Shown here: piece after piece, positions 1 to 64,000 of the stretch
Layout: the number at the start of each line of letters is the position of its first letter
Numbering within the stretch: the stretch's first letter is position 1
NCBI GenBank assembly: GCA_973895155.1
Contig: OZ316897.1
Location: forward strand, 16,441,938-16,505,937
Origin: Marsupella aquatica
Taxonomy: Eukaryota; Plantae; Marchantiophyta
DNA: 64,000 bases
Direction: 5' to 3'
Translations under genes and position numbers: made by a program
The notes under the pieces: generated by a model
The model's input: the letters and a program-made list of their open reading frames with translations, nothing else
Told to the model about the DNA's origin: nothing
Databases searched by the model: none

Positions 1-500
1 AAGTACGAATCAAGCTCCAAGCTGATGACAGGTGAGACATCAAAATCATCTTCTATCTAGCTGTATTCTCAAAGGTTTCCTCTGCTACGTAGTTCACTAT
101 ATATGTGTGACCACAATATAAGCAAATCCATAGCCAAAGAAGAAAACATCGGGAATTCCTGTTTTTGTTATCTAGTTGGACTGCAATTTTAGTAGTTTAA
201 TTGAATCGGTGTTCATGTTTTTCAGCTGGAAATTCTTGGGGAGGTTTGACGATCTCGAAGATGCAAAAAGGTTTCTTTCATTTCCGTACCAGTATGACTT
301 AACTCCTTTGACCTAGATATCAGCTTCCTTTCTTTCAGTACCTAGATGTGTTGCATGCACAGTTATTTAATAAAAAGAAACGCCTGCAGGCCGGAAGGTA
401 AGCTAATTAATATAGTGGTACTCTTTTGTGCAGATGGTACCAGATGGTATCAAGATGGTATCAGAGACAAGCAATTCAGCCTGAGCGGGAGCCAAGTTAG
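1..500 (+). CDS. Possible 3' exons of a gene with an AP2-like segment (partial, splice model uncertain)
   Basis: GT-AG joining of 1-31, 226-270 and 434-500 gives VRIKLQADDSWKFLGRFDDLEDAKRWYQ...*. FLGRFDDLEDAKR recalls the AP2 motif WLGTFDTAEEAAR. Confidence 0.3.
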
Positions 501-999
501 CCTCAAAGAACACCACATGCACTCAGAGATTGAACCTACCAGTTGGCTCAGAGCCACCTATTTTGAGGACGGTAGTGAGCAGGATTATTTGAATTATTGA
601 CTCTCTATGAACCTGTTTATTTGAATTGAGTTACGTGATTGTAGCCTAGTGTGATTCGATTGCCTAAATCACAACATTTCGAATCATATCAGACAAGAAA
701 CTTAATGAAGGCTTTCTAGTCAGAGGTGGATTCAACTACTATTGAGATTGTTTTTACCTCTGATTGGTCTTTGTTGAATACCAGAAAGTGCCGATGAAAT
801 TATGTTTCAAAGCCAGGGATTAAGTGACACGTACTATAAAGTAGATCGAGCATTACCCTGGATATTTTGGGACCCTCCATTTGAGAACTTTTTGAACCAC
901 TAGCACTATATCGATCTACTGAGTCAAATTAATATATTAGATGGAGCTTACATCTGCCTTAACGTACTTGATTCGGTTCTTAACAGTTTAGGTGCCTTA

Positions 1000-1870
1000 C
1001 ATAGTCTTGTATCCCAAGGTGTTGGTTAGGAGTCGTGTATACCAAAGGTACTGGTTCGGAGGGATCACTCCTAGCCAGTAGCATCAAGGTATGGTGTGTC
1101 TTCTTTCTACTACATCGGCTGTTTAGAGAGACAGCATAATTCCAACAGACAGTGTTGAAGGGATACATTCTCCAAATAATTTTTCGAGAATCTCAGATCT
1201 TTCACTCCCTAAACCCTACAAGTGCTCCCTTATGACAATCTAAATTCTTCGATGAGTACACACAACCTAATACATGAAAAGCTCGCCAAAGGTGAAATTC
1301 ACAAACGGAAACGAGTCTGGAAAGCATTGACGCATTGGGACTTGGATACTCTGCACTACTGCACTACGTCTCGAAATCTCCAGTTGCTTTTGCAGTAGCC
1401 ACTTACAGCAGTTGACCACCAAGATACGTGGGTGGGCCGGGGGTACGTTGGGAATGCTCCTATCTTGGTGCTCTTAGCTAGCTTCAAAAGATGCGAGTCT
1501 TGAGCATCGAGCAATCTAATAACCTTAATTACCTCTGGACAGCTAGCACTGTGGACTAAGGTAACAGTCCTGTATTTGTTCCTGTGCTCGAATTAGACTA
1601 GCTTCTGTTGTACCTTCTCTTCCTCTCTTCCTCCCTTGCTCCCTGCCTCCTGTCCCTCGATCTCTGCCTTACTTGCTAAATTAATGGCATTGTGTCAGAA
1701 TTCTTTGGCTTAGGTGGCTTTGCTGGGTCTCTTGCCTCCCTTCTGTGGCTTGGGGGCTGCTTGGTCAGTCTGGCTTGGCTCCAACTGTCACATGGGCTGG
1801 CGCTAAGAGAGAGAAGTTGACAGTGAGAGAGACTGACGAGAGTCCCTAGATAACTTGCTAGTGCACTTGT
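1000..1870 (-). mobile_element. Highly degraded LINE relic (ORF1 end / APE endonuclease start)
   Basis: Broken minus-strand peptides LASFSCIRL and LVGFRE*KI weakly resemble the endonuclease motifs xSWNVRGL and LQETK; many stops. Confidence 0.3.
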
Positions 1871-1888
1871 CTCCAACTGTCACATGTG

Positions 1889-2919
1889 CTTGGAAAAATG
1901 GTCACATGCGCCGGTAGGAAATAAAATTTGTCCTACCTTATGTGGGACTTTTATCTAGCTTGATGTTGGTGTTCTTAAATCATACTTACAAAAAAAGGAC
2001 AATCCTAGAAGATTTGTATTCTCTTTTGGTAATAAGTGGGTTTTTGCCAATTCTCTTGAGTTCAGACGAGAAATTGTGAATTTACCTACACACTAAAACT
2101 GCCCATAACTCTTCAACCTGAGCATCAATTTGGGCTAAAACATTGAGTCAATCAATGAATTGTAAATTTGCCTAACAGTATACAGTAACAATACAAGTTT
2201 CTTGTTCCTCTTCGGTCCTTGGAATGATTTTTTAACTTTATAAATATGCCAGCGACAAAAAACCCCACAGCAAGGGCAAACAAGCAGCCATAAGAGGCGC
2301 AGATGCGCCAGGCTTTAATCAGCATAAAAGAATTGTATCCCTTAGATAACCAAAGGCCATAAAAGAGACGCCATGACAATGATAAATGGGGGTAATGATA
2401 AATGACTGACATGGATGCTTGCACTCTATCTACAAAATGAAATTGCACAGAAAAGAAATCAAAGTCTGAACCCTAGTAAAAAAATTATAATCCACATATA
2501 TTAATCTTTTCTCCCTAGAGTTTTTCTTACTTGTTAAATTCCTAGATTCAAAGTGGGGAATATTCCCTATCATGTAAAGTGGGGTTGAGTGTGTTTAATT
2601 TACACACTTTGCGCTTTTCCCCACTTTAGTGTTAGCATGCTAGGGAAAAAGGCCCATAAGTGGGAGTTTTACCAACATGGGAGTGTGTCCATGCTGCCTT
2701 GTTTCAGGATTTGCTACATAACATACTGGGAAAATAATTCCCTGTAGCAACATGGGGGTTCCACTTCAAATCAGGACTAGGAGAAGCTCTTATTTTCAAA
2801 AGTGGAAATTTGTGCAATTCTACCACTTTGCGCGTTCTCCTACTTCTTTGTTGAAATGATAAGAGAAACCTCAGCAAAATGGGAGAATGTCCCACATGGG
2901 AAGGGGATAGATCCTTGTG
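1889..2919 (-). mobile_element. CACTA-type MITE family copy (inverted relative to 14199-14782, with about 0.5 kb extra internal sequence)
   Basis: 1890-2170 is the reverse complement of about 14510-14782; 2705-2919 is the reverse complement of about 14199-14410 and ends ...CCTTGTG. Confidence 0.8.
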
Positions 2920-3791
2920 CACCAATCATCACATTGTTGCCCACCAACTCCTATTCTAGACCCTTTGCGAGCTACAGGGTGTCCAAAGGGTGCAAGTTTT
3001 GGTACCCTAAGTAGTAGACTAAGTAGCTCACTAAGTAAGTGTTCATGGTAGTGCTTTGTCTCCAACTAATAAATTGAGCTTATCAACCCTTTAAGTAAGT
3101 TAGAATGATAATAAAAGAATACAAGCAACCATCAATTTTCTTCATCCATCGGTTCCTAGTGTGGGCAGGTTGAACTGCCTTTTGAAACTTGTACACAAAG
3201 TTCAGGACTACATACATTGCAACCGGGATTGCAACCGTTAGATGAGATCTAATGGTGATTTATGAGGACGTAGTAGGTAAGGTCCACAAGGAGAAATGGA
3301 CGCACTCCTACTTGGGGAAAGGTCCTACATAGCAATCCCTTTTCCCTACTTTAACAACAAAGAAGTGGGGAAACACGCCCTATCCGGGGAAATGGAACAA
3401 ACCCCACCACCCAAGGTTGGACTTTGCATGTATGTGGGAATCTTGATCTTTCACACAACCTCAAATTCCCCAACATAGAACTGGTAGACAAATGAAGTTT
3501 TCCCACCTTACACACCCTAGGATGGTGTTTTCATTTTCACAATGTTGTGCATGACTGTGGCATTTCCAGTTTAACCAGGTAGGAAAATAGAGCGCACAAC
3601 ATGAGGATAGGATATCAGAAAACGCCCACCAAAGATCCATACTTCGTGGAATAGACGGATTAGTTGCAGTGGCGCTCTCCTTGTTGGGCATGATTGGACT
3701 CATCATTAAGTCCTCATATGATTGCTCGTCTTCGACTGGAGCTTGTGAGTCAAAATCCGCAACAATCTGCCCTTGACACTTTGTTCTTATT

Positions 3792-5360
3792 CCTGGGCCC
3801 TTACCTTAGTAAAACTAAGGGTCGTGCGAACAACTCAAGGGTTTTTTAATCTGATTTTTAACTAATAATTATAATTTTTTATAATCTAACAACTCCTCTG
3901 GATTTGCTGTGCATGGTTATAATGAATGTACAGGTTTTAAAAAAGACAACCATAGTATTATGTCACAAGGGTGGTAAGTATTGGTGAGTCATGCATCATT
4001 ACCGGATTGGTCCACATGTCCCACCATGAGTTCTTTAGGGTTACTTTTCCATATAAACATATGCCTTCATTTGTGCTTGGGGGCCTCAATCCAAGGGGTG
4101 TCCCATATCACGCGCAAATAAATACCCTAAACTTAAGTCAATAAAGTTTTTTTCAGGAATTGTTTAACCCTAACTTAATGGAATATTCCCCAAATATGAT
4201 TTTAAAAAACCCTATGATTCTTATAATTCTTAAAATTGGATTAAAATAACCTTTATGTTCTTCACCAAAAATGTAAAAGTATTTCACTAAATCCAATTAA
4301 AAAACCATACTTATTCACGCTTCATGGGTTGGAAGAAAAGAAGTGAGGACCCCGGGAATTTGTGCCTATAGTAAGGGAATTTGGGGAAATATTTTGGACA
4401 GTTGGGATTTGGGTTCAGGTAAATAAATTCTCAAATTGGCTTCTTATCTTACTATAGAGAATGTGTTTAAGTTTAATACCTGGTTTTGACTGTCATCCAG
4501 TGTTCAGTTTGCTTTCTATGCAAATTAACCCATGAGTCTCCCTAAAGTGTTGATGAGTATGCAGTTTTTTGTTATTTAGGATGAAAGTTGTTTTGACTGG
4601 TTATGGTGCTTTGTAGAGGTTCAACTAAGAAGTGTATGGCCTTGTAGGCCCCAAAGAAGGATGAGGTCAAGTGACCAACAAAAGCATTCAAGGCATGTTG
4701 TCTTTGATGGGGATTCTAAAATGTCACAAGCAATCTAGAGAGAGTGCCTCAAGCCAAACAGGAGGCCAAAGTCACTTAAGTATCATGTACCTTGGTGAAG
4801 ATTTATCAGTTCTAGTGAAGAGAAATAATTGGTTTAGATCATGTAGTATGTTTTTGAATGCTTTAGACTCAAAGGATATTTGTCCTGTGAAAGATAATGT
4901 GTTCAATAAACTGAGGGGCTAAGTGCAATGTGTCTTGGGTTACAGTTTCCATAGATGATATTGTAGAATGTTTCCAACTTTAATCTGGACACTTGCATGA
5001 GTTTGTTTGACTCTTATATGTCTTGACTCCTACCTTCTTGCAAGGAAGTGTGTACGAAAAAGTTATGTTATTCTTGATTTTGCTTCTAATAATGTGAAAT
5101 ATAATGTGCATTCCAATCTTTTCAACTAAGATTCTCTTTAACAATATTTTTTTTTATAACACTTGAAGGGCATGTGGTATCTTTGTGGTGATGATTATAA
5201 TATCCCAAAGGGCTTTCTTAATGTCCCAAAATAATTTATTAATATTAATAAGAGTTTTTTAAAAAGGCAAAAAATAGTATTGAAAGGTTTTGGAGTGGGG
5301 GCCGTTCACAGGTGGGTTGCATCAATATTAGGGTTAATATACACAGAGTGAGGGCCCAGG
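3792..5360. mobile_element. Non-autonomous TIR-like element with CCTGGGCCCT...AGGGCCCAGG ends
   Basis: 10-bp inverted ends; 3792-4060 and 4360-4420 are homologous to 43961-44290. No clear TSD. Confidence 0.5.
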
Positions 5361-5901
5361 GAAAGTGTCTTGATTGATCTTGGCCATCTCATTGATACTT
5401 GGACAAAGAAATTAACCTCACTAAACCCTAAACCCTGCCACTGAGAGCTCCAAAAGTTCAGCCCAATAAGTAAATTTCTAGGGGGAAAGTCTTGAAATTT
5501 TACACCTACTCTATGATCTTACCTTTCTACCCCCCATTGTAGAACCTGAGATACTTACATACAGTCATTGGAATACTTCTGTTTTTGCTGTACCACATTT
5601 ACCCAAGTACCCATTTATTACTAAGACATGTCATCCTACTTATACTAAGCGTAAGTCCTACTTATACTAAGCTAGTCATATATACAATGTCGGGTATTTA
5701 CCATTATTATTTCACCATGCAAATCCAGGCATCACATAGCTTCACACTTAATTCTAAAGCGTCATTGCAAACCACTTGAACATCCTCACATGTGCATCAT
5801 GTAGTATCTCTTTAGACAATCATAAGTGTACTTGAACAAGGTGAATCTCACTAATGATGTTGGCTAACTGTGCCCAACCCATATGTGAACATCATATATC
5901 T

Positions 5902-6248
5902 GGTGGAAAGCAAGATTGAGGGGTACCAAAGGAGGTAATCAAGACTAAGGACAATCACTTTTGAAGGATTTAAGGAAAGGACAAAAATATCATTAAAATA
6001 TGGTTGAATACCCTCCCCAAAAGGTTGGACACACTTCCACAAGGTTGGGGGCACTTCCAACAATGTTGTGCACACTTCCAAACACTTGGCAAGCAAGATC
6101 TAACCTTTAAATTTTGTCCAAGCAATCCTAACCATTCCATGTCACATTTTGGTCATTATTAAATATTCTTGGAATAAGTACAAGGAGTATATCCTTTTAG
6201 TGGAGAATATGGCATACTTTTCAATACCCCTCAAGCTTGCTTTTGACC
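5902..6248. mobile_element. MITE, imperfect 25-bp TIRs, 4-bp TSD ATCT (same family as 43428-43816)
   Basis: Ends GGTGGAAAGCAAGATTGAGGGGTAC / ATACCCCTCAAGCTTGCTTTTGACC; ATCT at 5898-5901 and 6249-6252; internal CACACTTCCA repeats shared with the other copy. Confidence 0.85.
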
Positions 6249-7242
6249 ATCTCCACCTTGAATGGTCCAAGCCAGCAAGCACTAAGTTTTCCTAGAACCT
6301 TAACATACCTACTGTTGTTGAGTAGCATTAAATCACCTATCTTAATGCTTACCAGGTTTAAATGCTTGTCATATTGCACTTTCATTATTGCTTGTGGAGA
6401 TGCAAGTTGTTTCCCCAGGGTCCTCATTTCTTTTCATCCAACCCATCACACACAAATAAGTATAGATTTTTTTATTGCATTTAGTGAAAGACTTTTAAAT
6501 TTTTGTTGAAAAATATTAGGGTTGTTTTAATCTAGTTTTGAGAATTACAAGAATCAAAGGTTTTAAAACCAAATTTAAGAATACTCTAGGAATATTCCAT
6601 TAAGTTAAGGATAACAAAATTAAAAAAAACTTTATTGACTGAAGTTTTAGGGTGTTTATTCCCCCCAAACTTTGCGTGTGATATGAGAAACCCCTTAGTT
6701 GGATTAAACCTCTTGGAGTGAGGCCCCTGAGGTTGTTTCACAGCAATCAACCTTGCTTCCTCCAATATATGCTTCCAATTTAAACACACACTTCTCTGCA
6801 CTTCCTTTGTCCAATAGTTGGGTATCAATAGTAGCCCAATATGTAGGTACTTCCAACTCAATGGTACCAAGGCATCCTGACCAAACATCAGAAAGTAAGG
6901 TGCTCTACCTGTAATCAGTTTGTGTGCTAAATTATAAGCAAAAACCGTAGATAACAACTTGGCATCCCAATCTGTTTTGTTCATTTGTTTTGTTTAGTGC
7001 ATTAGTCTTTTTTAGTCGGAATCTTCCCAATAATTCTGTTTGCTCTTTTGGTACGTCAATCCATTAACCTTTGGATGATATGGAGTGGTAGGTCGATGGC
7101 GCACTAAGTACCTTTCATTCAGTCGGCCTATGATATGGTTTAGGAAATGGGTTCTTCTGTCTCTTACTAATTCCAGAGGTGCCCCATATCTTGTAAAAAT
7201 TGAGAGTGTAAACATCATCAGGGCCAGGGCCATGGTAAACAC
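6249..7242 (-). mobile_element. Ty3/Gypsy integrase relic (frameshifted)
   Basis: Fragments IFTRYGAPLELVRDRRTHF...TTPYHPKVNG, DWDAKLLSTVFAYN...GRAPYFLMFGQ and KIGDLMLL...KLSACWLGPFKV (GPF motif), in different frames. Confidence 0.85.
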
Positions 7243-8699
7243 AGGTGCCTGGCAATGATGGCTTGTAGCTAGCTAGTTGCACCATTGCCATCACCTGCGC
7301 TACCATTGCCATGGCCTGCAACTGTGTAGATAGTAACTAAAAACTGCTACAACTACTAGTTTGTCTTATTAAAATTCTGGATATACCTTGCTATTGATAA
7401 TTACTTACTATTATTGATTTATGGTTGCTATTATTGATGGTTACTGGACTAGGCATCTTCATTGTTTGGCTGGTTCATCTGCAGCGGCTGCGGCTGGTAC
7501 TCTAGGTTTGCTAATGACCATATTGCCTGAACCAATTTGTGTATGAGCTCCAGCTCTTCTGTCTCCTTCTTCGACAAGGCTCGATTACAATTGATGATTG
7601 CCACAAGTTTAAACCAGCAAACAAGGGTTTGAATTGAATCAAGTGTGGTGAAACTCATTCCCTCAGTGCAAGCTGCTACCATATCTTTGAGTTATTTTCT
7701 TGCTTGACGCATACATAAAAGTCTGTATTTGGCTACATGGCAGGATTATACCAGTGTTTTTTAATTGCACCACGTCCATCAGGCAAGAGTGAAGAATATC
7801 CAAAAAGACTCCGACAGACTGGCCACTACAAGGAACGAAACCCTAATTTCCTGGAAACTCATTGGCTGATTGAAGTGGGCTACCAGTTGTCTTCAAAGAC
7901 TTTTTGCGTGACAGCAACGTCTTGGGCTACGTGGCAGCATACCACTGGCTTGTAGCTAGTTGCACCATTTTCACTAGGGGAGAAGAGTGGAAAATAAGGC
8001 AGGTTTGGCATTTGGTCGAACCACTGAATCCTGAATGAAGCCTGTTACTTGAAGGGTATTTAAGAGCCATCCTTGAAGGGATTTTGAGAAGATCGTTTAC
8101 CTTTCAGGCAGATTGCGGTCAAAGGGCGAGTGCAGGTGTTGTCGCTTTCAGGTTTGAGGCATCTACGAAGGGTAGTTCCACTGGCTTAGTGCGGTCATGC
8201 ATCATTGCATACTTCTGTTTCTGTTGAATCTCATGCTCTGAAAGGACTACTGCGCAGCAGTTTTTCCCTTCTAGGGCTTGAAAGCCTTCACATTTCAGAC
8301 AGATTGCGTCGTGAAAGGTCAGAAGACCAGGGCGGGTGAAGTGTGAGTGCGTTTCAGCACATTTTGTAGCTGTTAGGTATATATGAGCCTCTACGAAGAG
8401 TAGTTCCTCTGGTTTAGTAGGCACAGTTTGTAGCTAGCTGTCAGGTATGAGCCATCTACAAAGAGTCGTTCCTCTGGTTTAGTATGGTCACACACAATTG
8501 CAGACTTCTGCTTCTATTGGATCTCATTCCCTTAATAAGGACTGCACTCCAGTTTTCCATCTAGTGCTTTGAAGATATTGTGTTTTTAGCTGGTGGAATT
8601 GAACTCTCTTTCTTTGTATTGTCTGTACCTCATGGTGAGCGGCTTGTAGCTAGCTAGGCTGTTGTTTGACCATTTAAAACTTACTCTAATTTTCTTGAC

Positions 8700-8930
8700 T
8701 CATTTTCTCAGATCGGGTACAGAATGGCCATGAATAGTTCGCTACGTTTCTCCTTGGATGTGAAATTCCAGGGGACAGTCCGTGCTACGAGTTGGAAGGC
8801 GGAGTCGTCCAGACACACTTTCCTTTCAGGAACAAGGAATCGAACCAATCAGCCAAGGTTTCTACAGGAAGCAAGGGCAACAATGAAATCAGCTGCCGCT
8901 CCTCTATCTACAAGAGAGCACGATTACTTT
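8700..8930 (-). mobile_element. Retrotransposon aspartic protease relic
   Basis: Minus strand reads SLVDRGAAADFI, matching retropepsin LxD(S/T)GAxxNFI; same orientation as, and upstream of, the integrase relic. Confidence 0.5.
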
Positions 8931-11900
8931 ACAGAGGAAAGGAACTACCAAGGAGACGTGTTCAACCTTCAGTCATTACTGGGGGAACAGGTCTCGATGT
9001 GTGGCTTGCCGGGCGGGGCCCACTCTCCCTAGCAACCAGGATCCATCTGAGGGTAACAGATTTTCTTAATTTTGTTGCAAACTGATCCAGCTACATTGCT
9101 GATCAACATATTCCGTCCTTCAGGCTTTTTCTCGTTCACTTAACTGGACAGCGATTATTTCCCTCACAAATTTGATCCATCTTATATGTTTATCCTTTGT
9201 TGGATCCTTTGTTTCCTTACATCTACTTCGGCAGTTGACTTTCCGTTGCATTTCTTAACCGATGTTTGAAATTGTGCATTCTCTGCCTACCTTCTTCAAG
9301 TTACTTATTATGTACGACACAATTCATAGTGTTGAGGGGGCTATGATCGACTGTAATCCTGGAGGGGGTTTCAAATCCTAGTGCCAAAAAGGCCATAGAT
9401 TGTAGATACTAACCTCTAGTGTCATTTTGCCCTATTTTGGGCCCCATCACAAACTTTTACGGACCGTAGTTTCATAACCCTGGAGCCAGGCTGGCTTGGC
9501 CAAGGGGTTCAATTCAAGGTTTAGGTCACAGCAATGCGGTACTTTCTGTACTTTCCGTTACCCGACCCCGTCTTTTGTCAACTAGGAGATGATCGAAGCT
9601 AGTTGACGTACATCCTAGCAGATCCTCTCTCTTCAACTGCCTTTAATTGTCAATTGCACTGTAGTGCCTAGCATGAGGTGAACGAATTGAATAGTAGGTG
9701 ATAGCTTCAAGTGTCAGCCGTTAACACCTAGTTGGGAGATGGATGATATATTGCAAATGTCGGATTGAAATCGCAAGTATGCATTTTGGTGATTCTTGCC
9801 ACATGCAAAGTAAGAAAGAGCATGCGGCCACTGTATCCTTGGCTTACCAGTAAGTTTACCAGCATTCACTTCCCACTGCTGATAACAGTCTTTAGGGCCG
9901 AACCCCAGTCCACCTCATGATCTTAAGCTGATGGAAACTCATTACGTACTGGCTGCATGCGTGTTTGCATGAGCTTCTGCTGGCTTCTCGAATTGGGGCA
10001 GTACATCTCTTTCGAAGCGTTCTGGTTGATTCGGACAAGTCAGCTGTGAATGCCTATGCTTCCAGCGATTTTAGAATATTTTCATCTTTGCTAACATGAG
10101 TATTTGGCTAGTCTGGATCTGGATCTGGCTCCACCATTTATCTCGGCAAATGATCATTTCACATAAATCCTTAGATACTCGATCTCCAATGCCATCCATC
10201 GTAGGTTGCACCTGGCTGTTCAAGCCCCATCCTCATCCTCATCCTGACTAGCTAGACTCCATGCACAACTTACACAAATTCCTCCTAGAAAGCAATCCAA
10301 ATAACAAAAAACAGAATAACCAGATTGGGTTGAGATTTGAATGTTTGTTTTATCTGTTAATTAGTAGGATAAGTTATGAATGTCATATCTATCTGTTGAG
10401 CAGGGTGAGTGTTTTTTATTTATTTCTGCTTTTGTCATATTGATATCCTAACCGCCCCAGGGTAAGTAATCCAGGGGTTTGTTTTGGTCTATTAATTTAT
10501 GTTCCTAGTTAGGGCATGGATGTCGTATGTACCCATCCGATGTCATCAAATTAATAGACTGTTAGTTTTGTTCTGTATTTTGGTTGTTGCATAGGTTGTG
10601 GATGTCATACCTATCTGATGATATCCATACGGATCTCATGGAACTGTTTAATTGATACCTGTCTCCTGCAGATAAAAAACAATTTTTGGATGCATGCAAG
10701 AAGGGTAATCTTGTGCCTCTATATAGGAAGATCTTCTCAGATCAACTTACACCTGTGTTAGCATATAGATGCCTTGTAAAGGAGGACGAGAGAGACTCTC
10801 AAAGTTTCCTGTTTGAAGCCATAGAGCAGGGAAAGACTTCAGATTATGAGGTGAGTGATATTATTAGCTAGTCCAGAGCAATAAGAGTCCTTTGATCATA
10901 ACTTATAGAGGCTAGATCGAGGAGAGATAATTAAGATCGTTGGTCTTTTTTATTGTGCAATTCGAATCTAAGGGACGAACTAGAATAAAGTATTGCATGC
11001 AAATGTTTCGGAAACGTGTTTTTCAAAGATAGGCCATGCAAGAGTTTTGCTCATGCACTGTATCAAGGCATCTCTCGAAAAAACCATTTCTGCTAGAGAG
11101 AAATCTCACAGGGCACCAGTATGCTCTGAGTGTTCCAGATACCCAAATTCACTAGCAGATACTGAATGTGCTCATGATATTTCTTCCAGGGAAGATTCAG
11201 CTCACTGGGAACTCGGCCTGTACTGGAGATCATTGCCAAACAAAACAATGTCACCGTTCTCAATCATGCTGAAGTCTCAAGGGAGGAAAAAACTGTTGAG
11301 GACCCCATGAGTGAACCTGAAGTTTTGTCTTCTCAGTGGAAGCCTGTGAAGGTGGATGGCATTCCCGATACGTTCTGTGGTAATCCTATGCAAACCCGAT
11401 ATCTATTTTTGCTCTCGATATTCTAGTACTAACTAGGAAGCACACCAAAGTAGGCCTTCGGGTTATTCTTATCTTTGCCTCTTGGTCCTTATCTTAGCCC
11501 TGCCACTTCTGTATTTCATTTAATTTCTTCTCGTAGTCTTCTTACTATTAATTACTAACCAGGAGTCACACAGCCTTTGGCTCTGATTTGAAAATATGTA
11601 GAGAATGAGATCATTTACCTTTCAATCCTTTTCAAAATTTTCAGGTGGTTGGGTTGGTTATTTTTCATACGATACCATGAGATATGTGGAGAGCAAGAAG
11701 CTACCGTTCGCAACTGCGCCAGAAGATGACAGAGGCTTACCTGATATTCATTTAGGCCTATACACGGATGTTGTAGTTTTTGATCATGTCTATAAGGTGA
11801 TTTGCCACTTCCCACTTACTGCTACTATATTTAATTTTGCTAAAAAACATACATGGTAGTCCATTAGATTATCGAGTCTGTCTTGTCTTCTATTAAACTG

Positions 11901-14198
11901 CAGTATATATGTCAACAGTTTTTTCATTGTTGAAAGAGGAGCTTGGGGGAGGCGGCATGAAAGTTTAAGATTTCTAAGACTTTTCATTACCATCAAAAGT
12001 TTGTTGTTAAATAGCAAATATTGGGTTTCTGTTGTGCACAAACTTGAAGGTTGTATATGCCGTACATTGGGTACAATTGGACAGCTTCCAAAGTGCAAAC
12101 CAAGCATACCAGGATGGTAAAACGAAGTTGGATCAGCTTGTAGACCGACTTCAAGCTCAGAGGTATCAAACTAACGTACAAGTCAGTGGCATGTATCAAA
12201 GTTGAGTTCTCTGAGCTGCACTCCACATCTATATTGCCTTTTAGAACAGAAGTGTAGGTGAGGCTATATATGAACTAACATGAAGACTCATCCTGACATA
12301 TTGAAAGATTCGTGCTGCGATCTGGCTTTTCAGGCCAAAACTTCTATCAGGGACAGTGGACATGAAAATTGGAAATTTGTGGAAGCCTGGTCAAGGTTCG
12401 AATATGACTGAGGAGGAGTATAAGGCTAAAGTCATGGTTGCCAAAGAACACATCATGGCTGGCGATATTTTCCAGATTGTTCTCAGCCAGAGGTTTGAGC
12501 GACGTACAACAGCTGATCCTTTTGAAGTATTCCGTTCGTTAAGGGTTGTTAATCCCAGCCCCTACATGATATATTTGCAGGTTTGCCTCTAGTCTTGAGA
12601 GCACAACTTGGAGATCTTCCTTAGATAGCTGTACAATATTACTGTAAAGCTATTGGTAATACTATAGTTCCACCTTGTGTTATATTAACTGTTTAGTTGG
12701 GACTGGTGATCTATGTGTCACTGATGATCACTCCACACATTGGACTTATTCTTAGAAATTGCAGTACGTAAAAGCAGGCTGTGACAATCCTGACGAGGGT
12801 TACTAACCTACTGAGAGATATGAACATGCACGTAATACTTGCTGGTTCTCAGATCCATATTAGTCCTGTTCAAGTATATGTACATGTGTCATTTCCTCTA
12901 GCTGTGATGTTCAATATGATTTCATGCACTGTGAAGACAGCTATTGAGCACCGCGCTTAAATACTAATTCTTATGGTTTTACAGGCACAAGGATCAACTT
13001 TGGTAGGTGCAAGTCCTGAAATTCTTACTAGGATTGTCAAGGTAAGTACGTACTTACATTGTGACAGTATAATGCCTTCAATAATTTGAATTAAATCTCC
13101 AGACCTTATCCAGATCCGTTGTGTTTCAACTGTTACATCTATAATTTATTGATCACACCGGATCTGAACAGTGCTCTTATTGTAATTGTTTTTACTTAGG
13201 GAAAAGTGGTCAATAGGCCTCTTGCCGGAACCAGGAGAAGAGGAAAGACCCTTCTAGAGGACCAGCTCCTCGAAAAGGACCTTCTTGAAGACAAGAAAGA
13301 AGTAGCAGAACATGTCATGTTGGTGGATCTTGGGAGGAATGATGTCGGAAAGGTACGTATAAATATGGAGTGCTCTTTAACGTTACTTTGGCTGGACTAT
13401 GGCTTCGACCAACCAAAGTTACATGTCTCACTATTAAAGAAAAATCTCGGGATATGTACCTTAATTTATGAGTGTCTGTGTTCTTCATACATGGTTCAGG
13501 TTTCCAAGCCCGGATCAGTAAAGGTGGAAATGCTCATGGACGTTGAGCGCTACTCTCATGTGATGCACTTGAGCTCTACTGTAAGTACTTCGCTTGAAGT
13601 GCATGTCTTTCAGTTAATTCGATCGTTTCTGCAAAACACTCTGTTTGTGATGCAGGAAGGTGCGCGCCTGAACCAAGCAATTATGCATAGTCTGCTGCAT
13701 CGATCAAGTCGGGAATACACTATATAGCATAAGAGTATATTGCAGTACTTGATGCTCTTTCGAGACCTTGAACTGTTCTGTCAGATCTAGGTTGGAAGTA
13801 TTGGTATTAGGCTCTCCCTATTTGTTTCCTATGGCTCAGTTAGACTTTAATCACAAGTTTTGGGACAGGTCACAGGTGATCTTAAGGAGGACGTGACTCC
13901 CTGGGATGCATTGAGGGCTGCACTTCCTGTTGGAACTGTCAGTGGAGCACCTAAGGTACTGGAACTAAAAGTGCGCCGAATCATTTTATCTTACAGATAA
14001 TGACTGTCTCAATTTATTTGGCAAAGTACTCCCTCTACATATATCAAGCTCGACTAGCAGTTTAGCTGAAATTCTATTTCAAACATTCATTTAATTAGAC
14101 AATGCCTTCAATTTGACTCTGTTGTTAATTCATTGATCTATCAGAACAGCAATAAACATGTGGGTTTTATGGTTATATGATTGGACGTAGGTCAGGGC

Positions 14199-14782
14199 CA
14201 CAAGGCAGATCTATCCCCTTCCCGTGTGGGACATACTCCCATTTTCTTGAGGTTTCTCCTATGATTTTAACAAATAAGTAGGAGAACGCGCAAAGTGGTA
14301 GAATTGCACACATTCCCACTTCTGAAAATAGGAGCTTCTCCTAGTTTTGATTTAAAGTGGGACCCCACGTTGGAATTAAATTTCCCAGTATGTTATGTAG
14401 TAATTCCTGAGGATATCTTTGGGTACTTTTAATAGTTTTAAGTGGAACAAGGCACGTGTATTGTTTATGTAGACTGTTAGGTAATGATTCATGCATCATT
14501 ACCCATTTAGAATTCATTGACACAATTTTTACAGCCCAAATTGATGCTCTGGTTGAAGATTTATGAGCAGTTTTAGTGTTTCTAGGTAAGTATACAAATT
14601 CCAGTCTGAACACAAGAGAATTGGCAAAAACCCACTTATTACCAAAGGAAAATACAAATACTCTACTATTGTCTTTTTTGTAAGTAGGATTTAAGAACAC
14701 CAATAACAAACTAGGTAAAAGTCACACATAAGGTAGGATAAATTTGATTTCCGACAAGGGCACGTGACAGTTTTTCCCTGTG
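14199..14782. mobile_element. 584-bp CACTA/CMC-type non-autonomous element inside the last ASA exon
   Basis: Termini CACAAGG...CCCTGTG; 3-bp TSD GGC at 14196-14198 and 14783-14785; removal restores GTC AGG GCC ATG (VRAM). Confidence 0.9.
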
Positions 14783-14833
14783 GGCCATGCAACTCATAGA
14801 TGAAATGGAACCTACCAGAAGAGGCCCATACAG

Positions 14834-14887
14834 TGGTGGTGTTGGACATATTGCATTCACTGGTGGTGTTGGACATATTGCATTCAC
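14834..14887 (+). repeat. Perfect 27-bp in-frame tandem duplication in ASA (GGVGHIAFT x2)
   Basis: TGGTGGTGTTGGACATATTGCATTCAC twice. Confidence 0.95.
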
Positions 14888-15459
14888 TGGAGAGATGGAT
14901 ATTGCTCTGGCTCTAAGGACCATGGTTTTCCCTACAGATCTTAACTTTGGGGGCAAGACCATGAGTTGCAAGGGTAGTGATAATCCCGAGGCTAGCAGTG
15001 AGAGGTTGGTGTATTTACAAGCTGGAGCAGGGGTCGTGGCTGACAGTGATCCAGCATCAGAGCATCAGGAATGTATCAACAAGGCTTCAGGGATGTCAAG
15101 AGCCATCGACCTAGCGGAATCTAATTACAAACTAACACAATGAACTATAACAGGAACTAAGGAAATCAGGAGTGATGACACTAATAGGCCAATTTCTTGG
15201 CGATTTCAATTTTTTCTCAGAGTATTTGCACACATACTCTTATCGATATAAAGCTCAACTTTAACATCCCTATTAATTTGAAGCTTCTTGATTTTAGTTT
15301 TGATGTTGACTTGGTAGGCTATCAATCCTAACTGGGTTGGTCTGGCTTGGCTCTCCCGTAGTAGCCCTTAGCTTACTTGCTCATTGTGCTAGGTTTGGTC
15401 AAAACAGGCAACAGGAAATAGCAGAAGTCAGAAATGATCAGTCATACTGATTACATTTG

Positions 15460-15787
15460 CAAGTCATATAAAAGTTTTGGTTTCTTTTTGTCCATATGAA
15501 AATTAAAAATATTCCTAAACATGTGGTGTTTTTTATTCAAATATTTTTAGAATTTTAATAGAAATATTAAAATGTTGGCTAGTTGATGTAGACCCCTGTT
15601 TATAAAAAAAGTCATATAATTTGGTTTTGTTCAACTTTTTATAAACATGTTTGGTTTATTTTAAGTTACATTTTTGGATTCTTTGAGTTGAGAGATACAA
15701 GAGACTAAAATGAAATCTAAAATGGTCAATTGGATATAAAAATATTATAATAAATTAAAAACTTGCCTTATAAAAAGGGCAGTTGCA
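15460..15787 (-). repeat. AT-rich dispersed repeat (inverted homolog of 27071-27430)
   Basis: Reverse-complement similarity to 27071-27430; an internally deleted derivative lies at 17391-17540. Confidence 0.7.
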
Positions 15788-15926
15788 TGTCCAGGAAAAA
15801 CCATAGATACATATGAACTTCAAAGCCTACATCTACAGCTATGCCAAAATGAATAGCTGCAAGCGCATAAAATTCATTTCGCTAAAGCAATTTCAACCAT
15901 GATCAATCCCTTCCAGGTCAACATTC

Positions 15927-16030
15927 ATTTTTGTAAGTAGTGCTCAAGAACACCAACATTAAACTAGGTAAAGTCCCACATATGGTAAGATACATTTAAT
16001 TTCGTACCCCGGGACGTGATAGTTTTGCTT
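15927..16030 (+). mobile_element. Fragment of the CACTA-type MITE family
   Basis: Similar to about 14675-14775 (TTTTGTAAGTAG...AAGAACACCAA...AAACTAGGTAAA). Confidence 0.65.
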
Positions 16031-17801
16031 TCCTCCTCTCAAAAAGGTGTAGAGTAAGAGAGGTAAGACAGCTAAAGGGACAAACACTACCCAACAATCG
16101 CCCAGACACCAATGAAAGCGCAACTTGGGCCAGGCTAAGCCTCACTGGTGTATTTTGAGATTCCTCATAGGTAATTTCTCGGAAATTTTCAAGCAGCTGA
16201 CAGAAGTGAACTAAGAATCAGATGGCCAGGTTAGAAGACTATATCCAAGTAGCTAACAGCTGGTGGGGCAATTCGAAATGGCTCTTCGATAATTTCTCAA
16301 TTCAATCATAATCATCATCAAATTAAGAAATCGGATTTATGGGTTGGAGGAGTTCTTCCATGTGGCAGCTAATGGGAGAATTACAGGCACCATCTGTATT
16401 TCAATGAAGGCAAGAGAGGTTGCATTTAAGTAATCTGGCACTGATATCTTACCTTATCTTGCCTGGTATTGTTAATGCTGACCATTGATCCATTACATCT
16501 GTATGTTGCCACCTGTTCTTGGCTGAAGGATGGTTTTTGCATCTCAGCAGTGGAAGCTTGAGTATTGAGCTTCGCCGTTCTAGGAGCAGGCTTTGATTCA
16601 CGCACATTAATTTGGCTGAGATTAGGCAATTACTTAAGTCTTGCTAAAACCTGCCTGCAAGTTTAGAAATCTGTTTCCCTAATTCAGAAAACAATTTGGC
16701 TTAAATACTTAGGAAACTGGTAGATCCGCTACCCATCATTACAAGCTTTGTCAATCCAACATGAGCTTCATAAGGGAGTTAACCTGGCTATAGAAAGGGT
16801 TTTCATTGTACCCCCGAGCTTGAGGGCTAGCTTTTTCACCTGCTAAGTTAATTGTGAAAGTCCGTACTGCTAACACCCTAGCTGGTAGGCCTATGAGTTT
16901 CTCCACACCTACAGTTGACTAAGAGCAATTAAGAATAACCAAGAATATCGGAGTTGACTAAGAATAAGGGAAACCTCCTTCAATATGCATCTCTTGGAGG
17001 TATTGACGAGGATCAGCCCGACCTCATGGCTTCATAATTTTTCTCGCTCAATGTCTACTTCTGCCTGAGCATTCTCGCAATTCATCTGTTGCGTGTTTCA
17101 GGATTCACTTGTTTGAGTAGAACGACTCCCTTTCGGTGCAATCATCACAGAAGTTGTGGGCAAATTTCAGAGGATAAGGCGTACAATGAGATGGCACCCG
17201 AGGATCTTTCAGTTGCAGCCACCACTGGGGACAGGAGTGAAGGAGTGGCCGGCGTGCAATTTTTTTTAAGAATAGTGGAGTGTATGCAGCTAGACCAAAG
17301 AAGAAACAGAAGGCAAAGAAGGTCATGCAGTCTTCCAACATTCATCTGTAATTTCATGCATTTACAGCTAGCATGGCCTCTTGGAAATTAACAGCTCCCC
17401 TTTTTATAAAACAAGTTTTTAATTACTTATAATGGTCTTATGAAAAAAATTTAAAAATTAAATGGAAAACCCAGGTTTCTTCAGACTCTAATAATTTTGT
17501 ATAGCCAATGTTTTAGTCCATATAAAAATGTAGACCCCTGCCTATTATACAAAAGCTAATAACTGATTAAATTAAGTACTCACAAAACTAATCAACTGGT
17601 CTCACATATTCACAAAGACTCTTAGTTATAAATGCTTAGCACATCGATCTTTCTCTCAATTGAGGAGACCCTTAGATGTAAATGCTTAGCACATCTTTCT
17701 CTCAATTGTGGAATGCACAAATTCTGTGTAACCCATCATTGAGACTTAATTACTTGAGGAATATTAATTAAATGGCACCTTGTAAAATTAGAGTGCATAA
17801 A

Positions 17802-17978
17802 CACAAGGCAAAACTGTCACGTTCCCAGGTAGGAATTAAATCAAATTTATCCTACTTTATGTGGGGCTTTTAACTAGTTACTATTGGTGTTCGTAGATCC
17901 TACTTACAAAAAGGACAACTTAGAGTATTTGTGTGTACCCCTTGTAGTAAGTGGGGTTTGTCAAATCTCTCGTGTTCA
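17802..17978 (-). mobile_element. Truncated terminal fragment of the CACTA-type MITE family
   Basis: Starts CACAAGGCAAAACTGTCACGT; reverse complement of about 14605-14782. Confidence 0.75.
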
Positions 17979-17998
17979 TGTGAGCATTTGTAAACATG

Positions 17999-18303
17999 TG
18001 TGCAGGGGGGTTATTAATTATTTGTCTCCAACTTGTCTCCAACTTCCCTACTTGGACCGCAGTTGGTAGACCTTAAGTGTATTACTGGGTCTCGGTTCTC
18101 CTGTTGAAATGAGTGGATATATACTCTTCCGCACAGGTATCAAATCTGGACCACCGTTGGTACACCTCGAGTTCACGGAACCCGCTCACTTGCCTGAGTC
18201 CTTGCTTCTGGGGTTTAATGAACAATGGAATTTCTCAGAGAAAAATTCGAGTTGACATGTAGGTAGAGTAGGATCAGGTGGTAATTAATAACCCCCCTGC
18301 ACA
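17999..18303. repeat. Perfect 22-bp inverted repeat pair (17999-18020 / 18282-18303)
   Basis: TGTGCAGGGGGGTTATTAATTA and its exact reverse complement. Confidence 0.9.
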
Positions 18304-19604
18304 ACCTTCACACTGGGAGAGGCGGAGCGTTTTGTTCCAACTTGAGCCAGAAGGTTTTGTCACCATGGGGCTTTTTTGACATCCTTCTTATTAGCAATTC
18401 TAACAAGGTCTGAGTTCCAATGCGACTAGGTGAGCTCAGCTGAAGTTGAACCCGGAAGTTGAAAACTGGTTGACAGTCTCTACAGAATATGCATGCATAA
18501 TATTTGAACTGTCTCAGGACTATCAAATCAGGGCCACAATATAGGCTGAATAGCAACCACTCGATTTACATCGATTCAAGAAGGGAGTTTGGAATCTTCC
18601 ATATTAGGGTTGTCAATCCCCTAGAAACCCTAAACATTGTAAAGCCCAAAAAGCATCAAAGACAGCAGATTTGTGGGTGATTGGCAAGTACATGTATAAA
18701 GATAATGAGCTGCGACATCTTAGATGTTGGCTAAGACTATATCTGACGACAATTCTGGCAGCAGCATCATGTGGGAGAGCAGCTCGATGGATTTCAATTC
18801 GTTATCAATTTTCATGCAAAATGACAAGGATTGACAGTCTCAACTTGGTTAAGGTAGTGCTTAACTTTCACCTTTCTCCGATCAAACCACATCTTAATCA
18901 GTCAGATTGCTTGCACAGAGCTTTACCTACACTAGCCAGTCTATTTGGACGGAGCTGTCCTCTCCGTGACTTTACTCCTACTAAGGAGTATACGCGGGTA
19001 AGAGGTTTACATGACTTGCGAAACGCAAAGTGCATTGAGGGCTATACTCGGTAATAGTTTCATGCAGTTTTCTAATGCAACTTCAACCGAATCCCATGAC
19101 CCGGAGTACTATTACATGTACATAATCATAGAAGTGTAATTATCGTGGGGATGTTTGTAACTGATACAGAAATTAAGTTCAAGTATCAGAACCACTGCTG
19201 GTATTGTTGTACTCAAAACCTAGTCATCTTCGGTTAATCATTTAGAAACGGCGCACAACTGAGAGCCAAGTGCTTACAGTACGAAAATCTCCCCAACCTT
19301 AAGCACTGAATCGAGACCCCTGAGGGCCAGAGAATCGCTGCAATCATGGAAAGTTCGCATGCAAGAAATGTTCGCTCTACTAAGCAGGTGTACTGATGAA
19401 ATACACTGACTTTCACATCAAGGAATACTTTTCGATTACCAAAATGCTGTACATATGTCGGGTCCAACAGAACAAGATGTTCTGATCCTTACGAAGAATG
19501 AACGCGCAAAATTTTTCGACAAAGCTTATAGAGCACACCCAAATGCTGCATGCTAAGTGCAGATACCAGCACCAGCGCTTGAGTACTACCGGGAGCCTCC
19601 TAGC

Positions 19605-20078
19605 CTACAGACTTTGTACAATAAACCGTTGCCGTGCAGTTTCGACACTAGCGGCGAACTTCGTAACTGCTTTTGTCCCCTGCGAGACTGCAAACTTACC
19701 AAGTTCACCAGGCAACACGAGCTTCACAGCCGTCTGGATCTCGCGCGATGCAATAGTTGGCTTCTTGTTGTACCAAGCCAAGAGTCTGGCCTCCCCTGCG
19801 ATCTTCTCGAAAGTGTCGGTGAGGAAGGAGTTCATGATGCTCATGGCCTTCACCGAAATACCCAACTCGGGATGAATCTGCTTCAGCACCTTGTAAACGC
19901 ATATTTTATAAGATTCCTGACTCTTCTTCCCTCTGCGCTTCTTCTTCCGTCCAGCTGCATCTACTCCACCTACCTCCTTCAATGCGGGATTCCTCTTCGC
20001 AGCCTTCGACCTGCCTCTACCCTTCTTCGCTCCCGCGTGTCCTTCAGTCACTACCACTGCCACATCCATGGGTGCCAT
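19605..20078 (-). CDS. H2B: Divergent histone H2B variant, copy 1 (157 aa, C-terminal extension)
   Basis: Histone fold [31 protein letters not shown]...[30 protein letters not shown]; first ATG at 20078. Confidence 0.9.
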
Positions 20079-20402
20079 CTCTTCAAAGAAAGTTACAATG
20101 TCTCCTCTGAACCTGCGCGGAATTCTCCCCCAATATCTACAAAGAACTGACGCCCACAACGAATTGAGAGCTCAATTTGCCGCGAACGTCAACAACGAGA
20201 TAGACTCTTGCAACGAAAGAGTCTTGTTAGAGATAGACGCTAAGATGGGAGAACTGCGAAAACCACAAGGAGCTCGATAATCCTGAGGTGCAGTTCCAAA
20301 GGGACAGCAATGAACCGTGAAATGATAAACGCGAGAATGCTCAGGCAGAAGTCCACAGCAATGAGCGAGAGAAAATGTGAAGCATGAGATAGCGCTGATC
20401 CG

Positions 20403-20410
20403 CTTAAATA
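20403..20410 (-). promoter_or_regulatory. Putative TATA box (TATTTAAG) of H2B copy 1
   Basis: The same octamer is conserved upstream of all three H2B copies (also 33105-33112 and 48963-48970). Confidence 0.5.
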
Positions 20411-21199
20411 CCTCCCAAGAGCTAGATGGATCGGGAAGAAAGTTTCAACCCGAACCTGATTGGCTCTATGACAGGCGGTAGGTTTGGGTAAGCTTTTGGG
20501 CTGCTGATACCCGGAGCTGGCTCACAAGTACGTGAAGACACCTTTAGGTCTAGATAGCTAATTGGCTGGCTCACAAGTGACTACAACTTTAGGTCTAATT
20601 GGTAAATAGCATAATCATAAGGCCCCCGGTCTTCTTATTTGCAGACATTGGTTGCAAATAAATTTTGCAGAATGAAGGGATTAGCCTTACAACATTATGA
20701 TGATAAGAAAGTCTAATGACAATTGTCAAGCTCATAATCAACTTCTCTTTTCACAGACTAAACCCTAAGTAAACCTTCAGCACTGCCTTCAGATCCACCC
20801 GCAAGCTTCAAAACTCAAAATTGATGTTTTTTGGATGATTTGTTAGGTAAAGTCCATTATCTGATTTCTACAGATCCTAATCGTGGTCACTTCCACAGAA
20901 ATGGCATGGCATGTGCGGTCAAAATATAGGGTTATTCAAATGGTTTTGACACAACACTTATTAAGTTATCAGTTTATGGAAATATATGATTATTTAATCA
21001 CAAAATGCATGTGTCATCATGTGATTGGTGTTATACAACTTTATATAAAATGACTTAGGGGGGGTCATAAATGATCCAAGCCTTCACACCTGAGCCCTCA
21101 CCCCTAGCTTCACCCTCACATGATATATTGCCCTCAGTCTAAATATTGACCCCCCCATCATGGGCATTTATCTCTTTGACTTGCTTCTCATCCCACCTC

Positions 21200-22700
21200 T
21201 CATCCCACCTCTCATCCACTTTTAAATAACATCAAGTGGTGGGCCTAGCCACCCAGTGTCATCACTAATCCCGGCACCCACGCCTAAGTGCCCCTGGTGC
21301 CCAAACGCCTCCACGAAATACCTTGAGCAAGCAACCTGATGCCCCTTGCACCGCTTGCAGCCCCTCCCATACAAAGCTGCACTTGCCCTCTCTTAACAGT
21401 CCTCATTGTCTGCACAAGCAAACAAACGTCTTGGTAAGTAACCCCTTTCAGGATCTAGATCTTTGAAGTCTAGCATCCTAACTCAAGCTCAACACACGTT
21501 GGTAAGTAGGTCAGTGATAGGTCCTCCCGATGCCATAAGCCAAAACTAGAACCGACACCCACTGTTCGTCCAGAATAGCTTCTTCCTTGGGTGCAGCCCA
21601 GGTTCCCCCTTGTATATATTCATCACCAATTGACCTCCCTGCCCCCAAAACATGCTCATGGCTCAATAAGCATAGCTTGTCCTAAAGCTTGTCCTGACAC
21701 GCCGGGACAAGAATGGCACCGACTCCAACAACCAATTCCCAGTTCTCGCCCCACTAATAGTCTAGGGGCCAAGTGCCTTGGAACTTATCCTCCATGCCTA
21801 TTTGGCCTTGTCTTCCCAACGCAAGCTCCCTTGAGAGATTGAACGCGACTTGGTTGCTATTTTGACAAGATCTGGCAAGTGGGCAAGATAGCCCCTGCAA
21901 ACCCTGAGAACCTATGGCCCCCCTAGACCCAGCTGATCTCAAGAGAATGTAGCTCTCCTTGAGATCTTTTCAATGCACCCAAGAAGTCTTCCAACGGACT
22001 TCTCGTTTGGGAAGTTATCGCCATTTTTGTTTGGTTTTTTCCCTTAAAATTGCGACCACCGCGGCTCATGACTTCAGCTTGCGCTTAGCCCCCAGGGAGA
22101 CACCACTTCCCTCATATATGCTTCTGGAGACCTACCACCCCGGACCAACTTTGGTCCCCAAATTTGGCCCTCCACCTAGACCCCAACCCACATGTCTGGG
22201 CGCGCCACCAACTGGCAATGCCCATAACTTTCTAGTTAAGCGTTCGTTTGTAAATGGAGTGTCTTACCCCGTTGTGATTGGGCCAACCCAGTGCTCATGC
22301 CTAGGCCCTCAGATCTCATCGTCGCCTGGGACCCCTGATCAGCCAAACACAAATCGGGCCATAACTCATGCCCCAAGCATCCATTGCCCATGGAGTTAAG
22401 TCCATTGGCCTTGGGCCCAAGAAGAGCTCTCACTCAAGCCCTCAAAACTTAAAGTCCATCTGGGGATCCGGACGGTCGATCTTGAGCCTGGCCCTTTCCC
22501 CTTGACCCGACCAACCCTTGGCTAGTCTAAGTCCTTAGTGTGTCACCAGCTCAGCACTTTGCCTTTGCCAGTGCCACGCCCCATTGCCCGCAAGTCTCCC
22601 CATGCTAAGTCCTCCCTGGATGGCCATTCCGGGCCTGGACCATATGGGAGCTCGGTGTCGGAGTTAGCGACGCCAAAGCTGAGTGTTAAGGTAGTCAAGT
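21200..22700 (-). mobile_element. Degraded LINE ORF1 relic (DUF4283 / zinc-knuckle type)
   Basis: GC-richer block; broken minus-strand peptides IYKGEPGLHP and LFCLCRQ*G resemble WxPGFxP and the CxxCxxxGH knuckle. Confidence 0.45.
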
Positions 22701-22749
22701 TCTGTGACTCATCATCATGTTTTGACTAGCCCCATGTCTATGCTTTACA

Positions 22750-23260
22750 CGAAAGATGTCAAGGTGAGGAAAAGATGTCAAGGAGAGGCAAAGATGTGGA
22801 GGCAAAGGAAAGATGTCAAGGAGAGTCAATGATGTCAAGGAAAGGCAAAGATGTCAAGGAGAGGGCAAGATGTTGAGGAGAGGGCAGGATATCGAGGAGA
22901 GGCAAAGATGCTCAAATGAGAAAACTAAGATGTCAAGGTGAGAAAAAGATGCAATTATAAGGAAAAGATGTTGCCCAAGAGAAAAAAGATGTCAAGGTGA
23001 GATAAATATGTCAAGGTGAGAAAAACATGCGAGATGAGAAAAAGATAAGGTGTCAATGAAGGTAAGGAAAAGATCAAGGAAAATATGTCAAGCCAAGAGA
23101 GAAAAGACCTCGAGGAGAGAAAGAGATGTCAAGGAAAGAAAAGAAAAGATATCGAGAGTGAGAAAAAAATATTGTGGTGAGATAAAGATATCAATCTGAG
23201 AAAAAGGGATATATTGTGGTGAGAAAAAGATATCAAGGATTGACGAAGATGTTAAGGATC
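22750..23260 (+). repeat. Degenerate ~19-bp minisatellite (AAAGATGTCAAGG(T/A)GAG)
   Basis: Many tandem variants of AAGATGTCAAGG; strongly purine-skewed. Confidence 0.85.
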
Positions 23261-24354
23261 ATAGATAAATATATAAAGATTAGAACAATATTCAGGTGTT
23301 ACCCAATTGTTGGGCATATCTTAAAATGGCCACCTTCTTCTCCATGAAATAATTAATTTTTTGATAGGCAGGCTCAGGGCAATTTGGGCTGAAAGTTAAA
23401 ATAAAATTAGTGTATGGGTGGATCTCACAATGCTAAAAAGTTGTTTTGTGATCCTGGGCTAGGATTTGCTCCTTTGCGTTTCTCATTTTGGAAATAGACA
23501 AAAATTCTGGCAGAATAAAGCATTGTAGTGTTTTAGCCAATAAAGTTTTTACTTTACTTGTTTTCTTGGCCAAGTTTATATTTTGCTGGATTTTTGTCTG
23601 TACGTTGCTATATATTGTTCCCTTTATACTAAGTGAAAAGTGAAAGATAGAAAGGCAGAAAAACATATTGAATGTTTGTTTTTAAATCCAAGTATATGTA
23701 TTAATTTATTTTGCACTCATTGCATTCAAAGAGAATTTTGGGTATTAAATTGTCAAGGCCCATAATACTTGAATGACATGAAAAATGTTGTTGTGAGTCA
23801 AGCATGGAGAGCCACTCTACCCTCACCACAAAGGGCAAGAAAGGTACTATGTACCTTGGTTGTACCATCAAGCCTTTAATTTTTCAATGTACTTTTTGTT
23901 CTTTTGTCCTTTCAACATATGCCAGGACTCAGGAATACCAGGGTATTGATATGGAGGGCAAGGGCACATCAGGGGCAATACCTAGTGCAATGAAAGAGTC
24001 TCTGTATTGAGATTTCACGGTTGAAATAAAACATAGGCATGATCTAATGGCCAGAAATGTTTCCTGTCCATAATTCATTTTGTAAGAGGACAAAGGACAA
24101 AAATGGGCAGGATAGTCTATTATTGTTGTAGATGTCTTCAAGGTCATGGAGACCCTCTTGGCTTGTGAGCAAACTGGTGCTCGTAAACTCTCTTTCAGAA
24201 GTCCTTATCCCAACAACAACAGTCTGATAGTGGGAAACATAAAGTGTTCTTACTATGGCAAAATTTCTTCAACCCCTGGCCATCTTCAACTAGTATCTTT
24301 TGAGTGGTAGTTTAAACCCAGAGATTTTGGCCAATAGCTCAATTATACCCATGC

Positions 24355-25340
24355 GTTGATGTCGTGAAGAAAAAGATGTCGTGTCGCCCAAGATGTTGTT
24401 AAGCAAAAAAGATGTGGTGTTGCCCAAGATGTTGTTAAGGAAAAAATGTATCACCCAAGATGTCATGAAGAAAAAAAATGTCATGTTGCCCAAGGTTTGA
24501 TTAATTAATAAGATTGTGACACCCAAGACATTGTTCAGAGAAAAGGTGTTGTGACGCCCAATATGTCATAAATAAATGTTGTGTTGCCCAAGCTGTCATT
24601 AAGAAAAGCGATATTGTGTTGACCAGCCAAGATATGGCTAAAAATAAGTTGTGGCACCCAAGATGTTCTTAAGAAAAGAGATGTCATGTTGCAGCCCGAG
24701 ATCGATGTTCTTAAGAGAAAAGATGCCATTAAGACAAAAATTGCACAAAAGATGGCGTGGTGGGAAAAAGGTCAGATGTCAAGGTGAAAAAAGATGTCAA
24801 TGAGAAAAAGGAGGAAAAGAAGTTGAGGTGAAAACATGATGTTAAGGAGAGAAAACATGGCAAGGTTAGAAAAAGATGTAAAGACGAGGAAACGACATCG
24901 AGGAGAGAAAAGATGTTGAGGGTGATGGAAACATGTTGTAGTGAGATAAAAATGTCAAGGTGAAAACAATTTTGGGCCCTCACTCCAAGTAAAATTAGTG
25001 AACCCCCAGTGATCATGATGCTGTCCCTCTTACCCCTTGATGTTTGTGTTTTTATATAAAAAGTAATCTTGTTAGTTCAAAATCTATCCAAAAATCTATA
25101 AAAACCTTCAAGCATTCGCACGTACTCCGCATACCAGTTAAGACTGAGGGCCCAAGGGAGAAAAAAATCAGGTGTTGAGGTGAGAAAAGATGTGGAGGTG
25201 AGGAAAATATGTCAAGTCACATGAGACAAGATGTTAAGGAGGGAAACAAATATCAAGGTTAATTAGGACACAAAAGATGTAAAGGGTGAGAAAAAATGGT
25301 TGTGGTGAGATAAAGATGTCAATATAAAAAAGGAGGAGAT
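24355..25340 (+). repeat. Related minisatellite blocks (~38-bp GTTGCCCAAGATGT units, then AAGATGTCAAGG units)
   Basis: Repeated CCCAAGATGT and AAAGATGT cores, interrupted at about 24970-25157 by a short GGGCCCT-ended insert. Confidence 0.75.
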
Positions 25341-25730
25341 GAGAAAAATATATCAAGGCAAGGTAAAGTTCTTGTGGTGGTGTTCAACAACCCGTGTATT
25401 GCACATAGAAATTGGAGACACGAGATAACGGTCACCGCAACATAGAGTCTCAGCACAACCGAGTGATGACAAAAATTGTGTTTGTTTATCTTAATTTTTT
25501 AGAGAAATAGATACTTTATTTATACTCAAGTTGTTTGAAAATTTAAAGCTTATATCCAATTCTTTAAATCTTGGACAGGTTTGGGTAAGTATGGGTAGCT
25601 TGGGCAGGGGTAATTGACATTAAAAGGGGTATGGATGGATCCAACGGCTCCAGATAAAAAAATATTTAATAAAGGGCTAGGATTGGTTCCCATTTTTTCT
25701 TGAATTTGTAAATGTACTTTTCTAGAGTAT

Positions 25731-26133
25731 TGTTGAGCATAGACGACGATCGTAACGGCAAGCCCATGAGCCATCCAATGCACAATAGTCGACACAAGAG
25801 ATACGTGGTTCACCTCCTTGAGGCTACGTCCACGGGAACACACAAGAGAGCTTTACTGAACTCTAAGCCCGTCGGCTATACCGAGTCTCCACAGTGTAAG
25901 CTCTCCCTATCTCTCAAGTGGCTCCATAACAATGAGCCTTGGTTCTACCTCTCCAAGCACACATGCCTCTTATGATATAGTGTGCAACTTAGTTGTACCT
26001 AACCACGTAGTTGTACCTAACCACATAGTTGTACCTAATCACGTAGTTGGACCTAACCACGTAGTTGTACCAACCCACGTTGTTGTACCAACCACGTCAT
26101 ACCTAACCTAGACGTAAGAGTAAATACCCAACA
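25731..26133 (-). mobile_element. Solo LTR (Copia-like) with internal 18-bp tandem array
   Basis: TGTTG...CAACA; flanks AGTAT/AATAT (4 of 5 match); ACGTGGTTCACC...GGCTACGTCCA motif shared with 44606-44910 and 58012-58370; about 6 copies of TAGTTGTACCTAACCACG at 25990-26110. Confidence 0.75.
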
Positions 26134-27070
26134 AATATATGGTGTTATAGTGACTTCTCTCCTCCTTGTACCAAATTAATAAGGTAAATTGTGTTTGACT
26201 TCATTCAACTAATTTTTTCTCACTAATTAATTAATATATTTTTCTTGTAAATCCTTGATGGTAAAGTGAGGCTTGACTCTTGTGCATGTAACATGGTTAG
26301 TTCCATTCTTTGTCTTTTGTCTCCACCATTCATTCGTTTTTTTATTATCTTTTACAAAGAGGTCTCATGTTTCAGAAAATGCCCCCTGACATACTAGTGC
26401 CTCATGCACATAAATATCATTTTCTTTATAATTGGGTTTAATAAAGGACTTCTAGATTTTTCTCAAAAATATTTATTTAACACTTTTTAGATTGGATTTT
26501 GAGAATTATAACCCAAATTATAAGAAAAGATGGGGATTATAATCCAAAAATTCTTCGTATAGTTTAAAGAGATAGCAAGCAAAAAATTTAATTATTGTTC
26601 AAAATGGTTTATTCCCATAAATGTTACAAAATAGATGAGATCCCCCTTCCAGTGGGAACCCTAGGATCTTGAGTGATTGTGATGCCTAGCCAGGAATCAC
26701 TAGCAAGGGCATTCAAGGTTAAAACCTTGTTCTACATACTAGTTTAAATAAGTTACTAGGAGAATTAAAAGGGGGAAAAACTTAAACAATTGAGTGTAAC
26801 CAGGGGAACAAGGTGAGGGCGCATTGACAACAGCTTTGGGTACGATTAGGGTTAGGGCACATTAGGCACCATCAGCAACAAATGAATTGACCTTGAATGC
26901 ACAACAGGCAGAAGGGGGTAAGGACTGTTCACCAAGGTTGGCGACTCATTCTTGACTATGTCTGATGATCGTCTTCCGAGCAAATGCAACCAGCCAAACT
27001 GTCAGCAGATTCGGGAAGCACAGCGGCCGGGGTAGAAGCAACTCGAGAAGCAAGCATTGACACACGGGTA

Positions 27071-27500
27071 TGCAACTCCACTTTTTATAAGACAAGTTTT
27101 TAATTCCTTATAGTGGTCTTATATCCAATTGACCATCTTAGATTTCATTTTATTCTACTAAAGTCTTGTACCTCTTAATTCAAGGAATCCAAAAATGTAA
27201 CTTAAAAAAAAACTAAACATGTTTGGATGTATAAAATGCTGCCTGATCAAAAGCAAATTATATAGCTTTTTTTAATACAGGGGTCTACAGCCAAACTAGC
27301 AGCCATATTTTTAGGATTTTTATTAAAATTTTAAAAATCTTTTAATAAAAATTACAAGATGTCTAGGAATATGTTTTTATTTCATTTGGAAAAAGATGAA
27401 AAACAAACCTTTTAATTTTATGACTTGAAAAAAAACATTAAGTGGAAAACCAAGATTTTTCCAGATTTAAATTATTTTAATAAGCCAACCTTTTAGTCGA
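27071..27500 (+). repeat. AT-rich dispersed repeat (family of 15460-15787 and 17391-17540)
   Basis: Shared start CTCC(A/C)CTTTTTATAA and internal GGGGTCTACA. Confidence 0.7.
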
Positions 27501-27815
27501 CATTAGGATCTTCTGTCTCCGAGACTGTGCAATCAATTTACATTGGGAGGAGTTTCTGTGATAGGGTGAGACTGAGATGATTAGAGAAACAAATGTGGAA
27601 AAGGATATTTGTGGATGGGGAAGAATTCCAACAGAGTTTGCATCCATCCATTCCACCCGAGCAATTCATTAACACTCTCAGGGTCGGCATGACGACTTGA
27701 GTGGTATCCCCAAATCCCCAAAAGATGTACCAAACCTTTACCTACTCGGGGCCTACTCCAGAATGTGAAAACTAATCCGTAAGAATAACACCCAGCTAGA
27801 GAGCCACAACTATGT

Positions 27816-28128
27816 AGCCTGAGAGGCCACTAACCCTGGTAGCTGCCATCTCCTTTGTTCACAATTCACATAGTCACCTCACAAAAGAACTGCAAAATGA
27901 AATGCAATAAACTGTTGGACAAGCCGAAGCCTGCAATCAGCCCTTGTAGCCAAGACTCAGTAACGCGGAGCCTGAGAGACCACTAACCCTGGTTGCTGCC
28001 ATCTCCTTTGTTCACAATTCACATAGTCACCTCACAAAAGAAGAACTGCAAAATGAGATGCAATGAACTGTTGGACAAGCCGAAACCTGCAATCAGCCCT
28101 TGTAGCCAAGACTCAGTAACGCGGAGCC
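27816..28128 (+). repeat. Tandem duplication of about 153 bp
   Basis: AGCCTGAGAG...CACTAACCCTGG...GACTCAGTAACGCGGAGCC twice, few differences. Confidence 0.9.
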
Positions 28129-31100
28129 GCTTGCCCGCTCAAATGATGCCCCCGAGTTGCAAGGCATATGTAGAAATAACTGTTTCACCATTATTGTGGG
28201 TTTCTCGGCTCTCATTTGAATGCACCCAGTTGAATGAAATGCTCTCACTTGAATGCACCCGGTTGAATGCAATCCACTGCTACCTAGAGACTGATGAGGG
28301 CGAGCGAAAAATCCTTAAAGAAATTAGCGAGCGCAGCTGTCTTAGGGGATTGGTGAGTTCAATCTCAATTTAGAGCAAAATCAATATATACAGGCAGGGC
28401 AGAAGCAGAAGTTGACGGAGTTGTAGTGCTTGTGGGCAGAGGGCTACTAAATGGGAGACAGGCAGGAGAAGTAGATCGGCGGTAAACATTTGAAATCCAC
28501 AGTTAAAGTACTCAACAATTTTCACCAGTATCAAAATGACAGGTGAATTTCCTTTCGGTAACTAATGTGCAAACTACACCGAGAATATCTGGTTCGAACC
28601 ATTCCCAAATAGTTAACTATGAAACTTAGTTGTCTCCATAGTTAATTGTAGTCTTTTTGAGTTCCATTTCTAAGGATTATTATGAGAAGACTCACTCGTG
28701 TTAATGTTTTGGATGAGCGCTTGAAAGCAAATACAATGTCTAGTTGCTTACTTACATTTGTGTGTCGACAATGGATGATTGTGTTAGTATGCTTGTGTTG
28801 GTGATTGTTCCTTTCTTTGCTTGGTCATTTTTTATGATCGGATGAAGTTGATAGTTCGCAGATACTGTGATTTGGCATGCCCGGGAATCTTAGTTTGCTA
28901 GACTAGCAACTTGTCACCCTACTTCTTGCTGGCAAGGCCTGATTCTGTTTCATCGGTTGATTGGTTAATACGTCCCCTGCGGGTACTCTGCTTTGGGGAC
29001 CCATCCTCCTCAAGGACGTCATGGGTTCAATCAATTTTTCAGGTAGCCCCACTGGTCTGTTAGCAAAGTACATAGCATACCTCGCAACCTGCTCAATTCC
29101 TAGGGTACTGCTTCTTCTTGCAAAGCATTATGAAGAATAAAGATCGCATTTCCTCGCACAATCTTAATATGATGATAAGAAATATTACAGGCAAACGCAG
29201 AGCTTGTAATAGACTATTACTGTGCAAAGTCCTTGCAAAACTTCCGTGCTACTCTTGGAGGATACAGCTAGAATTGTCTTTCAGCTTTATGAAGAAACTA
29301 CGTGGACAGTGTCCTGACTCCGAGATCCTTATTATGTGTTGTCACAGGTCTGGTTGTAGTTTCTTAGAAGCTGTTTGCAGTTTTGAGGGTAAAAGGAGAA
29401 GACACAGATCGATCTTAATTTTACCTTCAGTTTGGCTACTCTTTAGCTTGTCCCAGTCTACATATATAACACTACCATAATCAATTGGTGTATAGTCACA
29501 ATATATACACGCCTCTCGGATATAGTCACCAGGTTCCATCGCTTCTACTTTGAAAGGGAGAGAATATTAAGACCGCACTCACCTTGATGAAGCCGACTAC
29601 AGCAAAAACTCTTTGGAAACAGTCCCACACAGATTGGTTGTATCATGATCGAATATTAGTAGACAGATAGAGGAAAGTAACGTGATACACTCCAAAACAT
29701 TCAGTCGATCTGGCGCTGTATCAGCTAAATTATCATTACATCACATCGTTCTCAACTCCAAGGTGTAATTGAATCATGCTTTGATCTACTGCAACAGTTA
29801 CATGCAAGAGCCGTGCAACGAATTCTTACTAGACGGACAAAATGGAAACTGAACCTTTTACTAGGAGTCACTGCAAAATTCAATGAAAAGGAGGTATATT
29901 AGTAGAATCTAGGCAGAATAAAAGGTCTGGGATCAGATGTCACTAGAATGGTGGTATCACCACCCCGGTCACCACATACAGAACTAATTAAATCGGAACT
30001 CATGAGGAGAATGAGAGTCTCAATCAGCAGTGTGCCGACGCTTTGTTAAGAAAAGCTTCTAACAAAAAGTGAGCAAGTGAGCTCTTATCAACTTTGCTTC
30101 GAAGCGTTTGTTAGAAGCTGTTGCTAAGAGCTCATTTGCTGACTCTTTGAACGACGATCAAATTCAATCATGTCAACCTTCGAGTTCTAGGTCCAGAGCT
30201 CAAATTCATCTTTGACAACTTTTCTCCACTTTCTGCATCCGGACTCGTGAAGAAGAGTAAGACAGACCAGTGAGTTTTTTAGTCGTAAAAGTTTTGGGGT
30301 TTATTGTGGACCCTATTGCTTCTGCCTAAACGAAGCTCTGCAGATTCTGGTGGCGGAGAAGGAGGCACTTCTTCGACATCTTCGTCAATTGTTTTCACCT
30401 TCACTACAGCAGACTTGCACCGCTTCGTTGACATTTTCGTAAATTGTCTCCAAATTCACTGCAGTAGACTTGGACCCCCGTTGGTAGACCTTAAGCGGAT
30501 TACTGGGTCTCCGTTCTCCTGCTGAAATGGGTGGATACCCTTCTGCATACTTAGGTGTCGAATCTGGACCATCGTTGGTACACCTTGAGTTCATGGTACT
30601 CCCTCAGTGGACTACCTGATTCCACCCCTCCTGCTCGATGTTGGTACACCTTGAGTTCTTGGTACTCCCTCAGTGGACTACCTGATTTCACCCCTCCTCC
30701 TCGATTTGATGAGATCTGAAGATTCTCCTACTGACTACATTCTCGACTACATTTATTAAAGCTTCTGCTGACACAGGTTTCGACTTCTCTGCTTCCACAA
30801 TTGGAGCGAGTGTACATGTTCCTACAGAAGAATCCTTTCGTAGTCCTGATAGACCACACTGTGCAAACTCACGAAGCACCAGAAGTTTCATTTCTGTCTG
30901 AATCTCGCACCACGCATTGAAACGATACTGTCTTATCGGACGCAATTCCCAGGCAGCCTCTAAAGTTGAATTTCCTCACAAACTCTGTGATGCCTTTAAT
31001 CAAAGGGATCTATTCTAGACAGGCGAATGGTTGGAGGATGCACAAGAGGAATGAAGTTCAAATGACGTGCTGATCGCCTGATATACTTGTGAGGGAGAGC

Positions 31101-32153
31101 ACTCACAGCTCGAAACGAGGCTGATGGTGCGCGTCATCAGTCAGGTTCTCATTCATGGACTCTCACCAGGCAGCTCTTGTCATTCATTTGGTTCCTGTGT
31201 CATCCGGCATTGGTTTGAATATTCTGTTGGTGCTGTAGTTCTTCGTGAAGTTCAACCCGAACTGATCCTCGAGGTCACTCATGACTCCATCCATGTCTGG
31301 TGGTTCAATCGGTGTGTGCTTTATGCTTACCGCAAGACCGGTACTGTCATCGGCAAGTCTAGGGATTCGGAATCACTGGTCTGGTCCGTGACTGATGAGG
31401 ACCTGCATTAATTTGAGATCTTGCTGACGCGCGAGCTACGATTACAACCTTAGACACCATAGGGAGATCTGTTGCCGGATCGGCTTTATTATTGGAAATT
31501 GAGATTAAATGACCCACTTAAATAACTGTCCATCAAATTGCGGTTGCACTAGCGTAATTGATGCCGTCATTAGTTCATATCGTTCTCAACCTTTGATGGC
31601 AATCTGAACCTGCAAACTAAGGTGTATGATCTAAGTCATGGCTTCATCATACGCAATAACCACAGGCTCCATTGCAACGAATCTTCAGCAGACTGACTGA
31701 ATGGAAAAGACCACAATACAAGCGTGCTAATATATAATCCTTCGGAATAAGAAAAGTAGGACAATGGAAGACAACAAAGAATCTTAAATCATTCAAATCA
31801 CCCCACACTTGCTCGAGTCCTTGCTTCTGGGATATAATGACCCATGGGGTGCTCAGAGTGAAATTCTAGCTGACATGGAGGTAGAGTCGAGTCAGGAGAT
31901 AGTACTTCCCCTCCACAACCTTCACAATGGGATAGCCCGAGCGTTTGTTCCAACTTCAAGCTGAAGAGATTCCAGTTTTTGAGCAACTTCAACCTATCCC
32001 CATGGTCTGGAGTTCCATTACCAGTACGTAATTATGGAAATGTAATATTCGAGGGGAAGTTTATAGCAGAGACTGAAAATCATGTTCAAATCGTCAGAAT
32101 CACTGATCGTATCGTTGTACTCATAAGCAAGTTATCTTCGGTTCATCGTTTAC

Positions 32154-32184
32154 AAACCTAAACGCTAAACCCTAAACCCTAAAC
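32154..32184 (+). repeat. Short interstitial telomere-like tract (CCCTAAA)n
   Basis: AAACCT AAACGCT AAACCCT AAACCCT AAAC. Confidence 0.75.
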
Positions 32185-32351
32185 ATAACAAGGTTGTTCT
32201 GATCCTGACGAAAAATAAACGAAACTTTCTGACAAAACTGAATCGTGCTAAAGCACAACCAAACGATGTATGCTAACTGCAAATAGCTCCTATCGGCTAC
32301 TGGGCGCCTACTGGCTTATATAATCTTGACAATAAACAGATGCCGAGCAGT

Positions 32352-32840
32352 CTAGACACTAGTGAACTTCGTCACTCCTTTGGTTCCCTCCGAGACTGCG
32401 TGCTTTGCAAGTTCACCAGGCAACAGGAGTTTCACAGCCGTCTGGATCTCGCGGGATGCAATAGTTGGCTTCTTGCTGTATCGAGCCAAGCGTCCGGCCT
32501 CCCCTGCGATCTTCTCGAAAGTGTCGACGAGGAATGAGTTCATGATGCTCATCGCCTTCGCCGAAACACCGAACTCAGGGTGCACCTGCTTCAGCACCTT
32601 GTAAATGTACATCTTGTAAGACTCTTGGCTCTTCTTCACTCTGTGCTTCTTCTTCGATCCCGCTGCATCTGCTACACCGACCTCCTTCAATGCGGGATGC
32701 CTCTTCGCAGCCTTCGGCCTGCCTCGACCCTTCTTCGCTCCCGCAGCGCCTTCAGTCGCTGCGACCTCTACATCCTTGGGTGCCATCTCCTCGGAGCAAG
32801 TAACTGAAGGCGCTGCGACCGCTACATCCTTGGGTGCCAT
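32352..32840 (-). CDS. H2B: Histone H2B variant, copy 2 (162 aa from first ATG; 144 aa from ATG 32786)
   Basis: Complete H2B fold; a 54-bp in-frame duplication repeats the start region MAPKDV. Confidence 0.93.
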
Positions 32841-33361
32841 CTCCTCGGAGCAAGTAACAATTCCTCCTCTGAATCTCCGCGCAATTCGCCCAAAATATCT
32901 ACGAAGAACTGACACCCACAACGAATTGAACTCAATTCGCCACGAACATCAACGACGAGATACAGGCTCTCAACGATTGAGTCTTGATCGGGCTAAACGC
33001 TAAGAAGATAGGTGAACTGTGAAATCGCAAGGAGCTCGAGAATCCTGAAATGCAATTCCAACACGAGAGAGAGGAGAATGAATCCACAGGAGAGTATCGA
33101 TCGTCTTAAATACAGAGGACGACGAATTCAAAGTCTGAATTCAAACAGAGGGTGGCGCGAATGGAAGTCTCGAGTCGGGTCTCGATGAGCTCTTGGCTAG
33201 TCAGTTTGTGTTTCTTCATCTCTTCGGCGTGTCGAGCAGACATTGGATCGGATCCTCAGGCAGGGATCGAGGTTACCGCAAGCTTGTCGTTATGGTCACG
33301 ATCATGGTCGCCAAGACAGTTAGTGTTCTTCATTTCTTGACGTGTCGAGCAGACATTGGCT

Positions 33362-34782
33362 CTGAGATCGAGAGTAGCGACGGAGCGCATGAGAGCAGAG
33401 GACGGAGCGTATGGAGCCTGCGGGCTATGGAGGATAAGGTCCGAAAACGTGAACACGCAAACGATTATGCTGAGCAAGCGAGTAGACCACGTAGCACCAG
33501 CATCAACTGTGATAGAAGCAGAGTGCAATCTAGAATGTAACCAGCACTCTGATGCCAGCAGAATGTCGAAGCAAATCCCAAGCAAAAGAAGCACTCGACC
33601 ACCTACTGAACAGGAGCTGGCCTATGAACATCAGCAGTGGAACGAAGAAGTTCATAAGGATTGGTATGATCGATCGAGTTCTCTAGAAGAGTAGAGAGAG
33701 TCGGAATTGCTGAGCAGCAACGACGCTTTCCTAGTTCCAACCGAGCAATGGATTCCAACCGAGCAATGGATATTGAAATCGACAAATCAGAAAGGAAAGG
33801 AAATCCTGTGTCTGGACAGCACCAACCAATTGAGAGTGAAGCTGAGCACACAAAGCGACGAAATTTATTCCCAGCCTTCAATCAACTGGAAGAATCACAC
33901 GATAAGGATCAAATGGAACGAGAGCAAAGAAAGAGAGACCTAATCCAGACCTCGACTTCCAGGGAAGAAAATCGTAAGGGGAATCAACCAGATCGTGCCA
34001 GGGGAACTGAATCGACAGCGCAACCAAGGCAACACACAGCTACAACAGCAGGCCCAAGCAGCAAGATACGATTTCCAAAGGCTTGCTCCGGCTTGCTCCT
34101 GCATCAAGAACCGAAGACGGGGACAGTGCCAGTACATCAAGAAAGGAAAGAACTACAGTAGGTAAATCCATTGATTCGTATGCTGCAAAGGCAGCTACTG
34201 GCAAGACATACAATCCAGCAAGAAACATCAACGCCACCTCAACGTTGAGCTCATCCTCAACTGAGGCCATTGCTAATCCGTATGATGGAAACTTTGACTC
34301 ACAGGCGCGCAGGCAATATGAGGATGGAAACTTTGACTCAAAGGCAAGCGATAAAATCTCCGCACGATGATTTAGTTGCTGCGCTCAATCATCTCCCTGC
34401 GCCTCCTGAAAAACCCTCGGCAGGAATGCGCGCAGTGCGCTTCTTCGAAGGGAATACTACGACTATCGAAAGCAGAGTCCTGCATCTCCAGGAGAGGGGT
34501 ATTATAATCTATACTGAACTGATGTTTTTATTCCGTCTAGAGATCATTTTGAAGCTTGGGTAGATGATGTGATTGTGCAGAACATGAACATCAGTGTTGA
34601 GCAAGTAAAAGTTCTTGCTCGCTTCACATTTCGTTAGTCGTTTCCACTCACAAGGAGCAAAATCAGATCCTAGCATAGGTCCCTTTCCACATGGGGAATA
34701 ACCTAGTCATGGCAATGCCATGGGCTGGGGACGCACAGACAATGAGAAGCTCACAAGCTCCAGTGTGGATCGACCTACCAAT
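33362..34782 (+). mobile_element. LINE (L1-like) ORF1 relic, 5' part
   Basis: Begins where homology to unit B stops; ends in DUF4283-like GPFHMGNNLVMAMPW...APVWIDLP; stops and frameshifts present. Confidence 0.75.
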
Positions 34783-35170
34783 AGGGCGTCTCAAACTAGG
34801 CGCCCGGAACTTTACTAGGCGCCCGGAACTTTTTCCCGGACGGCCGTCCCCCAAAATTCCCGGCCAAGACTGTCACCGAAACCCAAGTCCCGGGTGCGCA
34901 GGACCAACGGGGTACTTACTTTGAGAGGGCCCACCGCGGGTGTGCCGGACTAAAAAAACTCGCCCCCGCCCATATCTAGTTCGAAATCGTCACTGATGCT
35001 GCCGTCTTTTACTCTTGTCACCATGAGACTTCCACGCACATTTTGACAAGGAGCCATGAATGTGCAGCCACTTCGTCGAAACATTTGAAAGTCTCAAACT
35101 TCCCCCCCCAGAACTTGACGCAGAATTTTGGGATCCGAGTGAGAGGCTGGCCCCTGTTATATAGGATACC

Positions 35171-36524
35171 ATGGACCCTTGTGAGCATGACTCTGCACAT
35201 GAATTTGGCGAAGCACGGCAATTTGAGATTCAGAATTTGTTTGGACCAACTGACTTCGTGCAGGATTCTCAAGCAGTCGAAGCTATGGTCGTAGGTGGTG
35301 CATCCGGTGGAGCACAAGCTAGATCTGCACCTCGTCCGGCAACAAGCACTCTTGCTGAGAACAGAAAGTTGTCAAGGGATGACTTATCAAAGATAGTCGA
35401 TTGGCTCGAAGATCCTAACAACTATGCCATGCTTCATGGGTCGCGAGCTCGGCTAGCAGTTGGGGAGAAGCATCCCTCGAAGAAAACAGTTTTCAAACTG
35501 ATGCTTGTGCTCCTGCATTCTAACGGATTTGCCAAGTTTGTGACGACAGGAGAGAATCTGGGAAAGAGGTTTAACAGATACACATCCAAGTGGAAGGAGG
35601 CCCTGGCAATGAAAAGTGACTTTGGTGCTGGGCTAACCTTGGCTGAGCTGAGGGTGGGGATTACTTTGGAAGACAAACTCGAGAAGATTTGCCCACATTT
35701 TGAACGGATGAGTAAGCTTTATGGGGAGCGGGCTAATGTGGCACCTCCAGCGTTGGCTCAATGTGGGATACCTGGCCAGCCTGAGCTCATTTGTGATCCA
35801 ACGTCTGATGATGAAGCACAAGATTATGACAATGTTGGGCTGCAACAGGATGAATCTGAATTTCCTGTCGACGATGGAGCACCAACGCAGCAAAAAGACG
35901 TTCCCCACACTGCTTCTGAAGTGAATGGTGGAACTCAAATTAACTCATGCCCAACCCGCAGCGACTGAGCAAAACACTGCTAACACCGGCACACCAGGCA
36001 GTGTCGAAGAGGAGTCGAAATCTAGGCCTATTCCTACTCCACCTGGGAATGGGCAAAGGCGTGTTCCTAATAAGAGGGCTGCCCCGCCTTCAGCGCAGGC
36101 ACAGTCTAGATCATCTATGGCCGACCTTTACCTAGACAATATTGGTGACAAGTCTATGTACAGACGAGAGATGATTCAAACTAAGGACAAGTGGAGAACC
36201 CAAGAATTACTTGATAGGCGAGAGGCTAGAGAAGTAGCAGCAGCTCAGCAAGACAAGAAGGATCGAATACAAAGGAGGCATGAGGAGAAGAGGGCTCGGT
36301 TGGAGCACCAACACAAGGTAGATTTGATCCATCACCAGCAGCACGCAGCGTTGCTTACAGAGCTCTTTAGGGGTAATCGATCTCAGGATGAAATGAAATC
36401 CCTCTTGAATCTTATTCCCCCTATTCCTTCCAATGTCAATGCTGGCCCTCCTCGCAGGGCTCGTCCACCCACTACTACTACGCCACCTTATGACAACCAA
36501 CCAATCAACATTGACGACGAATGA
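35171..36524 (+). CDS. Harbinger-associated Myb/SANT-like DNA-binding protein (two overlapping frames, 35171-35968 and about 35925-36524)
   Basis: IVDWLEDPNNY...KWKEA...GAGLT...LEKICPHFERMSKLYGERANVAP pattern, then an acidic linker and a charged coiled-coil tail; lies inside the TIRs, convergent with the nuclease. Confidence 0.75.
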
Positions 36525-37020
36525 CTATTAGGTTCTTTGAATGATCTATGTGTTTACAATGTAAATTTCAGCCTCGCAGACTATGGAATGTCGGCTGGTT
36601 CTCAAAATAAAGCAATCTTTTTGTTTTGGAGATGAATACTGTCTTTCTGATTCTGAATTGTAGTCATCATATATGGCATTATATATTGCTTGTGCTTTCT
36701 TTGCATGCAATGTGCAATTGGCTCAAGGTCGGTGTTATATCCGGAGGGTCCATCGACAACAGATTCCATCTTGTTTGAAGGTAGACAGAATTTGTTGACG
36801 ACATGGATGGGAACTGTGATCTTGATTGTGATTAGTGCAATTAAGAACCAGAGCCAAGTCTGGACACAAGTAAGTCAATGCCATCAACACATTAACATGA
36901 AAAGGTCATGAATTAATACACAGAAGCCTGAGATTACAAAATTTTGGTCATTACAAAAAGGAGTCTCAAAACTCTCAATACTCTCATTGCATTCGACTTA
37001 GTTGCTAACATGGAGCCTTA

Positions 37021-40000
37021 GGGGATGAGTCCAAGGCCCGAATTCCTTTTTCAAGATTTTCATGATTTTTCCAAAAGTGCTTTAAAAAAACATATAAAAA
37101 TGAAACATGTTTTGTGAACTTTGCTATTATAATTCTTTCAATGAAAATCTTGGGATATTTTCAACATCATTTTCACAATTACCAAAAACAACAAATCCAT
37201 ACTTAATTACAAACATAAAATTTACGGTCTTTGATCTGAGTTTGTGCAAACTCAAAATCTTAAGTAGAATGCCACTATCCATTGTAGGTGTGCATCTAAG
37301 TCCACTAAATCTCTAAATACAATGCAACTCAACTAATCTAAGGCTTCTCTAACCTCCTCTCCACTTCTAGAAGATCCTTGCTTCAATCCGAGCTAGCTCA
37401 ATAGTTACATCTTCTGTTGCACCCTCTACTCTGGTGCGCTTCACGTCCTCCTCACTCTCTTGATCCATACCAATATTGAAATGTACATCGAGTTTGATTT
37501 GGGCAGCCACCTGGCTTCATGAAATCATGAAGCCGGGTTCTCACCTGAAAGAAGCTACCTGATCCTCCTAGCTCCCTCCAGTTAGTTCCCCCAAGCTCGA
37601 TAGTTCTCTTTGCTTCTGCTCCCAATCCACCCACCTTGGACTCATTTTTGACCCAGACCAGGCCTGGTCAACCCTTAATCCTCCCTAGATCAATCTTGAT
37701 TCCCGATCGGCCCTCCCCCGGTCCCTGATTAGTGAAACCCTTCCCCAATCCTAAACCCTCCCCCCCGATCTTTTACCGCTCCCCCTCCAATGTTTGATCA
37801 TCCCCTTGATGCTCGACTGCCCTCCTCCGGTGCTCCATCCCCCTCTGATGGTTGATCGTTCCCCTGACGGTCGATTGTCCACCCTCCTCCAATCCCTAAA
37901 TGGCCCCCCTTCCAATCCCCTTCCAATCCTTATCAATCCCATTCCAATCTCCCTTGCTCCCTCTCCCATCCTCCACTCGCTCCCCCTTCAATCCTTAGGT
38001 CTGCTCGATTGAGATCTAGCTTTCAAGCTCAATTTTTCACAAATTATCCCTGATCCTTTGTGGCTATCTCCCCTAATTGGAATCTGACTCATTTAAACAG
38101 AGTCTACCACAGCTAATTCAAGTAGCAGTCAATCACAGTAGAAGCTCATTCAATAACCAAATCTGAGAAATCAAAGTCCAACACTCAGGTGAAATCCAGC
38201 AATCAAAGCATCAACATCAAACCAGGAATTCAAAATTTCAGCTTCAGGATTTTGAAGGCGACAGCAGAGATTAGTAGTCGTTCCCAGACCATAAATTAGG
38301 CCTGACCTCAATCGGCAGCTGATGACAGCACCTTGATGCAACTTGAGCTTAAGTGAGGGGCAATAGCCCTCTCCAGGCTGCAGCCTCCTTTGCCATAGCC
38401 AATTGGCTACCCTAGCCCTTTGTAGGTCATTGAGCTTGCAACACAGTCTTTGCCCTTTGTATTTTGTCACAACCAGTTTTTGGGCTTCATGAATTCATGA
38501 AGCTTTTGGTTTCTCAGTTTCCCAGGTGGTAGCCCCTTCATGAATTCATGAAAGAGAATAAGGTATCTTAGGGAGAGAATCTCCAGAATAGCCAAAAGAA
38601 AGACTTCAAGAGTGAAAGAAAAGGGGATAAAGACAAACCACTCAATCTCAAGAAATGCAAAAAATATGGTGAAATAAAAGCAAAAAGTGCTCCTAATGCC
38701 AATATTCCAAAAAGCATATGGAAACAGTAGGTCAACAACAAATTCTCCAATCATGAGTCATGGAAGTACGTATCTTGGTGGGCAAAAACATATGGGTTTT
38801 TAATGCCAATGTTTATCCTCATGAAAACGTGGGAATGCAAACCTAAAAATGATTTATTTCTCCAAGTAAACTGGATTGCGTAGTCCAAACAATATTGTGA
38901 GATTAATAATTGAGCAATCTAGTAAAGGGAGGTATGGGGAAGGGAAAAGGCCCAAAGAAGCCCTAAGTTGCCCAACAAGCCAAAAAGTCAAAGGACTAAG
39001 ATACCACCTAGTAGCCAAGAAGACTAATTAATAAAGTGTTGTGTCATAAAAAAAATTTGGAAATATAATTTTTTCAACTTTTTCCTTGACTTGTTCGTCT
39101 ATGTCATGAAAGGATTGGCTTAATTATTGAAAAACAATTTAAGCATTTCTTATTCATTTAAATTAGAGAAAGGACCAATTAAGTTCAAATAGGCGTCCTC
39201 TATTCATGAAAACATGTTATTTCATTTGTTTCAAGTTAAAGGGTTTTTGCTCTTTTGTGTGTTTTGTCTACATTAAGTTCTTCTCACTCATTTGAGAGCA
39301 TTAGCCTCCCCGGGCGTTAAGTTCTATCCCATGTGGTTGAGACTAGTGTTAATTTGGGTGTCCGACTCAAGGGTCTTCAAGATAGTGGACAGTTGAGAAA
39401 GCGGACTCATGAATTCATGAAGACCGATTGTAACAAGTTTCTAAAAACACTAAGTCCTGTCTCAAAACCAGATTGTTGTGCATTTTGGAAAGGTCAAGCG
39501 TTGCAACAAGCACCAAGGGGAGAGAGTGAATATGGTCGTCTGACATCTCTCAAATTCCAGGAAGGTGTAAGAGCGCTGACACAAGCGGGGACACAAGAAG
39601 ACCTACTGAGGCTGCAAATAATTCCGGCAAGGAAAGGATCATCACAAGAAGGTCACCCGGGCACACTTGCATCATTTGGCTGAGATTGGAAGCCAATCAA
39701 TATCAAGAAATTAACTTGAAGGGGAAGAATAAGAATTTGGAAGAGGTCCCCAAGAAGAGGTTGGGGGAGCCCAGTTGGGTCAATATGTTTGTGAAATTCA
39801 GATGTTGCCTAACAAATCAAACTCAGGCATGTTGAGAGCCAGGTTGAGAGTAAAAGAGGAGCCATTGAGTGATCTGATTTGGATCAGAACGGGTACATCT
39901 GGAAGCGTAGGTGGTGAATTTGTGGAGATATCATCTTCCATTGAAAAGTCTTCCTCAAAGAGTGAAGGGGCGCATGTTGGAGAGTCAAAAAGAGATCATA

Positions 40001-40316
40001 TTTTATGAATTTGAATTTTTCCCAAGTCTAATGAATTATGGAGGTAATTTGATTGTTTGTTAAAAATACAAATCATGTTTTGGTAAAAATTGCTAAAATG
40101 GCATAGTAAAATTATAGGTAGTAATTTTATCAAAAGTAAGTTGAGATCATTTTGTAATTAGGAGATGGTGAAAAAAGTGTGTCATTTTCATACTTTCAGT
40201 TTGTTTTATAATTTTGTCAAAAAACAGGTAGTATTTTTGGCCACTTTTTTGCCATTTTCTTTGTTTCTGCAATTTTTTTACGAGAGTGCTTAGAGTTTGG
40301 GCTTGTTACTCACCCT
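37021..40316. mobile_element. Probable nested non-coding ~3.3-kb insertion inside the Harbinger
   Basis: Imperfect inverted ends CTTAGGGGATGAGTCCAAGGCCC / GGGCTTGTTACTCACCCTTTAAG with TTAG/TTAA flanks; AT-rich subtermini; four TCATGAA(T/A)TCATGA palindromes. Confidence 0.45.
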
Positions 40317-40479
40317 TTAAGGCTTCTTGTTTGCTTCTGAACTACTGCTACAACAATTGAATGGTGATACATAATTCTATGCAACCCAAACTGAATATTT
40401 ATCCTTCTTGTTCGCTTGATGGACTCTGATACTGAACTCTCGTATATACTCCAACATTTCGAAGGCTTTCTAATACCAG

Positions 40480-42031
40480 CTAGATTAAAATAGTCGGTGC
40501 CTGAGCTTCCCGGTGCAAAAACCTCCCTGGTTGTCGATAGTGTTCCAAGGCTCCATCCATGACTCTTACAAGCAATGCATTTCCAGCTTGTACCAAAGCA
40601 CGTCGAGAAACTCTGCCTGGATCCCGATGCTGATCAGGATGTCCATTCACGCTAGGATCTGGATAAAAGTCCTCATTAAAGTCACCATCTTGCTCCCTCT
40701 GTAGCGCTATATCCTCAGGTGTCCACGCATCATTCCTGTTAATCACATAGTTGTGCAATTTTGCACACAAACTGATCCACCGTACCATCCAAAGGTTGTC
40801 CTTTTTGGTGTTCAATTGAATTCGTACTTCCTTTAAGGAATGCCATCTATTCTTCAGAACACCAATACAGTGCTCATTGGTTACCCTGCATTTGGCCACA
40901 CACATATTGAAATCCTCTTTATCTGGTACCATGTCTGTCCTCTTGAATGCAGACACCATGTGTGGAAGGGCCTGATAACCCGAATCACCTAAAATGTACT
41001 GGTCTGCTTCAAATAGTGCATTTCTTCTCACATCAGTCAAAAAGGGTAACAATGGGGACTTCCGCACACAAGTTAGATCAGAGCATGATCCAGGCATTCC
41101 TGCAAAAGAGCAATAACATCCCAAAGTCAATAACAGAGCATACAAAGTTTTGCTGAATTCCTCAAAATAATTCAAATGGATTATTATTACCTGAGAACAA
41201 AAATATAATTTTCCTGCGATGGTCACAGACCACTTGCACATTGATGGAATACCGACTCTTACGATCATAGTAACACTCTCCATGCAGGGCAGGGCGTTGT
41301 GACAGAGGGCAAAGGGATCCATCAATGAGAGCGATGCAGCCTCGAAATCCCAATCTTTCGAATGCATCTAAACTCGCTTCCCGTTCCCTTCTGGTAGGCC
41401 ATTCGATGTAGTCTTTCAAAACGCTCTCCAAAGCTAGAAAGCAACGTTTAGAGTAGTTTACAATTGAACCACAACTCACACCCCAAGTGGGTATCATATG
41501 ATTTAAGCATGCACCATTCCCATCGTGACCAAGCAGGTCCAAGCATACCGCTAATTGTGCCTCTATAGGTGCTCGCTCACAATTGGACTGATTCTGGAAG
41601 ACTGGGTGTCCTTTAATGAGGGAAAGAAGGTGATAAAAAGAAGACTTGTCCATCCTAGTGAGCTGCCTAAACAAAGGATCGGCCAAGCAATGGAAGAATT
41701 GTTGTGCAAATTCTTTAGATTTAAGGTTGACATGACGATCAACAAAATAACGAGTATTGTACATCACAAAGTACAGCTCTAACAGGTCGGTTGGATTCTC
41801 ATCAGAGTCGGACCACTCTTCTCCTTTCTCATCATCAGATGAGCTATCCAGAGCCAAGTCGGACTCAATATCAGTACTGAAGTTGTCTCTATCAAAGTTT
41901 GAGAATCGTTCTAGGTCAAGGTCCACACATCCAGTATCTTCAGAACTGTCAGAACTCTATACAGCAATGGCCAATTCGAGGCGTTGCCTTACTTGTCTCA
42001 AGCCTCTCTGCCTTTCAGAAAATCGAGGCAT
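40480..42031 (-). pseudogene. Harbinger/PIF DDE transposase (DDE_Tnp_4 type), 2 exons, premature stop at codon 25
   Basis: ATG 42031; intron 41190-41100 (GT-AG, 91 bp). Motifs IALIDGS, YYDRKSRYSINVQVVCD, SGMPGSCSD, YILGDSGY, FNMCVAKCRVTNEHCIGVLKNRW. In-frame TAG at 41959-41957. Confidence 0.9.
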
Positions 42032-42214
42032 TTACGAGCGCAAGAGCTGTCATCCAGAGATGAAGAAAGTCAGTGCATATACAGATGAAGCTATGAACAC
42101 AATGCAACAATCGTCATGCATAGTCCTTCACAAGAATAAGTGCAAAACAAATGTATTTCTCATGTAATAACCAAGTACATTATTGTTGTCCAAAGCAAGT
42201 AGACTATTCTATCC

Positions 42215-42814
42215 CTATTCGAAGTCCTCTAAATCTGCATTCCTCAATTGCAGCACAAGGTCTGCGAGAATTTTCTTTGCACTCTGTTGTTTCCCGAGAG
42301 AGGACTTTGGTTTGATAGAGCTTTGAGTAGGTGTCCTTGGAATTCCAGCATCCACAAAAGTCAATCTTTTAATGTGCATCTCAAGACCTTTCACTTCAAG
42401 TGAGACTTGGAGTTTGGGCGATTGCTTGAGAATGTCATGGACTACTGTACATTGCTCATATTCAGGCAGAACGCTGAATTCAAGTGGAGTATATTTTAGA
42501 AGAATGCTAGCACAATTCCAAAGGAGAACCTTCACAGGCTGCACACCACCATGAATGGCATCAAACAGAACCAATTGGAATCGGAAGGCAGGCTCTCCAG
42601 GTAGGTGATGCCCACATTTTGAGCCAAATTCCAGGGACTTGTTACATCGCTGACCATCATCGTCTTTGTGGGGGCAAGAAGAGTAAAAAAATTTCCTCGG
42701 GTAGGGATTTCGGGCTGTGTAGTTCGCTGCCCAGACTAAAGACGGTGGGAAATGCATACTGATCCCTTCAGCCCTCTTCCCCTCCACGTCTGATAGAGAC
42801 ATCCACTGAGCCAT
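42215..42814 (-). CDS. RPA70 C-terminal (DBD-C)-like zinc-ribbon OB-fold protein, about 199 aa, transposon cargo
   Basis: FFYSSCP..CNKSL..KCGH..AFRFQLVLFD..VKVLLWNCASILLKYTPLEFSVL matches the Rep_fac-A_C pattern YxACPxxCNKKV..CxxC..YRYxLxxxIxD..WVTxF..AExLLGxxAxEL. ATG 42814 follows a CAG acceptor; candidate GTAAGT donor at 42928. Confidence 0.7.
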   Translation of the reverse strand: MAQWMSLSDVEGKRAEGISMHFPPSLVWAANYTARNPYPRKFFYSSCPHKDDDGQRCNKSLEFGSKCGHHLPGEPAFRFQLVLFDAIHGGVQPVKVLLWNCASILLKYTPLEFSVLPEYEQCTVVHDILKQSPKLQVSLEVKGLEMHIKRLTFVDAGIPRTPTQSSIKPKSSLGKQQSAKKILADLVLQLRNADLEDFE

Positions 42815-42953
42815 GGCCTCCTGGCAGACAAGCAAGCATTCAAGCATTTTCATATCCTGATTGCGATTGAACATTGGCGAAGAGAGCGAGTAGTAATGAC
42901 TGAGGCGACTTAAAAGGATAAGGACTTACAGGAAAAGCAAGAATGTTGAACGT

Positions 42954-43117
42954 CGATGGACACTCGCAAGCTACACAATCACATTCACAATGTCAAAGGA
43001 ATTTTGCACACGCAAAGCCGCAGCGTCATTCACATTCCTCGATGGACGCCCTGCAAGCTGCACAATCACATTCACAATGTCGAAGGAATTTCGCACACGC
43101 AAAGCCGCAGCGTCACA
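42954..43117 (+). repeat. Subterminal ~87-bp tandem duplication in the Harbinger
   Basis: CGATGGAC...CACAATCACATTCACAATGTC...GCAAAGCCGCAGCGTCA twice. Confidence 0.85.
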
Positions 43118-43350
43118 AGCAGCGTTGAACTACGAGGCCGAACAAAGTGTAACCTAAACCCGTCAAAATGTATCCTAAACGCCTCACGTAACCCGGCTGT
43201 AGTCAACTTCCGGTTGAGGTAACGGTAAGATGACCGGCCGGGTTATTGACGGTCACCAATTTCGGGCACCGACTATTTTGCGGTCAGAGTCCTCCCCGCG
43301 GATTCCCGGCAGCTGAAAAGTTCCGCGGGACACCTAGTTTGAGACGCCCT

Positions 43351-43960
43351 AATGGTGCACCCGTCCATGGAGATCTATGCTAACGGACTTCTGACCTCGG
43401 TTGGAAAAGTAGTATATGCAGCTACTAGGTCAAGTGCAAGCTAGAGGGGTACCAAAGGAGTCCCCAAGGACTAGCTCAAAAAGGAGAGGGGAAGGACTAG
43501 AAATATCATTAACATTTAGTTGAGCACACTCCCAAAAAGGTTGGGCACACTTCCAAATGACTGGGGGCACTGCCAACAATGTTGTGCACACTTCCAAAAA
43601 GATTGGGCACACTTTGAGAATTCCAAAACATGTGGACACACTTCCAAACATTTGGCATGCATGATCTAACCTTTCAATCTCACCAAAACAATCCTGACCA
43701 TTCCATGTAACATTTTGGTCTTTTTGTCCTCTAGTGATTGCTTTTACCAAGGACCTATGTCCTTTTGGTGGAGAAAATGGAGATCCTTTCAGTACCCCTC
43801 TAGCTTGCACTTGACCACTACCAACTCTCGTAGTAGATTTCCTCACATCCCAGGCTGTGTCCTTGTTGACCTGAATCAAGATGTCATTGAATATATCATG
43901 TTTAGTCTACTAGGGATAAGTGACTTTGAGATTGCAATAGAATACAGGTCTATGCCAGAC
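43351..43960 (+). mobile_element. LINE ORF1 relic, continuation (split by MITE 43428-43816)
   Basis: Rebuilt frame MVHPSMEIYANGLLTSVGKVVYAATTNSRSRFPHIPGCVLVDLNQ...IAIEYRSMPD, the usual lead-in to the ORF1 zinc knuckle. Confidence 0.8.
43428..43816. mobile_element. 389-bp MITE, perfect 25-bp TIRs, 4-bp TSD ACTA
   Basis: GGTCAAGTGCAAGCTAGAGGGGTAC (43428-43452) and its reverse complement (43792-43816); ACTA at 43424-43427 and 43817-43820. Confidence 0.93.
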
Positions 43961-44290
43961 CCTGGGCCCTCAGCTTAACCAATAAGGGACCACCCGTGCA
44001 AACGACTCAAGGGGTTTTTTAATCCCATTTGCAACTAATTGTTATAATTCGTTACAACCTAAGAAGGGCCTGGTTCTTATTGTGCACGGTTATAATGAAT
44101 GTACAGGTTTTTCAAAGGGAGACCATAGTACTATGCTGCAAGGGTAAGTAATATTTGCACGCCCACGTCATTACCTGATTGGTCCACGTGTCTCACCATG
44201 ACTTGTTCAGGGTACAAACATATGCTTTAATCTGTGCCTCTAGTAAGGGAATTTTACGGAAATTTTTGGACGGCTGGGATTTGGTTTAAG
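43961..44290 (+). mobile_element. Second copy (left end) of the CCTGGGCCCT-ended element
   Basis: Homologous to 3792-4060 and 4360-4420; truncates the LINE ORF1 frame. Confidence 0.7.
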
Positions 44291-44605
44291 TTCCATCGGA
44301 TGGTGTACCGTAAAGGAGACAATTTGAAGTGTATCCCTAATTATGGCCTCCCCAAACGCGCCCACTTACCCCCTTTCCCTTCTTCAACTCGATACCAGGC
44401 GGGATACTAGGGCAAAAGACTTTGAGTGAACTGGCTCCTTTGAGGTTTTGATGCTCCTCTGTATGTGATCCTCAATGGATTGACTTGGACTGTGTTATAT
44501 CAAGAGTCACCCTTGAAGTCAATCCCTCGCACCCAAAGGTCTTCAAATTGCGTCATGCAATTGCATTGGATAACTTTGTAAAGAGCAAGATTGAATGATT
44601 GGGTA

Positions 44606-44910
44606 TGTTGGGGACGGGGTTGGGGATAATCCTTACCCCGAGACACCATGCACATGTGAACACCATACAAAGTAGTCGACACAACGAGTACGTGGTTCAC
44701 CTCATGATCGAGGCTACGTCCATGGGAAAGCAAGAGACCTTTACTTCTCTCTTGCCCAACTCAAACAATGAACTGAAGATCCACTAGAGACTGGCACCAA
44801 CCCTAGCTATATACACAACAACACTACCACTAACCTTAGCTAAGTCCTAACCTGAGTTAGACTAACTGCGGTTAGCTATAGAGTCACAAGACTAAGAGTA
44901 ATACCTAACA
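44606..44910 (-). mobile_element. Solo LTR (Copia-like)
   Basis: TGTTG...TAACA; flanks GGGTA/AGGTA; core TAGTCGACACAA...TACGTGGTTCACCTC...GAGGCTACGTCCA shared with 25731-26133. Confidence 0.75.
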
Positions 44911-45879
44911 AGGTAAGCATAATGTCATATTTGGTAAGTAATGTCTTAAATTGGCTTCTTAACTTTAACTTAATATAGAGAAAGTTTGAATGTTGAGGTC
45001 CAGTACTTGGTTCCACCGGCATTGGTCATGTCAACAGACAAAAATTTTGGGCTAACCGGTACTCCGCTAGGGACAAGGTTTGTCCCAACACCTTAGTAGC
45101 CTGTGTATTGATGTCAAAGTTCTCAAAGAACTCTCGCATTTTCCTTGCCCTGAAGGCGGTAGGCCACCAAGATAAATGAGCAAATTTGTCTAGTTGATGC
45201 TCCTTGACGTAGTTAGCATGGAATGGGGACATGATTGCTTGAATAGTGCCTCGGGAATGCGGATTATTTGTAAGGGTTGCTCCGAGGGGGTGGACCCGTC
45301 TCTTCTTACATGGGGGATTGGCCGGGGTGCTAGCTGAGGGGTTGGCCGGGGCAAAACTGGTGTGGGTAGGGGTAGTTAATTAGGGCAAGGGGTTCAGGTC
45401 CCTGCGTCGTCCTAGTTCTCTTTTGCGGCCACTGCATCAGGTGCGAACTACCGTCATCAGCTGATCCTGAAGAACATTTGGCATTGTGCTCAGGGGTTTC
45501 ACTTCCACAAAAATAGCATATCACGTGCGACGCAAGATATGGTCAATTTATTAGTTCAAAGAGAAGACTTAAGAATTTTCTCAGAACAACAATAGGGTCT
45601 TTTAAATACAATTTTGAGACTTATAAGAACATTAGAGTCTTTTTAACCAAATTTTTGTAATATTCCAACTTTATTCCAACTTAATAGGGGTTGAGAAATA
45701 GAGAAATATATATTTTGTCTTACATTTTAGGGGATCCAAGGCCTCAAAACATCATAGGTGATGGGGAGGCATCCATATAGTGAGACCCCCGAGCATTGTC
45801 TACAATGCGCACTTGGGCTTGACTAGGTGGGGTCCTCTTGGTCGGGGCAATCATAGGCCCTTGTAATCCACACTGTATT

Positions 45880-46500
45880 TAAGGTCCATGTCAATGGGGG
45901 TTTCACAAAGGAGATTCAGCTCGAGAGAGGAGTTCGATAGGGCTATCCTGCAGCTTCGCTACTTTTTGCCCTTGCAACTCGACCTGTCATGTGCTTGCTT
46001 GAAGCAAAACTTGAATCTGGAGAACTTCAAGGTATCAACACTGGCATAGAGAAGAAGCTGCTACATGATACATTGACGGCTCTCTCTCAAAGCAACAGTA
46101 CAGGAATTTGTCACCGCATGTAGTGTCATGAATAAGTATGAATGAATCTCCGGAGTTCTTCTTAACATTGACAAGTCAGTCCTCATTCAGCTTGATCACT
46201 CTGAACAACCTGACTGGATGGAAGGGGACGGGTTGCCGGCCAGAGGAGAAGTTGTCACCTACCTGAGCTGTCCTATTGGCAATGGAATTAAGCCTACTCA
46301 GGAGACTGAATTCCTTCTTGGTAAGGTTTGCAAAGGACTTCGACATTGGACCAACAGGACGCTACCACAAGCTGGCAGGTTAGTCCTTCTCAAGCATGTT
46401 TGAGGGCTATCCCCGTGTACCACCTGATGCTACTCAATATCCAGAAGACCAGATAAAAACAATTAGAGAAGGTTTGCAGGACCTTCTTGTGGGGGAAGAG
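45880..46500 (+). mobile_element. LINE (L1) reverse transcriptase relic
   Basis: VHVNGGFTKEIQLERGVR*GYP..LLF, ISGVLLNIDKS, TYLSCPIG...LRHWTNRTLPQAGRLVLLKHV; same strand as the ORF1 relic. Confidence 0.85.
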
Positions 46501-46634
46501 TTCATCATCCAGCAGAGTAAGTAAGAAAACTGCCAATATAATATAAAATTTTCAATCATGTCACCGTTCACTTCCTCGAGTACAATAAAGTTTCCAACCC
46601 CTAGATAAACGAACAATAGCATTATCTTAAGCAT

Positions 46635-49223
46635 GTAATTTCATGCATTTACAGCATGGCCTCTTAGCAAAATCTTACAATAATCATCTGGTCAGCTGAC
46701 ATACTCATAAGGACCCTTAGGAAACCCTTATACACATTCCTCAAACACATATTACTCTAAATTGAGGAATAGACATTCAAACTCTAGCCTTGTCGAGTTC
46801 TAGGTCCAGAGCTCATATTCATCTTTGACAACTTTTCTCCACTTTCTGCATCCGGACTCGTGCAGAACAGTAAGGCAGACCAGTCAGTTCTTCGACATCC
46901 TCGTAAATTGTCTGCAATTTCACTAGAGCAGACTTGGACAGAAATTGTGGGTTTCGTAAGAGACGTATTGCTCCTGCTTAAATGGGTTCTGCGGATTCTG
47001 ATGGCGTAGAAGGAGGCACTTCTTCGACATCTTCGTCAATTGTTTTCAACTTCACTACAGCAGACTTGGACCGCTTTCAACAAAGTTCGGCGGATTCCGG
47101 CGGCGAAGAGAACGGGACTTCGATGACAGTTTCGTAAATTGTCTCCAACTTCACTGCAGTAGACTTGGACCCCCGTTGGTAGAAATTAAGCGGATTACTG
47201 GGTCTCCGTTCTCCTGCTGAAATGGGTGGATACCCCTTCTGCACAGGTATCGAATCTGGACCATCGTTGGTACACCTTGAGTTCATGGTACTCCCTCAGT
47301 GGACTACCTGATTCCACCCCTCCTACTCGATTTGATGAAGATCCTGAAGCTTCTCCTACTGACTACATTAAAGCTCCTGCTGAAACAGGTTTCGACTTCT
47401 CTGCTTCCACAGTTGGAGCGAGTGTAGATAGACAACACTCTGCAAACTCACGAAGTACCAGAAGTTTCAGTTGTCTGAATCTCGCACCACGCATTAAAAC
47501 GATACTTGTAGGACGCAATTCCCAGCCAGCCTTGAAGCTGAATTTTTCACAAACTCTGTGATGGCTTTAATGAAAGGAGCGAATGGTTTATTATTGAGCC
47601 ATCACCCGAAGCTTTATTATTGGAAATTGAGATTGCACTTAATGACCCACTGAAAAAACTGTCAATGAAATTGTGGTTCCACTAGCGTAATTGATGCCCT
47701 CATTAGTTCATATCGTTCTCAACCTTTGATGGCAATCTGACCTGCAAACTAAGGTGTATGATCTAAGTCCTGGCCCCATCATACGCAATAACCACAGGCT
47801 CCATTGCAACGAATCTTCAGCAGACTGACTGAATGGAAAAGACCACAATACAAGCGTGCTAATATATAATCCTTCGCAATAAGAAAAGTAGGACAATGGA
47901 AGACAACAAAGAACCCTAAACTGAGAGCCAGGTGCTTACAGTACGAAAATGTCCACGACCGTGAGAATTGCATCATGGAAAGTTTGGCGCTTAACGAAGC
48001 AGGTGCACAGTTGACGGTCAATTACTTTGACATCAAGGAAGACTATTTGATTACGTAGCGCAAAATTAAAATGCTGTACATTTGTCGGGCGCAACAGAAC
48101 AAGGTATTCTGATCCTGACGAACAATGAACGAAACTTTCTGACAAAACTGTTGGTGCTAAAGCATAACCAAACGATGTATGCTAACTGCAAATAGCTGGT
48201 ATCGGCTTGAGTGCTACTGGGAGCCTACTGACTTATATAATCTTTACAATAAACCGATGCCGAGCAGTCTAGACACTAGTGAACTTTGTCACTGCTTTGG
48301 TTCCCTCCGAGACTGCGTGCTTTGCAAGTTCACCAGGCAACAGGAGTTTCACAGCCGTCTGGATCTCGCGCGATGCGATAGTTGGCTTCTTGCTGTATCG
48401 AGCCAAGCGTCCGGCCTCCCCTGCGATCTTCTCGAAAGTGTCGACGAGGAATGAGTTCATGATGCTCATCGCCTTCGCCGAAACACCGAACTCAGGATGC
48501 ACCTGCTTCAGCACCTTGTAAATGTACATCTTGTAAGACTCTTGGCTCTTCTTCACTCTGTGCTTCTTCTTCGATCCCGCTGCATCTGCTCCACCGACCT
48601 CCTTCAATGCGGGATGCCTCGTCGCAGCCTTCGGCCTGCCTCGACCTTTCTTCGCTCCCGCAGCGCCTTCAGTCGCTGCGACTGCTACATCCTTGGGTGC
48701 CATCTCCTCGGAGCAAGTAACAATTCCTCTTCTGAATCTCCGCGCAATTCGCCCAAAATTTCTACGAAGTTACACCCACAACGAATTGAGCTCAATTCGC
48801 CACGAACAATCAACGACGAGATACAGGCTCTCAACGACGAGTCTTGATCGAGCTAAGCGCTAAGAAGATAGATGAACTGTGAAATCGCAAGGAGCTCGAG
48901 AATCCTGAAACGCAATTCCAACGCGAGAGCGGAGAATGATTCCACAGGAGAGTATCGTTCGTCTTAAATACAGAGGACGACGAATTCAAAGTTTGAATTC
49001 AAACAGAAGGTGGCGCGAATGGAAGTCTCGAGTCGGGTCCTGATGAGCTCTTGGCTGCCCGGTCAGTTTGTGTTTCTTCATCTCTTCGGCGTGTCGAGCA
49101 GACATTGGATCGGATCCTCAGGCAGGGATCGAGGTTAGAGCAAGCTTGTCGTTATGGTCACGATCAGGGTCGCCAGGACAGTTAGTGTTCTTCGTTTCTT
49201 GACGTGTCGAGCAGACATTGGCT
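46635..49223 (-). repeat. Segmental duplication unit B (H2B copy 3 with flanks)
   Basis: Matches 30180-33361; 46635-46770 also resembles 17346-17390 and 17580-17760; 47920-48110 matches 19259-19480. Confidence 0.9.
48269..48703 (-). CDS. H2B: Histone H2B variant, copy 3 (144 aa)
   Basis: Intact fold ...[25 protein letters not shown]; N-tail contains KKGRGRPK. Confidence 0.95.
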
Positions 49224-50586
49224 TAGATGGAGGTTAACGGGATCGAGGTTAACCGGAACTTGACTTCACCTCGTCGTCACCGAGTCAGTAATCAGTGACG
49301 GAGGGTACTGTAGTCATTCCAACAAGTTTTCATCATAGTCTCTGGTCAGTTTGTGTTTCTTCACACCTTTGGAGTAGCCTATTTTTTAACGCTTATATTT
49401 TTTTGCCAGTGTGGGGCATGTTGGCATTTCCGAAGGAGAAAATGGTAGGAATCTTTGTTGTCTGTTTTTTCTGAATTGTTTATTGACTGTTACATATTTC
49501 TAGATTTAGGGATAAATGTCAGGTTCTGGCAACTGGGCTCTGTTGCTAAGTGAAAAATTGGCTAAGGGCTAGGTTCCATGGGGCTGGGAGTAAGGAGTAC
49601 GGATGCTGTCAGAATTTTTAAGACAATAAGATTGCAGCTTTTCCAGGGACTGAGGGGTATACAAATACTATATCAAGGAGTATGATTTTCCCTCACACTC
49701 CCTCTTAAACTTCAGGGGTACCCCCTGCCCCTGTATAAGAACAGTACAGGGCATTCTCATTGGCTCCTGAGTCAAAATTCATACTTTTAAAATACTGTAT
49801 ACACCTTGGCATACGATGTATTTGAGCCCTAGTTAATGTCAGAGGGAGTGACCGTACTCCCTAACCCTGGCCCATGGAACCTGGCCCTAATGGGATAGAT
49901 AATCTAGCAGACCCCCCAAAAGTGGCCAAAACTTTTGGGGGAAGTGGAATCTGGCAAAATATTGCATCTAAAAACAACATCCCTTTGAGGCCTTTTTTCT
50001 TTGTAACTTTGTCCATTCGCCATAATCCCCTGGCCAGCCTGTTACAAGACTTGGGTGAAAATAGTACATAAATGCATTCTCTGTGTATCCCAATACTTAT
50101 TTACTGTCGAGATGAGGCATCTTGACAAAGAACTGCAGGTGAAGGAAGAAAGTGCCTTGTGCGAGTGGGGGGAGGGGGGGTACACTAGATGGGCATGGCC
50201 GCCACACCATCATGGGGTCCAAACGTGGTTGCATGGTGCTGTAAGCAGGGGTTTACTTTATTTCCCATTTCCCCCCTTTTTCTCTCCTCTCCTCTCCTTT
50301 CCTATTCCCCTCCCCCCCAATACCCATGTGGGTCCTCACTTCTTTTCTTCCAATCCAGCATGCATATAAGTTAGGGGTTTTGATTTATCAATCTAGTACA
50401 ATCATTTTACGCTTACGGTACTACTGGCTTGAGCACACACAAGCTAAATTACAACTTGATGGATCATATCTTTATAAACCTTGACGGGTCATCATCTGTT
50501 CAGACCAATCTTGCAACTGTCCTTGGTCCTCTTCCTTTATCTAGGCGTACTACACAATTTCATCCTTCATGCTGGCCATAAGCATC

Positions 50587-51660
50587 ACACCAGGTTAAAT
50601 CAACACCGCATTAAGGCTTCCCAGACTTCTTGGGGCCCGTACCCTGCCCGTCACAAATCCCAATTGAAAGCTGCTGCCTGCAAACCCGCTTGACTGTCAA
50701 TCACCGTTCTGGCGGACTCTAAATGTATTAGCCCCCGATCCGTCGACAGAAAAGTTCCATTCTTTTTGAATTTGATGTGCTTTAGGACGTGGGACATGCC
50801 TAGCTTTGAACGCCCACGTCCCCTTCTATGTTCGTCCCTTGTCGTAATTCTCAGTTTTTGTCATTGTGGTTTGTGGTTTGCATTCATGTGACTATTCTGG
50901 CAGGCCTGCGTTTACGCGACTATAAGGGTTGTCGCGTTTATGTGACTATTCTGGCAGCCCTGCAATGACCCAGTTATAAGGGTTGTCGCAGTTGTGCACC
51001 TATGTTTGTTGCTTGCATTCGTGAGACTATTTTGGCAGCCCCGTGTTTGCGCAGTTGTAAGGGTTGTCGCATTAGTGACTGTTCTGGCAACCTTACGTTT
51101 ACGCAACTATAAGGGTTGTCATAGGGATAGAACATAAATTGGAACAAACAAAAAATATAGAACTTACCATATTGGTAATTTGAGACGAAGCTGCTTGTTC
51201 CCTTGCTTTTGTTGTCCTCAAAGCCATAGTCCTCCTTCCTCTCTTCCCGCCGTGGTAAATGTCCACACTTATAGCTGTGCAAACTCAGGGCTGCTAGAAT
51301 AGTCACACAAATCTGACAATTCTTACAGCTGCGCAAATGCAGGGCTGCCAGAACAGTCACACAAATGCAAACAACAAACCACAATAACAAAAATTGAGAA
51401 TTAAAACAAGGGACGAAAATAGAGGGAGACATGGGCGTTCAAGGCTAGGCATGTCCTGCGGCCTAAGGGGCTTCAAACTTGAAAAGAACCAAACTTTTCC
51501 GTTGGTTGATGGATCGGGGACTAATACATTTAGAGTCCGCCAGAACAATGATTGACGGTCAAACCGGTTTGCGGGCAGCAGCTTTGGGATTTGTGACGGG
51601 CAGGGTACGGGCCCCAAGAAGGCTGGGGAGCCTTAATGCGGTGTTGATTTAACCTGGTGT
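50587..51660. mobile_element. Mutator-like (MULE) non-autonomous element, 1,074 bp, TIRs over 300 bp
   Basis: ACACCAGGTTAAATCAACACCGCATTAAGGCT... inverted at both ends; 9-bp TSD ATAAGCATC / AGAAGCATC (8 of 9 match); internal GTGACTATTCTGGCAG repeats. Confidence 0.88.
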
Positions 51661-54278
51661 AGAAGCATCATCTGCTCACAGCGTGGGCAGTCCAGGGTGT
51701 GGGGAGCTAGTTACTTGGTATGCCATGGATTCCCTCGCTCACCGTGGTTGTCACCATCTTCCTGTTGGGATACATTGATAAACCCTTTGTACATCTGAAT
51801 TGGAATGTGGACAATGGGGTGCATGCTTGTCTACTTGAATCTAAGCTTGGATGGCCTGACAAAGTCAGGAGGGGCTTTCTCAAAATATATGATGTTGAAA
51901 TAGATTTGCATATCACCTTGTACACTTTCAACTCGAATGTGACCTGTAAATTGTCTCTTGACAATATGTAGTCTGTTTCAGTTAATGTTAGTATACATGA
52001 AGTTTTGTAGCATCATTAGTTAGTGCTAACCTCTAACAAAGTTTAGTGTTATTCTTGTGAGGAGTACTTAGGGTGTTCTAAGTAAAGTTCGAAGTAAAAT
52101 CCATCCCCAATGCAACAAGTTTCTTTTCCTTTTCAATGTGAACTGGCTGACTACTGTATTCAGTCCATGGGGATGGGCAGTGACTAAGTGTTGGTCCATC
52201 CAACCTTTGGTTTCTTGTCTACTCCGTAGTCACTATGTAATCCCAGATCACAAAATGTAAATAGTTATGAAACTTTTGGGTCCTACCCACAAAATATTTA
52301 GGGTTTACTTAATATGAAACCTCCAAAGGATTTTGTGATATAAGTTTTCAGAATATTTCTATGCATATTGACAGTAAACACTCAGGTCTCAATCACTTTA
52401 AGCTCAGATGGACTTGCAGGTTGTTTCTAACAACTCCCATGGACTGACTAAGGTGAGAGTAGACTTTCGCACGCAGCCAAGCAGCAACCGGCTCAACTTT
52501 GGATGGATTTTACACTTAATTTCAGTAACCCTTTGGCATTTTAGTTTGCGGCCCAGTAGGATGTTTGTCTTTGAGGATCTCTTGTGCTAGTGTTAGTTGG
52601 TTTTTTGGTCTTTTTTTTAGAGACTTTTTCACTGTTTGACCCCTTTGGTCTTCTTCCTTTGATCTTCTTGAGGCTATTTTCCTTTCCTTTATTGGGTTGC
52701 TTTGCTTTGGGACCATGTCTCCCTGCTTGTGGTTTTTGTTGTTCAATTGTGTACAAGTTTAGTGATGGCCTTTGCCGTTCTCGATCAGGGCCTGCGCTGA
52801 ACCACTCCTACCTAAAACCCCGGTCCTCAACACACCAGACGTTGCCCAACAATGGCCCCGCTGTCAAAAAGAGAGCTACGAAGGCACTGGCGATGGATGG
52901 ATCGTTGGAATTCTGAATTCTTTGCTATTCAGTTCACTTTTCGCGTTGTGTGTGGTAGTCAGGTGTTGGATGATCCATTTGAATTCGTCCAATTACAGAA
53001 TTCAGAATCAGATTCATCCTGCAGAATTTGTTCGCAGAATGTGATCGACTTGATCTAACTCTAATTTAGTGCTATTGCTGCAATTCAGTGGTCGGCTTCA
53101 TCAACATAATTCGTCCAGCACAATTCACCCCGCACAAATCGATGAATGGATCCAGCTTTAGTCTCGCTTTAGTGTGCGATTCAGTGAGAACAGTCGGCGT
53201 AGTCCAGCCTTTTATACTCGAACAAAAATTAATTTATGTTCGCGCTGATCGAGATGGCATTAAGGTACGTACTGTACTTCTTGATCGGCCTGCACACTTC
53301 GTACGAACTCTTCTTACGACGCTGCTGTGATCTATGATATCGAGATGGCCAAACAAACTACTGTAGAGGTGGGCATCCCCTGGTTTTCAATGTCCTAGTC
53401 TAGCCCAGATCATCCCAGAAATTCCATTGGCGTGAGCAGGTTCGGAATCCTGCATCTCATTGAACCGTAATGCTTTCTTAGTCAACTCAGAAGTGGCGAC
53501 CGACCTGTGTTCCCGGCCGTGAATGTAATTGCCGACGAATCCTCATCGGGCTCGTCATCGGATAGATTTGGTCTTCGATCGATGAGGTGTTTGTGCACAG
53601 TCCAAGTTCAGCAATTATGATGACTAACGTAGCATCGTTTATTTGGCACATAGAGATCTACTTTATAATTCGAACATTTTGCAAAACTAGTGGTTGCCGC
53701 AATCTTCACCTATTTTTTCTTGATGTCTTTCCCCAGACAACCTTTGTCAATTTGAGACAGACTCACCCAGATTCGGGATTTAGGGAAAATCCCAAAGAAG
53801 TATCCAGAAGGTAGACAATTTTCAGTGTGAGATATAAATTAACTGAGGGGGCACACCACACAGCTTACACAATTCAATCTGACGTGGCATACAGTTGAAA
53901 ATCTTTGAGTTGTGGATATTGAAATGTTCGCAACTGCGTCCTTTGCCCCATGCGTCCTGTGCCCCATGTATGTATGGTAAAGTCTCTACAATTGTACTTT
54001 ACATGTATCATCCGGTCCAAGTAAAGTGGACAAATTAGTTTTACTTTTGTGCATGACTAAGCTGTGATCGGGACACGCCAGCCCTTTGATGAGTTCTATG
54101 TGCGTTACATTCTAGTTACTATGGATCACCTAGTTCCGAGTAGGAACCCACTGGGGCTGTTCTAGCCGACGAAGACTTACCAACCTAAAGTTTCTCCTCA
54201 GAAGACACCATTTATACAAATACATCTGTCGACAGGCTTCCCCAATCTTGGAAGGATGAAGAGAGAGTACTGACTTTT

Positions 54279-54974
54279 CTACCACTTGACCTTGCAGTTC
54301 CTACTGTTTAGCTGAGATCCGGTAGCTTTGGTCAAGTCGACAGTAAGGTCACAGGTGACCTTCACCTTAATCTTGGGCGACTTGATGCTGCCCACCTTGA
54401 CACGGGCTTTCACGTCCACGTTGGCATTGACAGGTAGGTTCGAGATGTTTTTGGCGAGGAGGTTGAGAGTGTCAGAACTCAAAGTCACATTCTGAGAGCT
54501 AAGGACCTGAGTGATATACGTGGTGTTCTCGTGGCCCTGGTAAAACGATGGAATGCTTCCGCCGCCAACGCTAATACCATAAGCCTCCAAATCCACATTG
54601 ATTTCGTCGTAATAAATGCCCATGTGCTTGTTGGGATTGTAGGCCTTGATTTCGAATGTGATGTTGGTGTTGATAGTCGTCGAAGTTGGGGACAGACCAG
54701 CGATACGGACGTTCTCTACGTCGAACTGGGGTGCTTTCGGATGTACCACGAGCCAGAATACCAAAACGGTAATGCCTAATGCGATCACTAAGACCACCAT
54801 GATGCTACACAGCCATGTCAGAAAACAGCAGCATCCGCTGCGACCGCGCCGACCTCTTCGGTATGTTGCAGGAGACGGGAGACCCTGTTCCTTGACGTTG
54901 TAGTACGATCCTGGTGGAGGAGGTGCTCTGTCGAACTCTCCCGCATTGGGATAGATTCTGCCGGCCTGAGCCAT
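54279..54974 (-). CDS. NDR1/HIN1-like (NHL, LEA_2 domain) membrane protein, 231 aa
   Basis: RIYP..PPPPGSY, basic patch, CCC, a TM helix, HPKAPQFDV, NPNKHMGIYYD, PSFYQGHENTT; first ATG at 54974. Confidence 0.92.
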   Translation of the reverse strand: MAQAGRIYPNAGEFDRAPPPPGSYYNVKEQGLPSPATYRRGRRGRSGCCCFLTWLCSIMVVLVIALGITVLVFWLVVHPKAPQFDVENVRIAGLSPTSTTINTNITFEIKAYNPNKHMGIYYDEINVDLEAYGISVGGGSIPSFYQGHENTTYITQVLSSQNVTLSSDTLNLLAKNISNLPVNANVDVKARVKVGSIKSPKIKVKVTCDLTVDLTKATGSQLNSRNCKVKW

Positions 54975-57199
54975 GTCCGCTTTCTCTGTGTCCTCAGAAA
55001 ATATTTGCGCTGAAGCTTCAACCTGCTGTGTAACCTCCACTCCTCTCGGATTCAGACAACTTCCCAACTCAAACTTTGATGAAGTAGTTCACCAGACTAG
55101 TTTTGGGGAAACCGCAAATAGGATGTTCCATCCAACCGGTGTCGAGGAGTCTGAACTTACTCTACCAATTTGCTAGAACTCGACGTCTGCTCTCGATATC
55201 CTTCTCGGGGAGCTAGCTATTTGTCCTTCCAAGTTTCCAAAGCTTCAAATCAACGCAATACTCTACTTGCCGGCAGACTTCTTTCTCTCTGATGGACGGC
55301 AAACTGACGATATTTGTAGTGGTCAAAAATTGAGGAGAGGGGCATTGGCGCATTGGCGCATGCGTGTTGATCGACCTGAGGGGACCGCGTACTCCACAGG
55401 AAACGCGCCAGTTTGATCCGGTAGGTGGTGGAGGTGAGATTTAGGAAAGGCGTTGACGAGTTCCTGATGCGCCATGCTTTTGCGAATCACGGGAGCACAA
55501 TGATGACTAAGGGGGGCTTTACAAGACCTTGGAGGAATGGAGGTCTCTTTTTCTTCTCGATTTCTTCACGTGCAATTCAAATGTGGGAAAAGGACAGATT
55601 TCACTTTACGTGAACTTGGGCCACAATCTAGCAAAACCACTCCTAGTCGCCTGCTAGTGGGCCCTGTGGGTCCTTTTTTGGGGGGCTGTGCCCATGTTTA
55701 TTTATCAAAAACTTACCTCTTGGGTGGTATGACGAAAATGATGCTGCCATGGACCACTCTTGGTGGTATGAAGAAAATGATGCTCCCATGTACCACAAGA
55801 TTGGTTTTCTGAAACCCCCATGGAGCACATTTCTCAAACTTTGAGTTTAATCAGAATAACCTGATATTCATAAATTCAACCATATTTTTAGTTTTGAGTA
55901 TGTGCTAGAGGAGTAGGTAAGCGACACGTCCATCAAAGTGACAGTGAATCTTTATCCATCTGGTTGTGAGTTATTCATCATGAAATGGGGAGGGATAAAT
56001 CCTATTGGATTAATTTTCATTCTATTAGTATGAAATATTTGGGTTTGTGTTTTGTAAAGTCTCCTCCTTCTCTAGTTGCCTTGCAGGCCCAAAACTTAAC
56101 AAAATTGAAGGACTCATAATCATCAAACTATAAGCCCAAAACTCAATGACCACCAAAATGTGATACACTGAGCACTGTGTCCAACATAATTAAGATATGA
56201 AGAAATGAAGAAATGAAAGCAACCATTATACCAAACAAACAGGCAACCAAATATCTAGGGAGGCATAAACCTAGACAGGGAAAAAGTTGTGGACCAGGTG
56301 AGCCCTCTTAAAAGGGAAATCCGGAGATGTCTATGTGAAGGTAACCCTCAGTCAATTGCATGGTGTTGCAAAAGTCTAAAGCACCAGGCCAGGGACACCT
56401 CTCACGAGTCAAACTCAACTTGGTGGAAGATATCCTGAAGACATTATTTAATATGAAGTCCAATTGTCCGCTGTTGGTGGAAGAGTACATGCCAAAAGCC
56501 AATCAATCATATACAACCTGATTTGGTGAGAGCACTACACTCCAAGGAGGTATCAAAGAAGGCCTGCTAATTAATATTAATTATGTCCAAGGCTAGGTAG
56601 AAACAAAGCCCCAAATACCTTGAGTGAGATAGCCTCAATTCATAGCTATTTAAAGTGAGGAAGTTAAACAAACCCATAGGTGCGATATCAGCACATGGTT
56701 GCCTCTGGCCCTGTCAATTTACTAGAGAAATCAAAAGCATGATACTACAGTCCTCAGTCTTGGTTTACCTTTCAAGCCTTTCATATCACTTCAAGAACTT
56801 TTTTCATTTTCTGACTGCTAGGTTATCTTCAAAATTTGCATCACTTCGCTCTCTCGTTAGTGGGCTGCTATCGTGTAATTTCTGCATCTATGTGGTACGT
56901 TTTGACTGTATAATCAATGGATATTAAAACTTAATGGCACTCCAGTAGGGACGGCTCAATGTCCCTACTTGAATGTAGAGGTTTGGCACATAGTCCAATT
57001 GGTGCCTCAATCTAGCTGAAACTTGTACAGAGGAACTATGCTGTCGTGCAACTGACGGCTTTATACAATCTTAGAATCTTAGTGGGGACCACATGCGAAA
57101 AGGCACACATCCGCTCCAAATTATGGTTGAGACTTCATTGGAATCCAACAGTTCCAAAGCTGGTAAAGGGGCCTACATGTTTATCTTGGAACTTATTTC

Positions 57200-58700
57200 T
57201 AGTTTTCGTCGTGTAGCAATCTTTGACTATCTCAAATGTTCATATTAAAAAATTGCTCACAAGGAAAGGAGCCTTGGTTACCGGTTTGGGTTTGAGTCCC
57301 AATCTTGGGGACCGGCAATGAAAGAATGGGACAGAAGCTCAACAAGGGGGTAGCAAAGATCGACGAAGGGAAGCTGGTGGGCAGCTGGCTCAAGCAGGGA
57401 CCATTGGCCAAATCCAGGGAGGGAGCACGGTGACTGAATTGGTAGTAAGAGCTCATTCTTAGGAATACAAAATATTACACCCCAATAAGTCACATTTCAA
57501 ATTGAATAAGTGTAAATTCACTACAACAGGCCATAAGATATAATCTCTAAAGGAATTCAGACAAATCCAGACATAAAACACTATCGTCTTCCATTTACAC
57601 TGAGTTAGTAAAGCTTATTTAGTTGCCTGGATCATGAAATTAACTCCAACTTGTTTTAGGGAGTGCACATTCAAGTTAACCAACTCAGATTTTGGTAAGT
57701 TACTGTTGTGGATCGATGCCATTTCTGTTGCATTGAACTTTCCCTCACGTGTACAAGTGGACTCATTTGGTTGGAGGCTCTTTAACTTGTTGTGTAAACT
57801 GTTGTTGTCCAAGTGAACACCACCTTGTCAATGTCAAATTGTTTGATCAGTTACTTAAAGTGCCTGCTAGGAGTTTAAGCAACTCTTTAATACCTTTAAG
57901 CTATGAATTTAGAGAATGAGTTTTTGCTGAAAAGGCAGTTGCCAGGGTTTATGGCACCAATCTGCAGAAAAAGTTGGAGTCTCCACCCGATCAACTTCAG
58001 GGCCTCCATCTTGTTAGGTTATGCCTCTAGTGTAACCTGTTCACTTCCATAGTACTAGTTAGGCTTTAGCAGACTAGGATATCATTCACTCATTTGAGTT
58101 TCAAGTTCCCATAAACCATGGGATGGGGTATACCCAAATGTGTGCTCACATTTGAGAGTTTAGTTTTCTGTGTGGAGGGAGGGTGCGAGAGATCAGGTTA
58201 TTGTGGAGCTAGGCTATGGTGGATATAATTATTGCTATGTTCACATTGATACTTTCTCACGGCCATGGATGTAGCCCAGCCGAGGTGAACCATGTACTCT
58301 CTTTGTAGGTGTTGATTCATTGTGTATGCTGGTTCCTTTGTTATCATGCTGTCCAACTAGATCCCCAACACATCTCCGTTGTTACAGGTTTACAGGTAGA
58401 ACAAGCTCACTGCCAAAGGCTGTATGCATTGTTGTAACATACAACAAGTAAAAGAGTTGCCTAATCCCTCTATTGGTTCAATCTGAAAGGCTCTGTATGC
58501 ATTTAATATAAAAGGTTGGTTAATCCTTCTAGCTTAGTGCCATCCTAATATAGTTTGCCAAAAAAAAATTAAAAATTAAAATTTTGGACCTGACTAACTG
58601 AATTGGGTGATGCAAATTTAGAGGGAATCTCCAAAAACCATTTTGGATGCAAACTTTTGGAATATTCATAGCATTTGGATGTAGACACTTTTGCTTTGAA
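57200..58700 (-). mobile_element. Very degraded LINE RT relic, interrupted by a solo LTR
   Basis: Scattered minus-strand peptides NRGIRQ, NLPKSELVNL, LNKALLTQCKW. Confidence 0.35.
58012..58370 (+). mobile_element. Solo LTR (Copia-like), 359 bp
   Basis: TGTTA...CAACA with perfect 5-bp TSD CATCT (58007-58011 / 58371-58375); TGGATGTAGCC...GAGGTGAACCA motif. Confidence 0.88.
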
Positions 58701-58719
58701 TATTCTAATTGCTTTTGGA

Positions 58720-59180
58720 GATTCTGCTCTGTATTCTTGCAATCTGACTCACATTTACTTCCTTGGTCTGTTCCACATGCACTGTTGGAAATATAGAGCA
58801 CGAAAGGTCAGTGGTCTGTTCTACCTATACTAGTGGGCTATGGAAGAGGTCATTGCTCAATTTTTGCAGCTGTACTCTGTATTCTTGCACGTTTGATTCA
58901 CAATTACTCCCTTGGTCTGTTCTACATACACCGTTGGGTTGTGTGGAGAAGGGAAGTCCTTGGTCTGTTGTACGTATTGTAGTGGGCTATGGAGAGAAGT
59001 CCTTGGTTTGTTGTACAGTCAGCACAGTAATGGGTAACGGGGTTATGGAGTTCAGGAACAGGTCCTTGATAGGTCCTTGATCTGTTCTACGACGGCACTG
59101 TAATTGGTAATTGGGTTATGGAGAGAAGGAAAGGTAGGAAGATGAAGAGAAGGAACAGATACTTGTTGTGTTCTATCGTT
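58720..59180 (+). repeat. Degenerate tandem repeats upstream of ADF
   Basis: Recurrent CCTTGGTCTGTT and GGG(C/T)TATGGAGA cores. Confidence 0.6.
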
Positions 59181-59448
59181 TTACATACGGTACTGTAATG
59201 GGTATTTGCGTTGTGGAGAGGAAGAAAAAGTAGGAGCAACAGATGTCTTGAGAGAAAGCGATCTCTATCCACATAAGCAGCTAAGGCGACAGTAAGAAAG
59301 TAGCAGTCCCATGCACACATTGTCGATTCAGAGAGTCGGTGACAGGTAGCAAGGGAGGTTAGCAAAGAAGAGTAGAGCAGGATCGACAGTAAAAGCGTCG
59401 ATCGCCGTTCGCATCTTCAACGAGAGAGCGATTCTAGAGATTCTAGCC

Positions 59449-59871
59449 ATGGCACACGCTGCATCTGGAGTGCGTGTAAGCGACGAGTGCAAACTGAAGT
59501 TCGTGGAGTTGCAGAGGAAGAAGACGTACAGGTACATCATCTTCAAAATTGACGAGAAGGCACAGGAGATCATGGTCGAGAGGACTGGAGCTCCTAACGA
59601 AAGCTACGACGCGTTCGCCTCGTCTCTTCCTGAGAATGAACCCAGATTTGGAGTCTTCGATCTCGATTTCGTGGGTGAAGACGATCGCCCACTAAGCAAA
59701 ATCTTCTTCATAGCGTGGTCTCCAGATACAGCCCGAGTGAAGGCTAAGATGATGTACGCTAGCTCCAAGGACCGATGCAGGAGGGAACTGGATGGTATCC
59801 ACTACGAGGTGCAGGCCACAGATCCGACCGAAATGGATGTTGAGGTCATCAAGGAGCGGGCCAAAAAATGA
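59449..59871 (+). CDS. ADF: Actin-depolymerizing factor (ADF/cofilin), 140 aa, no coding intron
   Basis: MAHAASG (Ser6), KKTYRYIIFKI, SKIFFIAWSPDTARVKAKMMYASSKD, RRELDGIHYEVQATDPTEM. Confidence 0.96.
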   Translation: MAHAASGVRVSDECKLKFVELQRKKTYRYIIFKIDEKAQEIMVERTGAPNESYDAFASSLPENEPRFGVFDLDFVGEDDRPLSKIFFIAWSPDTARVKAKMMYASSKDRCRRELDGIHYEVQATDPTEMDVEVIKERAKK

Positions 59872-60026
59872 GTTATATGGTTCATTTCCCATGGTCTGGC
59901 TCTACTAAGCTATGCTCCCTGATCACAATTCAATTGGTGACAAGGTGGCCAGAAAATGAGTTATAGGGTTCGTTTTTCATTGCCTGGCTCTACTATGCTG
60001 CACCCGCAATCTCTTATCAAAGACGT

Positions 60027-60133
60027 ATATTCTCGTGGTGTGATTCCGCATCTAATGTTACTGGGAAGTCCATCTCTCATTAGAAGACCTATATTCTCGT
60101 GATGTGATTCCGCATCTAATGTTACTGGGAAGT
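60027..60133 (+). repeat. Direct duplication of about 44 bp in the ADF 3' region
   Basis: TATATTCTCGTG(G/A)TGTGATTCCGCATCTAATGTTACTGGGAAGT twice. Confidence 0.85.
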
Positions 60134-61020
60134 ACAGTGAGTGGGCGGACGCATCCTTTTGTTATTTGGTTTGGTTAGAGCAGATGGCTAGGAGACAGTT
60201 TTGAGGCGGGAAAATCGCATGTATTCACACCGCGATAGTGTGGTCCTGCAAGAGATTCAATTGGCTTTCTAGACTAGCGCAGGATTTTGCTAGAAATGTT
60301 TCGTAAATTTGTATTATAGATTGATTGGAGGCCTTATTTGAGTGACGTTTGTCGGATTCATTAGAGAGTACTGTACTTAACCCTAATCCGCTGAGGTTTT
60401 TAGAGCCTCCTTTTCTTAGAACTGTAATATTTCTTGGTTTTAAATTAAATCACGGTGACAGAAATCATGGACACGAAATGTCACTTCTTCATGGATGTTT
60501 TCACTTAAAATGTTTCCTTTCACGTTGCGTTCTCGTAACGGGGATCACGTCTTGCCTTTCGATTTGTGCGGACACATCTGTGATAGTCCTGTTAAATCAT
60601 TGCTACAAAATACATGCAGCGGACTGAGCCTCGAGTGAGGGAAGTCCATCATTTCCAGTATTATTTTTAGGTTTTGGGTTCTGGTATTAAGTAAGCAGAA
60701 CGCTATATCCAGAGGAAATGCTTGTCAGATTCATAGCGGCAGTGCTTATGAAAAAGGGATCAACTAATCAGTTCTCGGTCAAACTCTCCTCTCGATTTTG
60801 CGTATCGCATCCATCTCAAATCTCTAAACAAGCTGTTGGTTTTAGGGCTCTAACTTTCAACTATGAGCTTCTGAAGATCCTTCAGCATGTCTCAGCATTC
60901 AATATATTGTGTAAATGAGGTTAGGTATCATACGAAAGCTATTATCTCCAGTACATAATACCTACGAAAGCGGTAAGCCGTTCCAATGGAAGCCCTTTCT
61001 CTTGTTAATCAGCTTCGTGG

Positions 61021-61259
61021 GCAATCTTCGTTTGCCAAATCAGTTCAATCAGACAGAGATGCTCAGTAATCTGAAAACAGTTCAAAGAACCATTTTCTTG
61101 AAGCGCATGACAGCTACTGAAATTACAGAATCAGCATGCAATCTTCATATGCCAAATCAGTTCAAATCAGACAAACAGAGATGCTCAGTAATCTGAAAAC
61201 AGTTCGAACAACCATTTTCTGGAAGCCCATGACAGCTACTGAAGTTACAGAATCAGCAT
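61021..61259 (+). repeat. Tandem duplication of about 120 bp
   Basis: GCAATCTTC...GAGATGCTCAGTAATCTGAAAACAGTTC...TACAGAATCAGCAT twice. Confidence 0.9.
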
Positions 61260-62797
61260 CCATACTCAATTTCATGTTGCTCACGAATGTACATTAGGAC
61301 GTTCCAGCGAGAATGATTGATTGTGTCACAATCATAGTGCCTGAGGAAGAGTGACGTCAACGATTGAAAATGAAATGGAAATGCACAATTCGGTAGCCGA
61401 ACTAACCCACTAAAAACACCAAGTCGAATGTGGGATTGTTTTGGAACCATAAGGCTCACGAGAGGGATGCCTTCCCTCCAGGAACAACCTTTTGTGCAAA
61501 GCTTCCTGAATATGAAACGAGTTTTGCACTGCGAATTGGTGCGGGAGCAAACACCTAGACAGTGGTTGTGAACACAAATGTAGAGCTAGAAATTACCTCC
61601 AGAGAGAAGCAATGAGCATGATTTTCTCAACAAGAATTGGGCACAGCGCTGTGATCTGGTGGGCCCGTCTAGGGTAGAGAAAATGTGCTGAAGTACCTTG
61701 AACGCTAAAGCAGGTGAACCCAACGTCCAATGTAGGACTCTTGTCGTTCTAGTTAGTCCTGGCCGAGGTTCAATGAAGTTTATAAACCATCAGCTAGTCC
61801 AAGGAAGACTTTTGCACCGTTCAGAGGATACACATTTTCCATGTAAGCTGGTAGTTTCTTAGGACAGGTTGCATGTCGCTCCAGCGGTTCGATTTAAGCC
61901 TTTTCCCTTTACATCCAGATGCTCCTCGACATGATATCAATGAAGACCGAAGGACAATCCCATGTCCGGAATGTGGGCACAGAATATTTGAAAAACCAAA
62001 ATAGTGATCAGTAGCTGCCACACCTTCGAACCCACACACCCTGCGTCCCCACACCTTCGCAATTCTCATCAATCTGTACTGGCATTGCAAAACGAGCATA
62101 AAGTACAAGCACCAAACTCATCACGATCTGGTAGATCAGGAGTGGCACTATGTTTTTAAACTCCGCAGTACCCTGTCAATGGAGAAAGTAACTGTGCGCA
62201 GAGCAATACCCCTAGAAAGGAGCTTGAAGTAAGGCAACGAAGAGAGAAAATCTTATCAGGTACCTTCTTCCCCTACACTGCAGACATCCGTTTTCATCGC
62301 AATCATTAGAGCTTCGCTGAATCTGTAGATATGATGGACATTTTTCTAGGCAGGCAGGGGGCCATGAAGCCGCTGTGTACTCAGCTCCCTTCGCGGGATG
62401 ATGACGCATAGAAGTGGACAAGTGCCTATGTCTAGACTACGAATGGGCTTTCTTACTTCGCACCCAAACCTAGTTTCCAGTCGTCCTCCACTCTGTCGAC
62501 AGCCAACCGTGTGGAAGTTCTCTCATCTCTAATCACAAAATTTCATGATGAACTACTCTGCAGAGGGACCAATGTGCAGGGAGAAACTTTTGCTTGACAA
62601 ATGATAGCAGCGGTTGCAGAAAACCTGCAGGCGACGGAATGCACAATCACAGGCCAAACTCTGTTGAGCAACATGAACCACATTGACTTCACTCCATGTC
62701 AATGCACTTTTCGATCAGCCGGCAATCTAGGTCGAAATTATCAGTTTCGGTTCTTTGACCAAAACCCATTGACCGCAGGCTAGATCTCCTCGACCCT

Positions 62798-63235
62798 TCA
62801 TGATTCCATGACAAGCCCAGGCTGTGCACTGGGAGGAAAAGCAACGGACACATTATTGGAGAAAGGTGGGCAGTAATCTATCCTGCAGTACTCCATGGTG
62901 GCCTCCCCGAACTGTGAGCAGAAGTCGGCCCTACTATACGTCCACCCGCACCCGGCACTGACCTCGTCCTCCACTTCGTGACAGCAATTACTGTCCCAAC
63001 TGAAATCCATCCCCGAGCATTTCCAGAGACGTTCTACGACTGAGGCGTAGTCAAAGCAGAGCGCATCGGCGACACTGGTGTAAAAGTAGAGCAGGCTCAC
63101 CAGCACGGCGAACGCACACGCCCCAATCACCAGGCACCAAGTGAACCACGGCCGCCGATTCAGAATCATCTCTCTTGCAGTGGCCACAAAAGGAGCTACC
63201 GCGCTGCACACACAGAGGATCAACGGGTAATCCAT
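62798..63235 (-). CDS. Unknown Cys-rich protein with an N-terminal hydrophobic helix (possibly the first exon of a longer gene)
   Basis: 145-aa ATG ORF, GC-rich; TM-like WCLVIGACAFAVLVSLLYFY then 8 Cys including a CC pair. Confidence 0.5.
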   Translation of the reverse strand: MDYPLILCVCSAVAPFVATAREMILNRRPWFTWCLVIGACAFAVLVSLLYFYTSVADALCFDYASVVERLWKCSGMDFSWDSNCCHEVEDEVSAGCGWTYSRADFCSQFGEATMEYCRIDYCPPFSNNVSVAFPPSAQPGLVMES

Positions 63236-64000
63236 TCATACAATAATGGATTACTCAAGAACCACACTTTCTCTCCGGGTCAGCTGCAGATCGAAAATGC
63301 GTCTCCCTACTACTCTACCAGCATCTCCAGTACAGCAGTAAACCCTGAATCCTTACAGTCAGAGAGAGCACGCGTCAATGGCCGATACGTAATCTGTCGA
63401 TACATTTTGAAGCCGCAAACCTCTTTTGCAAAAAGGAGAAGAAGATGCGTTGAAGCGAGGTGACGATGAAGAAAAGTAATTCTCTTGCACTTTCGTCGAG
63501 GGAAAGCCAGAAGCGTGTCCATCACGCAACAGACTACACCAGGAGTGAATGTCGAAAGGTGGTCGCTGTGAAATTAGTGGGAGCTGCATCTTGCCGCCGC
63601 GTCGGAACACTTACTGATGTAGCGAAAGACCCTCCCGAGATTCGATGACCGCATGAACCCCACGCCGAGTCCCTGACCCATGGCAGACACGATGTCGATG
63701 AAAATTGGGGGAACGAGTCAAACTGGACAAGAATTCTGAGCTTTTTTCAAAGTAGCAAGTCTATGTGGCGCATGTTCTTCCCCCACCGGTCCAACGATGA
63801 ATTATTTTTTGGAGCAATCGGAATATCGAATGGTGGAGATCAAACGTGATGGTAGTGATTGCATCAAAATGTGGATTCACGATGAAGGTGAGTTCTGGTG
63901 GAAGAAAGGAAAAAAACGTGGGTAGTGTGCTCAGAGAGTCACGTAGGGGTCCATTTAGAGTATCTCTGGTTGTTTAGGGGTCAATGAACTCCACACCCAA

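Follow-up and report, generated by a model that had tools for sequence, protein, structure and literature searches.

The window analysed here, a stretch of 64,000 nt from Marsupella aquatica, holds an element of 8,568 bp (34783-43350) between perfect 18-bp TIRs and an AAT TSD (Table 1). As the preliminary description had proposed, three genes lie inside this one pair of exact TIRs: a partner gene (ORF1) on the plus strand and, on the minus strand, a DDE_Tnp_4 transposase in two exons and a third gene, ORF3. The TIR sequence has two matches in the window versus 0.09 expected, and inward of the 18 bp both ends remain imperfectly alike for approximately 13 further bases. The AAT TSD was called from one insertion; an empty target site for this insertion was searched for and none was found.

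Table 1. Features of the three-gene element and its borders (window coordinates).
Feature	Position	Strand	Details
Left TSD, AAT	34780..34782		Read directly; identical to 43351-43353; agrees with Pangu 5'-ANT-3'
Left TIR, AGGGCGTCTCAAACTAGG	34783..34800	+	18 bp, perfect; imperfect match continues to ~34813
Subterminal tandem direct repeat, 19 bp, ACTAGGCGCCCGGAACTTT x2	34795..34832	+	Copies 100% identical; overlaps inner TIR end
Partner gene ORF1, first part	35171..35968	+	265 codons; no recognisable domain
Partner gene ORF1, second part	35925..36524	+	Other frame; frame change near 35952
Internal stretch of ~4 kb without credible ORF	36525..40479		Palindromic GGCTTCATGAATTCATGAAGCC motifs, C/T-rich tract, high-copy repeat
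Transposase exon 2	40480..41099	-	Stop codon 40482-40480; Pfam DDE_Tnp_4 1.7e-16, profile positions 44-158 of 158
Transposase intron	41100..41190	-	91 nt, GT..AG; exon frames join as ...FLFS-G-MPGS
Transposase exon 1	41191..42032	-	ATG at 42032 (MPRFSERQRGLRQ...); first D in LIDGS; Pfam DDE_Tnp_4 6.8e-06
Spacer, ORF3 stop to transposase ATG	42033..42214	-	182 nt; crossed unbroken by ~90%-alike contigs of other runs
ORF3	42215..42814	-	Intact, 199 codons; RPA70 DBD-C-like OB fold with CCCH zinc ribbon
87-bp unit, two tandem copies, upstream of ORF3	42942..43115	-	95% identical, spacing 87
Right TIR	43333..43350	-	Exact reverse complement of left TIR AGGGCGTCTCAAACTAGG
Right TSD, AAT	43351..43353		Read directly; adjoins right TIR

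The first transposase exon is matched in a single frame from 42031 to 41192 (tblastn), and the transposase relatives start with the same MPRxSxRQ motif, the N-terminus being kept in P0095, P0098, P0100, P0102 and P0104. Exon 2, which is matched by residues 244-427 of P0099 (tblastn), supplies the second D (in GMPGSCSD) and the E (in VTNEHCIG) of the DDE triad. The intron is skipped in P0099, an annotated Calypogeia relative (tblastn), and diverged copies carry 70-76 other letters at its position. In the present copy an in-frame TAG occupies codon 25 (41959-41957). The two parts of ORF1 correspond to one protein of ~353 aa in its relatives: tblastn of P0112 follows frame 2 as far as 35953 (residues 2-166) and frame 3 from 35952 onward (residues 165-330), and the first part is 42-64% identical to relatives P0112-P0115. 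The plus-strand ORF is real, but the Myb/SANT label it had initially been given is unconfirmed: searches against Pfam and PDB returned no match and Atlas gave only weak Myb/SANT leads (0.78-0.80).

In the remainder of the element, a sequence related to the left subterminal repeat ACTAGGCGCCCGGAACTTT, CCGCGGAACTTTT, lies inside the right end, and both may be protein-binding sites. The two 87-bp tandem units lie upstream of ORF3 in the subterminal region, which is likely also the promoter region, and the ORF-free internal stretch, with its high-copy repeat at 40300-40406, is probably made up of small nested repeats or of cargo in decay. In three coded organisms the element occurs in multiple copies, each run giving 34-315 matching contigs, and C>T and G>A are prominent among the changes. 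None of the listed runs is recorded as RNA, and splice joints did not turn up. In the copy at hand ORF3 is intact, while the transposase has its premature stop and the partner ORF its frameshift; consequently, this copy could move only with proteins from other copies. The element is a real but slightly damaged cut-and-paste transposon with a third conserved gene.

The open frame around ORF3 runs uninterrupted from 42874 to 42215 and the conserved start at 42814 yields 199 aa, in agreement with the earlier report of an uninterrupted ORF of ~199 aa about 180 bp upstream of the nuclease ATG (the exact gap to 42032 is 182 nt). The protein belongs to a family of 85 clusters at <=50% identity, composed of ~200-residue proteins whose named members come from liverworts. 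Most are complete ORFs of ~200 aa with a common start, invariant zinc ligands and a well-kept hydrophobic core. The pattern Y-x2-C-x9-C-x9-C-x-H is conserved across the family, so that the C, C, C, H arrangement noticed earlier in place of four Cys is a family feature; in ORF3 of the window the candidate ligands are C47, C57, C67 and H69. The OB core is better kept than the variable Pro/Ser/Lys-rich linker at residues ~154-177, which is followed by a conserved C-terminal amphipathic helix (residues ~178-193).

The preliminary description had read ORF3 as an RPA70 DBD-C-like OB fold, and both profile and structure comparisons point the same way. Taken alone, the ORF3 protein of the window falls below the Pfam threshold; three family members have a Rep_fac-A_C match (best 3.8e-7) and five a CDC24_OB3 match, and the family profile has yeast RPA70 DBD-C as its sole match among solved structures (E 6.3e-4). 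The structure predicted for ORF3 reaches a pLDDT of 90. The Foldseek search that had been suggested with the initial claim gave top matches that are all RPA70 DBD-C chains, OB-C of the RPA70 paralogue Teb1 or archaeal RPA1; in the fold comparison the best Z is 13.7 (133 residues aligned, 2.7 A rmsd), with Z 13.2-13.3 for human RPA70 residues 439-601. Model and family alignment thus identify ORF3 as genuinely, if distantly, homologous to RPA70 DBD-C, with predicted CCCH ligands. Similar to RPA70 DBD-C, Rep_fac-A_C and Teb1 OB-C, it would have an OB fold into which a zinc ribbon is inserted (Z 13.2-13.7 over 133-141 residues), and it has the Y..C...C, YRF/YRY and F..A..LLG motifs in common with RPA70 DBD-C. 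An aromatic residue is kept in the F..A..LLG strand, and in the profile alignment it falls on the phenylalanine of yeast lwltlFdD, the human counterpart of which we take to be F532, an ssDNA-stacking position. The differences are equally clear: ORF3 is transposon-encoded and multi-copy and consists of one free-standing domain, with domains N, A and B missing, its predicted ligands are C-x9-C-x9-C-x-H instead of four Cys, a flexible linker of 25 residues precedes its C-terminal helix, and its identity with RPA70 DBD-C is only 13-19%.

The location of ORF3 within the TIRs raises the question of whether it is part of the element or a later arrival. An independent nested insertion, in which a different mobile element (for example a small Helitron, or a solo LTR encoding an RPA-like ORF) brought ORF3 into a Pangu copy, could draw on a single TG..CA pair around ORF3 whose flanks match over 5 bp (TAGCT; 42968 and 42094). 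Such a single match is however at chance level (0.59 expected at 5 bp, ~3 over 4-6 bp), and the 87-bp tandem duplication continues through the 5' end of the pair. Both supposed borders are moreover crossed by diverged copies, and contigs from other runs that are ~90% alike join the 3' end of ORF3 to the 5' end of the transposase (X1 record 5, 41849-42291; X2 records 10 and 11). In organism C, two short contigs (X6 records 22 and 23) fall within the spacer and over the stop codon of ORF3, neither of them spanning both genes. Co-occurrence extends to more distant relatives, as three diverged ORF3 relatives pair with transposase relatives on Logan contigs of 3608 bp (P0002/P0104), 5965 bp (P0005/P0117) and 2983 bp (P0116/P0098), the sharing of a contig being deduced from equal contig sizes. 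The pairwise identities of ORF3 and transposase follow the same ranking (98/98, 78/79, 48/55, 43-45/55 and 38/49-50%), so the two genes diverge together down to 38-50% identity, and no second copy of the ORF3 family was found in the 64-kb window. We consider a nested insertion very improbable; the earlier view that ORF3 belongs to the element is upheld, and sequence comparison indicates that it is an integral, long-standing part of the transposon lineage that has diverged in parallel with the transposase. This parallel divergence, together with the remote similarity to RPA70, implies that the association is old, as the preliminary description had suspected.

Host gene fragments are indeed captured by DNA transposons, and ORF3 might accordingly be a piece of host RPA70 picked up as in Pack-type elements and drifting without function. 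The breadth of the family speaks against this, its 85 clusters consisting mostly of full-length ORFs with invariant ligands and a kept core, as does the fact that the family alignment yields a confident fold. ORF3 is also intact in a copy in which both other genes are broken, and at 13-19% identity the RPA70 similarity dates back too far for an ORF under drift to have remained open. A neutral fragment is as improbable as a nested insertion.

The element had also been proposed to represent an undescribed Harbinger lineage. This does not hold, since its AAT TSD (ANT-type), its AG-starting TIR and a second ORF without motif agree with Pangu/Harbinger2, a group already described, rather than with canonical PIF/Harbinger, an assignment that is based on TSD, TIR start and ORF features. 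Pangu, a PHIS/Harbinger superfamily group (Han et al., 2015; PMC4482050) that is the same as Harbinger2 (PMC12730594), likewise has a DDE_Tnp_4-type transposase without other domain, a 3-bp 5'-ANT-3' TSD, TIRs of 11-40 bp starting with AG or GG and a motif-less second ORF (PMC4482050). It has however two ORFs and a mean length of ~3.5 kb, compared to three conserved genes and 8.6 kb here, and land plants are not among the 15 host species listed (PMC4482050). With canonical PIF/Harbinger elements (PIF, Pong/Ping, Harbinger3_DR) the element shares the transposase superfamily, the core of transposase plus partner and a 3-bp TSD, yet the TSD is TWA (TAA/TTA) there, the partner protein carries a Myb/SANT or MADF domain that was not detected in ORF1, and they are not known to have an RPA-like gene.

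The initial statement that no Harbinger with RPA-like cargo is known agrees with our literature search, in which no report of a Harbinger-type element that carries an RPA-like gene was found and an RPA-like accessory gene of transposons was found reported for Helitrons only. In both plant PHRPA (PMC4683698) and HLE1/HLE2 (PMC11417382), as in the present element, a transposon-borne RPA70 homologue recurs as a retained accessory gene. The Helitron genes, though, accompany a RepHel rolling-circle transposase with a mechanism via single-stranded DNA, and in plants they are reported in monocots and dicots only (PMC4683698, PMC11417382), whereas ORF3 has a liverwort DDE cut-and-paste element as its carrier and encodes a protein cut down to a DBD-C-like domain. 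A conserved gene in addition to the transposition core, possibly host-directed and possibly common to several transposon superfamilies, is also seen with TET/JBP (PMC12730594) and with VANC of VANDAL MULEs, the protein fold differing from ORF3 in each case.

Taken together, the locus is best explained as a damaged member of a liverwort Pangu-type family with three genes, in which the RPA70 DBD-C-like accessory gene is integral and old; we assign this reading a probability of roughly 0.8. Members of such a family would encode a single-intron DDE transposase, a partner protein of ~350 aa without recognisable domain and, on the same strand as the transposase and 182 nt upstream, an accessory protein of ~200 aa. 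The latter would be built from one OB fold, a homologue of RPA70 DBD-C with a CCCH zinc ribbon, the flexible linker and the conserved amphipathic C-terminal helix, and would bind single-stranded DNA and/or RPA partners to the benefit of the element. Tentatively, it may act at transposition or gap-repair intermediates; with a similarly guarded expectation, it may interfere with or co-opt host RPA-dependent processes such as silencing and checkpoint signalling.

The host-facing role can be taken further, in that the RPA70-C-like protein would give no aid to cut-and-paste transposition and would instead be a general factor for counter-defence or host interference, exchanged among unrelated superfamilies. 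We rate this as possible, at less than even odds, and hold the same reserve for one example of it, a decoy engaging RPA32/RPA14 or a different RPA partner, which would weaken silencing or checkpoint signalling. The only RPA70 domain that has been kept is the one carrying the trimerisation interface, with the conserved C-terminal helix in addition, and cargo that crosses superfamilies has a precedent in the TET/JBP genes of PHISTA, EnSpm, hAT and other fungal DNA transposons (PMC12730594). Distant subgroups of the ORF3 family in Riccia sorocarpa point in the same direction, as they have other architectures and bear SWIM-type or C2H2-type names in UniRef, but Pfam gives no SWIM or other domain in these proteins. 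Retention of the aromatic residue opposite the yeast RPA70 DBD-C phenylalanine fits real DNA binding by the accessory protein as well as it fits a decoy.

The third gene of the transposon, ORF3, lies 182 nt upstream of the transposase gene on the same strand, and it is indeed the uninterrupted reading frame of about 199 amino acids that the preliminary description had proposed, with a conserved start codon (Table). As a single sequence it gave no match in Pfam or in the Atlas (a language-model search of protein clusters) and only chance-level matches in the PDB, and AlphaFold run without an alignment reached a pLDDT of 33. An exhaustive HMMER search retrieved 85 clusters at E ≤0.001, most about 200 amino acids long; 36 clusters reach ≤1e-10. 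Two liverworts, Calypogeia fissa and Riccia sorocarpa, supply the named members of this family, and two metagenome scans with the relatives P0007 and P0109 found no relative. Across an alignment of 46 sequences C47 and F79 are invariant, and conservation reaches at least 90% at P39, Y44, C57, C67, H69, D85 and Q121; a zinc motif Y-x2-C-x9-C-x9-C-x-H, with C47, C57, C67 and H69 as predicted ligands, is kept by most members. Past the OB domain, a variable Pro/Ser/Lys-rich linker leads to a conserved amphipathic helix (SAKKxLxxLxxxL) and an acidic tail.

Table. Coordinates of the transposon, its genes and associated repeats (window positions)
Feature	Position	Strand	Description
Element	34783-43350		
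Left TIR	34783-34800		AGGGCGTCTCAAACTAGG; read directly
Right TIR	43333-43350		exact reverse complement of AGGGCGTCTCAAACTAGG; read directly
ORF1, first ORF	35171-35968	+	
ORF1, second ORF	35925-36524	+	
ORF1 frame change	~35952	+	from tblastn
Palindromic motif	37513, 38483, 38534, 39403		GGCTTCATGAATTCATGAAGCC, four copies
Inverted arms	37515-37547 / 39390-39422		33 nt, 82% complementary
C/T-rich tract	~37700-38000		low complexity
Deep segment	40300-40406		just past the transposase stop
Transposase gene	42032-40480	-	begins at ATG 42032
Transposase intron	41190-41100	-	91 nt, GT..AG
Premature TAG	41959-41957	-	in frame, codon 25 of the transposase
ORF3 open frame	42874-42215	-	conserved start 42814, giving 199 aa
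Repeat unit	43428-43816		389 bp; 39-nt inverted arms (85% complementary), short internal tandem repeats; 78 bp beyond the right end

When the family profile was compared with solved proteins, the sole match was DBD-C of yeast RPA70 (6i52_C, E 6.3e-4), in which the family motif F..A..LLG pairs with the yeast segment lwltlFdDqakqLLG. Three family members match the Pfam family Rep_fac-A_C (PF08646; best 3.8e-7) and five match CDC24_OB3, with no match for the window protein itself. Supplied with the alignment, AlphaFold2 models ORF3 at a pLDDT of 90, and the best Foldseek matches of this model, for which the preliminary description had proposed an OB-fold check, are RPA70 DBD-C chains and Teb1 OB-C. 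VIA-align superposes the model on Ustilago RPA70 with a Z score of 13.7 (4gop_C residues 451-607; 133 residues, 2.7 Å), on Teb1 OB-C with 13.6 and on human RPA70 residues 439-601 with 13.2-13.3. The next structural match after RPA70 and Teb1 is the C-terminal OB of archaeal RPA1, and the top 12 are all RPA70-C, Teb1-C or archaeal RPA1-C. In the model, ORF3 is an OB fold into which a zinc ribbon is inserted, and it superposes on solved DBD-C. Taken together, the profile match, the Pfam matches of relatives, the model and its Z scores uphold the original reading of an RPA70 DBD-C pattern with C, C, C, H ligands, as far as fold and distant homology are concerned, and the CCCH arrangement is conserved in the family.

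The family nevertheless differs from host RPA70 in several respects. The zinc motif of RPA70 DBD-C consists of four cysteines, whereas the ORF3 family has C-x9-C-x9-C-x-H instead. Full host RPA70 comprises an N domain, DBD-A, DBD-B and DBD-C and is single- or low-copy, whereas ORF3 encodes one OB domain in 199 amino acids and belongs to a multi-copy transposon. The C-terminal helix of RPA70 DBD-C bundles with RPA32 and RPA14; ORF3 likewise has a conserved C-terminal helix, but behind a linker of 25 residues, and a homotrimer prediction with three ORF3 copies scored 0.02, which is no evidence either way. The yeast phenylalanine in lwltlFdD is matched in the family by an aromatic residue (W99 in this subgroup, F elsewhere); the human counterpart of this phenylalanine we take to be F532, a residue that stacks on single-stranded DNA. 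Since an aromatic residue is kept at this stacking position, binding of DNA by ORF3 is plausible.

Within the ORF3 family, a distant subgroup from Riccia sorocarpa (P0039, P0061, P0063, P0065, P0074 and P0058; 25-32% identity) has C-terminal extensions that are long, up to 675 amino acids, and mutually alike. UniRef labels two of these proteins C2H2-type and SWIM-type; Pfam detects no domain in the longer members and so does not confirm the labels. The proteins could stem from gene models that were fused where the family gene sits in a different kind of transposon, for example a MULE.

The window holds a single member of the ORF3 family, and the association of this gene with the transposon was followed in Logan contigs from four runs representing three coded organisms. 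The element is multi-copy, with many copies less than 90% alike; a look for RNA runs turned up none. Contigs of about 90% likeness start in the 5' end of the transposase gene, cross the 182-nt spacer and enter ORF3 (X1 record 5, 41849-42291; X2 records 10 and 11). Organism C contributes two short contigs (X6 records 22 and 23), in the spacer and over the stop codon of ORF3, neither extending to both genes. Three times, relatives of ORF3 and of the transposase are recorded on Logan contigs of the same size, their sharing of a contig being deduced from equal size: P0002 and P0104 (3608 bp each), P0005 and P0117 (5965 bp each), and P0116 and P0098 (2983 bp each), the ORF3 relative being named first. 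Pairwise identities of the two genes follow the same rank order (98/98, 78/79, 48/55, 43-45/55 and 38/49-50%). As judged from these sequences, such co-occurrence and matching divergence is expected if both genes were inherited together for a long time in a single lineage of elements, and not if ORF3 were a private nested insertion. Six variants fall within ORF3 (four replacement, two silent), a number too small, and too mixed with decayed copies, to yield a dN/dS.

A nested origin of ORF3, with Helitron ends of its own, had been raised as a possible refutation, and a search around the gene found no convincing Helitron-type or other internal borders. One TG..CA pair of the LTR type with a 5-bp flank match was rejected, because the match is at chance expectation and the pair lies within an 87-bp tandem duplication. 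ORF3 might also be imagined as a 5' exon of the transposase gene, but relatives of the transposase begin at their own MPRxSxRQ motif and members of the ORF3 family end at their own stop after the conserved helix, so this arrangement was likewise discarded.

PIF/Harbinger-type transposons are textbook two-gene elements. By its sequence, the element studied here fits the PHIS/Harbinger superfamily, since its transposase is of the DDE_Tnp_4 (IS5-like) type with a D, D, E triad that is readable despite a premature stop. Canonical PIF/Harbinger elements have a TWA target site duplication (TAA/TTA), whereas the duplication here is AAT. Their partner protein carries a Myb/SANT or MADF domain; in the partner gene ORF1 sequence methods detect neither. 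The Pangu group, which corresponds to Harbinger2 in Repbase (Kojima, 2025, PMC12730594), is defined by a 5'-ANT-3' duplication, TIRs of 11-40 bp starting with AG or GG, a DDE transposase without any other domain and a second ORF without known motif (Han et al., 2015, PMC4482050). All four features agree with our element, which has AAT (at one insertion), 18-bp TIRs starting AGGG, and an ORF1 that is motif-less, together with its relatives, in Pfam and PDB searches; the element thus appears to fit Pangu, a placement made by these features.

The perfect 18-bp TIRs, the AAT duplication and the minus-strand DDE nuclease of the preliminary description were all recovered. The TIRs form an exact inverted pair that delimits 8,568 bp, and AAT abuts both ends on the outer side; if the border is shifted by one base, the flanks differ (ATA vs TAA). 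At up to three mismatches the 18-mer has two matches in the window, with 0.09 expected, and both are the element ends. Inward of the TIRs the ends stay alike, imperfectly, for about 13 further bases, and the left end carries a 19-bp tandem repeat (repeat family D18). No paralogous empty site was found within the window, and the duplication rests on one insertion. The target rebuilt from 34777-34782 and 43351-43356, ACC-AAT-GGT, is near-palindromic, as expected for a dimeric transposase; it is seen at this single insertion, and no target preference is claimed.

Two minus-strand ORFs match DDE_Tnp_4 (PF13359) above the cut-off, at profile positions 1-47 and 44-158 of 158, when the transposase exons are searched one by one, and the triad is readable in LIDGS, GSCSD and NEHCIG. 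The exon junction reads ...FLFS-G-MPGSCSD. The annotated protein P0099 of Calypogeia fissa aligns on either side of the intron, and diverged copies from other runs have unrelated letters at its position. The MPRxSxRQ motif at the start codon is conserved in the relatives P0095, P0098, P0100, P0104 and P0102, and tblastn follows one frame from 42031 to 41192. The closest named relatives of the transposase are from liverworts and Phytophthora. Two oomycete relatives of its N-terminal half, P0102 (Phytophthora rubi) and P0110 (P. palmivora), are 44-49% identical and have the MPRxSxRQ start in common.

The plus-strand partner gene was found where it had been described, although not intact and with its Myb/SANT-like label unverified. 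Its first ORF has four relatives at 42-64% identity, two of which (P0112 and P0115, about 353 amino acids) continue into the second ORF of the window, so the frame change marks a frameshift in this copy. Neither ORF1 nor its four relatives matched a Pfam family or a solved structure. In a language-model search uncharacterised eukaryotic clusters rank first, and the Myb_DNA-bind_3/4 (Myb/SANT) clusters among the neighbours score 0.78-0.80, below the reliable range.

The mechanism of Helitrons includes single-stranded DNA. A full-text literature search yielded RPA-like genes in Helitrons only (PMC4683698, PMC11417382) and none for Harbinger or Pangu, in agreement with the initial statement that no Harbinger with such cargo was known. 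The Helitron genes accompany a RepHel transposase and Helitron ends, whereas ORF3 is enclosed by DDE-type TIRs and has a DDE_Tnp_4 gene as its neighbour. If a DDE cut-and-paste transposase and a conserved RPA70-C-like gene diverge together, the same host replication/repair module was recruited by very different elements. Alignments and model show that a transposon lineage carries an RPA70-C-type zinc OB fold whose protein sequence is conserved across relatives; its role we infer. One possibility is that the ORF3 protein coats or shields single-stranded DNA that arises during excision, integration or gap repair. It may, on the other hand, engage RPA partners and disturb RPA-dependent silencing or checkpoint steps, because ORF3 keeps exactly the RPA70 domain with the trimerisation interface. 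A bolder proposal, which we consider rather unlikely, is that the CCCH stand-alone domain-C family of liverworts is a mobile module passed among Pangu, MULE and Gypsy LTR elements, acting on the host (e.g., RPA32/RPA14, RPA-dependent silencing or checkpoints) and not on one transposition chemistry. If so, it would represent a novel class of proteins by which transposons counter host defence or hijack the host. Presence of the family in LTR retrotransposons and MULEs as well would speak for engagement of RPA partners and for a host-directed function, comparable to VANC or the TET/JBP of fungal transposons. With one OB fold, a zinc site and a helix, the ORF3 protein is compact and offers a way to ask what binding of single-stranded DNA or RPA partners gives a transposon. 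This work also improves the annotation of such ORFs of about 200 amino acids, now listed as hypothetical proteins (Riccia sorocarpa) or unnamed protein products (Calypogeia fissa) in the records retrieved.

Of the three genes in the present copy, ORF3 alone is intact: a premature stop interrupts the transposase and a frameshift ORF1. The perfect ends and intact duplication suggest a fairly recent insertion; possibly the inserted copy was already defective and was moved by proteins of other copies. The approximately 4 kb from ORF1 to the transposase contain small repeats and no credible ORF. The GGCTTCATGAATTCATGAAGCC palindromes, the inverted arms and the C/T-rich tract located there may represent hairpin or MITE-like sequences nested in this non-coding middle. 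In X1-X3, contig word depth over the deep segment past the transposase stop is 5-10 times that of the rest of the element; a further high-copy repeat, nested in the element or common to it, probably accounts for this segment. Among copy differences at 40300-43500, C>T and G>A exceed each other class about 1.3- to 5-fold in X1, X2 and X3, as would be expected if methylated cytosines of silenced repeats had been deaminated; in X6, G>A and T>C are commonest and C>T is not raised. Beyond the right end, depth is very high at bin 43403-43500 in each of the three larger runs, which marks the 389-bp unit located there as a separate high-copy, MITE-like repeat.
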